A stretch of DNA of 64,000 nucleotides from Macrostomum hystrix (lineage: Eukaryota > Animalia > Platyhelminthes). Position numbers and translations under genes: made by a program. This document shows positions 1-64,000 of the stretch, one piece after another. Numbering within the stretch: the stretch's first letter is position 1; the number at the start of each line of letters is the position of its first letter. Under the pieces are notes generated by a model, which searched no databases, was not told the DNA's origin, and worked only from the letters and a program-made list of their open reading frames with translations. The stretch spans positions 1,736,001 to 1,800,000 of the forward strand of contig CATNEN010000003.1 in NCBI GenBank assembly GCA_950097015.1. The letters are read 5' to 3'.

Positions 1-98
1 TGTAAAGATAAAACTGTGCTTTAGCTCACCCAGATAAAGGCTACATCACCCTTTTCTCCTTTTATTTCCTCTCACCCCAGTCTTATCGCACTTCCTTA

Positions 99-368
99 GG
101 GGGGTCGTAGCCTAGTGGTTAGAGCGTCGGACTCACAACTTGAAGGTCGAGGGTTCGATTCGAGACTCCGCTGGAAAAATGTATGCCTTTCTTAAGCAAG
201 GCACTTCAGTTCACCCAGCTGTTAAATGGGTACTATCATTAGCTTAAGAGGTAATTGAGGGTGGGTGTGACGTCCCCCCAGTCCATGGACTGAACAGCCG
301 TACGCAGCTATCAGATGGGGCTGTGCTGTCGGCTGCACATCGGGCCTAATTGGGGCAGGTGTTGTAAA
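99..368 (+). mobile_element. tRNA-derived SINE family A (CORE-like central domain)
   Basis: A box TAGCCTAGTGG, B box GGTTCGATTC, then AAGCAAGGCACTTCAGTTCACCCAGCTGTTAAATGGGTAC and an AT-rich tail; further copies elsewhere in the window. Confidence 0.85.
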
Positions 369-370
369 TC

Positions 371-655
371 TTTATTATTAAATATTTGCAGGAGGGCTGT
401 GGGCGATGGCCCATTATTTAGTGACACTAGACCCGCAGCCAGCGAGGAGGCAATTATGTCCATTTCGCTGATTCCTGAGCACACTCGCACACAGGTGTGT
501 ACATCTGCCCTGACTTTCTCATCGTCAGGCAGTGTACACTGTGCACTGTGCCTTGGAGGCAAATTGCACGACAAGCCCCCCAAGCCTTCTCTCCGCGGAA
601 TCGAGCTCAGGGACCTTGGTGCGAGAGGCAAACGGGTCAAAGGCTTAAACCAATT
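371..655 (-). mobile_element. SINE family B (tRNA-like head, hairpin body, TAA-rich tail)
   Basis: Shares its body with 21236-21452 (-) and 52262-52462 (+); the head GCACCAAGGTCCCTGAGCTCGATTCC resembles a tRNA T-arm. Confidence 0.75.
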
Positions 656-700
656 ATTATTACAAGCACAATTATAATTATTAGCTAGAGAAAAATCTAC

Positions 701-3700
701 CTCTAGCGAAGCCACTCTCGCGACGAGACCGACTCGGCCGTCGGCCCAGCACAGTTGACGCTCTCCTGCTCATTCTGGCCCGCAGATCCAAGTCGCTGCT
801 GCTGCCGCCGCCGCCGCCGCCGCTGCCACTGTCGCCATGGTGATGATCATGATGATGGTGCTGACGCATGGGATGCGTGTAGATACGCCAAGTGGCCATG
901 GTTGTAGCGTTTGCCGAGCAGGCGTAACAGCGCCACAGGCACTGGGGGTGGCGGAATCGGGCGGGTAAGGATTCTGGCATTGAAATATAAAAAGCAAAAA
1001 TCTCATTTAGAAACTTAAAATAAAAAACCACAATCCTCCCTATCAATACACCCTCTTACCGATCTTCTATCCCCACTTCCCCATCATGTGTCTTATCTTC
1101 CCTTTCTTCACTCTCTCTACCCAATCTCTTCCCCATTCTCAACCCCTCTCTTCCCCATTCTCTACCACTTTCTTCCCCATTCTCTACCCCTCTCTTCCCC
1201 ATTCTCTACCCCTCTCTTCCCCATTGTCTACCCCTCTCTTCCCCATTGTCTACCCCTCTCTTCCCCATTCTCTACCCCTCTCTTCCCCATTCTCTACCCC
1301 TGTCTTCCCCATTCTCTACCCCTCTCTTCCCCATTCTCTACCCCTCTCTTCCCCATTGTCTACCCCTCTCTTCCCCATTCTCTACCCCTCTCTTCCCCAT
1401 TGTCTACCCAATCTTTACCATCACCAACCATATATTCCCTCAAACCTACCTGAATCAGTGTCGCAGCAGCGGGTATCTGTCTATTAAAGTGCTTCTGACG
1501 CTGTTTCTGTTGCACCTTCAGAGCGAACCCGGAGCCTAATATACCCTGCAATGTTGTGGGATTGAAGAAAGCAGTTTTCTTGATTGACTTAATAAAAACA
1601 TGTCGGTTTATCCAGTCACGAACGGTATACTCACTGATTCTCCAATTTGTCAATCACTCATTCACCATCATATATGAATGATTATGTGTGTTAGCTACTC
1701 CGACATTCACCAACTATCTACTCACCCATTCACCAACTATCTACTCACCCATTCACCAACTATCTACTCACCCATTCACCAACTATCTACTCACCCATTC
1801 ACCAACTATCTACTCACCCATTCACCAACTATCTACTCACCCATTCACCAACTATCTACTCACCCATTCACCAACTATCTACTCACTCATTCACCAACTA
1901 TCTACTCACCCATTCACCAACTATCTACTCACCCATTCACCAACTATCTACTCACCCATTCACCAACATGTCTACCCACTCATTCACCAACTATCTACTC
2001 ACCCATTCACCAACTATCTACTCACCCTTTCACCAACTATCTACTCACCCATTCACCAACTATCTACTCACCCATTCACCAACTATCTACTCACCCATTC
2101 ACCAACTATCTACTCACCCATTCACCAACTATCTACTCACCCATTCACCAACTATCTACTCACCCATTCACCAACTATCTACTCACCCATTCACCAACTA
2201 TCTACTCACCCATTCACCAACTATCTACTCACCCATTCACCAACTATCTACTCACCCATTCACCAACATGTCTACCCACTCATTCACCTACATGTCCAAT
2301 CCCCAGAACTCACCGATGGCAAGGCAAAGAATGAAATGGCGAACACTGAAAAACATGAGGCCACAATCTTTCCAAGCCAGGTCTTGGGCACTGTGTCACC
2401 GTAGCCAATGGTTGTCACCGTGATAACTCCCCACCATAGCGCGTCAGCGTAGGATTTGAAATCATTCGACTGACCCTCCGGGTTGTTGTCCTTCTCGGCT
2501 AGGAACACAAAATATGACGAGAAGATCAGGCCTAGGAAACCGATGTACAAAGTGGTGATTAGTTCCTGCAAAGTTTCAAAAGGAAAATGGGCTTCGAAGA
2601 TTAATATTTAATCCTCATATAAATTTTATCAAAACTGCAGGCCATCGACTGAGAAGACGCCACAACCACACTGAATCACCCGCAGCTAATGCTGGTACCC
2701 ATTTTAACAGATGGGCGCAAATAGTTACAATTGAGTCAAGAATCGAACCCCCGACCTCGAAGTAGTGAGTTCGACTACTCACTACTGAAATAGAAAGAAA
2801 AAAAATGGAAACAGTTTACAAAAGCACCTGTCTGTGAATGTAGACCACACTACCGAGCAGCCTCCAAGTGCCGCCCTGTCTATCAACGTGCAGCATGCGA
2901 AGTATCTGTAGAAATCGAACACCGCTGAAAATTTGTTTCGAAAGTAGAAATTGATGGTAGAAGTTGATAGACAAAACAGAGAAAATTTATAGTAATATCA
3001 CTATCTGTTCTAAAATCCCTATCTGTTCTAAAATCCCTACCATTTCTAAAATCCCTACCTGTTCTAAAACCCTTAACTGTTCTAAAATCCCTACCTATTC
3101 TAAAACCCATACCGGTTTTAAAATACCTACCTGTTCTAAATCTCTACCTGTTCTTAAATATCTACCTGTTCTAAAATCCCTACCATTTCTAAAATCCCTA
3201 CCTGTTCTAAAATCCCTACCTGTTCTAATACCTTGTTCAAATACCTTGTTCTAAAAGCCCTACCTGTTCTACAATCCCTACCTGTTCTAAAATCCCAACC
3301 TGTTTTAAAACCCTTAAATGTTCTAAAATCTCTACCTGTTCTAAAATCCCTACCTGTTCTAATACCTTGTTCAAATACCTTGTTCTAAAATCCCTACCTG
3401 TTCTAAAACCTTTAACTGTTCTAAAATGCCTACCTGTTCTAAAATGCCTACCTTTTCTAAAGCCCTACCTGTTCTACAATCCCTACCTGTTCTAAAATCC
3501 GTACTATGATTCTAAAATCAACTATGTTATAATATTTCAACGTGTTCTGGAAATCCCGTCGGTTTCAAAATCGTTATCAACCATCTCTGACGAAAGCACA
3601 TTGTAAATATACTTTTAAACAACTTCTGCAACAGAATCTCACCGAATGGCCGAAGTGGCAAAAACCTGCCCGTTGCTGCCAAATGATAACACCACAATGC

Positions 3701-6700
3701 TAGCGATGACAACCACGAGATCTGCGCAATAGTGATAGCGGCGTGAAAAACATCATCTCTAATCAATAATTCAACAACGTTTTACAGAACAAATCTAGGT
3801 GAATGAAATGTAGCAGAAAAAACATTTTTTCGCAAACAACAGCTAAATTAAAAACGAAAAACACCAAACACAAAGCTGATTTAATTGAATTTTCAATCAA
3901 GGTTAGTGTGAAAATAAAAAAAAATTTTTAAACCACATATAATTTCTCTTATAATCTAACAGGCGAGATAATTTAATTAGAAATCTGTTTTTGAAGCACA
4001 AGTCAACTTATAGATTGCCTCCTCGCTGGCTGCGGGTCTAGCGTCACCAAACGATGTGCCATTGCCCGCAGCCCTCCTGCAAATATCACTCGTACTAAAT
4101 TATTACATCTATTTTAACTAATTTTAAAATTATTTTGCGATATTTAATACTACTTTAAGTAGACAAAACTCACCAATAATGCTAATTGGCTTCCTGGCGA
4201 ATCGGAGCCGGCCGCGCACGCCCATGTACTTGCTGCGACATCCGGCCGACCAAAGTCTTGTGCCGTACTCGAGACTGAAGAACACCACTAGAACAATTTC
4301 CTGAAAATAAGCAACAGCGGAGAATCATATTTATTTGAAATAGCAACAAATTAATGTAAAATCAACTATCGTTTAATTAGCTAACCATCCAAAACAGAGT
4401 TTCGTTAGCAAAGTTAGTGTACTCTTCAATAGTAGATAGGACGCTGAAGATGAGGCAGATCAGTACCATCATGAATCTGAAATTGTTATACTTTTTCTAG
4501 TTGACTTTTGGCGAAGCAAAACTGCCTCCTTTGTAGCAATCTAGCAGAGCAGTCCTTCAATTATATTAATCTACACATCTTCCCATCAATCTATTCATCC
4601 TTCGCATCTATCTTGTCATCTCGTATCCCCTTCCTAACTATCTATTCCCACTAACATCAGTCTATCGTATCACCATTCCGTCCATCTAACCCGACTTCCC
4701 AACACCCTGTCCCCCCTTAACTATCAATCTCTTCCCTCCTAATATCAATCTCTCCCCTGCTAATATCAATCTCTCCCCTTATCAATCTACCTTCTCTTCC
4801 TATTAATCTACTACCTCTTCCTATCAATCTACCCGCTCTTCCTATCAATCCACCCGCTCTTCCTATCCATCTACTACCTCTTCCTATCAATCTACCCGCT
4901 CAATTCCTATCAATCTACCTGCTCTTCCTATCAATCTACTACCTCTTCCTATCAATCTACCCGCTCTTCCTATCAATCCACCCGCTCTTCCTATCCATCT
5001 ACTACCTCTTCCTATCAATCTACCCGCTCAATTCCTATCAATCTACCTGCTCTTCCTATTAATCTACTACCTCTTCCTATCAATCTACCCGCTCTTCCTA
5101 TCAATCCACCCGCTCTTCCTATCCATCTACTACCTCTTCCTATCAATCTACCCGCTCAATTCCTATCAATCTACCTGCTCTTCCTATCAATCTACTACCT
5201 CTTCCTATCAATCTACCCGCTCTTCCTATCAATCCACCCGCTCTTCCTATCCATCTACTACCTCTTCCTATCAATCTACCCGCTCAATTCCTATCAATCT
5301 ACCTTCTCTTCCTATTAATCTACTACCTCTTCCTATCAATCTACCCGCTCTTCCTATCAATCCACCCGCTCTTCCTATCCATCTACTACCTCTTCCTATC
5401 AATCTACCCGCTCAATTCCTATCAATCTACCTGCTCTTCCTATCAATCTACTACCTCTTCCTATCAATCTACCCGCTCTTCCTATCAATCCACCCGCTCT
5501 TCCTATCCATCTACTACCTCTTCCTATCAATCTACCCGCTCAATTCCTATCAATCTACCTGCTCTTCCTATCAATCTACTACCTCTTCCTATCAATCTAC
5601 CCGCTCTTCCTATCAATCCACCCGCTCTTCCTATCCATCTACTACCTCTTCCTATCAATCTACCCGCTCAATTCCTATCAATCTACCTGCTCTTCCTATC
5701 AATCTACTACCTCTTCCTATCAATCTACCCGCTCTTCCTATCAATCCACCCGCTCTTCCTATCCATCTACTACCTCTTCCTATCAATCTACCCGCTCAAT
5801 TCCTATCAATCTACCTGCTCTTCCTATTAATCTACTACCTCTTCCTATCAATCTACCCGCTCTTCCTATCAATCCACCCGCTCTTCCTATCCATCTACTA
5901 CCTCTTCCTATCAATCTACCCGCTCAATTCCTATCAATCTACCTGCTCTTCCTATCAATCTACTACCTCTTCCTATCAATCTACCTGCTCTTCCTATCCA
6001 TCTACTACCTCTTCCTATCAATCTACCCGCTCTTCCTATCAATCCACCCGCTCTTCCTATCCATCTACTACCTCTTCCTATCAATCTACCCGCTCAATTC
6101 CTATCAATCTACCTGCTCTTCCTATTAATCTACTACCTCTTCCTATCAATCTACCCGCTCTTCCTATCAATCCACCCGCTCTTCCTATCCATCTACTACC
6201 TCTTCCTATCAATCTACCCGCTCAATTCCTATCAATCTACCTGCTCTTCCTATCAATCTACTACCTCTTCCTATCAATCTACCCGCTCTTCCTATCAATC
6301 CACCCGCTCTTCCTATCCATCTACTACCTCTTCCTATCAATCTACCCGCTCAATTCCTATCAATCTACCTTCTCTTCCTATTAATCTACTACCTCTTCCT
6401 ATCAATCTACCCGCTCTTCCTATCAATCCACCCGCTCTTCCTATCCATCTACTACCTCTTCCTATCAATCTACCCGCTCAATTCCTATCAATCTACCTGC
6501 TCTTCCTATCAATCTACTACCTCTTCCTATCAATCTACCCGCTCTTCCTATCAATCCACCCGCTCTTCCTATCCATCTACTACCTCTTCCTATCAATCTA
6601 CCCGCTCAATTCCTATCAATCTACCTGCTCTTCCTATTAATCTACTACCTCTTCCTATCAATCTACCCGCTCTTCCTATCAATCCACCCGCTCTTCCTAT

Positions 6701-9700
6701 CCATCTACTACCTCTTCCTATCAATCTACCCGCTCAATTCCTATCAATCTACCTGCTCTTCCTATCAATCTACTACCTCTTCCTATCAATCTACCCGCTC
6801 TTCCTATCAATCCACCCGCTCTTCCTATCCATCTACTACCTCTTCCTATCAATCTACCCGCTCAATTCCTATCAATCTACCTTCTCTTCCTATTAATCTA
6901 CTACCTCTTCCTATCAATCTACCCGCTCTTCCTATCAATCCACCCGCTCTTCCTATCCATCTACTACCTCTTCCTATCAATCTACCCGCTCAATTCCTAT
7001 CAATCTACCTGCTCTTCCTATCAATCTACTACCTCTTCCTATCAATCTACCCGCTCTTCCTATCAATCCACCCGCTCTTCCTATCCATCTACTACCTCTT
7101 CCTATCAATCTACCCGCTCAATTCCTATCAATCTACCTGCTCTTCCTATTAATCTACTACCTCTTCCTATCAATCTACCCGCTCTTCCTATCAATCCACC
7201 CGCTCTTCCTATCCATCTACTACCTCTTCCTATCAATCTACCCGCTCAATTCCTATCAATCTACCTGCTCTTCCTATCAATCTACTACCTCTTCCTATCA
7301 ATCTACCCGCTCTTCCTATCAATCCACCCGCTCTTCCTATCCATCTACTACCTCTTCCTATCAATCTACCCGCTCAATTCCTATCAATCTACCTGCTCTT
7401 CCTATCAATCTACTACCTCTTCCTATCAATCTACCCGCTCTTCCTATCAATCCACCCGCTCTTCCTATCCATCTACTACCTCTTCCTATCAATCTACCCG
7501 CTCAATTCCTATCAATCTACCTGCTCTTCCTATCAATCTACTACCTCTTCCTATCAATCTACCCGCTCTTCCTATCAATCCACCCGCTCTTCCTATCCAT
7601 CTACTACCTCTTCCTATCAATCTACCCGCTCAATTCCTATCAATCTACCTGCTCTTCCTATTAATCTACTACCTCTTCCTATCAATCTACCCGCTCTTCC
7701 TATCAATCCACCCGCTCTTCCTATCCATCTACTACCTCTTCCTATCAATCTACCCGCTCAATTCCTATCAATCTACCTGCTCTTCCTATCAATCTACTAC
7801 CTCTTCCTATCAATCTACCTGCTCTTCCTATCCATCTACTACCTCTTCCTATCAATCTACCCGCTCTTCCTATCAATCCACCCGCTCTTCCTATCCATCT
7901 ACTACCTCTTCCTATCAATCTACCCGCTCAATTCCTATCAATCTACCTGCTCTTCCTATTAATCTACTACCTCTTCCTATCAATCTACCCGCTCTTCCTA
8001 TCAATCCACCCGCTCTTCCTATCCATCTACTACCTCTTCCTATCAATCTACCCGCTCAATTCCTATCAATCTACCTGCTCTTCCTATCAATCTACTACCT
8101 CTTCCTATCAATCTACCCGCTCTTCCTATCAATCCACCCGCTCTTCCTATCCATCTACTACCTCTTCCTATCAATCTACCCGCTCAATTCCTATCAATCT
8201 ACCTTCTCTTCCTATTAATCTACTACCTCTTCCTATCAATCTACCCGCTCTTCCTATCAATCCACCCGCTCTTCCTATCCATCTACTACCTCTTCCTATC
8301 AATCTACCCGCTCAATTCCTATCAATCTACCTGCTCTTCCTATCAATCTACTACCTCTTCCTATCAATCTACCCGCTCTTCCTATCAATCCACCCGCTCT
8401 TCCTATCCATCTACTACCTCTTCCTATCAATCTACCCGCTCAATTCCTATCAATCTACCTGCTCTTCCTATTAATCTACTACCTCTTCCTATCAATCTAC
8501 CCGCTCTTCCTATCAATCCACCCGCTCTTCCTATCCATCTACTACCTCTTCCTATCAATCTACCCGCTCAATTCCTATCAATCTACCTGCTCTTCCTATC
8601 AATCTACTACCTCTTCCTATCAATCTACCCGCTCTTCCTATCAATCCACCCGCTCTTCCTATCCATCTACTACCTCTTCCTATCAATCTACCCGCTCAAT
8701 TCCTATCAATCTACCTGCTCTTCCTATCAATCTACTACCTCTTCCTATCAATCTACCTGCTCTTCCTATCCATCTACTACCTCTTCCTATCAATCTACCC
8801 GCTCTTCCTATCAATCTACTACCTCTTCCTATCAATCTACCCGCTCTTCCTATCAATCTACCCGCTCTTCCTATCAATCTACCCGCTCTTCCTATCCATC
8901 TACTACCTCTTCCTATCAATCTACCCGCTCTTCCTATCCATCTACTACCTCTTCCTATCAATCTACACGCTCTTCCTATCAATCTACCCACTCAATTCCT
9001 ATCAATCTACCCGCTCTTCCTATCCATCTACTACCTCTTCCTATCAATCTACACGCTCTTCCTATCAATCTACCCGCTCTTCCTATCAATCTACCCGCTC
9101 TTCCTATCAATCTACCCGCTCTTCCTATCCATCTACTACCTCTTCCTATCAATCTACCTGCTCTTCCTATCAATCTACTACCTCTTCCTATCAATCTACC
9201 CGCTCTTCCTATCCATCTACTACCTCTTCCTATCAATCTACCCGCTCTTCCTATCAATCTACTACCTCTTCCTATCAATCTACCCGCTCTTCCTATCAAT
9301 CTACCCGCTCTTCCTATCAATCTACCCGCTCTTCCTATCAATCTACCTGCTCTTCCTATCAATCTACCTGCTCTTCCTATCAATCTACTACCTCTTCCTA
9401 TCAATCTACCCGCTCTTCCTATCAATCTACCCGCTCTTCCTATCAATCTACCCGCTCTTCCTATCAATCTACCCGCTCTTCCTATCAATCTACCCGCTCT
9501 TCCTATCAATCTACCCGCTCTTCCTATCAATCTACCCGCTCTTCCTATCAATCTACCCGCTCTTCCTATCAATCTACCCGCTCTTCCTATCAATCTACCC
9601 GCTCTTCCTATCAATCTACCCGCTCTTCCTATCAATCTACCCGCTCTTCCTATCAATCTACCCGCTCTTCCTATCAATCTACCCGCTCTTCCTATCAATC

Positions 9701-10633
9701 TACCCGCTCTTCCTATCAATCTACCCGCTCTTCCTATCCATCTACTACCTCTTCCTATCAATCTACACGCTCTTCCTATCAATCTACCCGCTCTTCCTAT
9801 CAATCTACCCGCTCTTCCTATCCATCTACTACCTCTTCCTATCAATCTACACGCTCTTCCTATCAATCTACACGCTCTTCCTATCAATCTAGCCGCTCTT
9901 CCCATCAATCTAGCCGCTCTTCCTATCAATCAACCCGCTCTTCCTATCAATCTACCCGCTCTTACTGTCAATCTACACACTCTTTCTATCAATCTACTAC
10001 CTCTTCCTATCAATCTACCCGCTCTTCCTATCAATCTACCCGCTCTTCCTATCAATCTACCCGCTCTTCCTATCAATCTACCCGCTCTTACTGTCAATCT
10101 ACACGCTCTTTCTATCAATCTACTACCTCTTCCCATCAGTCTACCCGCTCTTACTGTCAGTCTAAACCCCTATTATTGCCATCAATCCGCCCCACACGGC
10201 CTCACACGCGGCCTCACACGGTGAAATGATAGCTGAAACACTTCCAACCAGTGGGCCTCTCCAAGAAGTTATAGATTTTAGTCTGCATTGACACAGTGGA
10301 AGTCTGCAGTCGCGCCCGTTGCAGTTGGTAGCGATGCAACAGCATTGCCTGAGCCTGCTTAGTTGTTCGCTCAATTTCAATAGCGGTGTTAGTCAGCGGC
10401 CTTGCCGGGCCCTTCCTGGCATCGATAGGACCCTCATCGTCCACGTCCGCTTCGTCGGCTTGTTCGCCGAGTTCGTCATCCCTACCGCCGCCAGAGTCGT
10501 TTAATCTTTTTAAAGCGAAATAACCGGGCGTTGCTGGTTTATTTTCAAAGGCCAGTCGACGCCTATTCGCGGGTGTCACGCCGCTAACCCCGGGACGACA
10601 GCCGACATTGGGTGGCTGCGCTGCGCTAGCCAT
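701..10633 (-). CDS. KCNQ1: KCNQ1-type voltage-gated potassium channel; 8 coding exons seen, 3' part lies beyond the left edge
   Basis: Exons read by hand with GT-AG borders and consistent phase: 10633-10218 (..[20 protein letters not shown]), 4476-4386 ([15 protein letters not shown]..), 4300-4174 ([35 protein letters not shown]), 3721-3643 ([17 protein letters not shown]), 2924-2828 (S4, [25 protein letters not shown]), 2565-2314 (S5, pore TIGYGD, S6), 1545-1450 ([32 protein letters not shown]), 941-701 (CLWRCY..). The [15 protein letters not shown] and [16 protein letters not shown] motifs are of the KCNQ1 type. The start is taken as the first in-frame ATG. Confidence 0.93.
1100..1412. repeat. 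22-bp minisatellite (CCCCATTCTCTACCCCTCTCTT) in a KCNQ intron
   Basis: Tandem units visible directly. Confidence 0.95.
1703..2292. repeat. 23-bp minisatellite (CATTCACCAACTATCTACTCACC) in a KCNQ intron
   Basis: Tandem units visible directly. Confidence 0.95.
2640..2785 (-). mobile_element. Degenerate SINE family A fragment
   Basis: GCTGGTACCCATTTTAACAG and GAATCGAACCCCCGACC match the other family A copies. Confidence 0.6.
3003..3520. repeat. About 19-bp minisatellite (TTCTAAAATCCCTACCTGT), degenerate
   Basis: Tandem units visible directly. Confidence 0.9.
4015..4085 (+). mobile_element. SINE family B 3' tail fragment
   Basis: ATTGCCTCCTCGCTGGCTGCGGGTCTAG..CAGCCCTCCTGCAAATAT matches the reverse complement of 381-454. 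Confidence 0.7.
4780..10160. repeat. 21-bp minisatellite (TCAATCTACCCGCTCTTCCTA) with a 128-bp higher-order period over about 4790-8700, in KCNQ intron 1
   Basis: The CAATTCC variant recurs at 4901, 5029, 5157 and onward (128 bp = 6x21+2). Confidence 0.97.
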
Positions 10634-11037
10634 GGGCCGTGTGTTTCGATTGCCGAATAATTTAGAAATAACTGGCACATCTATGTTTAATTAACTCAAC
10701 ATTCTGAACTAGCTGGAAATAATCAATTATTTTCATTTTAATAACTGATTCTAAGTACACTAGCACTGCTGGAGTTCGTTGATTGGACGCCTGTTCTGAT
10801 TGGCCGGCTCTTTGATTTAAATTTTTTGTATTGAACCTAACTAATTCTTTGTGTCAACTGGATTGGAATCGAAACAAGGAAATTGTAGGGAAAAACTGAA
10901 GACCAGAAAAGGTAAATTAATTAAAGGACAGAGGGTGGACTGAATTGTAATGGCTAGATTGAATTGGCATTGAAGGCAATTAAGGCTGGAGGGGGTAGAT
11001 TGAAGGGTAGGGGGGATAGGGTAAAAAGTATGGTAAG

Positions 11038-11400
11038 TGTAGGGTAGAGAAGGTAGACAGGTTGTAGGGTAGAGTGGGTAGACTGATTGTAGGGTAGAGA
11101 GGTTAGACTGATTGTAGGGTAGAGTGGGTAGACTGATTGTAGGGTAGAGAGGGTAGACTGATTGTAGGGTAGAGTGGGAAGACTGATTGTAGGGTAGAGT
11201 GGGTAGACTGATTGTAGGGTAGAGAGGGTAGACTGATTGTAGGGTAGAGTGGGTAGACTGATTGTAGGGTAGAGAGGGTAGACTGATTGTAGGGTAGAGA
11301 AGGTAGACAGGTTGTAGGGTAGAGAAGGTAGACTGATTGTAGGGTAGAGAGGGTAGACTGATTATAGGGTAGAGAGGGTAGACTGAATGTAGGGTAAGAG
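11038..11400. repeat. 25-bp minisatellite (GTAGGGTAGAGAGGGTAGACTGATT)
   Basis: Tandem units visible directly. Confidence 0.93.
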
Positions 11401-12099
11401 AGGTTAGATTCATCATTAGAGAGGGTACATAATGGGAAGAGGGATTGTTAGAGGTTGGTCTTTAAGCGAATACCTACTCAATGTGTGCTCAGGAATCAGC
11501 AGATTGAGCAGATTGGCCACCTGGCTGTCTGAGATATACGTCTAAAATATTCTTCGTTTTTTATTATACTTGAATGAGAAAACTGCAGCTCGGAGGTCGT
11601 GAGTTCGATTCTCAACCCTAAGAAAATGTTAGCGTCATTGAGTAAATTTGTATTATTTTAGTTAATATCTAAGCCGTTAATTTCTGATGTTGATTGATAA
11701 TATTTTTAGATTATCGATTCAAATCGGATCAATATTAGCAAACGCGCAGGAATAAAATCCGTTATAAATGCACACGTACTCATATTTAATGAAGTGTTAT
11801 TGCAAGTTAAAAGCTATATTGTAAGAAATACACCCATTTAGGATGTTGTTCGTATAGTTTAGCACCGATGGTCGTATTGTGTTATTGCTTAAGAAGGCGC
11901 CAACAATAAATCGATTAGATCCAGTTTATTGGTTTAAAAACGAACTTTATATTATGGTTTTATCGCGTTAATACGCGTCAAAAACTGATATTGAATTACT
12001 TACTTGCTAAACACTTGTCTTATTGTTAGCAAAAGGGATAAAAAGACATATGAAAGTGGAATATATTATTCAAGAAATTGGAAAAGTGAGAAATAAATG

Positions 12100-12845
12100 T
12101 ATAAATTAAAATAAATCAATAAATCAAAAATTCAATAAATCGATAAATCGAAAAAGCGATAAAAATATCATAATAAAAAAAATAGAGAAATAAAAAAAGC
12201 GATAAATCGAAAAAATCAGTAAATCGATAATCTGAAAGTCTATAAAAAATTATAGAAATTTCAATAATTGATAAATGTAAATAAAAAATATATAAAAAAG
12301 TCAGAAAATATAAAATCTAAAAAATTAAAATATAAAAAATCCACAAATTTAAAAATCATTAAATCGGTACATCAAAAAAATCGATAAATATGTAAAAAAA
12401 TCGATAAATGAAAAAGTCAATAAACGAAAACGAATATAATTATATAACGAATAATATAAACGAATATATTTAATATTAAAAAATAAATGAATTGTATAAA
12501 CTAAAATAATCAATAAAGTTAAAAAAAACAAAAAATCGATAAATCGAAAAATCGATAAATCGAAAAATCGATAAATCGAAAAAATCGATAAATCGAAAGA
12601 ATCGATAAATCGAAAAAATCGATAAATCGAAAAAATCGATAAATTGAAAGAATCGATAAATCGATAAATCGATAAAATCGATAAATCGATAAAATCGATA
12701 AATCGATAAAATCGATAAATCGATAAAATCGATAAATCGATAAAATCGATAAATCGATAAAATCGATAAAATCGATAAATCGATAAATAAAAAAAATCGA
12801 TAAAAAAGTCGAAAAAATCTATAAATCGATAAATAGAAAAATCAA
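12100..12845. repeat. A-rich low-complexity region with an (AATCGATAA)-type array at about 12530-12790
   Basis: Repeated ATCGATA(A) units. Confidence 0.85.
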
Positions 12846-13567
12846 TAGAATTAATTGAGGATTTAATTTGAAGAGTTCTGTCATTTCAACTTTTTAAATT
12901 TTATTTTCATCTACTAATGCCACTTTCGTATGTCTCTAGCATTCCGTAAATAGTGTTGTTAAAAAGCAAGTTTTGGAAAAAATGAAGTTAAAAAGTTAAA
13001 AAGCAAAGCATGTTAAAACATTTTTACTGTGAATCGTCCATTCATCCACTTGTCTTTGCAACCTGAAATTTTCTTACGCTCAAAAACACATCGATTGTAT
13101 TTTTCACAAGTTAGTTTTTCGACTAAGAAACTAACTGGACAACTAAGTAAAGAACAACAGCGACACAACAAGTCAAGAAATAAACCAATAGAATGAATAA
13201 ATATCTAGTCAGACTTAACATTTATATTTGAAAATTTCATTTCAACAAGTACAAATTAAACACAATCATTTAATTATTTTTTTAAACAGAATAAGCAGAG
13301 ATTAACACCAAACACCAGACAGAAGCAAACACCAACATTATAAGCTATTAGCTGATAGACACACGGAGTTATAAATATTTTATTGACAAGAAAAATCAAG
13401 TGCTTCAGATACTAATTTTAATATAATAGGAGTAAAACTAAATTTTATTAAGTGAAATAGATTAACAAAGAAAAATAATGAATAACAAACAAGCTTTCCA
13501 ATCAAATCTTGAAACTCGATATTTCGCCTTCACAAACTTGTACTTTTAACAAAAACTCGTGACTCGT

Positions 13568-13750
13568 TAATTGAAGGACCAGGTGAATGGGGATATCTCA
13601 AGGTTACTGAATTGAAGGACCAGATGAATGAGGATAACTCAAGGCTACTGAATAGAAGGACCAGGTGAATGGGGATAACTCAAGGCTACTGAATTGAAGG
13701 ACCAGGTGAATGGGGATAACTCAAGACTACTGAATTGAAGGACCCACTGA
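13568..13750. repeat. 41-bp tandem repeat, about 4.5 copies
   Basis: TTGAAGGACC or a variant at 13571, 13612, 13653, 13694, 13735. Confidence 0.9.
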
Positions 13751-13867
13751 ATCGAACTAGAGAAGAAACAATAGATTTACTGTATCACACAGTTCTTTCT
13801 TCTTCTTACATCTAAAAATGGCCCTTCAAACAAATTTCCGCATCCGATTCTGAATCTGACCGAAAAA

Positions 13868-15559
13868 TTAAACACGCGACAGCCATTGACGCACGCAGTC
13901 GACGTCGCTGGAGGCGGAGCAGCAGGCGAATTCCACTGAGCAGCCTGAATCTGCGAATTCAAACTTCTTGCCTTTGCGTCCCAGAGTGCGCTCTTCAAGT
14001 GGGGAGCATGACGGCAGTTTTTTAGGGGAATAAAGTTAATGCAGAATTTTTAACATTGATCAGTTTTTTAGACTCAAAAGACTATATGGGATATGATATG
14101 GGATAAATGAGTAGCGACTTTATCACTCAGGATTTGGGATCGATCACTGGGGATCTGGGATCAATCGATGAGGATCTGGGATCAATCGATGAGGATCTGG
14201 GATTAATCAACGGGGATCTGGGATTAATCAATGGGATCTGGGATTAATCAATGGGGATCTGGGATCAATCAATGGGGATCTGGGATTAATCAATGGGATC
14301 TGGGATTAATCAATGGGGATCTGGGATCAATCAATGGGGATCTGGGATCAATAAATGGGGATCTATGATCAATCAATGGGGATCTGGGATTAATCAATGG
14401 GATCTGGGATCAATCAATGGGGATCTGGGATGATTGAGTAGAGACTCGATATCTTAGGGATCTGGGATTAATGAGTAGCGACTTTGTCCGTGAGTTGTCC
14501 GTTTCTGTACGTTTTTTGCCCGTTTTTTCAGTTGCCTAATGAATGCAAATGCGAGGGCTGCTAGAAGAAGGACGGGACACTTTGATTCTTGGAAAATTTA
14601 TTGAAGGCTGATTTACACGGAAAATGCACTATCGAGATGGGAACTTTTCACTTTTCACATTAAAGGGTTAATAACTTTTTTATTGGAAGCATAGCTAATG
14701 CTGTTCTTTTAATATATCTTGCAAAAATGTTGCTTCAACATCAATAATTGATCTTCCTTTTGTTTTATTTTATTTATCATGACTTAAATTCCGTGTAAAT
14801 AAGCTTTTCATAGAATTTCCAAGAAACGTAGAGTCCCGTTATTCTTCTTCTGGTGGTCCTTGTGCAAATATGCTGTCAGTTTTTGCCTCGCTAAAAATGG
14901 GCAAATAATGGACCAGAAACGGACAAAAAACTGATTCATTTGAACTCACCAGCCGAGCCGGCACCGCTGATGCCGGAGAGGGCGCCGGCGCGAGTGGAGC
15001 GCAATGTCTCCAGCTCCTGCTCCAGAGCGGATTTCACATAGGTGTCAGTCTTAGCCATAGCCTGGTCCTGCTTATTGCACAGGATTAGCAGTTTAATCCG
15101 GCAGCTAATCTCAGCGTCAGTTAGCAGGGTGTACAGCCATTCAGCGCAATCTTTCAACTCTTTAGCAATGGAATTTGAGTCCACCACGTAGATGAGAGCT
15201 CTTGCACTGGATTTATACTTGTCCAAGTACTGCCGACGCAGCCGCTCGTGACCCGGCAGATCGACAATTTTCAATCTACGCCGAGACCCGCCGACAGTCA
15301 GGAGCTCGGACTGGTTGGCCTGCATCGAAGTGAAGGTGGTCAGTGGCTTGCAATGCACCAGCTGACTATAGAGAGTGGTCTTGCCAGAGTCGCAGATGCC
15401 GCATAGTAGGACCGTGTTTCTTAGGCTCCTACGCCGAATCAGTAGCAGTAGGTAGACAGCTAGCGGTAGCAGAAGGGCTACCACGGTGACAACGGCCACA
15501 GTCAGCTGTTGACGACTCAACGAGCCGGCGTCAATCGGAAGAGCGGACACAATGCGATC
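13868..15559 (-). CDS. SRPRB: Signal recognition particle receptor subunit beta; 2 coding exons, no genomic ATG found
   Basis: Exon 15559-14950: N-terminal TM, P-loop GICDSGKT, DLPGHERLR, VVDS, CNKQD. Exon 13992-13868: ERTLGRKGKKFEFADSGCSVEFACCSA..VRQWLSRV*, matching the SRPRB C-terminus. Joined by a phase-1 GT-AG intron. Confidence 0.93.
14128..14470. repeat. About 21-bp minisatellite (GGGATCTGGGATCAATCAATG) in the SRPRB intron
   Basis: Tandem units; flanked by near-perfect 21-bp direct repeats. Confidence 0.9.
14495..14926. mobile_element. MITE-like element with about 34-bp imperfect terminal inverted repeats
   Basis: TTGTCCGTTTCTGTACGTTTTTTGCCCGTTTTT versus the reverse complement of AAAAATGGGCAAATAATGGACCAGAAACGGACAA. 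Confidence 0.55.
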
Positions 15560-15617
15560 CTGGCAATAAATGAGGATGAGAATGACTTAAATCCCTATTT
15601 AAACATTTTTAGAGCTT

Positions 15618-15885
15618 ATAAATCCTCATTTGGGATATTTCTTGAACTAAAATCCTCATTTGGGATATTTCTTGAACTAAAATCCTCATTTGGGATATTT
15701 CTAGAACAAAAATTCTCATTTTGGATATTTCTTGAACTAAAATTATCATTTTGGATATTTCTTGAACTAAAATCCTCATTTGGGATATTTCTTGAACTAA
15801 AATTCTCATTTTGGATATTTCTTGAACTAAAATTCTCATTTTTTATATTTCTTGAACTGCCCTCCTCATTTTGGATATTTCTATA
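15618..15885. repeat. 30-bp minisatellite (AAATCCTCATTTGGGATATTTCTTGAACTA)
   Basis: Tandem units visible directly. Confidence 0.93.
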
Positions 15886-16646
15886 GCTTAATTTTTGTAA
15901 AAATCCCAATTTATAAAAAGATCTAGAGCTCTAACTATACTATGGGATCTGTCCAGAACGATAAAGAATTAATGAAAACATAAAAAATCAATTCGATATG
16001 CTCTGAAGACGGCAAAAAAATAAAACGGTAAAAATGTTTAATATCAAATAAGTAAATTAGGTAAATAAGTTTATATTCTGCAAGAAGTTTAATAAAAAGG
16101 ACGGAACTGTAAGCAAAGAAAACTATGATGTAGAGAAAGCTGTCTTAAAAATTTTGAAGCAACCTGAAAAAAATAAGTTAATTGTCCGTAGGACACTACT
16201 ATCACAGAATAATAGTATATTGAATAACCTAAATATATATGTGCCATATCATATACTTTAAAAAAGCTGCCTCTATTTACAACACGCAACAAAAGTTTTT
16301 AATCTCATAAAATTTAATTTTTGATAAAAAGTTATTGATAACATTAAAACAAATATTACTTACTATTTAAAACTAGAGACGATATGTTTCGAAAAAACTT
16401 TTGTTGGATTGCAAAAATTTGGTTTACAACGAATTGTGTACATTGATATGGTTACTTTGTTTCCTTAGCAACGGGTGAAAGTCAAGCTAGCGTTATTTAA
16501 AATAGTTTTTTCCTTGAAACTATGTACTTTCAGACTGCAACCTGTAGTGCTAAGCTTTAACTTTATTGAAAATAATAAAATAACGAGCTAGCTAAACATC
16601 CTGTTGCTAAGCAAACACAACAATAAAAATGAGATAAAAAAGCGGA

Positions 16647-17168
16647 TTAACACTTTGGTCCATCCTGATATCGTTGAATCAGTTTAGAAACTGAGCCTGT
16701 TGCAGAAGACGCGGCTTCAGCTTCATTGGCGGCAGCAGCAGCAGCAGCAGCATCTGCTTTAGCCCTGATCTCTCGATATTTAGAGTGAAATTCGCCTTCG
16801 CTATGCTTACAGTTGGCGCCTGTCGCAGCAGCATCTTGAACTCTTCTTTGACGCTCTCGCAATATCAGTGTCAACTCCTTCTGCTGCTGCTGCTGCTGTT
16901 TCGCTAACAACTGTTGAGACTGCGACCCGACTGTGAACTTCAGCTCTCGCAGCAGTTCCCACTCGTGCGAACCACGACGAGGTCGCTGTTGGGTAACAGA
17001 AGATAAGGATTGAGCAGAGCTCACACTGATAGATCTATGGGGAATCGGGCGCTGATTGGCCTGTTGGTGATCGGAGTCATCGTAATCTGGTTCGGGATAA
17101 AATGCGTCATCGTCGCAAATATCGTTGCCATGGAAACTGGAGCTGTTTGTGTAAAACTGATTGGACAT
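16647..17168 (-). CDS. FAM107 (DUF1151)-like coiled-coil protein, single coding exon, 173 aa
   Basis: EPDYDD (cf. FAM107B EPDYIEDD), ELLRELKF, ELTLILRERQRRV and EFHSKYREIR motifs occur in family order; TTTCAG acceptor 9 nt before the ATG. Confidence 0.7.
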   Translation of the reverse strand: MSNQFYTNSSSFHGNDICDDDAFYPEPDYDDSDHQQANQRPIPHRSISVSSAQSLSSVTQQRPRRGSHEWELLRELKFTVGSQSQQLLAKQQQQQQKELTLILRERQRRVQDAAATGANCKHSEGEFHSKYREIRAKADAAAAAAAANEAEAASSATGSVSKLIQRYQDGPKC

Positions 17169-17198
17169 TTAAAATAACTGAAATTGGCAGCAGGGTAA

Positions 17199-18097
17199 TT
17201 GTGTGATGACACTGGTGAATATGTGTGTGATGACACTGGTGAATGTGTGTGTGATGACACAGGTGAATGTGTATGTGATGACACAGGTGAATGTGTATGT
17301 GATGACACTGGTGAATGTGTATGTGATGACACTGGTGAATGTGTATGTGATGACACTGTTGAATGTGTATGTGATGACACAGGTGAATGTGTGTGATGAC
17401 ACTGGTGAATGTGTGTGTGATGACACTGGTGAATGTGTGTGATGACACAGGTGAATAAGTGTGTGATGACACTGGTGAATGTGTGTGATGACACAGGTGA
17501 ATAAGTGTGTGATGACACTGGTGAATAAGTGTGTGATGACACAGGTGAATGTGTGTGTGATGACACTAGTGAATGTGTGTGTGATGACACTGGTGAATGT
17601 GTGTGTGATGACACTGGTGAATGTGTGTGTGATGACACTGTTGAATGTGTATGTGATGACACAGGTGAATGTGTGTGATGACACTGGTGAATGTGTGTGT
17701 GATGACACTGGTGAATGTGTGTGATGACACAGGTGAATAAGTGTGTGATGACACTGGTGAATGTGTGTGATGACACAGGTGAATAAGTGTGTGATGACAC
17801 TGGTGAATAAGTGTGTGATGACACAGGTGAATGTGTGTGTGATGACACTAGTGAATGTGTGTGTGATGACACTGGTGAATGTGTGTGTGATGACACTGGT
17901 GAATGTGTATGTGATGACACTGGTGAATGTGTGTGTGATGACACTGGTGAATGTGTGTGTGATGACACTGGTGAATGTGTATGTGATGACACTGGTGAAT
18001 GTGTGTGATGACACAGGTGAATGTATGTGATGACACAGGTGAATGTATGTGATGACACAGGTGAATGTGTATGTGAAGACACTGGTTAGTGTGTGTG
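17199..18097. repeat. 24-26-bp minisatellite (GTGATGACACTGGTGAATGTGTGT)
   Basis: Tandem units visible directly. Confidence 0.95.
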
Positions 18098-19106
18098 TCC
18101 TAGTTTTCAATAGTAAAATGAATTAAACAAAATGGATAACTTAAAAATAATTGAAATGCACCTATATCGAGTGTTTTGTGAATACTTATATAATAAACTA
18201 TTACACAAGTATAGTATTTTTTAGTACAGCATGAATTCAAGGTCTCTTTAAAGAGTAAATCGATAATATTATTACGAATAGGATATTAATATCGAGGCCA
18301 GAAAAATAAACATCGAATCGATTCTTATTAAACAGGAATATTTGTTAAAAAATAGCCTTCATGCACAGGCAGCTCACAGGTAATAGAAGGCATGAAAATC
18401 TGGTTCGCGTGTGCTTTGACATCTTGACAGCTTTTCCAAAAATCGTTACAGACAACAAAACAGAGATAGAAAATGGGTGGCTGCTTGACAGATAAAATAA
18501 ATCAAACGAGACTGGAAGCAGACCAGAGGCGCAGACACCTTATCACAAAAACCTCCAGAAAGTGTTTTAGCGATTTCGTTAAGCTTGCACTACTTAAAGT
18601 AGTAAATTGGAAAGTTCTGTGTTCTTAGCTTTAACCGATATGTAATCAAACAGTGGTATTAGTGGTAGGATGACTATTGAAATAGAATATACTTACTCAA
18701 CATTCTACTCGATATGTATCGAACTTTATGTTTAGTAAACGAATAGAAACTTATTTTGAGATTCCTCATATTTTTAAGTACAAAAAATATTAACAAAATG
18801 CGAAACAAAATATTTATTAGAATATCATTATATATCAATTATATTAAGGCTATATAATAGCAGGCACGAGAACAACAAAGAGATCGAGTCACACGATAAC
18901 GAAGAATCTCTGATAAAAATCTCTATTTTAAATGACTAATTTAACGTCTAGACACGAGCATAATAAAGCTGCAAGTCAATCTATAACACAAACTATATTT
19001 ATTACACAAATATGTTCACGTTAAGGAATGGCTTTGATTTTACTAACGCAAGTCTGTTAAAGTATTACAAATAGGGTATTCTTGCACACGGACGCCTAAT
19101 AGAAAG

Positions 19107-20089
19107 TACGAGGTGCATTCAAAAAAAAGTTATTTTCGGTCCATTGGCATTGTTTTGTAAATGACACACAGAACAAAATTGTTTCGAATGCTGCAAGTTA
19201 AGTCTATGGCCTAAACCTTCCTGAGTTTTTAAGCCTTAGCTGGTGACTGTGTCTGAGCTACAAGCAATTTTTTAAGCTACCCTTTTATTTATTGGCCATG
19301 GCAGAATCTTTTTCAAAGCAAGACGTTCGGAGCTTGATGAAGTTCCAATTCCTGCAAGGAAAGAAACCTCCGGAGATGTTTAGAGAGCTTCAGCAAGTGT
19401 TTGGTGACAGTGCACCAACTGAACAGACTGTTCGAAAGTGGTTCCGGTTGTTCGCTGAAGGCAGAGAGAGCGTCGAGGACAACGACCGCTCTGGAAGACC
19501 GATGACTGCCACCAACGAGACCGTGGTGAAGAAAGTGCAGGAGCTCCTGGATGATGATCGGCGACTGACTTGCGAAGAGCTGTCAGAAGGTGTCGGAGTG
19601 TCAGTTGGCAGTGTGCTCACCATTCTGACAGAGCGTCTCAACCTGCAGAAGAAATTCAGCAAGTGGGTGCCACACCTGCTGACAGGTGAGCAGAAGATGC
19701 AACGTGCTCTGGCCGCCACCAACCACCTGCGCCGTTTCCAGCCAGAAGGAAAGAATTTTCTTTCGTCCGCCCGCCCTACTCGCCCGATTTGTCACCCTGT
19801 GACTTCTTCCTATTCCCATCTGTGAAGAAGCACCTTCGGGGCATTCGATTCGACAGCGTCGAGCACATCAAAGCTGCTTGCCAAGGTGCGGTGCGTGAAA
19901 CGGACGCGATAGGCGTGGGTACTGGAATCAGAGGTCTGGTGCATCGCTGGCAGAAGTGCAAGGACATTGGCGGTGAATATGTTGAGTGACCGAATGATAT
20001 TGAATGACCTAGCCATGCTTTCATTGTTCCATACGTTTTTTGTTAATTTTTGCTGAGCACCGAAAATAACTTTTTGAATGCACCTTGTA
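19107..20089 (+). mobile_element. Mariner DNA transposon, internally deleted non-autonomous copy (about 980 bp)
   Basis: TA target duplications at 19107-19108 and 20088-20089; TIRs CGAGGTGCATTCAAAAA..GTTATTTTCGGT and ACCGAAAATAACTTTTTGAATGCACCTTG. Confidence 0.95.
19298..19989 (+). pseudogene. Mariner transposase lacking most of the DDD domain
   Basis: HTH region (RSGRP, WVPHLL) is followed, out of frame at about 19770, by PPYSPDLSPCDFFLFP; the GDETW and HDNA motifs are absent. Confidence 0.9.
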
Positions 20090-20195
20090 GAAATATCAAA
20101 TGGCGCTATTTCAAATACCCACTGCCTACTTCACGATCGCTCCGAAACCGAGTGACCGATTTTACAATGTAAAGGACAAAACATCACCGACTAAT

Positions 20196-23100
20196 TTAAG
20201 CCTGAGCGGTTCCGGGTCCTGCGTCGGCTAGCACAGTTCTCAGGTAACGACCCAGACAGAATTCTGGCGCCTGAATTGGATCGTAAATCTGCACAAATTC
20301 ATGGCGTAATAGACTCTCAAGGCCCAGACGTTCTTTAGGATTCTTTCGCAGGCAGCAGTCGACAAAGTCGCAGAATTTTTCGCTGAACGCAAAGCTTGGC
20401 AATTTCGGCGGCTGCTGATAGACAATGTAGGAGAGAAGCTCAAATATGGCCATCTGTTTGGGCCCGTTCTGGGGCGCCTCCATGCCTGAGCAGATTTGGT
20501 AGGGGGGGGTACAAGGTTGAGACTAATCTATTTGGACGAAAAGGCGAAATTGATACTAGCAGTAGCGAGGACGATGCAACAGTTGAAATACTGAATAGAG
20601 GATCGGTTGCTAGGTAAACATTTACTATTTTTTTTGTCAAGTTTTAAATTTTTGCCTGCTTTGCTCCTTTCTTTGTGTTAGGTTAAGACAGGGATCGTAG
20701 CTTAGTCGTTAGGGCGTCGGACTCACGACTTGAAGGTCGGGGGTTCGATTCCCGACTCCACTGGAACAATTTGTGTCCTTTAGCAAGACACTTAACTCTG
20801 AATTGCTTCAGTTCACCCAGCTGTTAAAAGGGTACCAGCATCAGCTGGGATAATTGAAGGTGGGTGTGGCGTCCCCCCAGTCCATGGACTGAACAGCTGT
20901 ACGCAGCTTTCAGATGCGCTGCGCAATAGCTGCGGCTGTGCTGTCGGCTGCACATCTGGCCCAATTGGGGCAGGTGTAATCAATTAATTACACCTTAAGC
21001 AACTATTAATCAAGTATTGGGATCTAATCCTAAAGGATTAGAGTGACTTCTGACCAATAGGTCAGGAGTTCGAATTTTGATTTCAACCAGGTTTTAAAAT
21101 TTTACAAATTTTATAACATTGCAAAGTATATAATGGGACGGTCGTAAACATGGCGGTGACCGTGAAACGTAGCCCTATGACCGTTTATGTTAATGAAACC
21201 GGGGTCACCATGTAACCGTTCTGTGACCTTGATAATATGATAATGATAATTACAGGAGGGCTGCGCGCAATGGCACATCATTTGGTGACCATTCTGCCCA
21301 TTTCGCTGACTCCTGAGCACACACTCACACAGGTGTGTGCATCTGCCCTGACTTTCTCATCGTCAGGCAGTGTACACTCTCACTGTGCCTTGGAGATTGG
21401 CCCTCAAGGGCGTAAATTGTACGACAAGCCCCCAAGCCTTCTCTCCGCGGCTGCATCCAAAATAAATGTGACCGTTTTATAACCTCTATGATTCGTAGAT
21501 AGAGTAGATAGAGTAGATAGAGTAGATAGAGTAACGAAAATCGTTTGTATGCGAGGCAGCAAAGCCACTAATTCTCTTTCAATAAGATTTTTTTAATCAG
21601 TTCCTTTTTTGCCCGAACGATTGTCGAGTGGCGTGCTAGAAGAGAACTGCGATAGTTCCAGCCTACTTCCGAATTTTTATGAGAATACGAAATAAGGCGA
21701 TATATAGGGCTATCGACAAAGCGAAAGAAGGAAATAGGAAGAGAAGGTCACGGAGAAAAAATCTGCAGGAGGGTAAGAAGACACCCACAGAGTATAATAT
21801 ATATATTGCGAGAGCTGGCTATACTATGCTGAGAAGAAAATTTCAAGATGACACTGAGAGTGATTGAGATGGGACATAGCAGCTGCCCCATGGCATTGAG
21901 AGACTTCATTTCCAATGCCCCCACACACACGCGCGCGTATCATATATATTTTACCATCCACACAAGAAATGATTTGGCCCCTAAATCACACTGGAATGGT
22001 CTGATCAATTCAACCTTTCAACAAAAATAGTTTAGAGGAAGATGGACTTAAGCTGTAGTGAGACGCACGCATATTGCTTCTGGTCATGGCTGACGACAAT
22101 ACAAAAGGGTGTGGAGTAGGGATAAATTTACACTCTGTGTGATCCCAGATTAATATACGAGAAAAATGATGAACAAAATAGATGCCACTTAACACAAACT
22201 GAAATCCCACAAAATCTGCCACTTAAGGCTAATTGAAATCCCACAATATACAAATCCCACGTTACACAAATTGAGATCACACTACTCAAAATATACAGAT
22301 CCCACTCTTTACAAATTGATATCTCACTCTAAACAAGTTGAGATCCCAAATGTACAGATCCCACTCTATACAAATTGAGGTCCCACAATATACAGATCCC
22401 ACTCTATAAAAATTGAGATCCCATTCTATACAAATTGATGTTGATGATCCCATCCCATCCTAGATGAAATCCTACAATATACAGATCCCATCCTAAATGA
22501 AATCCCACAATATACAGATCCCATCCTAAATGAAATCCTACAATATACAGATCCCATCCTAAATGACATCCCACAATATACAGATCCCATCCTAAATGAA
22601 ATCCTACAATATACAGATCCCATCCTAAATGACATCCCACAATATACAGATCCCATCCTAAATGACATCCCACAATATACAGATCCCATCCTAAATGAAA
22701 TCCCACAATATACAGATCCCATCCTAAATGAAATCCTACAATATACAGATCCCATCCTAAATGACATCCCACAATATACAGATCCCATCCTAAATGAAAT
22801 CCCACAATATACAGATCCCATCCTAAATGAAATCCTACAATATACAGATCCCATCCTAAATGACATCCCACAATATACAGATCCCATCCTAAATGACATC
22901 CCACAATATACAGATCCCATCCTAAATGAAATCCCACAATATACAGATCCCATCCTAAATGAAATCCCACAATATACAGATCCCATCCTAAATGAAATCC
23001 CACAATATACAGATCCCATCCTAAATGAAATCCCACAATATACAGATCCCATCCTATTATAAATGAAATCCCACAATATACAGATCCCATCCTATTATAA

Positions 23101-26100
23101 ATGAAATCCCACAATATACAGATCCCATCCTAAATGAAATCCCACAATATACAGATCCCATCCTATTATAAATGAAATCCCACAATATACAGATCCCATC
23201 CTATTATAAATGAAATCCCACAATATACAGATCCCATCCTATTATAAATGAAATCCCACAATATACAGATCCCATCCTATTATAAATGAAATCCCACAAT
23301 ATACAGATCCCATCCTATTATAAATGAAATTCCACAATATACAGATCCGATCCTAAATGAAATCCCACAATATACAGATCCGATCCTAAATGAAATCCCA
23401 CAATATACAGATCCCATCCTAAATGAAATTCCACAATATACAGATCCGATCCTAAATGAAATCCCACAATATACAGATCCCATCCTAAATGAAATTCCAC
23501 AATATACAGATCCCATCCTATTATAAATGAAATCCCACAATATACAGATCCCATCCTATTATAAATGAAATTCCACAATATACAGATCCGATCCTAAATG
23601 AAATCCCACAATATACAGATCCCATCCTAAATGAAATTCCACAATATACAGATCCCATCCTATTATAAATGAAATTCCACAATATATAGATCCCATCCTA
23701 TTATAAATGAAATCCCACAATATACAGATCCGATCCTAAATGAAATCCCACAATATACAGATCCCATCCTAAATGAAATTCCACAATATACAGATCCGAT
23801 CCTATTATAAATGAAATCCCACAATATACAGATCCGATCCTAAATGAAATCCCATAATATACAGATCCCATCCTAAATGAAATTCCACAATATACAGATC
23901 CCATCCTATTATAAATGAAATCCCACAATATACAGATCCGATCCTAAATGAAATTCCACAATATACAGATCCCATCCTAAATGAAATTCCACAATATACA
24001 GATCCCATCCTATTATAAATGAAATTCCACAATATACAGATCCCATCCTATTATAAATGAAATCCCACAATATACAGATCCGATCCTAAATGAAATCCCA
24101 CAATATACAGATCCCATCCTAAATGAAATTCCACAATATACAGATCCGATCCTATTATAAATGAAATCCCACAATATACAGATCCGATCCTAAATGAAAT
24201 CCCACAATATACAGATCCCATCCTAAATGAAATTCCACAATATACAGATCCCATCCTATTATAAATGAAATCCCACAATATACAGATCCCATCCTAAATG
24301 AAATTCCACAATATACAGATCCCATCCGATCCTAAATGAAATTCCACAATATACAGATCCCATCCTATTATAAATGAAATTCCACAATATACAGATCCCA
24401 TCCTATTATAAATGAAATCCCACAATATACAGATCCCATCCTATTATAAATGAAATTCCACAATATACAGATCCGATCCTATTATAAATGAAATCCCACA
24501 ATATACAGATCCGATCCTAAATGAAATCCCACAATATACAGATCCCATCCTAAATGAAATTCCACAATATACAGATCCCATCCTATTATAAATGAAATCC
24601 CACAATATACAGATCCGATCCTAAATGAAATCCCACAATATACAGATCCCATCCTATTATAAATGAAATCCCACAATATACAGATCCGATCCTAAATGAA
24701 ATTCCACAATATACAGATCCCATCCTATTATAAATGAAATCCCACAATATACAGATCCGATCCTAAATGAAATTCCACAATATACAGATCCCATCCTATT
24801 ATAAATGAAATCCCACAATATACAGATCCCATCCTAAATTAAATAAAGTCCAACTCAAGATAGAGATGTCTCACCTTACTTTTTTCACCGGAAAATTTCA
24901 GATAAAAAATTCAGTTTTGAGAATGCTTACCTTTAAGTCGGGTGCCCTGCAACGCCGCCTCTCTATGCTCGGTCAAGTTTCTTTGCCTATCGCTGCTAAA
25001 CGCGCTAGTGTAGTCCCTGCTGTCAGGCTGCGGAATCGGATAGCGACCGGTAGCGAGTTCTACCAGGCTGAGTCCCATCGACCAGACGTCGGACAGTATA
25101 GAATATTCCTCTCCGTTTAATCTCTCCGGAGCCATGTAGGATCTGGTGCCGACGAAACTGTTGGCCATGCTGTCAATCAGCTGTCCGGAGACACCGAAAT
25201 CGCATAGTTTGCAGTCGCCTTCAAGGCTGACGAGAATGTTTGAAGGCTTCACGTCTCTGCAAGAAATGTTTGATATTTTCTTGAGCAATAGGACAACTCA
25301 TTCTTTGGAGCAATAGAACTTTCCTATTGATACGAGTTTTTACCTGTTAGATAGTTGAACAACTGTTAGATATAAGCAATCACCTGTTAGACAATAGCTA
25401 CAAAATGTTAGACAATAGCATCCACCTGTTAGACAATGACAACCACCTGTAAGACAATAGCTACTACCTGTTAGACAATGACAACCACCTGTTAGACAAT
25501 AGCTACTACCTGTTAGACAGTAGCAATCACATGTTCTAGACAAAGGAAATCACCTCTTAGACAATAGCTACCACCTGTTAGACAATGACAACCACCTGTT
25601 AGACAATAGCTACTACCTGTTAGACAGTAGCAATCACATGTTAGACAATAGCAACCACCTGTTAAGACAATGGAAATCACCTGTTAGACAATGGAAATCA
25701 CCTGTTAGACAAAGGAAATCACCTGTTGGACAATAGCAACCACCTGTTAGACAATGGAAATCACCTGTAAGACAATGGAAATCACCTGTTAGACAATAGA
25801 AATCACATGTTAGACAATGGAAATCACCTGTTAGACAATAGCAACCACCTGTTAGACAAAGGAAATCACCTGTTGGACAATGGAAATCACCTGTTAGACA
25901 ATGGAAATCACCTGTTAGACAATGGAAATCACCTGTTAGACAATAGTCTCTACGCATCTTACGCAGCAACCAACAATTGTTAGACATCTAACTAACTAGA
26001 TTATCTAACAAGATTATAAACTGCCCTATAGACAGGAGCCATCACCTGTTAGATAATTTTTATCAGCTGTAACACCTGTTTAAAAACGATTTTGAAAACC

Positions 26101-29100
26101 ATTTGAACTAAAGGTGTAAGGTAGAGAATTTTTTTAATTTAGACAAACGCATACCTGCCTGCTAGGGTTTAAAACAACCCACAGAAATTGATAAGCCCCA
26201 CGATTGGCCATATAAAGCATTTTCTGTTTTGGATGAAGCTTTGTTGGGCAGAAAACTGATTAAAAAAAGGGAATAAAGCTTGGAGGTGGAAGAAGAAAAT
26301 TTTAGCTTCTTCGCAAGCAATCAGTCGGATCAGTTTTCATTTTCTTTTGTGCAGAGAGAGCTACTGAAAATAGACCAAGATTGCTTCTTCTCATTTTCTC
26401 TGATCCATCTTAACCTAGGAGGGGGAACTAATCAGTTTGCCAGATTGGGCGGCGGGCAAGAGGGGAGAGGCTACAGCTCCTCACAACTGAAACCTACTCG
26501 GACCATAGCAACCAAAATCTTGCGCGTGTGTGATTAACAGAAGAAAATTTTTTTCGCTACAAAGTGCGCTACAAAATGGACAGTGCCAGAGCATATAAAA
26601 TGGCTTCTTAAGGATAAAATCGTGATTACTGAAACAAATTGTCTAAAAGAACTCGGCCAATGTGAGAAACTACAAGTTGCAAAATGATGACGCAAATAAA
26701 TGCAAAATTGAAACTTTAGGAAGATGCTGAACTATTCAACATGATTCTGAACTATCCAATATGATCCTGAACTATCCAATATGATCCTGAACTATCCAAT
26801 ATGATCCTGAACTATCCAATATGATCCTGAACTTTCCAATATGATCCTGAGCTATCCAATATGATCCTGAACTATCCAATATGATCCTGAACTATCCAAT
26901 ATGATCCTGAACTATCCAATATGATTCTGAACTATCCAATATGATCCTGAACTATCCAATATGATCCTGAACTATCCAATATGATTCTGAACTATCCAAC
27001 ATGATTCTGAACTATCCAATATGATCCTGAACTATCCAATATGATCCTGAACTATCCAATATGATCCTGAACTATCCAACATGATCCTGAACTATCCAAT
27101 ATGATCCTGAACTATCCAATATGATCCTGAACTATCCAATATGATCCTGAACTATCCAATATGATCCTGAACTATCCAATATGATTCTGAACTATCCAAT
27201 ATGATCCTGAACTATCCAATATGATCCTGAACTATCCAATATGATCCTGAACTATCCAACATGATCCTGAACTATCCAACATGATTCTGAACTATCCAAT
27301 ATGATCCTGAACTATCCAATATGATCCTGAACTATCCAATATGATCCTGAACTATCCAATATGATCCTGAACTATCCAATATGATCCTGAACGATCCAAT
27401 ATGATCCTGAACTATCCAATATGATCTTGAACTATCCAATATGATCCTGAACTATCCAATATGATCTTGAACTATCCAATATGATCTTGAACTATCCAAT
27501 ATGATCCTGAACTATCCAATATGATCCTGAGCTATCCAATATGATCCTGAACTATCCAATATGATCCTGAACTATCCAATATGATCTTGAACTATCCAAT
27601 ATGATTCTGAACTATCCAATATGATCCTGAACTATCCAATATGATCCTGAACTATCCAACATGATTCTGAACTATCCAATATGATGCTGAACTATCCAAT
27701 ATGATCCTGAACTATCCAATATGATCCTGAACTATCCAACATGATCCTGAACTATCCAATATGATTCTGAACTATCCAATATGATCCTGAACTATCCAAT
27801 ATGATCCTGAACTTTCCAATATGATCCTGAACTATCCAATATGATCCTGAACTATCCAATATGATCCTGAACTATCCAATATGATCCTGAACTATCCAAT
27901 ATGATCCTGAACTATCCAATATGATCCTGAACGATCCAATATGATCCTGAACTATCCAATATGATCCTGAACTATCCAATATGATCCTGAACTATCCAAT
28001 ATGATTCTGAACTATCCAATATGATCCTGAACTATCCAATATGATCCTGAACTATCCAATATGATCCTGAACTATCCAATATGATCCTGAACTATCCAAT
28101 ATGATCCTGAACTATCCAATATGATTCTGAACTATCCAATATGATCCTGAACTTTCCAATATGATCCTGAACTATCCAATATGATCCTGAGCTATCCAAT
28201 ATGATCCTGAACTATCCAATATGATCCTGAACTATCCAATATGATCCTGAACTATCCAATATGATCCTGAACTATCCAATATGATCCTGAACTATCCAAC
28301 ATGATCCTGAACTTTCCAATATGATCCTGAACTATCCAATATGATCTTGAACTATCCAATATGATCCTGAACTATCCAACATGATTCTGAACTATCCAAT
28401 ATGATCCTGAACTATCCAATATGATCCTGAACTATCCAATATGATCCTGAACTATCCAACATGATCCTGAACTATCCAATATGATCCTGAACTATCCAAT
28501 ATGATCCTGAACTATCCAATATGATCCTGAACTATCCAATATGATCCTGAACTATCCAATATGATTCTGAACTATCCAATATGATCCTGAACTATCCAAT
28601 ATGATCCTGAACTATCCAATATGATCCTGAACTATCCAATATGATTCTGAACTATCCAATATGATCCTGAACTTTCCAATATGATCCTGAGCTATCCAAT
28701 ATGATCCTGAGCTATCCAATATGATCCTGAACTATCCAATATGATCCTGAACTATCCAATATGATCCTGAACTATCCAATATGATCCTGAACTATCCAAT
28801 ATGATCCTGAACTATCCAATATGATCCTGAGCTATCCAATATGATCCTGAACTATCCAATATGATCCTGAACTATCCAATATGATCCTGAACTATCCAAT
28901 ATGATCCTGAGCTATCCAATATGATCCTGAACTATCCAATATGATCCTGAACTATCCAATATGATCCTGAACTATCCAATATGATCCTGAACTATCCAAT
29001 ATGATCCTGAGCTATCCAATATGATCCTGAACTATCCAATATGATCCTGAACTATCCAATATGATGCTGAACTATCCAATATGATCCTGAACTATCCAAT

Positions 29101-32100
29101 ATGATCCTGAACTATCCAATATGATCCTGAACTATCCAATATGATCCTGAACTATCCAATATGATCTTGAACTATCCAATATGATCCTGAACTATTCAAC
29201 ATGATCCTGAACTATCCAATATGATCTTGAACTATCCAATATGATCCTGAACTATCCAATATGATCCTGAACTATCCAATATGATCTTGAACTATCCAAT
29301 ATGATCCTGAACTATTCAACATGATCCTGAACTATCCAACATGATTCTGAACTATCCAATATGATCCTGAACTATCCAATATGATCCTGAACTATCCAAT
29401 ATGATCCTGAACTATCCAATATGATCCTGAACTATTCAACACGATCCTGAACTATCCAATATGATCCTGAACTATCCAATATGATCCTGAACTATCCAAT
29501 ATGATCCTGAACTATCCAATATGATCCTGAACTATCCAATATGATCCTGAACTATCCAATATGATCCTGAACTATCCAATATGATCCTGAACTATCCAAT
29601 ATGATCCTGAACTATCCAATATGATCCTGAACTATCCAATATGATTCTGAACTATCCAATATGATCCTGAACTATCCAATATGATCCTGAACTATCCAAT
29701 ATGATCCTGAACTTTCCAATATGATCCTGAACTATCCAATATGATCCTGAACTATCCAATATGATCCTGAACTATCCAATATGATCCTGAACTATCCAAT
29801 ATGATCCTGAACTATCCAACATGATCCTGAACTATCCAATATGATCCTGAACTATCCAATATGATCCTGAACTATCCAACATGATCCTGAACTATCCAAC
29901 ATGATTCTGAACTATCCAATATGATCCTGAACTATCCAATATGATCCTGAACTATCCAATATGATCTTGAACTATCCAATATGATCCTGAACTATCCAAT
30001 ATGATCCTGAACTATCCAATATGATCCTGAACTATCCAATATGATCCTGAACTATCCAATATGATCCTGAACTTTCCAATATGATCATGAACAATCCAAT
30101 ATGATCCTGAACTATCCAATATGATTCTGAACTATCCAATATGATCCTGAACTATCCAATATGATCCTGAACTATCCAATATGATCCTGAACTATCCAAT
30201 ATGATCCTGAACTATCCAATATGATTCTGAACTATCCAATATGATCCTGAACTATTCAATATGATCCTGAACTATCCAATATGATCTTGAACTATCCAAT
30301 ATGATCCTGAACTATCCAATATGATTCTGAACTATCCAATATGATCCTGAACTATCCAATATGATCCTGAACTATCCAACATGATCCTGAACTATCCAAT
30401 ATGATTCTGAACTATCCAATATGATCCTGAACTATCCAATATGATCCTGAACTATCCAATATGATCCTGAACTATCCAACATGATTCTGAACTTTCCAAT
30501 ATGATCCTGAGCTATCCAATATGATCCTGAACTATCCAATATGATTCTGAACTATCCAATATGATTCTGAACTATCCAATATGATCCTGAACTATCCAAC
30601 ATGATTCTGAACTATTCAATATGATTCTGAACTATCCAATATGATTCTGAACTATCCAATATGATCCTGAACTATCCAATATGATCTTGAACTATCCAAT
30701 ATGATCCTGAACTATCCAATATGATCTTGAACTATCCAACATGATCCTGAACTATCCAACATGATTCTGAACTATCCAATATGATCCTGAACTATCCAAT
30801 ATGATCCTGAACTATCCAATATGATCCTGAACTATCCAATATGATCCTGAACTATCCAATATGATCCTGAACTATCCAATATGATCCTGAACTATCCAAT
30901 ATGATCCTGAACTATCCAATATGATCCTGAACTATCCAATATGATGCTGAACTATCCAATATGATCCTGAACTATCCAATATGATCCTGAACTATCCAAT
31001 ATGATCCTGAGCTATCCAATATGATCCTGAGCTATCCAATATGATCCTGAACTATCCAATATGATCCTGAACTATCCAATATGATTCTGAACTATCCAAT
31101 ATGATCCTGAACTATCCAATATGATCCTGAACTATTCAACACGATCCTGAACTATCCAATATGATCCTGAACTATCCAATATGATTCTGAACTATCCAAT
31201 ATGATCCTGAACTATCCAATATGATTCTGAACTATCCAATATGATCCTGAACTATCCAATATGATCCTGAACTATCCAATATGATCCTGAACAATCCAAT
31301 ATGATCCTGAACTATCCAATATGATCCTGAACTATCCAATATGATCCTGAACTATCCAATATGATCCTGAACTATCCAATATGATCCTGAACTATCCAAT
31401 ATGATTCTGAACTATCCAATATGATCTTGAACTATCCAATATGATCCTGAACTATCCAATATGATCCTGAACTATCCAATATGATCCTGAACTATCCAAT
31501 ATGATCCTGAACTATCCAATATGATCTTGAACTATCCAATATGATCCTGAACTATCCAATATGATCCTGAACTATCCAATATGATCCTGAACTATCCAAT
31601 ATGATCTTGAACTATCCAATATGATCTTGAACTATCCAATATGATCCTGAACTATCCAATATGATCCTGAACTATCCAATATGATCCTGAACTATCCAAT
31701 ATGATCCTGAACTATCCAATATGATCCTGAACTATCCAATATGATCCTGAACTATCCAATATGATCCTGAACTATCCAATATGATCCTGAACTATCCAAT
31801 ATGATCTTGAACTATCCAATATGATCCTGAACTATCCAATATGATTCTGAACTATCCAATATGATCCTGAACGATCCAATATGATCTTGAACTATCCAAT
31901 ATGATCCTGAACTATCCAATATGATCCTGAACGATCCAATATGATCCTGAACTATCCAATATGATCCTGAACTATCCAACATGATCCTGAACTATCCAAT
32001 ATGATCCTGAACTATTTAACGAGATCCTGAACTATCCAATATGATTCTGAACTATTTAACGAGATCCTGAACTATCCAATATGATCCTGAACTATTTAAC

Positions 32101-35100
32101 GAGATCCTGAACTATCCAATATGATCTTGAACTATCCAATATGATCTTGAACTATCCAATATGATCCTGAACTATCCAATATGATCCTGAACTATCCAAT
32201 ATGATCCTGAACTATCCAATATGATCCTGAACTATCCAACATGATCCTGAACTATCCAATATGATCCTGAACTTTCCAATATGATCCTGAACTATCCAAT
32301 ATGATCCTGAACTATCCAATATGATCCTGAACTATCCAATATGATCCTGAACTATCCAATATGATCCTGAACTATCCAATATGATCCTGAACTATCCAAT
32401 ATGATCCTGAACTATTCAACATGATCCTGAACTATCCAATATGATCTTGAACTATCCAATATGATCCTGAACTATCCAATATGATCCTGAACTATCCAAT
32501 ATGATCTTGAACTATCCAATATGATCCTGAACTATTCAACATGATCCTGAACTATCCAACATGATTCTGAACTATCCAATATGATCCTGAACTATCCAAT
32601 ATGATCCTGAACTATCCAATATGATCCTGAACTATCCAATATGATCCTGAACTATTCAACACGATCCTGAACTATCCAATATGATCCTGAACTATCCAAT
32701 ATGATCCTGAACTATCCAATATGATCCTGAACTATCCAATATGATCCTGAACTATCCAATATGATCCTGAACTATCCAATATGATCCTGAACTATCCAAT
32801 ATGATCCTGAACTATCCAATATGATCCTGAACTATCCAATATGATCCTGAACTATCCAATATGATTCTGAACTATCCAATATGATCCTGAACTATCCAAT
32901 ATGATCCTGAACTATCCAATATGATCCTGAACTTTCCAATATGATCCTGAACTATCCAATATGATCCTGAACTATCCAATATGATCCTGAACTATCCAAT
33001 ATGATCCTGAACTATCCAATATGATCCTGAACTATCCAACATGATCCTGAACTATCCAATATGATCCTGAACTATCCAATATGATCCTGAACTATCCAAC
33101 ATGATCCTGAACTATCCAACATGATTCTGAACTATCCAATATGATCCTGAACTATCCAATATGATCCTGAACTATCCAATATGATCTTGAACTATCCAAT
33201 ATGATCCTGAACTATCCAATATGATCCTGAACTATCCAATATGATCCTGAACTATCCAATATGATCCTGAACTATCCAATATGATCCTGAACTTTCCAAT
33301 ATGATCATGAACAATCCAATATGATCCTGAACTATCCAATATGATTCTGAACTATCCAATATGATCCTGAACTATCCAATATGATCCTGAACTATCCAAT
33401 ATGATCCTGAACTATCCAATATGATTCTGAACTATCCAATATGATCCTGAACTATCCAATATGATCCTGAACTATTCAATATGATCCTGAACTATCCAAT
33501 ATGATCTTGAACTATCCAATATGATCCTGAACCATCCAACATGATTCTGAACTTTCCAATATGATCCTGAGCTATCCAATATGATCCTGAACTATCCAAT
33601 ATGATTCTGAACTATCCAATATGATTCTGAACTATCCAATATGATCCTGAACTATCCAACATGATTCTGAACTATTCAATATGATTCTGAACTATCCAAT
33701 ATGATTCTGAACTATCCAATATGATCCTGAACTATCCAATATGATCTTGAACTATCCAATATGATCCTGAACTATCCAATATGATCTTGAACTATCCAAC
33801 ATGATCCTGAACTATCCAACATGATTCTGAACTATCCAATATGATCCTGAACTATCCAATATGATCCTGAACTATCCAATATGATCCTGAACTATCCAAT
33901 ATGATCCTGAACTATCCAATATGATCCTGAACTATCCAATATGATCCTGAACTATCCAATATGATCCTGAACTATCCAATATGATCCTGAACTATCCAAT
34001 ATGATGCTGAACTATCCAATATGATCCTGAACTATCCAATATGATCCTGAACTATCCAATATGATCCTGAGCTATCCAATATGATCCTGAGCTATCCAAT
34101 ATGATCCTGAACTATCCAATATGATCCTGAACTATCCAATATGATTCTGAACTATCCAATATGATCCTGAACTATCCAATATGATCCTGAACTATTCAAC
34201 ACGATCCTGAACTATCCAATATGATCCTGAACTATCCAATATGATTCTGAACTATCCAATATGATCCTGAACTATCCAATATGATTCTGAACTATCCAAT
34301 ATGATCCTGAACTATCCAATATGATCCTGAACTATCCAATATGATCCTGAACAATCCAATATGATCCTGAACTATCCAATATGATCCTGAACTATCCAAT
34401 ATGATCCTGAACTATCCAATATGATCCTGAACTATCCAATATGATCCTGAACTATCCAATATGATTCTGAACTATCCAATATGATCCTGAACTATCCAAT
34501 ATGATCCTGAACTATCCAATATGATCCTGAACTATCCTATATGATCCTGAACTATCCAATATGATCCTGAACTATCCAATATGATCTTGAACTATCCAAT
34601 ATGATCCTGAACTATCCAATATGATCCTGAACTATCCAATATGATCCTGAACTATCCAATATGATCTTGAACTATCCAATATGATCTTGAACTATCCAAT
34701 ATGATCCTGAACTATCCAATATGATCCTGAACTATCCAATATGATCCTGAACTATCCAATATGATCCTGAACTATCCAATATGATCCTGAACTATCCAAT
34801 ATGATCCTGAACTATCCAATATGATCCTGAACTATCCAATATGATCCTGAACTATCCAATATGATCTTGAACTATCCAATATGATCCTGAACTATCCAAT
34901 ATGATTCTGAACTATCCAATATGATCCTGAACGATCCAATATGATCTTGAACTATCCAATATGATCCTGAACTATCCAATATGATCCTGAACGATCCAAT
35001 ATGATCCTGAACTATCCAATATGATCCTGAACTATCCAACATGATCCTGAACTATCCAATATGATCCTGAACTATTTAACGAGATCCTGAACTATCCAAT

Positions 35101-38100
35101 ATGATTCTGAACTATTTAACGAGATCCTGAACTATCCAATATGATCCTGAACTATTTAACGAGATCCTGAACTATCCAATATGATCTTGAACTATCCAAT
35201 ATGATCTTGAACTATCCAATATGATCCTGAACTATCCAATATGATCCTGAACTATCCAATATGATCCTGAACTATCCAATATGATCCTGAACTATCCAAC
35301 ATGATCCTGAACTATCCAATATGATCCTGAACTTTCCAATATGATCCTGAACTATCCAATATGATCCTGAACTATCCAATATGATCCTGAACTATCCAAT
35401 ATGATCCTGAACTATCCAATATGATCCTGAACTATCCAATATGATCCTGAACTATCCAATATGATCCTGAACTATCCAATATGATCTTGAACTATCCAAT
35501 ATGATTCTGAACTATCCAATATGATCCTGAACTATCCAATATGATCCTGAACTATCCAATATGATCCTGAGCTATCCAATATGATCCTGAACTATCCAAT
35601 ATGATCCTGAACTATCCAATATGATCCTGAACTATCCAATATGATCCTGAACTATTCAACACGATCCTGAACTATCCAATATGATTCTGAACTATCCAAT
35701 ATGATCCTGAACTATCCAATATGATCCTGAACTATCCAACATGATCCTGAACTATCCAATATGATCCTGAACTATCCAATATGATCCTGAACTATCCAAC
35801 ATGATCCTGAACTATCCAATATGATCCTGAACTATCCAATATGATCCTGAACTATCCAATATGATCCTGAACTATCCAATATGATCCTGAACTATCCAAT
35901 ATGATCCTGAACTATCCAATATGATCTTGAACTATTTAACACGATCCTGAACTATTCAACAAGATCCTGAACTATTTAACGAGATCCTGAACTATCCAAT
36001 ATGATCCTGAACTATTCAACAAGATCCTGAACTATCCAATATGATTCTGAACTATTTAACACGATCCTGAACTATTCAACAAGATCCTGAACTATTTAAC
36101 GAGATCCTGAACTATCCAATATGATCCTGAACTATTCAACAAGATCCTGAACTATTTAACGAGATCCTAAACTATTCAAGAAGATTTTGACGGACATAGA
36201 AAACACAGTTGAAAAAGTCTTACCTATGAAGGCAATTAATATTCTCCCTGAGGTAGATTAAGCCTCTGAGCACTGAGCAGCTAATTCGGGCCACAATGGG
36301 TTCAGGCAGTCGACCGGCTTTAGTGAGTACCAAATCTAAGGAGCCAGCATTCATGTACTCCATGCAGATGCAAATGGTTGCAGATGAGTCAACAAAGTAG
36401 GCCCCGAAATAGCCAATAATATAGGGGCTGTTGCACGAGTGAAGCACCTGGTCAAGTGGGTCAAACAACTTATTGATTATAATGAGCGTTGGTTACAGGT
36501 AAAAATTGATATAATCAAATTTGATTGTTAATCCTGGTTAAAATAGTCAACTACTAATTTATTAAAATCAAATCCCAAACCAAAATACTGTTATCCCAAA
36601 CCAAAATACTATTATCCCAAACAAAAATATTCTTATCCCAAACCAAAATACTGGAATCCCAAACCAAAATATTCTTATCCCAAACCAAAATACTATTATC
36701 CCAAACAAAAATATTCTTATCCCAAACCAAAATAGTGGAATCCCAAACCAAAATACTGGAATCCCAAACCAAAATACTATTATCCCAAACCACAATATTC
36801 TTATCCCAAACCAAAATACTGGAATCCCAAACCAAAATATTCTTATCCCAAACCAAAATACTCTAATCCCAAACCAAAATACTGGAATCCCAAACCAAAA
36901 TACCATTATCCCAAACCACAATATTCTTATCCCAAACCAAAATACTGGAATCCCAAACCAAAATATTCTTATCCCAAACCAAAATACTCTAATCCCAAAC
37001 CAAAATACTGGAATCCCAAACCAAAATACTCTAATCCCAAACCAAAATACTCTAATCCCAAACCAAAATACTGGAATCCCAAACAAAAATATTCTTATCC
37101 CAAACCAAAATAGTGGAATCCCAAACCAAAATATTCTTATCCCAAACCAAAATACTATTATCCCAAACCACAATATTCTTATCCCAAACCAAAATACTGG
37201 AATCCCAAACCAAAATATTCTTATCCCAAACCAAAATACTGGAATCCCAAACCAAAATATTCTTATCCCAAACCAAAATACTCTAATCCCAAACCAAAAT
37301 ACTGGAATCCCAAACCAAAATACTCTAATCCCAAACCAAAATACTCTAATCCCAAACCAAAATACTGGAATCCCAAACCAGAATATTCTTATCCCAAACC
37401 AAAATACTCTAATCCCAAACCAAAATACTGGAATCCCAAACCAAAATACTGGAATCCCAAACCAAAATATTCTTATCCCAAACCAAAATACTCTAATCCC
37501 AAACCAAAATACTGGAATCCCAAACCAAAATATTCTTATCCCAAACCAAAATACTCTAATCCCAAACCAAAATACTCTAATCCCCAAAGAAAATACTGGA
37601 ATCCCAAACTAAAATATTCTTATCCCAAACCAAAATACTGGAATCCCAAACCAAAATACTAGAATTCTAAATCAAACCACTAGAACCCAAATCCAGAATC
37701 CAAGCAATGTTATTTGCCATCCGGCCTTACCTCCAGCTCCCTAATAATCTGAGCGCGCACAGACGGTTTAATCTCCAGGTGAATAAGCTTCCTAGCCATA
37801 GCCTGTCTGGTCGGCCGGTGTAACACGCGCTGCACAACGCCGGAAGAACCGGAGCCCAATTCGGCGATGTCCTCGAAATCTTCGTGCCTCAATTCGCCGA
37901 TGCTGCGCTTGCGTTGAACAAACTCTGCTAGGCGCTTTCGCTGACTCTCGTCCAATTCCTGATGGCCCTGCTGACTGTGTGACAGGCGCGGCTCCTTTGA
38001 CTGCTGCTGCTGCTGTTGCTGGCTAGATAAATTTAAATCTACACCGAGCATTGATGTCGGCGAAGGCGTAGTAGCTATAGTGAGATTCATAAGGTTGCGC

Positions 38101-38973
38101 CTACTGCCGCTGCTGATGCTGCCGCTGCCGCCACCGCCGCCGCCACCAACGGCCCCCTCCATACTGCCGATGCTATTGCTGCTGATGCTGGTATTACTGC
38201 TGGTGCTGCTCAACTTTTTCGCCGAAGCGGTCGTTCCTGAACCCGAATAAGACGACGTCCCAGCCGATGGCCCAGACAATGAGTCGATGGGCGCCTGGTT
38301 AGAACGCTTTACTGCAATGGGAGACGTGTATGAGTTTGCAGATTCTAGATTATGTTAATTCTAGATTCGTTTGAAAACAAGAATTCTAAGTCTAGATAAA
38401 CCTAGAATTTGAGCCTAGATACAGCTAGATTTTTTATCTATTAACACATAGAGTTTGAATCTAGAAACACCTAGAGTTTGGATCTAGAAACACCTAGAGT
38501 TTGGATCTAGAAACACCTAGAGTTTGGATCTAGAAACACCTAGAGTTTGTATCTAGAAACACCTAGAGTTTGGATCTAGAAACAACTAGAGTTTGTATCT
38601 AGAAACACCTAGAGTTTGTATCTAGAAACACCTAGAGTTTGGATCTAGAAACAACTAGAGTTTGTATCTAGAAACACCTAGAGTTTGGATCTAGAAACAC
38701 CTAGAGTTTGGATCTAGAAACACCTAGAGTTTGGATCTAGAAACACCTATGCTTGAAATCTAGAAACACCAAATGATCTAGAGACACCTAGATTTCGAAT
38801 CCAGTGAATTAATTTAGTGTTTGTAAGCAAAAGTGACGTGTTCAAAAATGAAAGTTTTTTTTGTGAAAAAGGGTTCGTTTTTTAATACCAATCAAAGCCT
38901 TACCCTGCAGTAGATTATCAGAGCAGGTTCTCAAAGTTGATCCAAATGTTTGAAAGCGGTGCTTATTAAACAT
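20196..38973 (-). CDS. MAP2K1: Dual-specificity MAP kinase kinase MEK1/2
   Basis: Exons: candidate 38973-38904 (MFNKHRF.., phase 1), 38311-37731 ([22 protein letters not shown]), 36447-36224 ([20 protein letters not shown]), 25256-24931 ([36 protein letters not shown]), 20485-20196 ([11 protein letters not shown]..). SMANS is the MEK1/2 activation loop. The first exon is tentative. Confidence 0.95.
20690..20990 (+). mobile_element. SINE family A, near full length, in the last MEK1 intron
   Basis: A and B boxes followed by TGTGTCCTTTAGCAAGACACTTAACTCTG..CAGTTCACCCAGCTGTTAAAAGGGTACC. Confidence 0.88.
21236..21452 (-). mobile_element. SINE family B, 5'-truncated copy
   Basis: Matches 390-598. 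Confidence 0.8.
22240..24840. repeat. 34/38-bp minisatellite (AAATGAAATCCCACAATATACAGATCCCATCCT, with or without ATTAT)
   Basis: Tandem units in two length variants. Confidence 0.96.
25340..25950. repeat. 21-bp minisatellite (CACCTGTTAGACAATGGAAAT)
   Basis: Tandem units visible directly. Confidence 0.92.
26722..36190. repeat. 20-bp minisatellite (ATGATCCTGAACTATCCAAT), about 9.5 kb and 470 units, in a MEK1 intron
   Basis: Stays in exact 20-bp register throughout. Confidence 0.99.
36570..37670. repeat. 21-bp minisatellite (ATCCCAAACCAAAATACTGGA and variants)
   Basis: Tandem units visible directly. Confidence 0.96.
38450..38792. repeat. 23-bp minisatellite (CTAGAAACACCTAGAGTTTGGAT)
   Basis: Tandem units visible directly. 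Confidence 0.93.
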
Positions 38974-41900
38974 GACTAAAGTTAAGTTTTGTAAGCAAGT
39001 CACACAAAATAATAAGAACGGACTTGAAGCTTCAAAGACAGAAAACGCTGTCACACAGGAAATAGTTTGACGCGCGAAGCAGTGCCGTTCGATCAGTTAA
39101 GAGGACACTGGAAAATGATCACACCCCGTCTAAACTGGTTTGACGCGCCGATATTTATCAAAGCTATAGGATAAAAACAGGACAGCAACAAGGGTTAGAG
39201 GAAACGAGGCCTTACAAAGCGCGGTTCGATAATCCCTAATGACACCCCCGAGTAAACTCGCTTGGATAGTTTGCACAGAAGAATAGAGCCCCTAAAGAGG
39301 AGAGAGAACGATGGAAGAGAGAGCTAGTAAAAGTGGGAATTAGAATTCGGTTAACTGGAAGTAGAAAGAATCAGACGGAGCCTAATAGGGGCGCGACTGA
39401 ATGTAGCGCATTGGGATCTGGGCGAGGCGAAGGAAGAGAATGGTTTGGGGGAGGGTAAAACACCGGTTCGCTCATCCGCCTACGAACCAATAATTGAATA
39501 CCAGCAGCCTATCGAGTTTCCCTACCCTCCCCAGCACAGTCGGAGTTTCCACTACTCAATTTCACCAACGCCCATCGAAGCCAACCCCCTCCACAAGTCG
39601 CTTACACTAGCCCCACCCTAGGATTTGCCAACCCCCAACACATTGCTAGGCTAATGATAAAGTAAGCCTGCTTGTGTCCCACTGACAAAGAAGTGCAGCC
39701 GGTGCAATCTAAAGAGGGAATCAACGTTTTTTAGAAAATGTATGTACAAGACTCGACCTAAAATAAAGAACTAATGAGTTTTTTTACAGATTGAGACCTT
39801 TACTCTCAAATTTATAGAATGCTAATGAAGAAAACAAGAGAAAAGTAGTGTTGTAACGTAATAATCGAAAGCAACTTATTTTTTACAACTTGTTTGCTCT
39901 CTTCCAACTATCCTACTAATCGTCAGTAGTCTAGAGAGAACATTTAGAAAATAATAATTTTAGAACTGTTTTGATGAATTAAAGTTTTGATTAATAATTA
40001 ATTAAAGAGCACTACTAAGACTAGACTAGACTGTTGAAAATAAGAGTGGCTTTCTAATTTCGCTTACATTTTATCATAGACTTTGTGATAGCTGGAGTGA
40101 TGGCCAGTGAGGGCCAGAGATGGAATATTTTATGAACAGTGTACACTTTAACTAGGTCTTGGGGTCAAGACCTGTTGGATTTGCAATCCTCCAAAAAAGT
40201 TGTGCATTGTGCAATTTTTATTCATTTGTGCCTTTTTCAGCTTTTTGTCTACCCTTATCCCAAAATTCTACCTAGTTGTCTATGTTCCCATCCCAACTGC
40301 AAAACAGGTCATTTGAGTTTATGAAAGCCATTTTATTGGCCCCCCTCTTAACAATATCTTGCTCTATAATTTACATGTTTGTCCACTTTCAATTTGACCA
40401 ATAGTGAGAAACATCCAGGAAATATTACATAAAAATTGTATAGATATCGGGAAAAGGCAAAATTTTGTTCTAAAAAGCTAGTACTTAATTTTAGGTGCTA
40501 TAATTATAAGTTGAAAAGTGGAAAGTAGATAGATTGGATAAAAAAGTTGCAAAATTTTGCAAATGGCATCCACTGCACTTTTGTTTGTTGCACTAGTGAG
40601 TGCCATGACACACTCAGTGGTGAGTGCAATCTAAGGATACAGAGCATGTAATTGGAGAAAGTTACCAGCAAATGGAAATTCAAAAAACTGTAAGCAAAAC
40701 TTAGGTATTACACTTTCTTTAGTCATGTTCTTTGGTGCACCATCGATGCAACATTAGGATTATCCAATGACAACTTAAAAACAATCTTAAGTTGTCCTTG
40801 GGATTGCCATGGTAGATTGTTTATAGTAGCTTAAAAATAATTTTAATGGGAATCTAATCATGGTAATTTGAATAAGCTACTTTTACCAAAGTAGCTTCTA
40901 ATGTAGATAACATCACCATAGTTTAAAATTATCTGGTACAGGCCAAGTGCATTACTATAAATGTTGCTCATATACATTCTATTTAGGCAATGTTAATCTC
41001 TGTGGTACATTGTTATAAATGAAATTAGCAGTCCTGTCCTATATATTAGGCCTATATAATCTGGGTAGTATTCAAACCCACTAAAAGGTAACATTAGAAG
41101 CTATCCAGTCTATATATATGATAATATACCATGAATATTTGTTGCAAATTTGCACTAGAACATAGCCATAGCCATTGTCCACATCACATAGTATGTCTAA
41201 ATTGGAGCTACTGTTGCTTGCCAATTTAGACACATATGGTTGGCACTTAGCTGGTATATTTCATGCCTTCACACTGAAACCTCAGTGAATAAGTATAAAA
41301 AAATAGTACTCAACCCTTGAGATAGGTAAAATTCACACAATATTAACATTACTTTAAAAGAGAAAAACTAAAAATACTAATCAGAGGCACTTTGCCAAAA
41401 AATTGGATAAAATTGTATAATAGCACATTAGGCCCCCTTAGAAGTAATTTTTTAACCAATGTGTTCTTTTATTATTTATAGTAATATAGCAAGCTTTTTT
41501 CTATTAAAATAAAAAAATTAATAGTTAAGTATTAAAAAATTCTCACTAAAGACTAAAGTTCCTATCTAAAATTAAGTCAATAAGTTTTTTTACGAGACAA
41601 ATTTAATTTTGAATTATTTCCAAGCCAAACAGATTTCTCTATTGTTTTAGCCAGCTAGGGCATATCCATTTAGCTATAGGATAGGGGAAAAGGCTTTAAA
41701 CATTAAGATTTATTTCTTATAAATTCCTGACATGCAACACACTTATTCTTTTAGGCCTAACTTCACTTTACAGAAAACAAAATAAAATAGGCCTAGGCCT
41801 TTTTAGTGTACACTCTAGCAGTATTTTTTTCTGAGGTGCACAGGGCATGAACATGACAAAGTCAATATAACAATTGTCAATAATTCAGATATGGTAGGCC

Positions 41901-42359
41901 TAGCAAAAGTTTGCTAAACTCTTGACATTATTTCAATTGAGGTATACCATATCTTATGTTATCTCTAAACAGCTATTTTCTAAATAGTGAATATAGGCCC
42001 TATAGAATTTGAACTTTTTTGCTACTAAGCTAGGGCCTATGGCTATGCTGAAAAGTCTTAAGATATTAGGTTGATGTGAATTAATTTATGTAAAGGCCAA
42101 GTATTCATAGGCCTAAGGTTTATATAACATATTACATAGGCCATAGGCCTATGCCTTAAACTAGGCCTATGCTTCTGTTTATGCATAGCTAGCTACTGAT
42201 TTATAACTGGGATAAAGACAAACATTACAATTCATAATTCAATAGAATTACAAACTTTAATGACAAGTTCACATAACTATGTATAGAATATATATCAGTA
42301 GAATAGGCCTAAAAATCACAGTATAAGTACACATGTGTAATTTTTGTTAACACAACACT

Positions 42360-42850
42360 TGAAATTCGAAATGATTTCGCAGACACTCGAACGCACCCTA
42401 AAAAACACTTGCACTCACGTTACACAAAGCACACAAATTTAGAGCTATTTGCGTGAATACAAAAAACTTTACAATTAGTTTTTTTTAAACTTCTTATCAG
42501 TACCATTTTAAATTAGTACATATAAGTGTTTCCGTTTGTTAAAAACTATTATAAAGTAAAATTCGTGTCTAAAATTTGAAAACTTCTGCCTTGTCGTTGA
42601 AACTATGTTAATGCGTGGTGTTGCCACAACAAAGGTCTATGATACTATCGGTTAAGTTAAGCTTTTCAGTAACGGTGCCCGTGCGCTTAGTTTGCAAAAA
42701 TTTAATGGTATTGCTTTTGATGTACTTATAATAAACGTTGGTTTTTGCATTATTATACATCTAAATCTGAGTCTGATTATTTCTAAATAGAACAGAAACA
42801 GACAACAGAGTTACGTTTTTACATTTTAATAAAGTTGTGCAACCCGATTT
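42360..42850. promoter_or_regulatory. Putative bidirectional promoter for MEK1 (-) and DDX60 (+)
   Basis: About 17 CpGs in 490 bp between flanks that are nearly CpG-free; the A/T strand skew flips here; it lies between divergent genes. Confidence 0.55.
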
Positions 42851-43064
42851 AGAACTAAAATTCTAGCTATATAATTACTTTTTATAGGCCCAGCTACAAA
42901 AAGAGCTCATTGCAAATGTTAACTACAAGTCATTTATTAGCACTTCAATGGATGTTTCTTTTTTGTATTAGGTAAATTAGCTACTGGCCTATCTTTTATC
43001 TAGATTGATTTTAATTTTTGTTTTACAAGTGCTATTTTAGATATTAATAATAATAGGCCTAATA

Positions 43065-43353
43065 ATTTATTACACCTGCCCCAATTGGGTCAGATGTATA
43101 GCCAACAGCACAGCCGAAGCTAATGTGCGGCGCATCTGAAGGCTGCATACAGCTGTTCAGTCCATGGACTGGGGGAACACCACACCCACCTTCAATTATT
43201 GCAGCTGATGCTGGTACCCATTTAACAGTTGAGTGAACTGAAGCAATGCAGAGTTAAGTGTCTTGCTAAAGGACGCCAATTGTTCCAGTGGAATCGGGAA
43301 TCGAACCCCCGACCTTCAAGTTGAGTCCGATGCCCTATCCACTAGGCTACAAC
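43065..43353 (-). mobile_element. SINE family A copy with several CpG-to-TpG/CpA changes
   Basis: Reverse-complement match to 20690-20990. Confidence 0.88.
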
Positions 43354-45509
43354 CTCTGCTTATTTAGAGGTATATTATTTAGGTATATTATTCTTTAGTA
43401 TATATTTAGATATATATAGACCTAGCCTGTAAAATTAGATTAAACATTTTAGCATGTCACAGGGCACTTTTATTATCTTATTTGTATTTATTGCAATATG
43501 CTTTGTATATATATCAAATCAGCATCCATTATTAAATAATATTTGAAGTTTTTACACAATTTAGGTAAATAAAACACTTATAGGGCCTAGCTTTATCCAG
43601 TTACTGCAGTGGTAGTTAGTAAGTGCCTGAGCACTAGCTAGGACACTTTAAATATTCTCAAACTAATTAAACTTGTTTGTTAATATTATTGACTATATTG
43701 ATTATTGACTATAGGGGCCTATAGTCTATTGGGGCTACCAATTGATTGGAGAGTACTAATCATAGATACAATTATTCAGTTATAGTTCTGGCTTCATTTT
43801 ATTATTCAAATAGTCAGCTCTCTTATAGCTTTTTTGAAAATGATTTATACAGCAGTTCTATGAATATTATTTACTCTTTCCTAGTGGCTTTAAGCTCAAA
43901 TTAATTAATAATTATCATTCTGTAAAATTTTAATTGAAAAGTGGCAAATACACAAGATTTTTTCTGAACTTGGCTTAGAGAACTGAAAGTCAATTTTTCT
44001 ATCTTATAGTTTCCTTGTATTTATAGCATTAATTGGGCTGATTAGTGAACAATATTTAAACAAAATTGCTGACTAAAACTGGTGTTAAATTATAACTATT
44101 AGTATCTAATAACTACCCAAAGACTTGTGTTGTACATTAGTCAAAAGTAAGATGAATTGTAATATAAAAAGGAGACCAAAGTTGCTATATTTAAAACTTA
44201 CTGCTTTTTTAGTTTTTATGTGCAAATAGTTACACTTAGGCCTATTATAAAGTTGTATAAATTAGTTTTTCTTTTTAGCCTAATAAAAACATCCAATTTT
44301 TTGTGGGCACATATGTCCTCTGGGTTTTTGAGAAATCTAGCTGGCCATTTGCAATTTTGTGGCATGGCTTGGCACAGTGCAGCATAGCATCCAACATTTT
44401 TTTGTTGTAAGGCTGCTTAGGCCAAACTATTAGCTTGATGTGGCACACTCTTTTAAGCCAAAATATTATAGATTTACCTAGTGCATGTCCATGAACTTTG
44501 TGTAAAAAAAATAAATCAAGATTTCAAGTTTTTTCAATTGAAATAAATTAAAACAAGTATAAAATTCAAATTAGTAGAGCTCTTGGAGCAATTAAATAAT
44601 ATAAAATAAAATAATTAAATAATGACTGGCTTAGTTTCACTGTAGTAGTCCCATGTGGTCCCATTGTGTTCTTTTGTAGTCTGTTTTAGTGTTTACATGG
44701 GCCACTCAATAGGCTGGCTACCCCTAGGACACTAGCATTCTAGACAGGATTTGCAGGGCTGCTAGATAGTGTAGGGGCAAGCTGCACATCATTCTGGGCA
44801 CTTTAGGGTTGGTAGTTGCCAGCAAGAGGCATGGCATGTTATTCATCCTGCTTGGGCCAGTTAATGCTGACATTTTCCCAAATGCATTAGCCAGTAAACC
44901 ATATGTAACCATGCTGATAATATGTGCCCGACTGTAAAGCAAATGTTAGGTCTAGTCAGTTGCAGTTACCTGGATGGATAGGCTGCCTACCTTACCTTGT
45001 GGTAGAGTGGACACTTAACTTGAGTCCCTTAACCACAATGAAAGATCCAATACTTCAGTCCTCATGTGTCCATAGCTGTCCATAACCATTAACCATGCCC
45101 CTGATTGATTAAGGCACTCAGACAGCTGCTGTTGCTATTAATCTGTAATGCTAGATGTTCTTCATCTACAACTTAAATGCTAGGTAATTGCAAAGGTATG
45201 ATAAAAAGTGTGCCATGGACCACTAGCTATTGAGCTAACAGTAAAGAATTTCATTTATATACTTGTACAACAGCAGCTAGCTGTACTCTTCCAAGAGTAA
45301 GAACTACCATGGCTAGAAATTATAACCACCATGTCCCTCCAATGATGGCAACCATGCTTGCAACAAATATGTGGCAATTTAAAGAAATCGTTTTTTGTTT
45401 TAAAGTGTAAAATATCAAAAACTTTTCACAGAAATAACTTTTATTATTATGATAAAGGGAATTTTATTGTTTTCAGTTCATTTAAGCAAATCAGAGTTGC
45501 TTACAAAAA

Positions 45510-48500
45510 ATGCCATCACCAGCTAAACTGCTTGGGCAGTTGTCTCACGATAGCAAAATGATGCCATTGTTTCAAGACAAAGTAGATGGCGAGTTCTTCT
45601 TGTTTGATGGCGACTCCTTGCTAATGGAGGCAGCTTCCACAGCTGGCTGGCAGTATGGCCAGCAGCTGCATCTATTCTACTCTGCTGAATCTATTCTGCA
45701 CTTGCTTCGCAGTCACGGAGGCAGCTGTCAAGTTGTATTCTTTCAAAACACTGGAAAGGCTGCTTGGAAGAGTGAGCCTCTGATGCGTTTGTTCAGACAT
45801 GCAATGCAGCTTCACTTGGTTGCTAATTGCACTGTGCCAGTGCACCGGAATTTTGTCAGCTCAACCTTAGACCAATCTTGGTTGTCTTTTCTAGAACGAG
45901 AGCTGCCACTGTTTCTAATCCTGAGCGATAGCATTGAGTATGATAACTTGGCTGTGCTGGAGCAAATTCATTTGGCCTTTTCCTGTCTTAGCCGCCGGGT
46001 GCCTATTGTCTACAGCAGTCACCTGATTCAGGAAGACAGGAAGCTTCATGGTTTGTTTTTACAATGGAAAAAAGCTCATGCTGATTTTTTTATCAAGCTT
46101 CAAAAAGCTACTAGCTTTATCAAGCTACTAGAAGAGACTAGTAGTAAGCAGGACTCTAATGTGGTGACAGACGCTGAAATACCAGCCGAAGCCGAGCATG
46201 TTGCTGTAATGGTTGGTGAGTGCGATATACTTGCTTTACTATTTTCCTGTCTATTCTGTACGATAGATGCATACATTATCCTATCTTTAATAAAAATGTC
46301 AACAGACACCGGCAGTGGACTCAGAGACTGGCTGGCAGTTCGTGCTGCTCTTCGACTTCTCGACTCAAAGCAAGATGGATCCGCAGAGCGAGCTAGCTGC
46401 TGGTGCCTCTACTTTGCCTGCATGTCTGTCCTGACCCTAGAGGACAGGCTGGAGCTAGTTGCTGCTACTAGAAGATGTTCTAGGGACCCGACTGGAGACT
46501 CGACTCAGCTAGGCGAAAGGCTAGAAGAAAATTGTATGGCTTCGCTGGAAAACTTTGCCGAGTTCCTATTATCCGATCTGCTAGTTTTGAACGATCTTGA
46601 AAGATTCAGCGATCCGGCATCCATCGCCGATCTCGTTGATGTGTTCGTCTATCAACGGTTCGGACTAACCTGGAGTGGCCAGCTAGCTGAAGGACATCCT
46701 CGGGCTAAAGAGATTCTGCAACGGTAATTTCATCATATTCGAGTTTAGAATACATTTAAAATTGATTTTTTTAATGTGGGTTTTGTATAACACAATTACT
46801 AATTGCTAATTACTAATTGCAGATACAATAGCTACGCAGCAGAAGTTACTGCTCAACTGCAGCGAAAAAAATCGGCAGACACTGACCAATCAGATATTCT
46901 ATCGTTATTGCCACTCTCCTTGTCTGACGAACTCTTGCCGGAACCTGTCGTTGAGAAGGGACATGCTAAAGCTAAACTTCAACACATCGATAATCAACTA
47001 GTGAACGAGTTTGCTGGTGGCCTTCTTGAGAAACTTAAAGCGTCTAACTCGATTTCGCTTACAACTGAGAGTGCAAATTCAGCTGCGCTGTTCGACGAGC
47101 GCTTTCACTGGCATTCGTTTCGCGAGCTTCAGGACGATTTGGAAGAGAAAGCTGAGCCAGAGCTATCAAAGAATCCCTGGCAAAGGAAGAAACAGCTGAC
47201 TAACATTCAGAAATTCAAGCGTTACATTCGCATGTACGGTGAATCGTTGCAAAATGAAACTTGCGAAACAGTGGTGCTATCCATCGGAGATAGTGCTTCT
47301 GCCACTGCTGAAAAGCCGATGTCTGCAAAGCAGCAGAAGCAGAACAGTCAGGACGATCCTCAGAAAAAAGGGCTGAAGCAGCAAAAAGGCAAACCAAAGC
47401 CAATTTCGAAGGCAGACGCCATTAAAGAGGAGAATTTGCGTGCCAAAGGTGAAAAGGATATGAAGAAGCTAAAAGAGCAGTGGAAAAATCTGCTTCCCGG
47501 ATTCAAGAAGCTTGACCCAACTCAAGCGATTGCTGAAGCCACACAAGTGATGGAATCTTGTACTGTTCAGGGTCGGCTTTTTGAAGAGCCGGCACTTTTT
47601 GTCATTCAGCAGCAGTATCGTGTGTGGAAGGCTAGTTGTTCCAGCAAAGAAGGCAAGTCGTTCGCTGCCCTAGCAGATTTAATTCGTACATTGCACAAGT
47701 ACACGTCGGAGCCTTTAGTGGACTTGATTAGTTCGGATTTTCGCGTTAAAATTGCTGAATATTTCGTCATGGTTGGATTCAAGGAGGCTGCTGCTGTTTC
47801 CGCTATTTCGTCTGATCGACTAAAGAGTGTGCAGGTCGAAAAGGACTGCCTCTGCCCAATGTCTTATCGCGATTTCCAGATGCAGCACATGGGCCATCTA
47901 ATGCAGCGAAATGTTCGATTTGATCCTGATCCTAGAGTAAAAGGATTCATTCCTGACACCTGGCAGAGAGAGCTGCTTGATGTAGTTGATAGGCGCGAGT
48001 CGGCCGTGATTGTTGCGCCAACGTCCTCCGGTAAAACATTCTGCTCGTACTATTGCATGAAGAAGGTACTGGAAATGAGCGATGAAGCCGTTGTCGTGTA
48101 TGTGTCACCAACCAAAGCTCTGGTCAATCAGGTTCAGGCTTCCATCTCTGCCAGATTCCATAAGCCCAATCTAACACCTGGCATGGAACTCTGTGGTGTT
48201 TTCACTAGAGACTATAGCCAGATGGCGACAAGCTGTCAAATCTTGGTGACCGTGCCGCAATGCTTGGAACTATTGCTGTTAAGTCCGAGACGTCAAGGCT
48301 GGGCTAGTCGAATCCGCTACGTGATTTTTGACGAAGTTCACTGCATTGGCACTGGTATTGGTGGTGTAGTCTGGGAGTATTTACTCTGCCTCATTCGGTG
48401 CCCTTTTCTTGCCCTGTCGGCTACCATTGCCAACAAAGACTACTTTCACGATTGGCTGCATACTGTGAGACAGTATGTTCAAGTGCAAGATGGCGTCACC

Positions 48501-51500
48501 GCTCAAGACACCCAGCGTCAACCGCAGCAGCTATCCAAGAAGCAGCAGAGGCAGAAAACAGTTGTACAGACCACTTCTGGTTCTGATGGCTACGTTGTCA
48601 ATCTTGTAACCTATTCTGAGCGTTATTCAGATATTCGGACATCGATCTATCTGCCAACTAACGAGTCGATTGCCGAGGTCAACCCGTGCTCCTTCTTGAA
48701 TGACAAACTTTTGTGGCGGAATGGATTTCCGACAAATCTTAGCCTGTCGCCTAAGGAGACACTTGCGGTCTTGTCAGCTGCATTGGAGTGCTTCCACGAC
48801 GACCAAGATGCTATTAAGGCTCTTGAGAAGTTTAATCCCAATGCTTACTTTGATACTCAGCCGATTAACAGAATGCAATTCCGCGAGCTTGAAGTTAATC
48901 TCAAATTGAAGTTGTCCGAATTACTGCGTCGAAACCCGCAGTCAAAGGCCACTGAACTATTGTCGACAATCAAATCTCAGGAACCTAACAAAACTTCAAA
49001 AATGTTCGCCTACCTTGGGGATGTTGATATTTTCGATAACTTCCCCGATCTGATTGATCGACTGCGATCTGAGGGCCGTCTGCCAGCCCTTGTTTTTATG
49101 AACGATCGTTCTGGAATTCAGAAACTAGCTGCTTCGCTTGTAGACCGCGCTAAAGCCAGAATCGCTGCGTCCATAGACAAAAGCTTGCTAGAACGCATGG
49201 AGCAGGCTAAAGAAGCCCTTGCCGCGGCGGCTAAGCGTAATCGAGACAAGGAGGATTCCGACGGCGAGGAAGAGTCGCAATCGCCACCAGAGTTGGAATC
49301 TTACCAACGCGATCGGCTGCAGTATCGCAACAAGATTCATGCGTGTGCCTACTTCACACCGCAGGCGGTGTCTGACTCCTTTCTAAACAGGGCGCTAGAA
49401 AAATTTGACGAGAACGACGAAACCAAAAGTATGCTAGAGCTTGGCGTTGGCTTTCATCATGCCGGCTGTTCGACTAGTCATCGTCGCGCTGTTGAGATGC
49501 TCTTCCGAGCCGGTCATTTGCAGGTATAAGCTTTTTGTTTCAGATAGTTTTCAAACACGCAAATATAAAGTGCACTTCCGTAATTAAATAAATACGTCGG
49601 TACGGTGTTCGAAGTTTTTCCTGTTCATAAAAAACCTTTTTATTTATATATACATTTTTTCCTAAAAAAACCTAGCTGCACTACTTTTTGGAGAGCTTTT
49701 AAGTAACTATTAATAGTTAACTTACTTCTAGTGTATTTTAGAAGTAATGTCGGCCTCGTAAATCCCTGGAATAAATTAGATCAAACTGTTTAAAAATCGA
49801 GACCGCTTTTCGGCTTGGTTTTCATTTTAATCAATAATTTAAATCAGATTAAACATCAATATCACCTTGCGCTGGTTGCTTCCTGGTTGGTTCTCCTCTT
49901 CCCAGTCCATAGAATGTAAATTCGATCAAATTAAACTATTAATGTCTCCAGTTTACTCGTTTATTTTTCGTGCCGACTTACATTTTGATTTCCGGGCCCG
50001 TTATTTAGTTATTTTTAGTAATGAAAAAGCAATCACCAGATAGGAAGCCATTTAAAGTTTTCTCTTCCTAGTATTAATGCAGTCTGTTAGTCTAGATCAG
50101 GATTGCGCACCATTGACCTAGCAATGCATAGTCCTGGCGGTACCAGACATATGCCGGAGCAGCACTGATTATCGCAGACGCATTTCGTGCCATCTTTGGC
50201 GCAGGCTGTGAAAATTTAGGAAAAATATTGCTTTGGGTTAGTTCAGCTTTCAACACCTGTTGTTATTTCCGCTAGAGCTAGCTTTTATAATTGATATCCC
50301 GCTAAAAATAGGGATGTTTCTTTGGGTGATTCCAGTTGGAATCTGCGGTGTTTCCAGAAAAAGAAACAGCCGAACGCTAGAAACATACCAATCGGTTGAT
50401 TCCATGCTTAGAATCTACCCAACTGGGCGTTTTCTCGGTGCTTCTTGGTGTCGAAATGGAATCACCCAAAGAATCCTCCAGTTCGGAAGATTCCATGCTC
50501 AGAAACCGCCGAGGAATCGCCCGTAAATAATTCTCTGGTTGTACCATGGGCCACTGGTTCGGGCGATTCTTCGGCGGTTTCCGTCCGCACAATTTATGGT
50601 TACATCGGCTGCTTCCTGGGTGGTTTCTTTAACTCTTGTGAGATAGGGGGGATTTTGGTAGATTCCACTCCTATTTTGCACAAAAAACCCGCCGAAGAAG
50701 CAGCCGAATTTTTTACAGGGATCTTACCGTCTTGACGATCCAAATCCCTGACGGCGCCACTGGCAGCTGGCTGAAACATGATCGCCAGCATTAGCATCAG
50801 GCAGCCCATAGCTAGTAGCGTACATAGCTTCATGGCTAGTAATTATAGCTTGGACCACAGTTGGTTAATCACACTTCTTTACCGCTTCGGTCGACAGATA
50901 CTGTATACAAATTTCCGAAAATTGGTGGGCAGTTTTTACTTTATATGGAAGTATTGGTGCCATGAATGTTAGAACTGTCTGAATTTAACTGAGTACAGTC
51001 TCAGTATGGTACAGCTGGCTTGGCGGTTTTCTAATTCATTGGTAATTCCGATAGCTGGGAGTTAAGAAAAACACTAGCCACTTTTTATGCTGGTAGAACT
51101 ATAGCTTATTGGAATAGAAATTCTTTAGTAGCGTCTATAGTGCTGTAAGTTGCCTCCTATTTTGCACAAGTCCGGCATTTTGCTTAACCCAGCAGTAAAC
51201 TTAAACACAAAAATGCAACAAAAATCTCTTGTTGTAGTCAATTCGAACTGCAGATCTCGTTCTAAGCTCGAACTAAGATTATTGTAATCTTTTGGTCAAG
51301 GAGAGTTTATGAGTTCGAATCTCCGTTTTTTAGAAAAAATGGTCCCTAACTGTAATTTATGTAGGAAAAATATGCTAAAATTGATTCTAAAGATTACACC
51401 TGTCTTAATCTTTAGGGGATTAGCGGCAGTGAGGTCTATCGCATTTCCCTATGGCACCAAGGTCGCTGAGTTCGAACATTAATTTGTGGGGCTAAGGCAG

Positions 51501-54260
51501 GCACCAAACCCACTCCAATTGCCATAGCAAATGCTGAACACTAAAGCAATGCAGAAACCACATTCCTAGTGGTGTTAAGATCGAACCATCGACCTTGAAG
51601 AGTCCTTATATTTCCAGTCCTCAGAAAAAAAATTTCATTTTAACGTTGCGTTTTGTCAATTTCAACATTATCGGTTGTTAATATATAATTAATATGTTGT
51701 CGCCTGTGTGCCTATGCTAACAGGTGGTGACTGCGACAGCCACTCTGGCCCTTGGCATCCACATGCCCTGCAAGACGGTTATATTCGCTGGCGATGACAA
51801 GTTTCTAGACGCGCTCAACTATCACCAGATGGCTGGTAGGTCTGGCCGGCGCGGCTTTGACAACATCGGCAACGTGGTGTTCTACGGCGTGCCATCGTCC
51901 AAGATTAGCCACCTGATTCAAGCTGACCTGCCTGAGCTGAAGGGTGGCTTTCCTCTCACCTGCGCCTTTGTTCTGCGTCTGCTACTGCTAACTGGCAATA
52001 GTACAGACTCGGAGATAGCTCACGCCAAAGCCATGACAGTGTTGGAGCACCCGTTTGCCGCTCACAAGCGTCCGGATATGCTGCAGCAGTTGCGCCTGTT
52101 CCTGCTATTCAGCGCCCAATATCTGCACCGCCTAGACCTCATTAACGAGGTTGGAAGACCATTGGTAAGAGCCTGTTAATCAGTCAATTTAATCAGTCTC
52201 AGTCAAAAATTCGCAAGGCAGAGCAGTTAATGCGATTTCACAGCGAGGCCACATTAATTTGGGGCGCAGCCGCGGAGAGAAGGCTTGGGGGCTTGTCATG
52301 TAATTTAAACCCTTCAGTGCCAGTTTCAAAGGCACAGTGAAAATGTACACTGCCTGACGACGAGAAAGTCAGGGCACACCTGTGTGTGCTCAGGAGTCAG
52401 CAAAATGGGCAGAATTGCCTCCTCTCAGGCTGCAGGTCTACAGTCTCCATCAATTATTATTGTATTGCCTAAACGAAAAGGTGACTCTGACTAGCTGTGT
52501 AAGTTTATGGGAGCAATCTATGTTAGGCGCTAATTTCAAAGTATTTTCTGTGCATTCTATAGAAACAAATTGATGAAACCTTCTAAAGTGCAAATATTTC
52601 TCTTCGGCTGCGATTTGAACTCCCGACCTCTCAGTCAGAATAAGAATTTCTAAGCTCCAAAGCTAGTTAAAATAAAACAACTCTGCTATTCCTGCTTCAA
52701 GGGTCTGGCTGGCCTAGTATGCCACATGGGCTACATGGAACCTGGCAATTTCGTGCTCACCTACCTGCTGCGCTCGTCGGCCCTCCGCTCGCTCTGTCTC
52801 CCCAGCGCCGCCCTGCCCCCGGTTCACTACGGCGTCTGCTGCGGCGGCTGCCAGACTGGAAAATCCATCGTTGGTAAACGATTCAAATGCACTCAGTGCT
52901 GGTCTGACTACAGTCTTTGCTCAGCCTGCTATGGAGGCCGGCCTAATCACAACAGAGGCCGCAGTCAGCACACCAAGGCTGATTTTGAGCTAATTGAGCC
53001 GCCATTGAAGCTGCGATTCTCTGACGAGATCCTGCGCCAATTGATTCACATCCTGTGCCACCTGTTCACTAAATTGCAACTGCCCCGGTCTCTGATTAGA
53101 AAGACACCGACTGGCTTTGTCTACAAAATGTGAGACGTGTTTGACACCTGAATTAGCACTGTGATTAAGTAGTAATATTCTCCAGATTGAGTAGTCACCA
53201 ACTAGATTGAGTAGTCACCATCTAGATTGAGTAGTCACCATCTAGATTGAGTAGTCACCATCTAGATTGAGTAGTCACCATCTTGATTGAGTAGTCACCA
53301 TCTTGATTGAGTAGTCACCATCTTGATTGAGTAGTCACCATCTAGATTGAGTAGTCACCAACTAGATTGAGTAGTCACCATCTTGATTGAGTAGTCACCA
53401 TCATCTAGATTGAGTAGTCAGCATCATCTAGATTAAGTAGTCACCAACTAGATTGAGTAGTCACCAACTAGATTGAGTAGTCACCAACTAGATTGAGTAG
53501 TCACCAACTAGATTGAGTAGTCACCAACTAGATTGAGTAGTCACCATCTAGATTGAGTAGTCACCAACTAGATTGAGTTGTGGATTTTAAACTGCCTGGT
53601 TGCATTCCTAATCCCAGGGAGACGGAGAACTCGAAGGTGCTGCTCGAACCGCTACCGCCTAGCATCGAAGCCGAGGTGTTGGCCTACAACACTAGCACTG
53701 TAGACACATACACTAATTACCTGCACTGCGTAGCCCAGTGCGGCCTGTTCAGCTTCTCAACCAAGCTGCCATTCAGCAATGCCGCTCCTCTGCAGTCGGC
53801 CAATTCAGCAGCCGGCGAGGTCTCGGCCGTGGCCCCACTGGCTCGCCTGTCCTGGGGCCCGAGTGGCCGGGCCTCCGATGTCGCCCTACGCAATGTGCTT
53901 TTGTCGCCCGACTATTCGAACAGCTATGAACAGCTGCGTCGCCTATTGCCCTTGGAGATCCTAACCGATGCCAGCCTCATCCCGCTGCTGCCTCCTGGTC
54001 GCCAGTTAAACGCCTACGTGCTCGACTTCTTCAAGCACGGCAGTCTGAATTCATTGAGAATCGATAACGGCCTGAGAGAGGGTGACATTTACCAGTTGCT
54101 GATCGACTTTTCTCTAGCCTGCCGCGCTGTGGCTACTATACTGCAGCAGCTGGCCACCGATGCCGAAGATCCCGTTCTCTGCGCCTTCCAGCACGTCAGC
54201 CGCGAGTTTGGCGAGAAATTTCACGCCGCCTTTCCTGATGCGAAACGCCTTCCGCAATAG
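45510..54260 (+). CDS. DDX60: DDX60-like Ski2-family DExD/H RNA helicase, 6 coding exons, with an inserted ZZ zinc finger
   Basis: Exons 45510-46215, 46306-46723, 46823-49523, 51724-52164, 52702-53129, 53618-54260. DDX60 hallmarks: EFFLFDGDSLL, QLHLFY, FDERFHWHS, DPRVKGFIPDTWQRELLDVVD, APTSSGKT, DEVH, ALSATI, GFHHAG, TATLALGIHMPC, QMAGRSGRRGFD, LNAYVLDFFKHGS. Confidence 0.95.
50087..50833 (-). CDS. Secreted conotoxin-like inhibitor-cystine-knot peptide 1, nested antisense in a DDX60 intron
   Basis: Exon 50833-50728 encodes the signal peptide MKLCTLLAMGCLMLMLAIMFQPAASG-AVRDLDRQD with donor G|GTAAG. Acceptor TTTTCACAG then exon 50205-50087 encodes (A)CAKDGTKCVCDNQCCSGICLVPPGLCIARSMVRNPDLD*. 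Phase-1 join is in frame. TATAAA at 50945-50940. The 3' end may use a third exon. Confidence 0.8.
52262..52462 (+). mobile_element. SINE family B copy in a DDX60 intron
   Basis: CCGCGGAGAGAAGGCTTGGGGGCTTGTC..TGCCTGACGACGAGAAAGTCAGGGCA. Confidence 0.8.
53183..53578. repeat. 20-bp minisatellite (AGATTGAGTAGTCACCAACT) filling the last DDX60 intron
   Basis: Tandem units visible directly. Confidence 0.95.
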
Positions 54261-54525
54261 GCCTGTGGTTTCGGGGTTGTTTTTTCATTTTACGAGTCGA
54301 TCCTTCAATCGTCGTCGTAGATAATCAACAATATTTTCTCGCTTTTTGTACTTTTTATGCACCTATTAGTAATGCTTTCAAAATAAGTCCTTTATCAACA
54401 TTTTTTATTAACTTTCTTAACTATGCTCGTAAATTTTCAAAAATTTCTTTAGAAAAGCAAGCCTCTGATGCTTTATTCAATATACTCGTACTATTTTCAT
54501 ATTGGCAAGCCTTTCACTAAATCAA

Positions 54526-56096
54526 CAGATTGGATCACCACACTCCCCGATCCCCAGATTGGATCACTACACTCCCAGATCCTCAGATGGGGTCACCACA
54601 CTCCCAGATCCCCAGATTGGATCACCACACTCCCAGATCCTCAGATTGGATCACCACACTCCCAGATCCTCAGATTGGATCACCACACTCCCAGATCCTC
54701 AGATTGGATCACCACAGTTCCAAAATCCTCAGATTGGATCACCACACTCCCAGATCCTCAGATTGGGTCACCACAGTTCTCAGATCCTCAGATTGGATCA
54801 CCACACTCCCAGATCCTCAGATTGGGTCACCACAGTTCTCAGATCCTCAGATTGGATCACCACACTCCCAGATCCTCAGATTGGGTCACCACAGTTCTCA
54901 GATCCTCAGATTGGATCACCACACTCCCAGATCCTCAGATCGGATCACCACAGTTCTCAGATCCTCAGATTGGGTCACCACACTCCTGCATCCTCAGATT
55001 GGGTCACCACACTCCCAGATCCTCAGATTGGGTCACCACACTCCTGCATCCTCAGATTGGGTCACCACACTCCTGCATCCTCAGATTGGGTCACCACACT
55101 CCTGCATCCTCAGATTGGGTCACCACACTCCTGCATCCTCAGATTGGGTCACCACACTCCTGCATCCTCAGATTGGGTCACCACACTCCTGCATCCTCAG
55201 ATTGGGTCACCACACTCCTGCATCCTCAGATTGGGTCACCACACTCCTTCATCCTCAGATTGGGTCACCACACTCCTGCATCCTCAGATTGGGTCACCAC
55301 ACTCCTGCATCCTCAGATTGGGTCACCACACTCCTGCATCCTCAGATTGGGTCACCACACTCCTGCATCCTCAGATTGGGTCACCACACTCCTGCATCCT
55401 CAGATTGGGTCACCACACTCCTGCATCCTCAGATTGGGTTACCACACTCCTGCATCCTCAGATTGGGTCACCACACTCCTGCATCCTCAGATTGGGTCAC
55501 CACACTCCTGCATCCTCAGATTGGGTCACCACACTCCTGCATCCTCAGATTGGGTCACCACACTCCTGCATCCTCAGATTGGGTCACCACACTCCTGCAT
55601 CCTCAGATTGGGTCACCACACTCCTTCATCCTCAGATTGGGTCACCACACTCCTGCATCCTCAGATTGGGTCACCACACTCCTGCATCCTCAGATTGGGT
55701 CACCACACTCCTGCATCCTCAGATTGGGTCACCACACTCCTGCATCCTCAGATTGGGTCACCACACTCCTGCATCCTCAGATTGGATCACCACACTCCTG
55801 CATCCTCAGATTGGATCACCACACTCCTGCATCCTCAGATTGGATCACCACACTCCTGCATCCTCAGATTGGGTCACCACACTCCTGCATCCTCAGATTG
55901 GGTCACCACACTCCTGCATCCTCAGATTGGATCACCACACTCCTGCATCCTCAGATTGGGTCACCACACTCCTGCATCCTCAGATTGGGTCACCACACTC
56001 CTGCATCCTCAGATTGGGTCACCACACTCCCAGATCCTCAGATTGGGTCACCACACTCCTGCATCCTCAGATTGGGTCACCACACTCCTGCATCCT
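54526..56096. repeat. 29-bp minisatellite (CAGATTGGGTCACCACACTCCTGCATCCT)
   Basis: Tandem units; source of three spurious ORFs longer than 500 aa. Confidence 0.97.
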
Positions 56097-57216
56097 AGTT
56101 GCAAGATTGTATTGTTTACAGTTACAGTTACAGCTTTATTAGTCAATATTTTTGGCTTTCAGCAATTTTGTTAACAGAATCCTTTGTTGATTTATTGATA
56201 CCCCGTTTTTTCAAGATCATGTTGATTAAAGGTGTTTGTCTCTTATTTGAGTGTAATGCTTTTTATTTAAATATAGTTTAGCGCCTAATTTAGTTCCGTG
56301 TTTTTGTGGCCTATAGGCCATTCTGAGTTGCTCCGTGTTTGGTCAAATCAGAATGCATTTCTGCCTTTAAATGAAATGGCTGGTAATTAGCACCGGTGCA
56401 CAGACTACAATTTTTGGCGCCCGGTTTTTTGTGCAACTAATTTACATTTTCAAATGTTACATTTTTATCCAAGTATTTTTTTAAAAGCCGTACGCTGATG
56501 ATTCTAGTTTATAGCGAAGTCGCTTTTTTCTCTTTTGTTTTGCCTGTTTTCATCTTCTTGACAAAAAAACAATACTTCTTGAAATAAAAAGAATGCTTAT
56601 TCGGTCTGATTAATAAAATCAGCTTGTTTCCAGTTTATTTTTGCCACCCCTTTCCCTTTAGTTTTTCCAGGCTTGCTGGTGCCACTCTTTTCCCTGTTTA
56701 AAAAATTAACTGATTTATGTTGTTAAAATTCTTACGCTTTTTTATTCAAACAAAGTAATTCGCTGAGCAATTCTCTTTTCTGCTTGGCTTGATTAGGGCT
56801 AAAGGGTTTTTATAAAACCCATGCTATAAATAGCAACACATACTTCATTACAGCTCTGGACTTCCAAACAAATTTGATTGGCTAAGCAAGGTCAGCAGCT
56901 TTTAGCACCAAGAATTTTATCTATTAAGTATCTCCCGAATTGGATTGGCTGAGGAGGGTCACGTGATTGGCTTGATTGGGGCGAAAGGGGGTTTCCTAAG
57001 ACAAATGCTATAAATAGCAACACAATTAATATGGCAATAGCCATAGGCATATACGGCAATGTATTTTCGTAGCTGTATATCTCAATCTGCAAAATTGCTA
57101 ATTAATTAGTTTGTTCGATAATTAGTTCAAAGTTAAAAAAGTAGTGAATGTATCAAAAGCATTTAGTATCTGCATGCATATAGTGACTGTCAAATCAGAA
57201 TTTTAATTTTCAAAGC

Positions 57217-58550
57217 CTTCTTGACATTCAGCGCCACCGCTTCCTGCGGCGTGTGGAAACCCGCTGGGTGCAGCTTTTGCCGGTTGCCAACCGACTTGTC
57301 GAGCAATTGCCAGTGTTGCGCGAATACTTCAAGAAACATCGCAGGTCAGATGGCCGAGAAAACTTTGAAAACGGACAAGTCCAGCGCATCTGCGAGCTAC
57401 TCGAGGAGGACAAGGAGTTTGACATTTTATTTTTGCAAGCAGTTTTGCCAATGCTTGACGCGTTTGAGAAGGAATACCAGCAAAAGAAGGTGCTTATTCA
57501 CAAGATGTACGCGACTGTTCGGCAATTTTTCCGAGAAGTGCTGAGTTTCTTCATGAAGGTGGACTCATTAGTGCCAATTCATCGCGTTTGACTAGAATGA
57601 AAATCGTCTTCGAGCACTGCCTTTCTGACCGCGACATCTTCGTTGGTGAGAAGGCTCGGGCTTTGCTGTCAGACTGTTCTGAAAGGATTCAAAAGCAGTG
57701 CATTGTCCGTGCGAGACAGTTTTACATGGAGCTTGCCGTGTACCTGCAATCGCATCTTCCTCTGGCCGATGCCACCCTAAGGCAGGCCCAGTTTCTCAAT
57801 CCTGTAACGATTTCAGAGACTTCCTCCGACTTTCCGACTAAGTTGGCCAAGACACTGAAGTTTGCTGAAGACGAGGTGACGGCAATTGACCGAGAATGGC
57901 GTGCACTGACCCTTTCTGTTGCTATCAACGAACTGTGCATCCCGTCAGACCAGGCTGAATCAAGTGCATTGGACTTTTGATTCTTGGTGGCCGAACACAA
58001 GAGCTTGTCTGGAGAGCCGAAGTTTCCGAACCTGTGGCGACTTGCTTCGGCCATTCTAACAGTTCCGCATGGTAACTCTGATGGGGAACGCGCCTTCTCG
58101 AGCCTTGTGGATCCTCTGTCTAGAAAACGCAACTCCTTGGGTTCCTTCACAGTCGACGCATGCCTGTTGATCAACGGTTTTCTGAAGGCTACGGATCTTA
58201 CTTGCGAAACGTTTGAGTTTGGCCCGAGGTACATCGCCGAGGGCTTCAATGCCAGACAAAACCTGTCTGTTCGACAGCGGCGCATGCAGAGGGAAGAAGA
58301 GCTTCGCGAGGCACGCCTGGCACAAGAAGCTGCCAGTAGTGCTAGATCGGAGAAGGAAGGAAGGCTGGCAGAGAAGATGCTGCAGCATAAGGATAAGCAG
58401 CGGCTGCTTGATGCCGAAACGGAGAAGGCAAACGCCCTGCTAGAAGAATACCAGCGAAAGATGCTCGCCCTGCAAGTGAAGCGAAAGACGCTCAGGTGCA
58501 CACAAAAATTGAAAAAGGAGGTGAACTATGAACATGTAATGTGCAGATAA
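57217..58550 (+). pseudogene. hAT-superfamily transposase remnant
   Basis: ETRW motif and dimerisation motif FPNLWRLASAILTVPHGNSDGERAFS; frameshift near 57588 and an in-frame TGA at 57978-57980 (LDF*F, probably a Trp codon). Confidence 0.85.
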
Positions 58551-59156
58551 CGGGCAAGCGTGGTGTGCTACTAATGTACTATTTGCTAATCTGCTATGAC
58601 TGGTATTATGGTATTAGTACTACGGTACAACTTTCTTCTCACTTGCTGATTTCCCACGAGTAGGGGTGTTCATATGTATATTCCGAAAAAAATATGCGAA
58701 GCTTACTCAGTTTTCATCACGTTTCCTGAAGAAATGTAACAGACAAGTTAGTAAGCTTCGAGTTACATGTAAGAGTGTACAAAAAGGGCTTGCCTTTTGC
58801 AAGTTGGTTGCCGGTTCATGTCATGTTATGAACAGTAAATGTTATGTCAGTAAAGGCTCCTAGACATTCTAGCTAGGAGATCGGGTGACCCAGCTATACG
58901 ATATAAAAATGTTTATTTTACTTGTAGTTTTCTTTCAATAGGAAATTTTCTAGAACAGTGGAAATTAATATGGCACAAGATATATTTACTGTTGACGGTT
59001 CAAACTAAGGTTATAGGTCACTCGGTCAAACGATTTGTGACAGAAATTTGCCGCATTTAATTAATTGTTTTCGTTTTGTTTATTAAACAGAATTATGGGG
59101 AGTGAAGGTAAAGTGGCTTGTATCGAAGTTGCAGGTAAAGCTGGCCTGTAGCAGAG

Positions 59157-59310
59157 CGCGCGCTGATTGGTCCGCTAGGGTGTTGGGGTAGGTAGCGTAT
59201 GAGGCGGTTGGTTTGCATGGGTCTGGTGGGGTGCGAGGGTACAATAGACCTCGTCCGACATATATAATCCATGCACCAACCCCACCTCCCTCACCGACCA
59301 ATCAGTGCGC
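59157..59310. mobile_element. Short fold-back (MITE-like) element
   Basis: GCGCGCTGATTGGTC..GGG pairs with CCC..GACCAATCAGTGCGC; inner arms GGTTGGTTTGCATGG and CCATGCACCAACC. Confidence 0.45.
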
Positions 59311-59371
59311 TGCGGCAGATCGTATCTCATTATCTTACATAGTTCTTACATTATCGAATTTAAAATTCGCT

Positions 59372-59562
59372 TCCATGGACTGGGGGGACGCCACACTCAC
59401 CTTCAATTATCCCAGCTAATGCTGGTACCCATTTAACAGCTGGGTGAACTGAAGCAATGCAGAGTAAAGTGTCCTGCTAAAGGACACAAACTATTCCAAA
59501 GGAGTCGGGAATCGAACCCCCGACCTTCAAGTACGACGCTCAAACCACAAGGCTACAACCTC
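59372..59562 (-). mobile_element. SINE family A copy
   Basis: Reverse-complement match to 20690-20890. Confidence 0.85.
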
Positions 59563-59727
59563 CTTGTTGGATTAACACAAAATATATCATTTAATTAGCT
59601 GATTCCAGATCCTCAGAGTAAAAACTTTATTTAGCATGCTAAATAGATTTGTCAGCTCGCGTTTTCTCAAGTAGCGAAGCAAACGAATTGGAGCATGAAT
59701 TTCGTCACAAAGCCATGCCGCTTATCA

Positions 59728-60264
59728 TCAGGATACCAGAGGGTCCAGGCTAACCGAATCCTGCGAGGCGCACACACTTTGAGACTCCATGCAGTAGCCG
59801 GAGCAGCATTGGGCACAGCAGACACAGTGCTGGCCAATCACTGCGCATCCTGTACACAACAGATGTTCAAGTTGGAAAGCATGTTATTACAAAGTGCATA
59901 CACATTTACACTATATCACACTTACACTTAATATCCCCTAAATATCGAGCCCACTTAACTTCACACCCAGAACAGCCGCAGCTATTGTTCAAAGACTGCG
60001 TACGGCTGTTCAGTCCGTGGACAATGAAGACTAAAGGACACAAATAGTTCCAGTGGGTTCGGGAATCGAACCCCCGACTTTCAAATCATAAGACCGAACC
60101 TAAGCCCATTAGGATACAAACCATTGCTTACTTACAAAATAAAACTCACTTGGCACAAGCGAAACAGCCAATGCAATCGAGTTAGTTGCCAACAGAACTA
60201 ACAGAAAGAAGACAACAAACTTGCAGACAAGTTGGTTGCTATGGAAACAGCAACCGACGATCAT
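59728..60264 (-). CDS. Secreted conotoxin-like inhibitor-cystine-knot peptide 2, paralog of peptide 1
   Basis: Exon 60264-60150 encodes MIVGCCFHSNQLVCKFVVFFLLVLLATNSIALAVSLVP with donor A|GTGAG. Acceptor GTGTACAG then exon 59849-59728 encodes (R)CAVIGQHCVCCAQCCSGYCMESQSVCASQDSVSLDPLVS*. Same phase and Cys spacing as peptide 1. Confidence 0.8.
59971..60122 (-). mobile_element. Degenerate SINE family A fragment in the intron of knottin gene 2
   Basis: GGGAATCGAACCCCCGAC and CTGCGTACGGCTGTTCAGTCC match family A. Confidence 0.65.
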
Positions 60265-61597
60265 GATTTTTGTACGAGGTGACAAGACAGAAAGACAAAA
60301 ATATTTGTTTTAGTCTGTTGTCAAGCTATTATGGGGTACAAAGCAAAAGGAATTGAATTTAAGACTGCTTGCAAGATTATTGTATTCTACTACTACAATT
60401 GTCTGACCAGTATTATAATCCCAGTATGACAATCAATTTTTACATTCAATGTACAGTTGCTCTATTTTACATATCGCGAAATTTAAATACTTGAAAATCG
60501 ATAACACTAATTATAAAAAAATTTGCTCAACTCAAATACGTACTCACATTTGCTTTAGGGGGTGTCTAAAGGCTAGGAGTAGTTAGAGCTATTGACATGA
60601 GCTATCTGACCATGAGTTCTTGTTTTCGAATCTCCAATACATTTATAAATATACCAACAACTGTGCCTACTATCAAGTAGCAAGACAGGAGTATTTAATA
60701 AATTTACAAACGAATTTACATAGTCACTAATCAGTTACATGCCATATATGCACTCGTATATTTAGTAATCAATGTTATAAAATGTAATTTGAATTGGTAG
60801 TAAGGCAAAATTTGTGTGAAATAAACGCACAATCATTAAGGTCACAGATGGGGCCTTATTAAGTGGAATAAGCATACTCAAATTAAATAATCGATTAAAA
60901 CTTCAAGCCTAATTGGACGGCAGAAAACAATAAGTTTCAATAAAAAAACTACAATTTTAATCAATTTGACAATGAAATTACATTGAAACACAAGATTTAG
61001 ACCTAATTAAGCATTTTCCAAAGAAAAAACAACAATTGATAATTACAAAATCAAAAAGATAAGCACTATATATTCAGAACAGCCGAAAAACTATTTGCAC
61101 AGTGAATAATTTTTCACAATTATGAACTTCACGTTGTGATATCAGTGTATGTGATATAATAATAATAAAACACTAAAAAAGCACAGCACTACTCATTAGT
61201 AGCTAGGGAATGAAATTTGTTAACAAACAATAAAAATTTTAATTGAAATTCACATCAACTACAAAAAGGTAAACAGTTGCAGAATGCCGTGGGGATAAAA
61301 TTCAGTTCAAAAGGCCCCAAAAATTTACGTAAAGTTACGAAATCTGTTTAAGATTTCAAGTTTGTAAAAAAGTTTAATAATGCACTGAACATAGAGCTGG
61401 ACGAACAATGGAATGCGACCGTAGCAACAATATTTGTTTTGAAAACAGCAGTAGTATGGGTTAGCAGAACCCTGCCGACACTGCGGAGATAGGAGGGCGG
61501 CCTAATGCATTTGAATGGGGGAGGGGTTGCCTATCCCAGAGCAGAGGACACAGCCGACACTATGGAGATAGGAGGACATCGTAATGCATGTAGATAG

Positions 61598-61830
61598 TAG
61601 AGGCCGGCTATCTCTTTGCATTGGGGAGGGGTTAACACAGCTGGGATAGGAGGAGAGGCCGGCCTATCTCTTTGCATTGGGGAGGGGTTAACACAGCTGG
61701 AATAGGAGGAGAGGCCGGCCTATCTCTTTGCATTGGGGAGGGGTTAACACAGCTGGAATAGGAGGAGAGGCCGGCCTATCTCTTTGCATTGGGGAGGGGT
61801 TAACACAGCTGGGATAGGAGAGGCCGGGAG
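61598..61830. repeat. 53-bp tandem repeat, about 4 copies, in the Polinton subterminal region
   Basis: GAGGCCGGCCTATCTCTTTGCATTGGGGAGGGGTTAACACAGCTGGGATAGGA. Confidence 0.9.
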
Positions 61831-62530
61831 GTGTTGGGTTAGAGTTGGAGATAAGGGACGCAGAAAACATAGATTGAAAAAATTATCTATGGGGAGGGAT
61901 AGAAAGGAAGTGATTGAGTGATAAAAACTAGATAGGAGGCGTAAAGGAATGTTTGAGATTGCTGCGCCTATCTGTTTGCGCTAGGGAAGGCTAACACTGC
62001 AGAGTTGGGAGGCTCGGGAAAGAAATTGCGTAAAAGATGCAGTGAGTAATTCTTCAGTACAAGAGTGTTAAAGGCTAGGGCAATGAGCATTCAGCCTTTG
62101 TATGGGGGTGTGGGGGGCAAAGCCCCCCACAATTAATAACTCTGCCTTTGCAGCCCATCTCTTTGCACTGGGTACAGCTAGAGGAGGAAGAAGAAGATAG
62201 GAAGAAAGCATTGGGGTGGGGTGGGTGTGGCGTCCAATCCGATACTGGAGGGTGGGGAGGCATGGGGTGGGTGGGTGCCTGTGTCACAGTACAGGGATGA
62301 ACTGATGGGATGCCGGCCTATCTGCTATAGAAGAACCCTGACGACACTGCGGAGATAGGAGGCTAGCCCGGCAGTGTATTTTGGAGTTTGGAGGGGCGCC
62401 GACAAACTCAGAACAGAGGAGGAATGAGATGGGAGGAAAGCATTGGGGTGAGTGTGGGGTGTGGCGTCCAATCCTACTTACCTACATATCTAGTCTGAGC
62501 TCCATCACAGGACAAACACCCACCCCAACT

Positions 62531-62575
62531 CTAGCCAATCAGAATCGAGCACACATTTTGGATGGTATATAAGCC
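62531..62575 (+). promoter_or_regulatory. CCAAT plus TATA promoter of the PC4-like gene
   Basis: AGCCAATCAG with CCAAT at 62535-62539, and TATATAA at 62566-62572, about 80 nt before ATG 62653. Confidence 0.6.
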
Positions 62576-62652
62576 CTCAAAAATCGTTAGGAAAGGAGCA
62601 AGTTTTCTCAGCTCGCAATTTACCTGATCTTAGCTTTTGACATTAGCTAGCG

Positions 62653-63390
62653 ATGGACATCTGCGACGGTTATAAGATTCAGGTTCAAGAGTACGAAGGC
62701 TTGAAGTACATAGCGATAAGAAAGTTCTACCGCCACGGCAGCACTGCAAGTCTGAAACCTGGCGTCCCTGGCTTCAACCTGAATGTTTGCCAATGGGAAA
62801 AGCTGAAGCAACTGAAGCGGTCGCTCGTAGTGTCTGCTCTCAAAAGCGAGTGCAAGGTGGTGAAACTAGGTTTTGATAAGTTTATCGAAGTCAGGGACGG
62901 CATCATCTGGCTCAAGCGGCTGCCTGAGGACTGCTGCGAGGAATTCATGAAGCGTAACGCCGTACCGCTGACCCCACCGCTGTGGAAGAAGCTGTGGCAC
63001 AACGCATCATGGATAGACGGCCAGCTGTCGGCTCCCTTCAAGGACATGCGGACGAAGTACGAGCTGGAGTCAGATGAGGAAGAGCAGGACACGAAGCCCG
63101 TCCTGGAGGCCGAGAGATCTGAAGGCAATGGTGGAGACGGAGACGAGATCGGCTCGCCTAGAATGCTGCAGATCGACACCGAGGCTGCCACATCCACGCC
63201 GCTTCCCCTGGCTAGCGCTGGGGATGGACGGATCCCGTCTCGGGACTCGGACTTGCGGGAGGACCCGGTGTGGTACCAGTTCCGGGCGGCTGCGGCTGCG
63301 GCGGCCAGCGGTAGCAGGAAGCGCAAACAGCCGTTTCCACTTCGTCGGCAGGAGGCAATGAAGCTTACCAGGCTGCACTTCGATGAGTGA
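62653..63390 (+). CDS. PC4-like ssDNA-binding domain protein (element-encoded), 245 aa
   Basis: IQVQEYEGLKYIAIRKFY..LKPGVPGFNLNVCQWEKL fits the PC4 pattern; a second degenerate repeat ends VPLTPPLWKKL; acidic tail; intronless. Confidence 0.75.
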   Translation: MDICDGYKIQVQEYEGLKYIAIRKFYRHGSTASLKPGVPGFNLNVCQWEKLKQLKRSLVVSALKSECKVVKLGFDKFIEVRDGIIWLKRLPEDCCEEFMKRNAVPLTPPLWKKLWHNASWIDGQLSAPFKDMRTKYELESDEEEQDTKPVLEAERSEGNGGDGDEIGSPRMLQIDTEAATSTPLPLASAGDGRIPSRDSDLREDPVWYQFRAAAAAAASGSRKRKQPFPLRRQEAMKLTRLHFDE

Positions 63391-63647
63391 CTGAACAGTG
63401 TGCTCTAATGCATCTGACTGCTTTTGTGCTCAAATCAGCTGCTCAATTTGTAATTTTGACAGTGTTAAAAGCCAGCTACTTAATGTTTTTTCCCATTTAT
63501 TCAGTGTTCACAATTGCTTCTGCATTTTTATGGTGCTGGTTGTTTTTCGACGCCGGTCGATTTTCTGTTACAGTGAATTACAAAAAACCTAAGAAAATGA
63601 ATTGCTCATGCTAGAGAAAGCAAGCCTTGCTTCGTTCTAAACTGGTC

Positions 63648-64000
63648 ATGGAGAAAATTTACTTTAACCCTGCTCAACCAGCCAGCTTTTCCAGTGCCTC
63701 AAAATTGCAGCATGAAATGAGAGAAAGAGGTGGTCGTGAGACCACTAAGAGCATAGAGCAGTGGCTGTGTGAGCAGCCAGTGCACACATTACACAAGCCA
63801 GCTAGAAGGCGATACCCAAGAGCACCAATCATAGTGCGATCCATTGACGATCAATGGGAGCTTGACTTGGTTGAGATGATTCCATTCGCAAAGTACAATA
63901 ATGGCTACAAGTACATTCTCACATGCATTGATGTGCTGTCCAAATGTGCATGGGCCAGGCCATTGAAAAATAAATCAGCTGCAGAAGTGAAGTCCGCATT
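63648..64000 (+). CDS. Polinton/Maverick c-integrase, N-terminal part (open at the window edge)
   Basis: Hand translation: MEKIYFNPAQPASFSSASKL..IEQWLCEQPVHTLHKPARRRYPRAPIIVRSIDDQWELDLVEM..NNGYKYILTCIDVLSKCAWARPLKNKSAAEV. Confidence 0.92.
   Translation, partial: MEKIYFNPAQPASFSSASKLQHEMRERGGRETTKSIEQWLCEQPVHTLHKPARRRYPRAPIIVRSIDDQWELDLVEMIPFAKYNNGYKYILTCIDVLSKCAWARPLKNKSAAEVKSA

Follow-up and report, generated by a model that had tools for sequence, protein, structure and literature searches.

The locus lies on the minus strand of a 64,000-nucleotide stretch of the Macrostomum hystrix genome (positions 1,736,001 to 1,800,000 of contig CATNEN010000003.1), which we refer to as the window and in whose numbering all coordinates are given. 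It comprises a small two-exon gene (gene 2) and, further along on the same strand, a second gene of the same layout (gene 1). The features of the two genes are as follows.

60412..60417, minus strand: TATA-like box (TATAAT) seen in the sequence, 42 nt 5' of the furthest 5' end of any transcript contig; putative promoter element
60265..60375, minus strand: gene 2, 5' UTR, minimum extent; contigs of runs X2–X4 reach 60363–60375
60150..60264, minus strand: gene 2, coding part of exon 1, 38 codons plus 1 base; sequence and spliced contigs
59850..60149, minus strand: gene 2, phase-1 intron of 300 nt (GTGAGT...ACAG), skipped by one contig in each of runs X1–X4
59728..59849, minus strand: gene 2, coding part of exon 2, consisting of Arg, a 39-residue Cys-rich peptide and TGA; sequence, with X2–X4 contigs 100 per cent identical
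59598..59727, minus strand: gene 2, 3' UTR, with AATAAA at 59631–59626, 96 nt past the stop codon
50728..50833, minus strand: gene 1 (paralog), exon 1, 35 codons plus 1 base; signal-peptide-like leader predicted from the sequence
50206..50727, minus strand: gene 1, phase-1 intron (GTAAGA...CACAG); sequence only
50087..50205, minus strand: gene 1, exon 2, seven-Cys putative knottin peptide with the same six-Cys frame plus Cys10; paralogy and predicted knottin fold

Transcription and structure of gene 2

Five public sequencing runs from two studies were retrieved, and transcript evidence was drawn from contigs of four of them (X1–X4, covering both studies), which we aligned to positions 59300–60700 of the window. 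These runs are not recorded as RNA; we infer an RNA origin from the canonical intron-less contigs, from contig sets that resemble transcriptomes and from the absence of coverage in the flanks. The junction between 60150 and 59849 is present in all four runs, with exactly 300 nt skipped and with plus-strand ends CT..AC, corresponding to GT..AG on the minus strand. The contigs that span it are 262–548 nt long (530 nt in X2, 466 nt in X3 and 548 nt in X4), and those of X2, X3 and X4 show zero mismatches to the window and together cover 60375 to 59529. The depth of the gene 2 contigs is modest (7–27), and in all four runs it falls to zero over the flanks and the unique parts of the intron. Only the repeat parts of the region (a tRNA-like SINE, at approximately 59372–59563 and 59958–60098) are covered there, by many unrelated contigs. 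Because exon 2 is single-copy in the assembly, as judged by protein and profile searches, the assembly contains no retrocopy that could account for the joined form. The exon and intron coordinates, the phase-1 intron and the 60150/59849 junction, all of which had been predicted in a first-pass annotation from the DNA letters, are thus confirmed by intron-less contigs from four runs of two studies.

The start codon of gene 2 is the ATG at 60264–60262, with an A at position -3. The transcribed 5' UTR contains an in-frame TAA at 60312–60310 and, on reading of the sequence, no upstream ATG, so the 78-codon open reading frame (ORF) is complete. Gene 2 (60375–59529, minus strand) is transcribed, spliced at 60150/59849 and equipped with a complete 78-codon ORF. 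The intron is of phase 1 because the junction codon A|GA is split after its first base; this codon specifies the Arg immediately N-terminal to Cys1. At its 3' end the intron has a pyrimidine-rich stretch followed by ACAG, and it harbors a fragment of a multi-copy tRNA-like SINE (approximately 59958–60098). Some gene 2 contigs extend to 59529 and enter a second SINE-like repeat (approximately 59372–59563).

Exon 1 of gene 2 encodes a signal-peptide-like leader. Its hydrophobic core spans residues 17–25 (maximum Kyte–Doolittle 9-residue mean of 3.71) and is followed by an A-x-A site, at which cleavage is predicted, and then by a short pro-stretch with Arg as its last residue. The Cys-rich peptide of exon 2 (39 residues; 59731–59847, minus strand) has eight Cys in the arrangement C-x6-C-x-CC-x2-CC-x3-C-x6-C. 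Residues 1, 8, 14, 15, 19 and 26 are the canonical Cys of an inhibitor cystine knot (ICK), and Cys10 and Cys11 are additional Cys in loop 2. The earlier statement that neither exon appears in the ORF track of the window holds for gene 2, neither of whose exons reaches 60 aa, but not for gene 1, whose exon 1 appears as a 77-aa read-through ORF.

A diverged paralog and the size of the family

Gene 1 (50833–50087) lies on the same strand as gene 2, at a start-to-start distance of 9,431 bp, which agrees with the approximately 9.5 kb given earlier for the separation of the two loci. The hydrophobic core of its leader reaches 2.9 on the Kyte–Doolittle scale, and its intron falls, as in gene 2, one residue before Cys1. 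The gapless alignment of the two exon 2 peptides covers 33 residues, of which 14 are identical (BLASTP E-value of 1e-7 for the pair). A permissive tblastn search within the window recovers each gene with the other at an E-value of 2e-7, with the next match at 0.4, and a genome-wide search with exon 2 of gene 2 recovers exon 2 of gene 1 at an E-value of 0.045. Besides the Cys, the two peptides share Ala2, Gly5, Val9, Gln13, Ser16 and Gly17, and the Ser–Gly pair of the CCSG motif is encoded by identical codons. The shared Cys spacing, the CVC cysteine and the QCCSG motif that had been noticed in both peptides are all recovered in the gapless alignment as the common frame, Cys10, Gln13, Ser16 and Gly17. 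At the level of sequence, these similarities establish gene 1 as a genuine diverged paralog of gene 2 with the same exon structure.

When the window was scanned in all six frames, a Cys frame of gene 2's kind was found at two sites only, namely those of genes 1 and 2. Judged by the Cys-codon frequency, a 64-kb window should by chance contain approximately 2e-4 stop-free occurrences of the six-Cys frame, as compared with the two seen, which upholds the earlier judgment that a chance origin is unlikely.

The divergence of the two genes is uneven. Loops 1–4 are identical at 2/6, 3/5, 2/3 and 0/6 positions, respectively (7/20 overall), with loops 2 and 3 largely retained. The leaders, on the other hand, yield no alignment with each other at E-values of up to 100, and the two loci share no detectable DNA similarity outside exon 2. 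Hence, the initial impression that loops and leaders differ almost completely is correct for the leaders but not for the loops. Due to this lack of DNA similarity beyond exon 2, the extent and the date of the duplication cannot be fixed; it is old, and synonymous sites are saturated. The pair has a dN of 0.58 and a dS of 1.44, and the resulting ratio of approximately 0.4 carries little information because of the saturation of dS. Synonymous differences occur at 5 of the 14 conserved residues. The dN/dS comparison that had been proposed for the paralogs is therefore uninformative, and with dS saturated, diversifying selection cannot be claimed. The notion of hypervariable loops under such selection finds no backing in these values, nor in the loop identity of 7/20.

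We also searched the 220-Mb genome for further members, analyzing exons 1 and 2 separately in the searches as well as in the structural models. Protein searches, a profile search and two specific motif scans, one for CVC-x2-4-CCSG at the DNA level and one for CA-x2-G-x2-C...CC...C, returned genes 1 and 2 only. The latter scan also gave two candidate exons (at G000:C38:34987395 and C41:1552940), which stand outside this count. Scanning the genomic DNA for more general Cys frames was uninformative, as the thousands of matches were mostly (CTG)n-type repeats. Several weak matches within the same genome (L003, L005, L007–L009, L042, L044, L046 and L089) were rejected as chance similarities, since they have an incomplete frame, contain stop codons or lie antisense to a long ORF. 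Of the toxin-like gene family originally envisaged, the paralog is real, but in the protein, profile and motif scans the family amounts to two genes.

As for their surroundings, gene 1 lies antisense within an intron (49530–51723) of a DDX60-like helicase gene, which encodes a DEAD domain and has kDDX60 as its best structurally solved relative (E-value of 3.6e-58). Gene 2 is intergenic, approximately 5.5 kb beyond the last large ORF of this helicase gene, and a 29-bp satellite and a remnant of a hAT transposase are situated in between. We saw no sign that the helicase neighborhood bears on the function of the two genes.

Knottin frame, predicted fold and extra cysteines

Without the extra Cys of loop 2, both paralogs conform to C-x6-C-x5-CC-x3-C-x6-C, which is the classic ICK frame. 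A sequence search of the entire PDB, carried out with a two-sequence profile and with each peptide, returned knottins almost exclusively: toxins of spiders, assassin flies and sea anemones, the insect antifungal peptide Alo-3 and a plant knottin, with an agglutinin isolectin (E-value of 3.2) as the lone exception. The top match is Dg12a (6px7), which aligns to the profile with an E-value of 0.014. In the Pfam database, exon 2 of gene 1 matches Toxin_18 (PF08087) below threshold (16.5 bits against a cutoff of 24.3 bits; E-value of 0.0087). Exon 2 of gene 2 has no relevant Pfam match, whether to PF08087 or to PF02950, neither leader matches any toxin family in Pfam, and neither paralog matches UPF0506 (PF11703) even at E-values of up to 10. 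Neighbors in the ESM Atlas are spider knottin clusters (scores of 0.88–0.89), which we treat as a lead only.

When 1.84 billion representative proteins were searched exhaustively with HMMER, there were two matches, of which one (P0001) is a repeat artefact. The second is UniRef100_U5EN92 from Corethrella appendiculata (E-value of 2e-4), a 356-aa protein annotated as 'putative phenoloxidase inhibitor' that passes Pfam PF02950 and consists of five conotoxin-type units in the identical six-Cys frame. Aligned to these five units with hhalign, the flatworm profile reaches a probability of 95.6 per cent over 27 gapless columns, and gene 1 is identical to unit 3 at 13 of 26 positions. Searches for homologous proteins with exon 2 of gene 2 (as a 51-aa open frame, with 78-aa precursors falling within the length range) found nothing, and genes 1 and 2 themselves are absent from the large protein collections searched.

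The AlphaFold model of the gene 1 peptide, built from a four-sequence alignment, has a pLDDT of 81.3 in all five models and of 86–90 over the first 30 residues. When this model was submitted to Foldseek, all eight matches were knottins (TM-scores of 0.54–0.73, rmsd of 1.0–2.4 Å, E-values of 1.7–10). Against 48,161 chains, VIA-align found 39 matches at Z ≥ 2, nearly all of them knottins or members of the related Dickkopf/colipase fold, with Z-scores of at most 3.3. Because the peptide is tiny, single scores of such fold searches are insignificant, and the weight lies in the composition of the match lists. For the gene 2 peptide, a two-sequence alignment gave a pLDDT of 57.5, and the resulting model had no match by Foldseek or VIA-align. 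We infer from the gene 1 model that the exon 2 peptides adopt a knottin fold; for gene 2, the fold would follow from its gapless alignment to gene 1.

The two extra positions in loop 2 differ in their conservation. Cys10, the CVC cysteine, is common to genes 1 and 2 and to both transcript variants of gene 2. Position 11 is Cys (TGT) in the gene 2 reference and Asp (GAT) in gene 1, and in the X1 contig a plus-strand A>T substitution at 59817 changes the codon to AGT, giving Ser11. This variant is present in one contig at a depth of 7.2, from a run filed under a different organism label. In this comparison, the eighth Cys (Cys11) is not fixed, and the conserved oddity is the single extra Cys10. 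In the reference allele of gene 2, Cys10 and Cys11 could form a vicinal disulfide. Since gene 1 and the X1 variant keep only one of the two Cys, a vicinal bond is not the conserved feature of the pair. Gene 1 and the X1 variant of gene 2 have an odd number of Cys, which is uncommon among stable secreted knottins and counts against that reading of the peptides. Two extra Cys that form a vicinal disulfide in an ICK peptide have a precedent in the kappa-hexatoxins (PMC4029134). Given this precedent, the canonical frame underlying the loop 2 Cys and the replacement of Cys11 by Ser in X1, the suggestion that the extra Cys mark a new ICK subframework is doubtful.

Possible functions of the peptides

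The reading that we favor, with a probability of approximately 0.6, is that gene 2 is a real, independently transcribed two-exon micro-gene with one diverged paralog, and that it encodes a putative secreted ICK peptide that acts externally as a ligand or blocker. The exon 1 leader would be cleaved as a signal peptide and followed by a short pro-piece ending in Arg. Exon 2 would then fold as an ICK with the disulfides I–IV, II–V and III–VI (Cys1–15, Cys8–19 and Cys14–26), leaving Cys10 exposed. This Cys would be a free thiol, take part in an intermolecular disulfide or, in the gene 2 reference allele, pair with Cys11 in a vicinal disulfide. The peptide would be secreted from a gland-type cell. 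As a rigid ligand resistant to proteases, it would bind to a protein outside the cell, for instance an ion channel, a receptor or an enzyme, and block it. Other knottins act as rigid ligands or inhibitors of protein targets, which is the default expectation for this fold. Activity as a cationic, membrane-active antimicrobial peptide is rejected as unlikely on account of the net charge, which is approximately -3 for the gene 2 peptide and approximately 0 for the gene 1 peptide. We favor an effector in defence or in interactions with other organisms over an internal hormone. Tentatively, we thus place an effector that acts externally ahead of both an endogenous regulator and a seminal-fluid peptide.

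That the peptides are instead endogenous regulators seems to us unlikely. They would then be either enzyme inhibitors, for example restraining tyrosinase-type tanning of the eggshell, or hormone-like ligands comparable to the agouti-related knottins. The one outside relative with a significant score bears the annotation 'putative phenoloxidase inhibitor', the fold matches of the gene 1 model include AgRP and carboxypeptidase-inhibitor knottins, and both the pairwise dN/dS below 1 and the retention of loops 2 and 3 would fit a constrained function. However, the flatworm peptides have not kept loop 4 as it occurs in the insect units, where it contains Tyr (SFSYK): neither has a Tyr in this loop, and they are identical to each other at 0/6 of its positions. 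Moreover, a conserved hormone would not be expected to have a single insect protein as its homolog across 1.8 billion proteins.

A reproductive role, in which the peptide would be a product of the seminal fluid or prostate glands and be passed to the partner in hypodermic insemination, is quite improbable. The case for it is circumstantial (a small, putatively secreted, lineage-restricted gene without a detectable homolog), and nothing in the sequence indicates the reproductive tract. Something of a long shot is the idea that Cys10 is the functional center of the peptides. As an exposed, reactive thiol it would link peptides into covalent dimers or trap a target covalently, and in gene 2 the exchange of Cys and Ser at position 11 would switch between forms capped by a vicinal disulfide and forms with a free thiol. 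If such reactive-thiol peptides were also delivered by the stylet in hypodermic insemination, they would constitute a venom-like component of the ejaculate.

Transcriptional noise is very unlikely as an account of gene 2; the transcript would then be spliced but non-coding, and its Cys-rich ORF would be a product of chance or a pseudogene in decay. The gene's absence from the protein collections searched, the modest contig depths (7–27) and the presence of SINE fragments in the intron as well as at the 3' end would all be compatible with noise. Against it stand the complete ORF with its leader and phase-compatible intron, the intact six-Cys frame shared with a paralog that has a confident knottin model, the approximately 2e-4 frame matches expected per window by chance, the synonymous codon differences found at 5 of the 14 conserved residues, and a dN lower than dS. 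Finally, that the two exons are pieces of a larger known gene can be dismissed almost entirely, although it had been named at the outset as a refuting outcome, because the contigs hold both the upstream in-frame stop and the stop codon, end in UTR and have no loose ends listed at their tips, and because no larger protein was matched except the repeat artefact and the insect knottin polyprotein.

Comparison with known peptide systems

A full-text literature search found no paper that names both knottins and Macrostomum. Genes 1 and 2 nevertheless belong to a very widespread kind of peptide and represent neither a new class of molecule nor a new mechanism. What they add is that short spliced genes for putatively secreted cystine-knot peptides are present and, in the case of gene 2, expressed in a genus of free-living model flatworms. 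They are two concrete peptide genes for annotation and for Macrostomum biology, and the occurrence of Cys, Ser and Asp at one position of loop 2 offers a natural series for studying extra cysteines in knottins.

The closest frame is that of the conotoxin-O and insect phenoloxidase-inhibitor-like knottins (PF02950 and PF08087), whose six-Cys spacing is identical to that of the flatworm genes. UniRef100_U5EN92 additionally has the motifs CA-x2-G-x2-C and CCSG-x-CL in common with them. The Corethrella protein is a five-unit polyprotein, whereas the flatworm genes are single-unit, have one or two extra Cys in loop 2 relative to the insect and conotoxin-type units, and lack the Tyr loop 4 of the insect phenoloxidase-inhibitor units. 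The motif is short and driven by the Cys, and the likeness may have arisen through convergence. Within a conotoxin superfamily, the signal sequence is conserved. The flatworm genes fall below the gathering threshold and their leaders are unlike each other, and on these grounds we do not place them in the O-superfamily.

Among solved structures, the assassin-fly venom knottin Dg12a aligns without gaps to residues 1–28, with all six Cys in register, and superposes on the gene 1 model with a Z-score of 2.6 and an rmsd of 1.4 Å over 28 residues (VIA-align). Dg12a has no extra Cys in loop 2, comes from an unrelated organism and matches the profile at an E-value of only 0.014, and its function is not transferable to the flatworm peptides. 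The reference allele of gene 2 resembles kappa-hexatoxin-Hv1c (J-atracotoxin; 1dl0), which has eight Cys with an adjacent extra pair between knot Cys II and III (PMC4029134). This toxin has no significant sequence similarity to the flatworm peptides, and its structural Z-score is only 2.0. The vicinal Cys pair of the kappa-hexatoxins is in a register different from that of the gene 2 pair.

Within flatworms, the relevant system is UPF0506 (PF11703), a platyhelminth-restricted double-knot domain known from schistosomes and from the secretome of Schistocephalus, the second half of which reads C-x6-C-x5-CC-x3-C (PMC8400842); the KNOTTIN database also includes a 'Trematoda' family (PMC2238874). 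UPF0506 proteins are secreted, Cys-rich double knots with 12 Cys, whereas genes 1 and 2 each encode a single six-Cys knot with extras. The same genome contains a UPF0506-like ORF (L006) that scores 21.6 bits against a cutoff of 23.2 bits. Its second unit shares 11 of 20 residues with gene 1, including DN-x-CCSGIC, at a genome-wide E-value of only 0.9. A search for homologous proteins with the L006 double knot found nothing. The second unit of L006 is apparently preceded by a phase-1 acceptor. Judging from these sequences, common descent of genes 1 and 2 and UPF0506 from a flatworm knot domain is plausible. The two genes link the single-knot peptides of flatworms to the widespread conotoxin-like and phenoloxidase-inhibitor-like frame and possibly also to the double knots of UPF0506.

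The eighth cysteine of gene 2

Gene 2, the minus-strand two-exon knottin gene (exons 60264-60150 and 59849-59728), encodes eight cysteines in exon 2. In a transcript contig from X1, one of four public runs whose contigs cover the gene, an A>T difference at 59817 (plus strand) converts codon 11 of this exon, TGT for Cys, into the Ser codon AGT. The eighth cysteine of gene 2 is therefore variable, as seen in this single contig (depth of 7.2), which is filed under another organism label. The gene also carries two tRNA-like SINE fragments, each with a GGTTCGATTCCC box:

59372-59563, end of the gene 2 3' UTR
59958-60098, within the gene 2 intron

Because both fragments are covered by many unrelated contigs, at depths of hundreds to thousands, this SINE element is abundant in transcripts.

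Surroundings of the knottin pair

Gene 1, the paralog of gene 2 with seven cysteines in its exon 2 (50833-50087, minus strand), is antisense to a DDX60-like helicase gene and nested within its 49530-51723 intron. Three features lie around the pair:

45510-54260, plus strand, gene for a DDX60-like helicase, its exons very large and one of them comprising 908 codons
54526-56096, 29-bp satellite, 54 copies with 94 per cent matches
57253-58550, plus strand, hAT-family transposase remnant with a C-terminal dimerisation domain (E-value 3.9e-9)

All three plus-strand frames of the satellite are open over approximately 1.6 kb, which gives rise to spurious ORFs of >500 aa. The transposase remnant is situated between this satellite and gene 2.

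Elsewhere in the window, an ORF at 62653-63390 (plus strand) has a PC4 transcriptional-coactivator domain (E-value 1.7e-6). At 20691-20760 (plus strand), the match to the Rfam tRNA model is borderline, at 29.7 bits versus a gathering score of 29, and ARAGORN made no tRNA call; the site probably represents a repeat derived from a tRNA, or a pseudogene.

Knottin-like sites elsewhere in the genome

Three sites in the assembly (G000) resemble the knottin pair or its cysteine frame:

C38:34987395-34987451, plus strand, stop-free exon-like match to the knottin-frame motif CA-x2-G-x2-C...CC-x3-C
C41:1552940-1552999, plus strand, stop-free exon-like match to the same motif
L006:1465-1824 (C12 around 2229128), minus strand, UPF0506-like double-knottin ORF with 12 cysteines

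The C38 and C41 sites may represent additional single-knot peptide genes. An apparent phase-1 acceptor (poly-T/CAG) and a short tandem repeat precede the L006 ORF. The ORF scores just under the cutoff for UPF0506 (Pfam PF11703), the platyhelminth 12-cysteine double-knottin domain, and its second unit resembles gene 1, with which it has the motif DN-x-CCSGIC in common.
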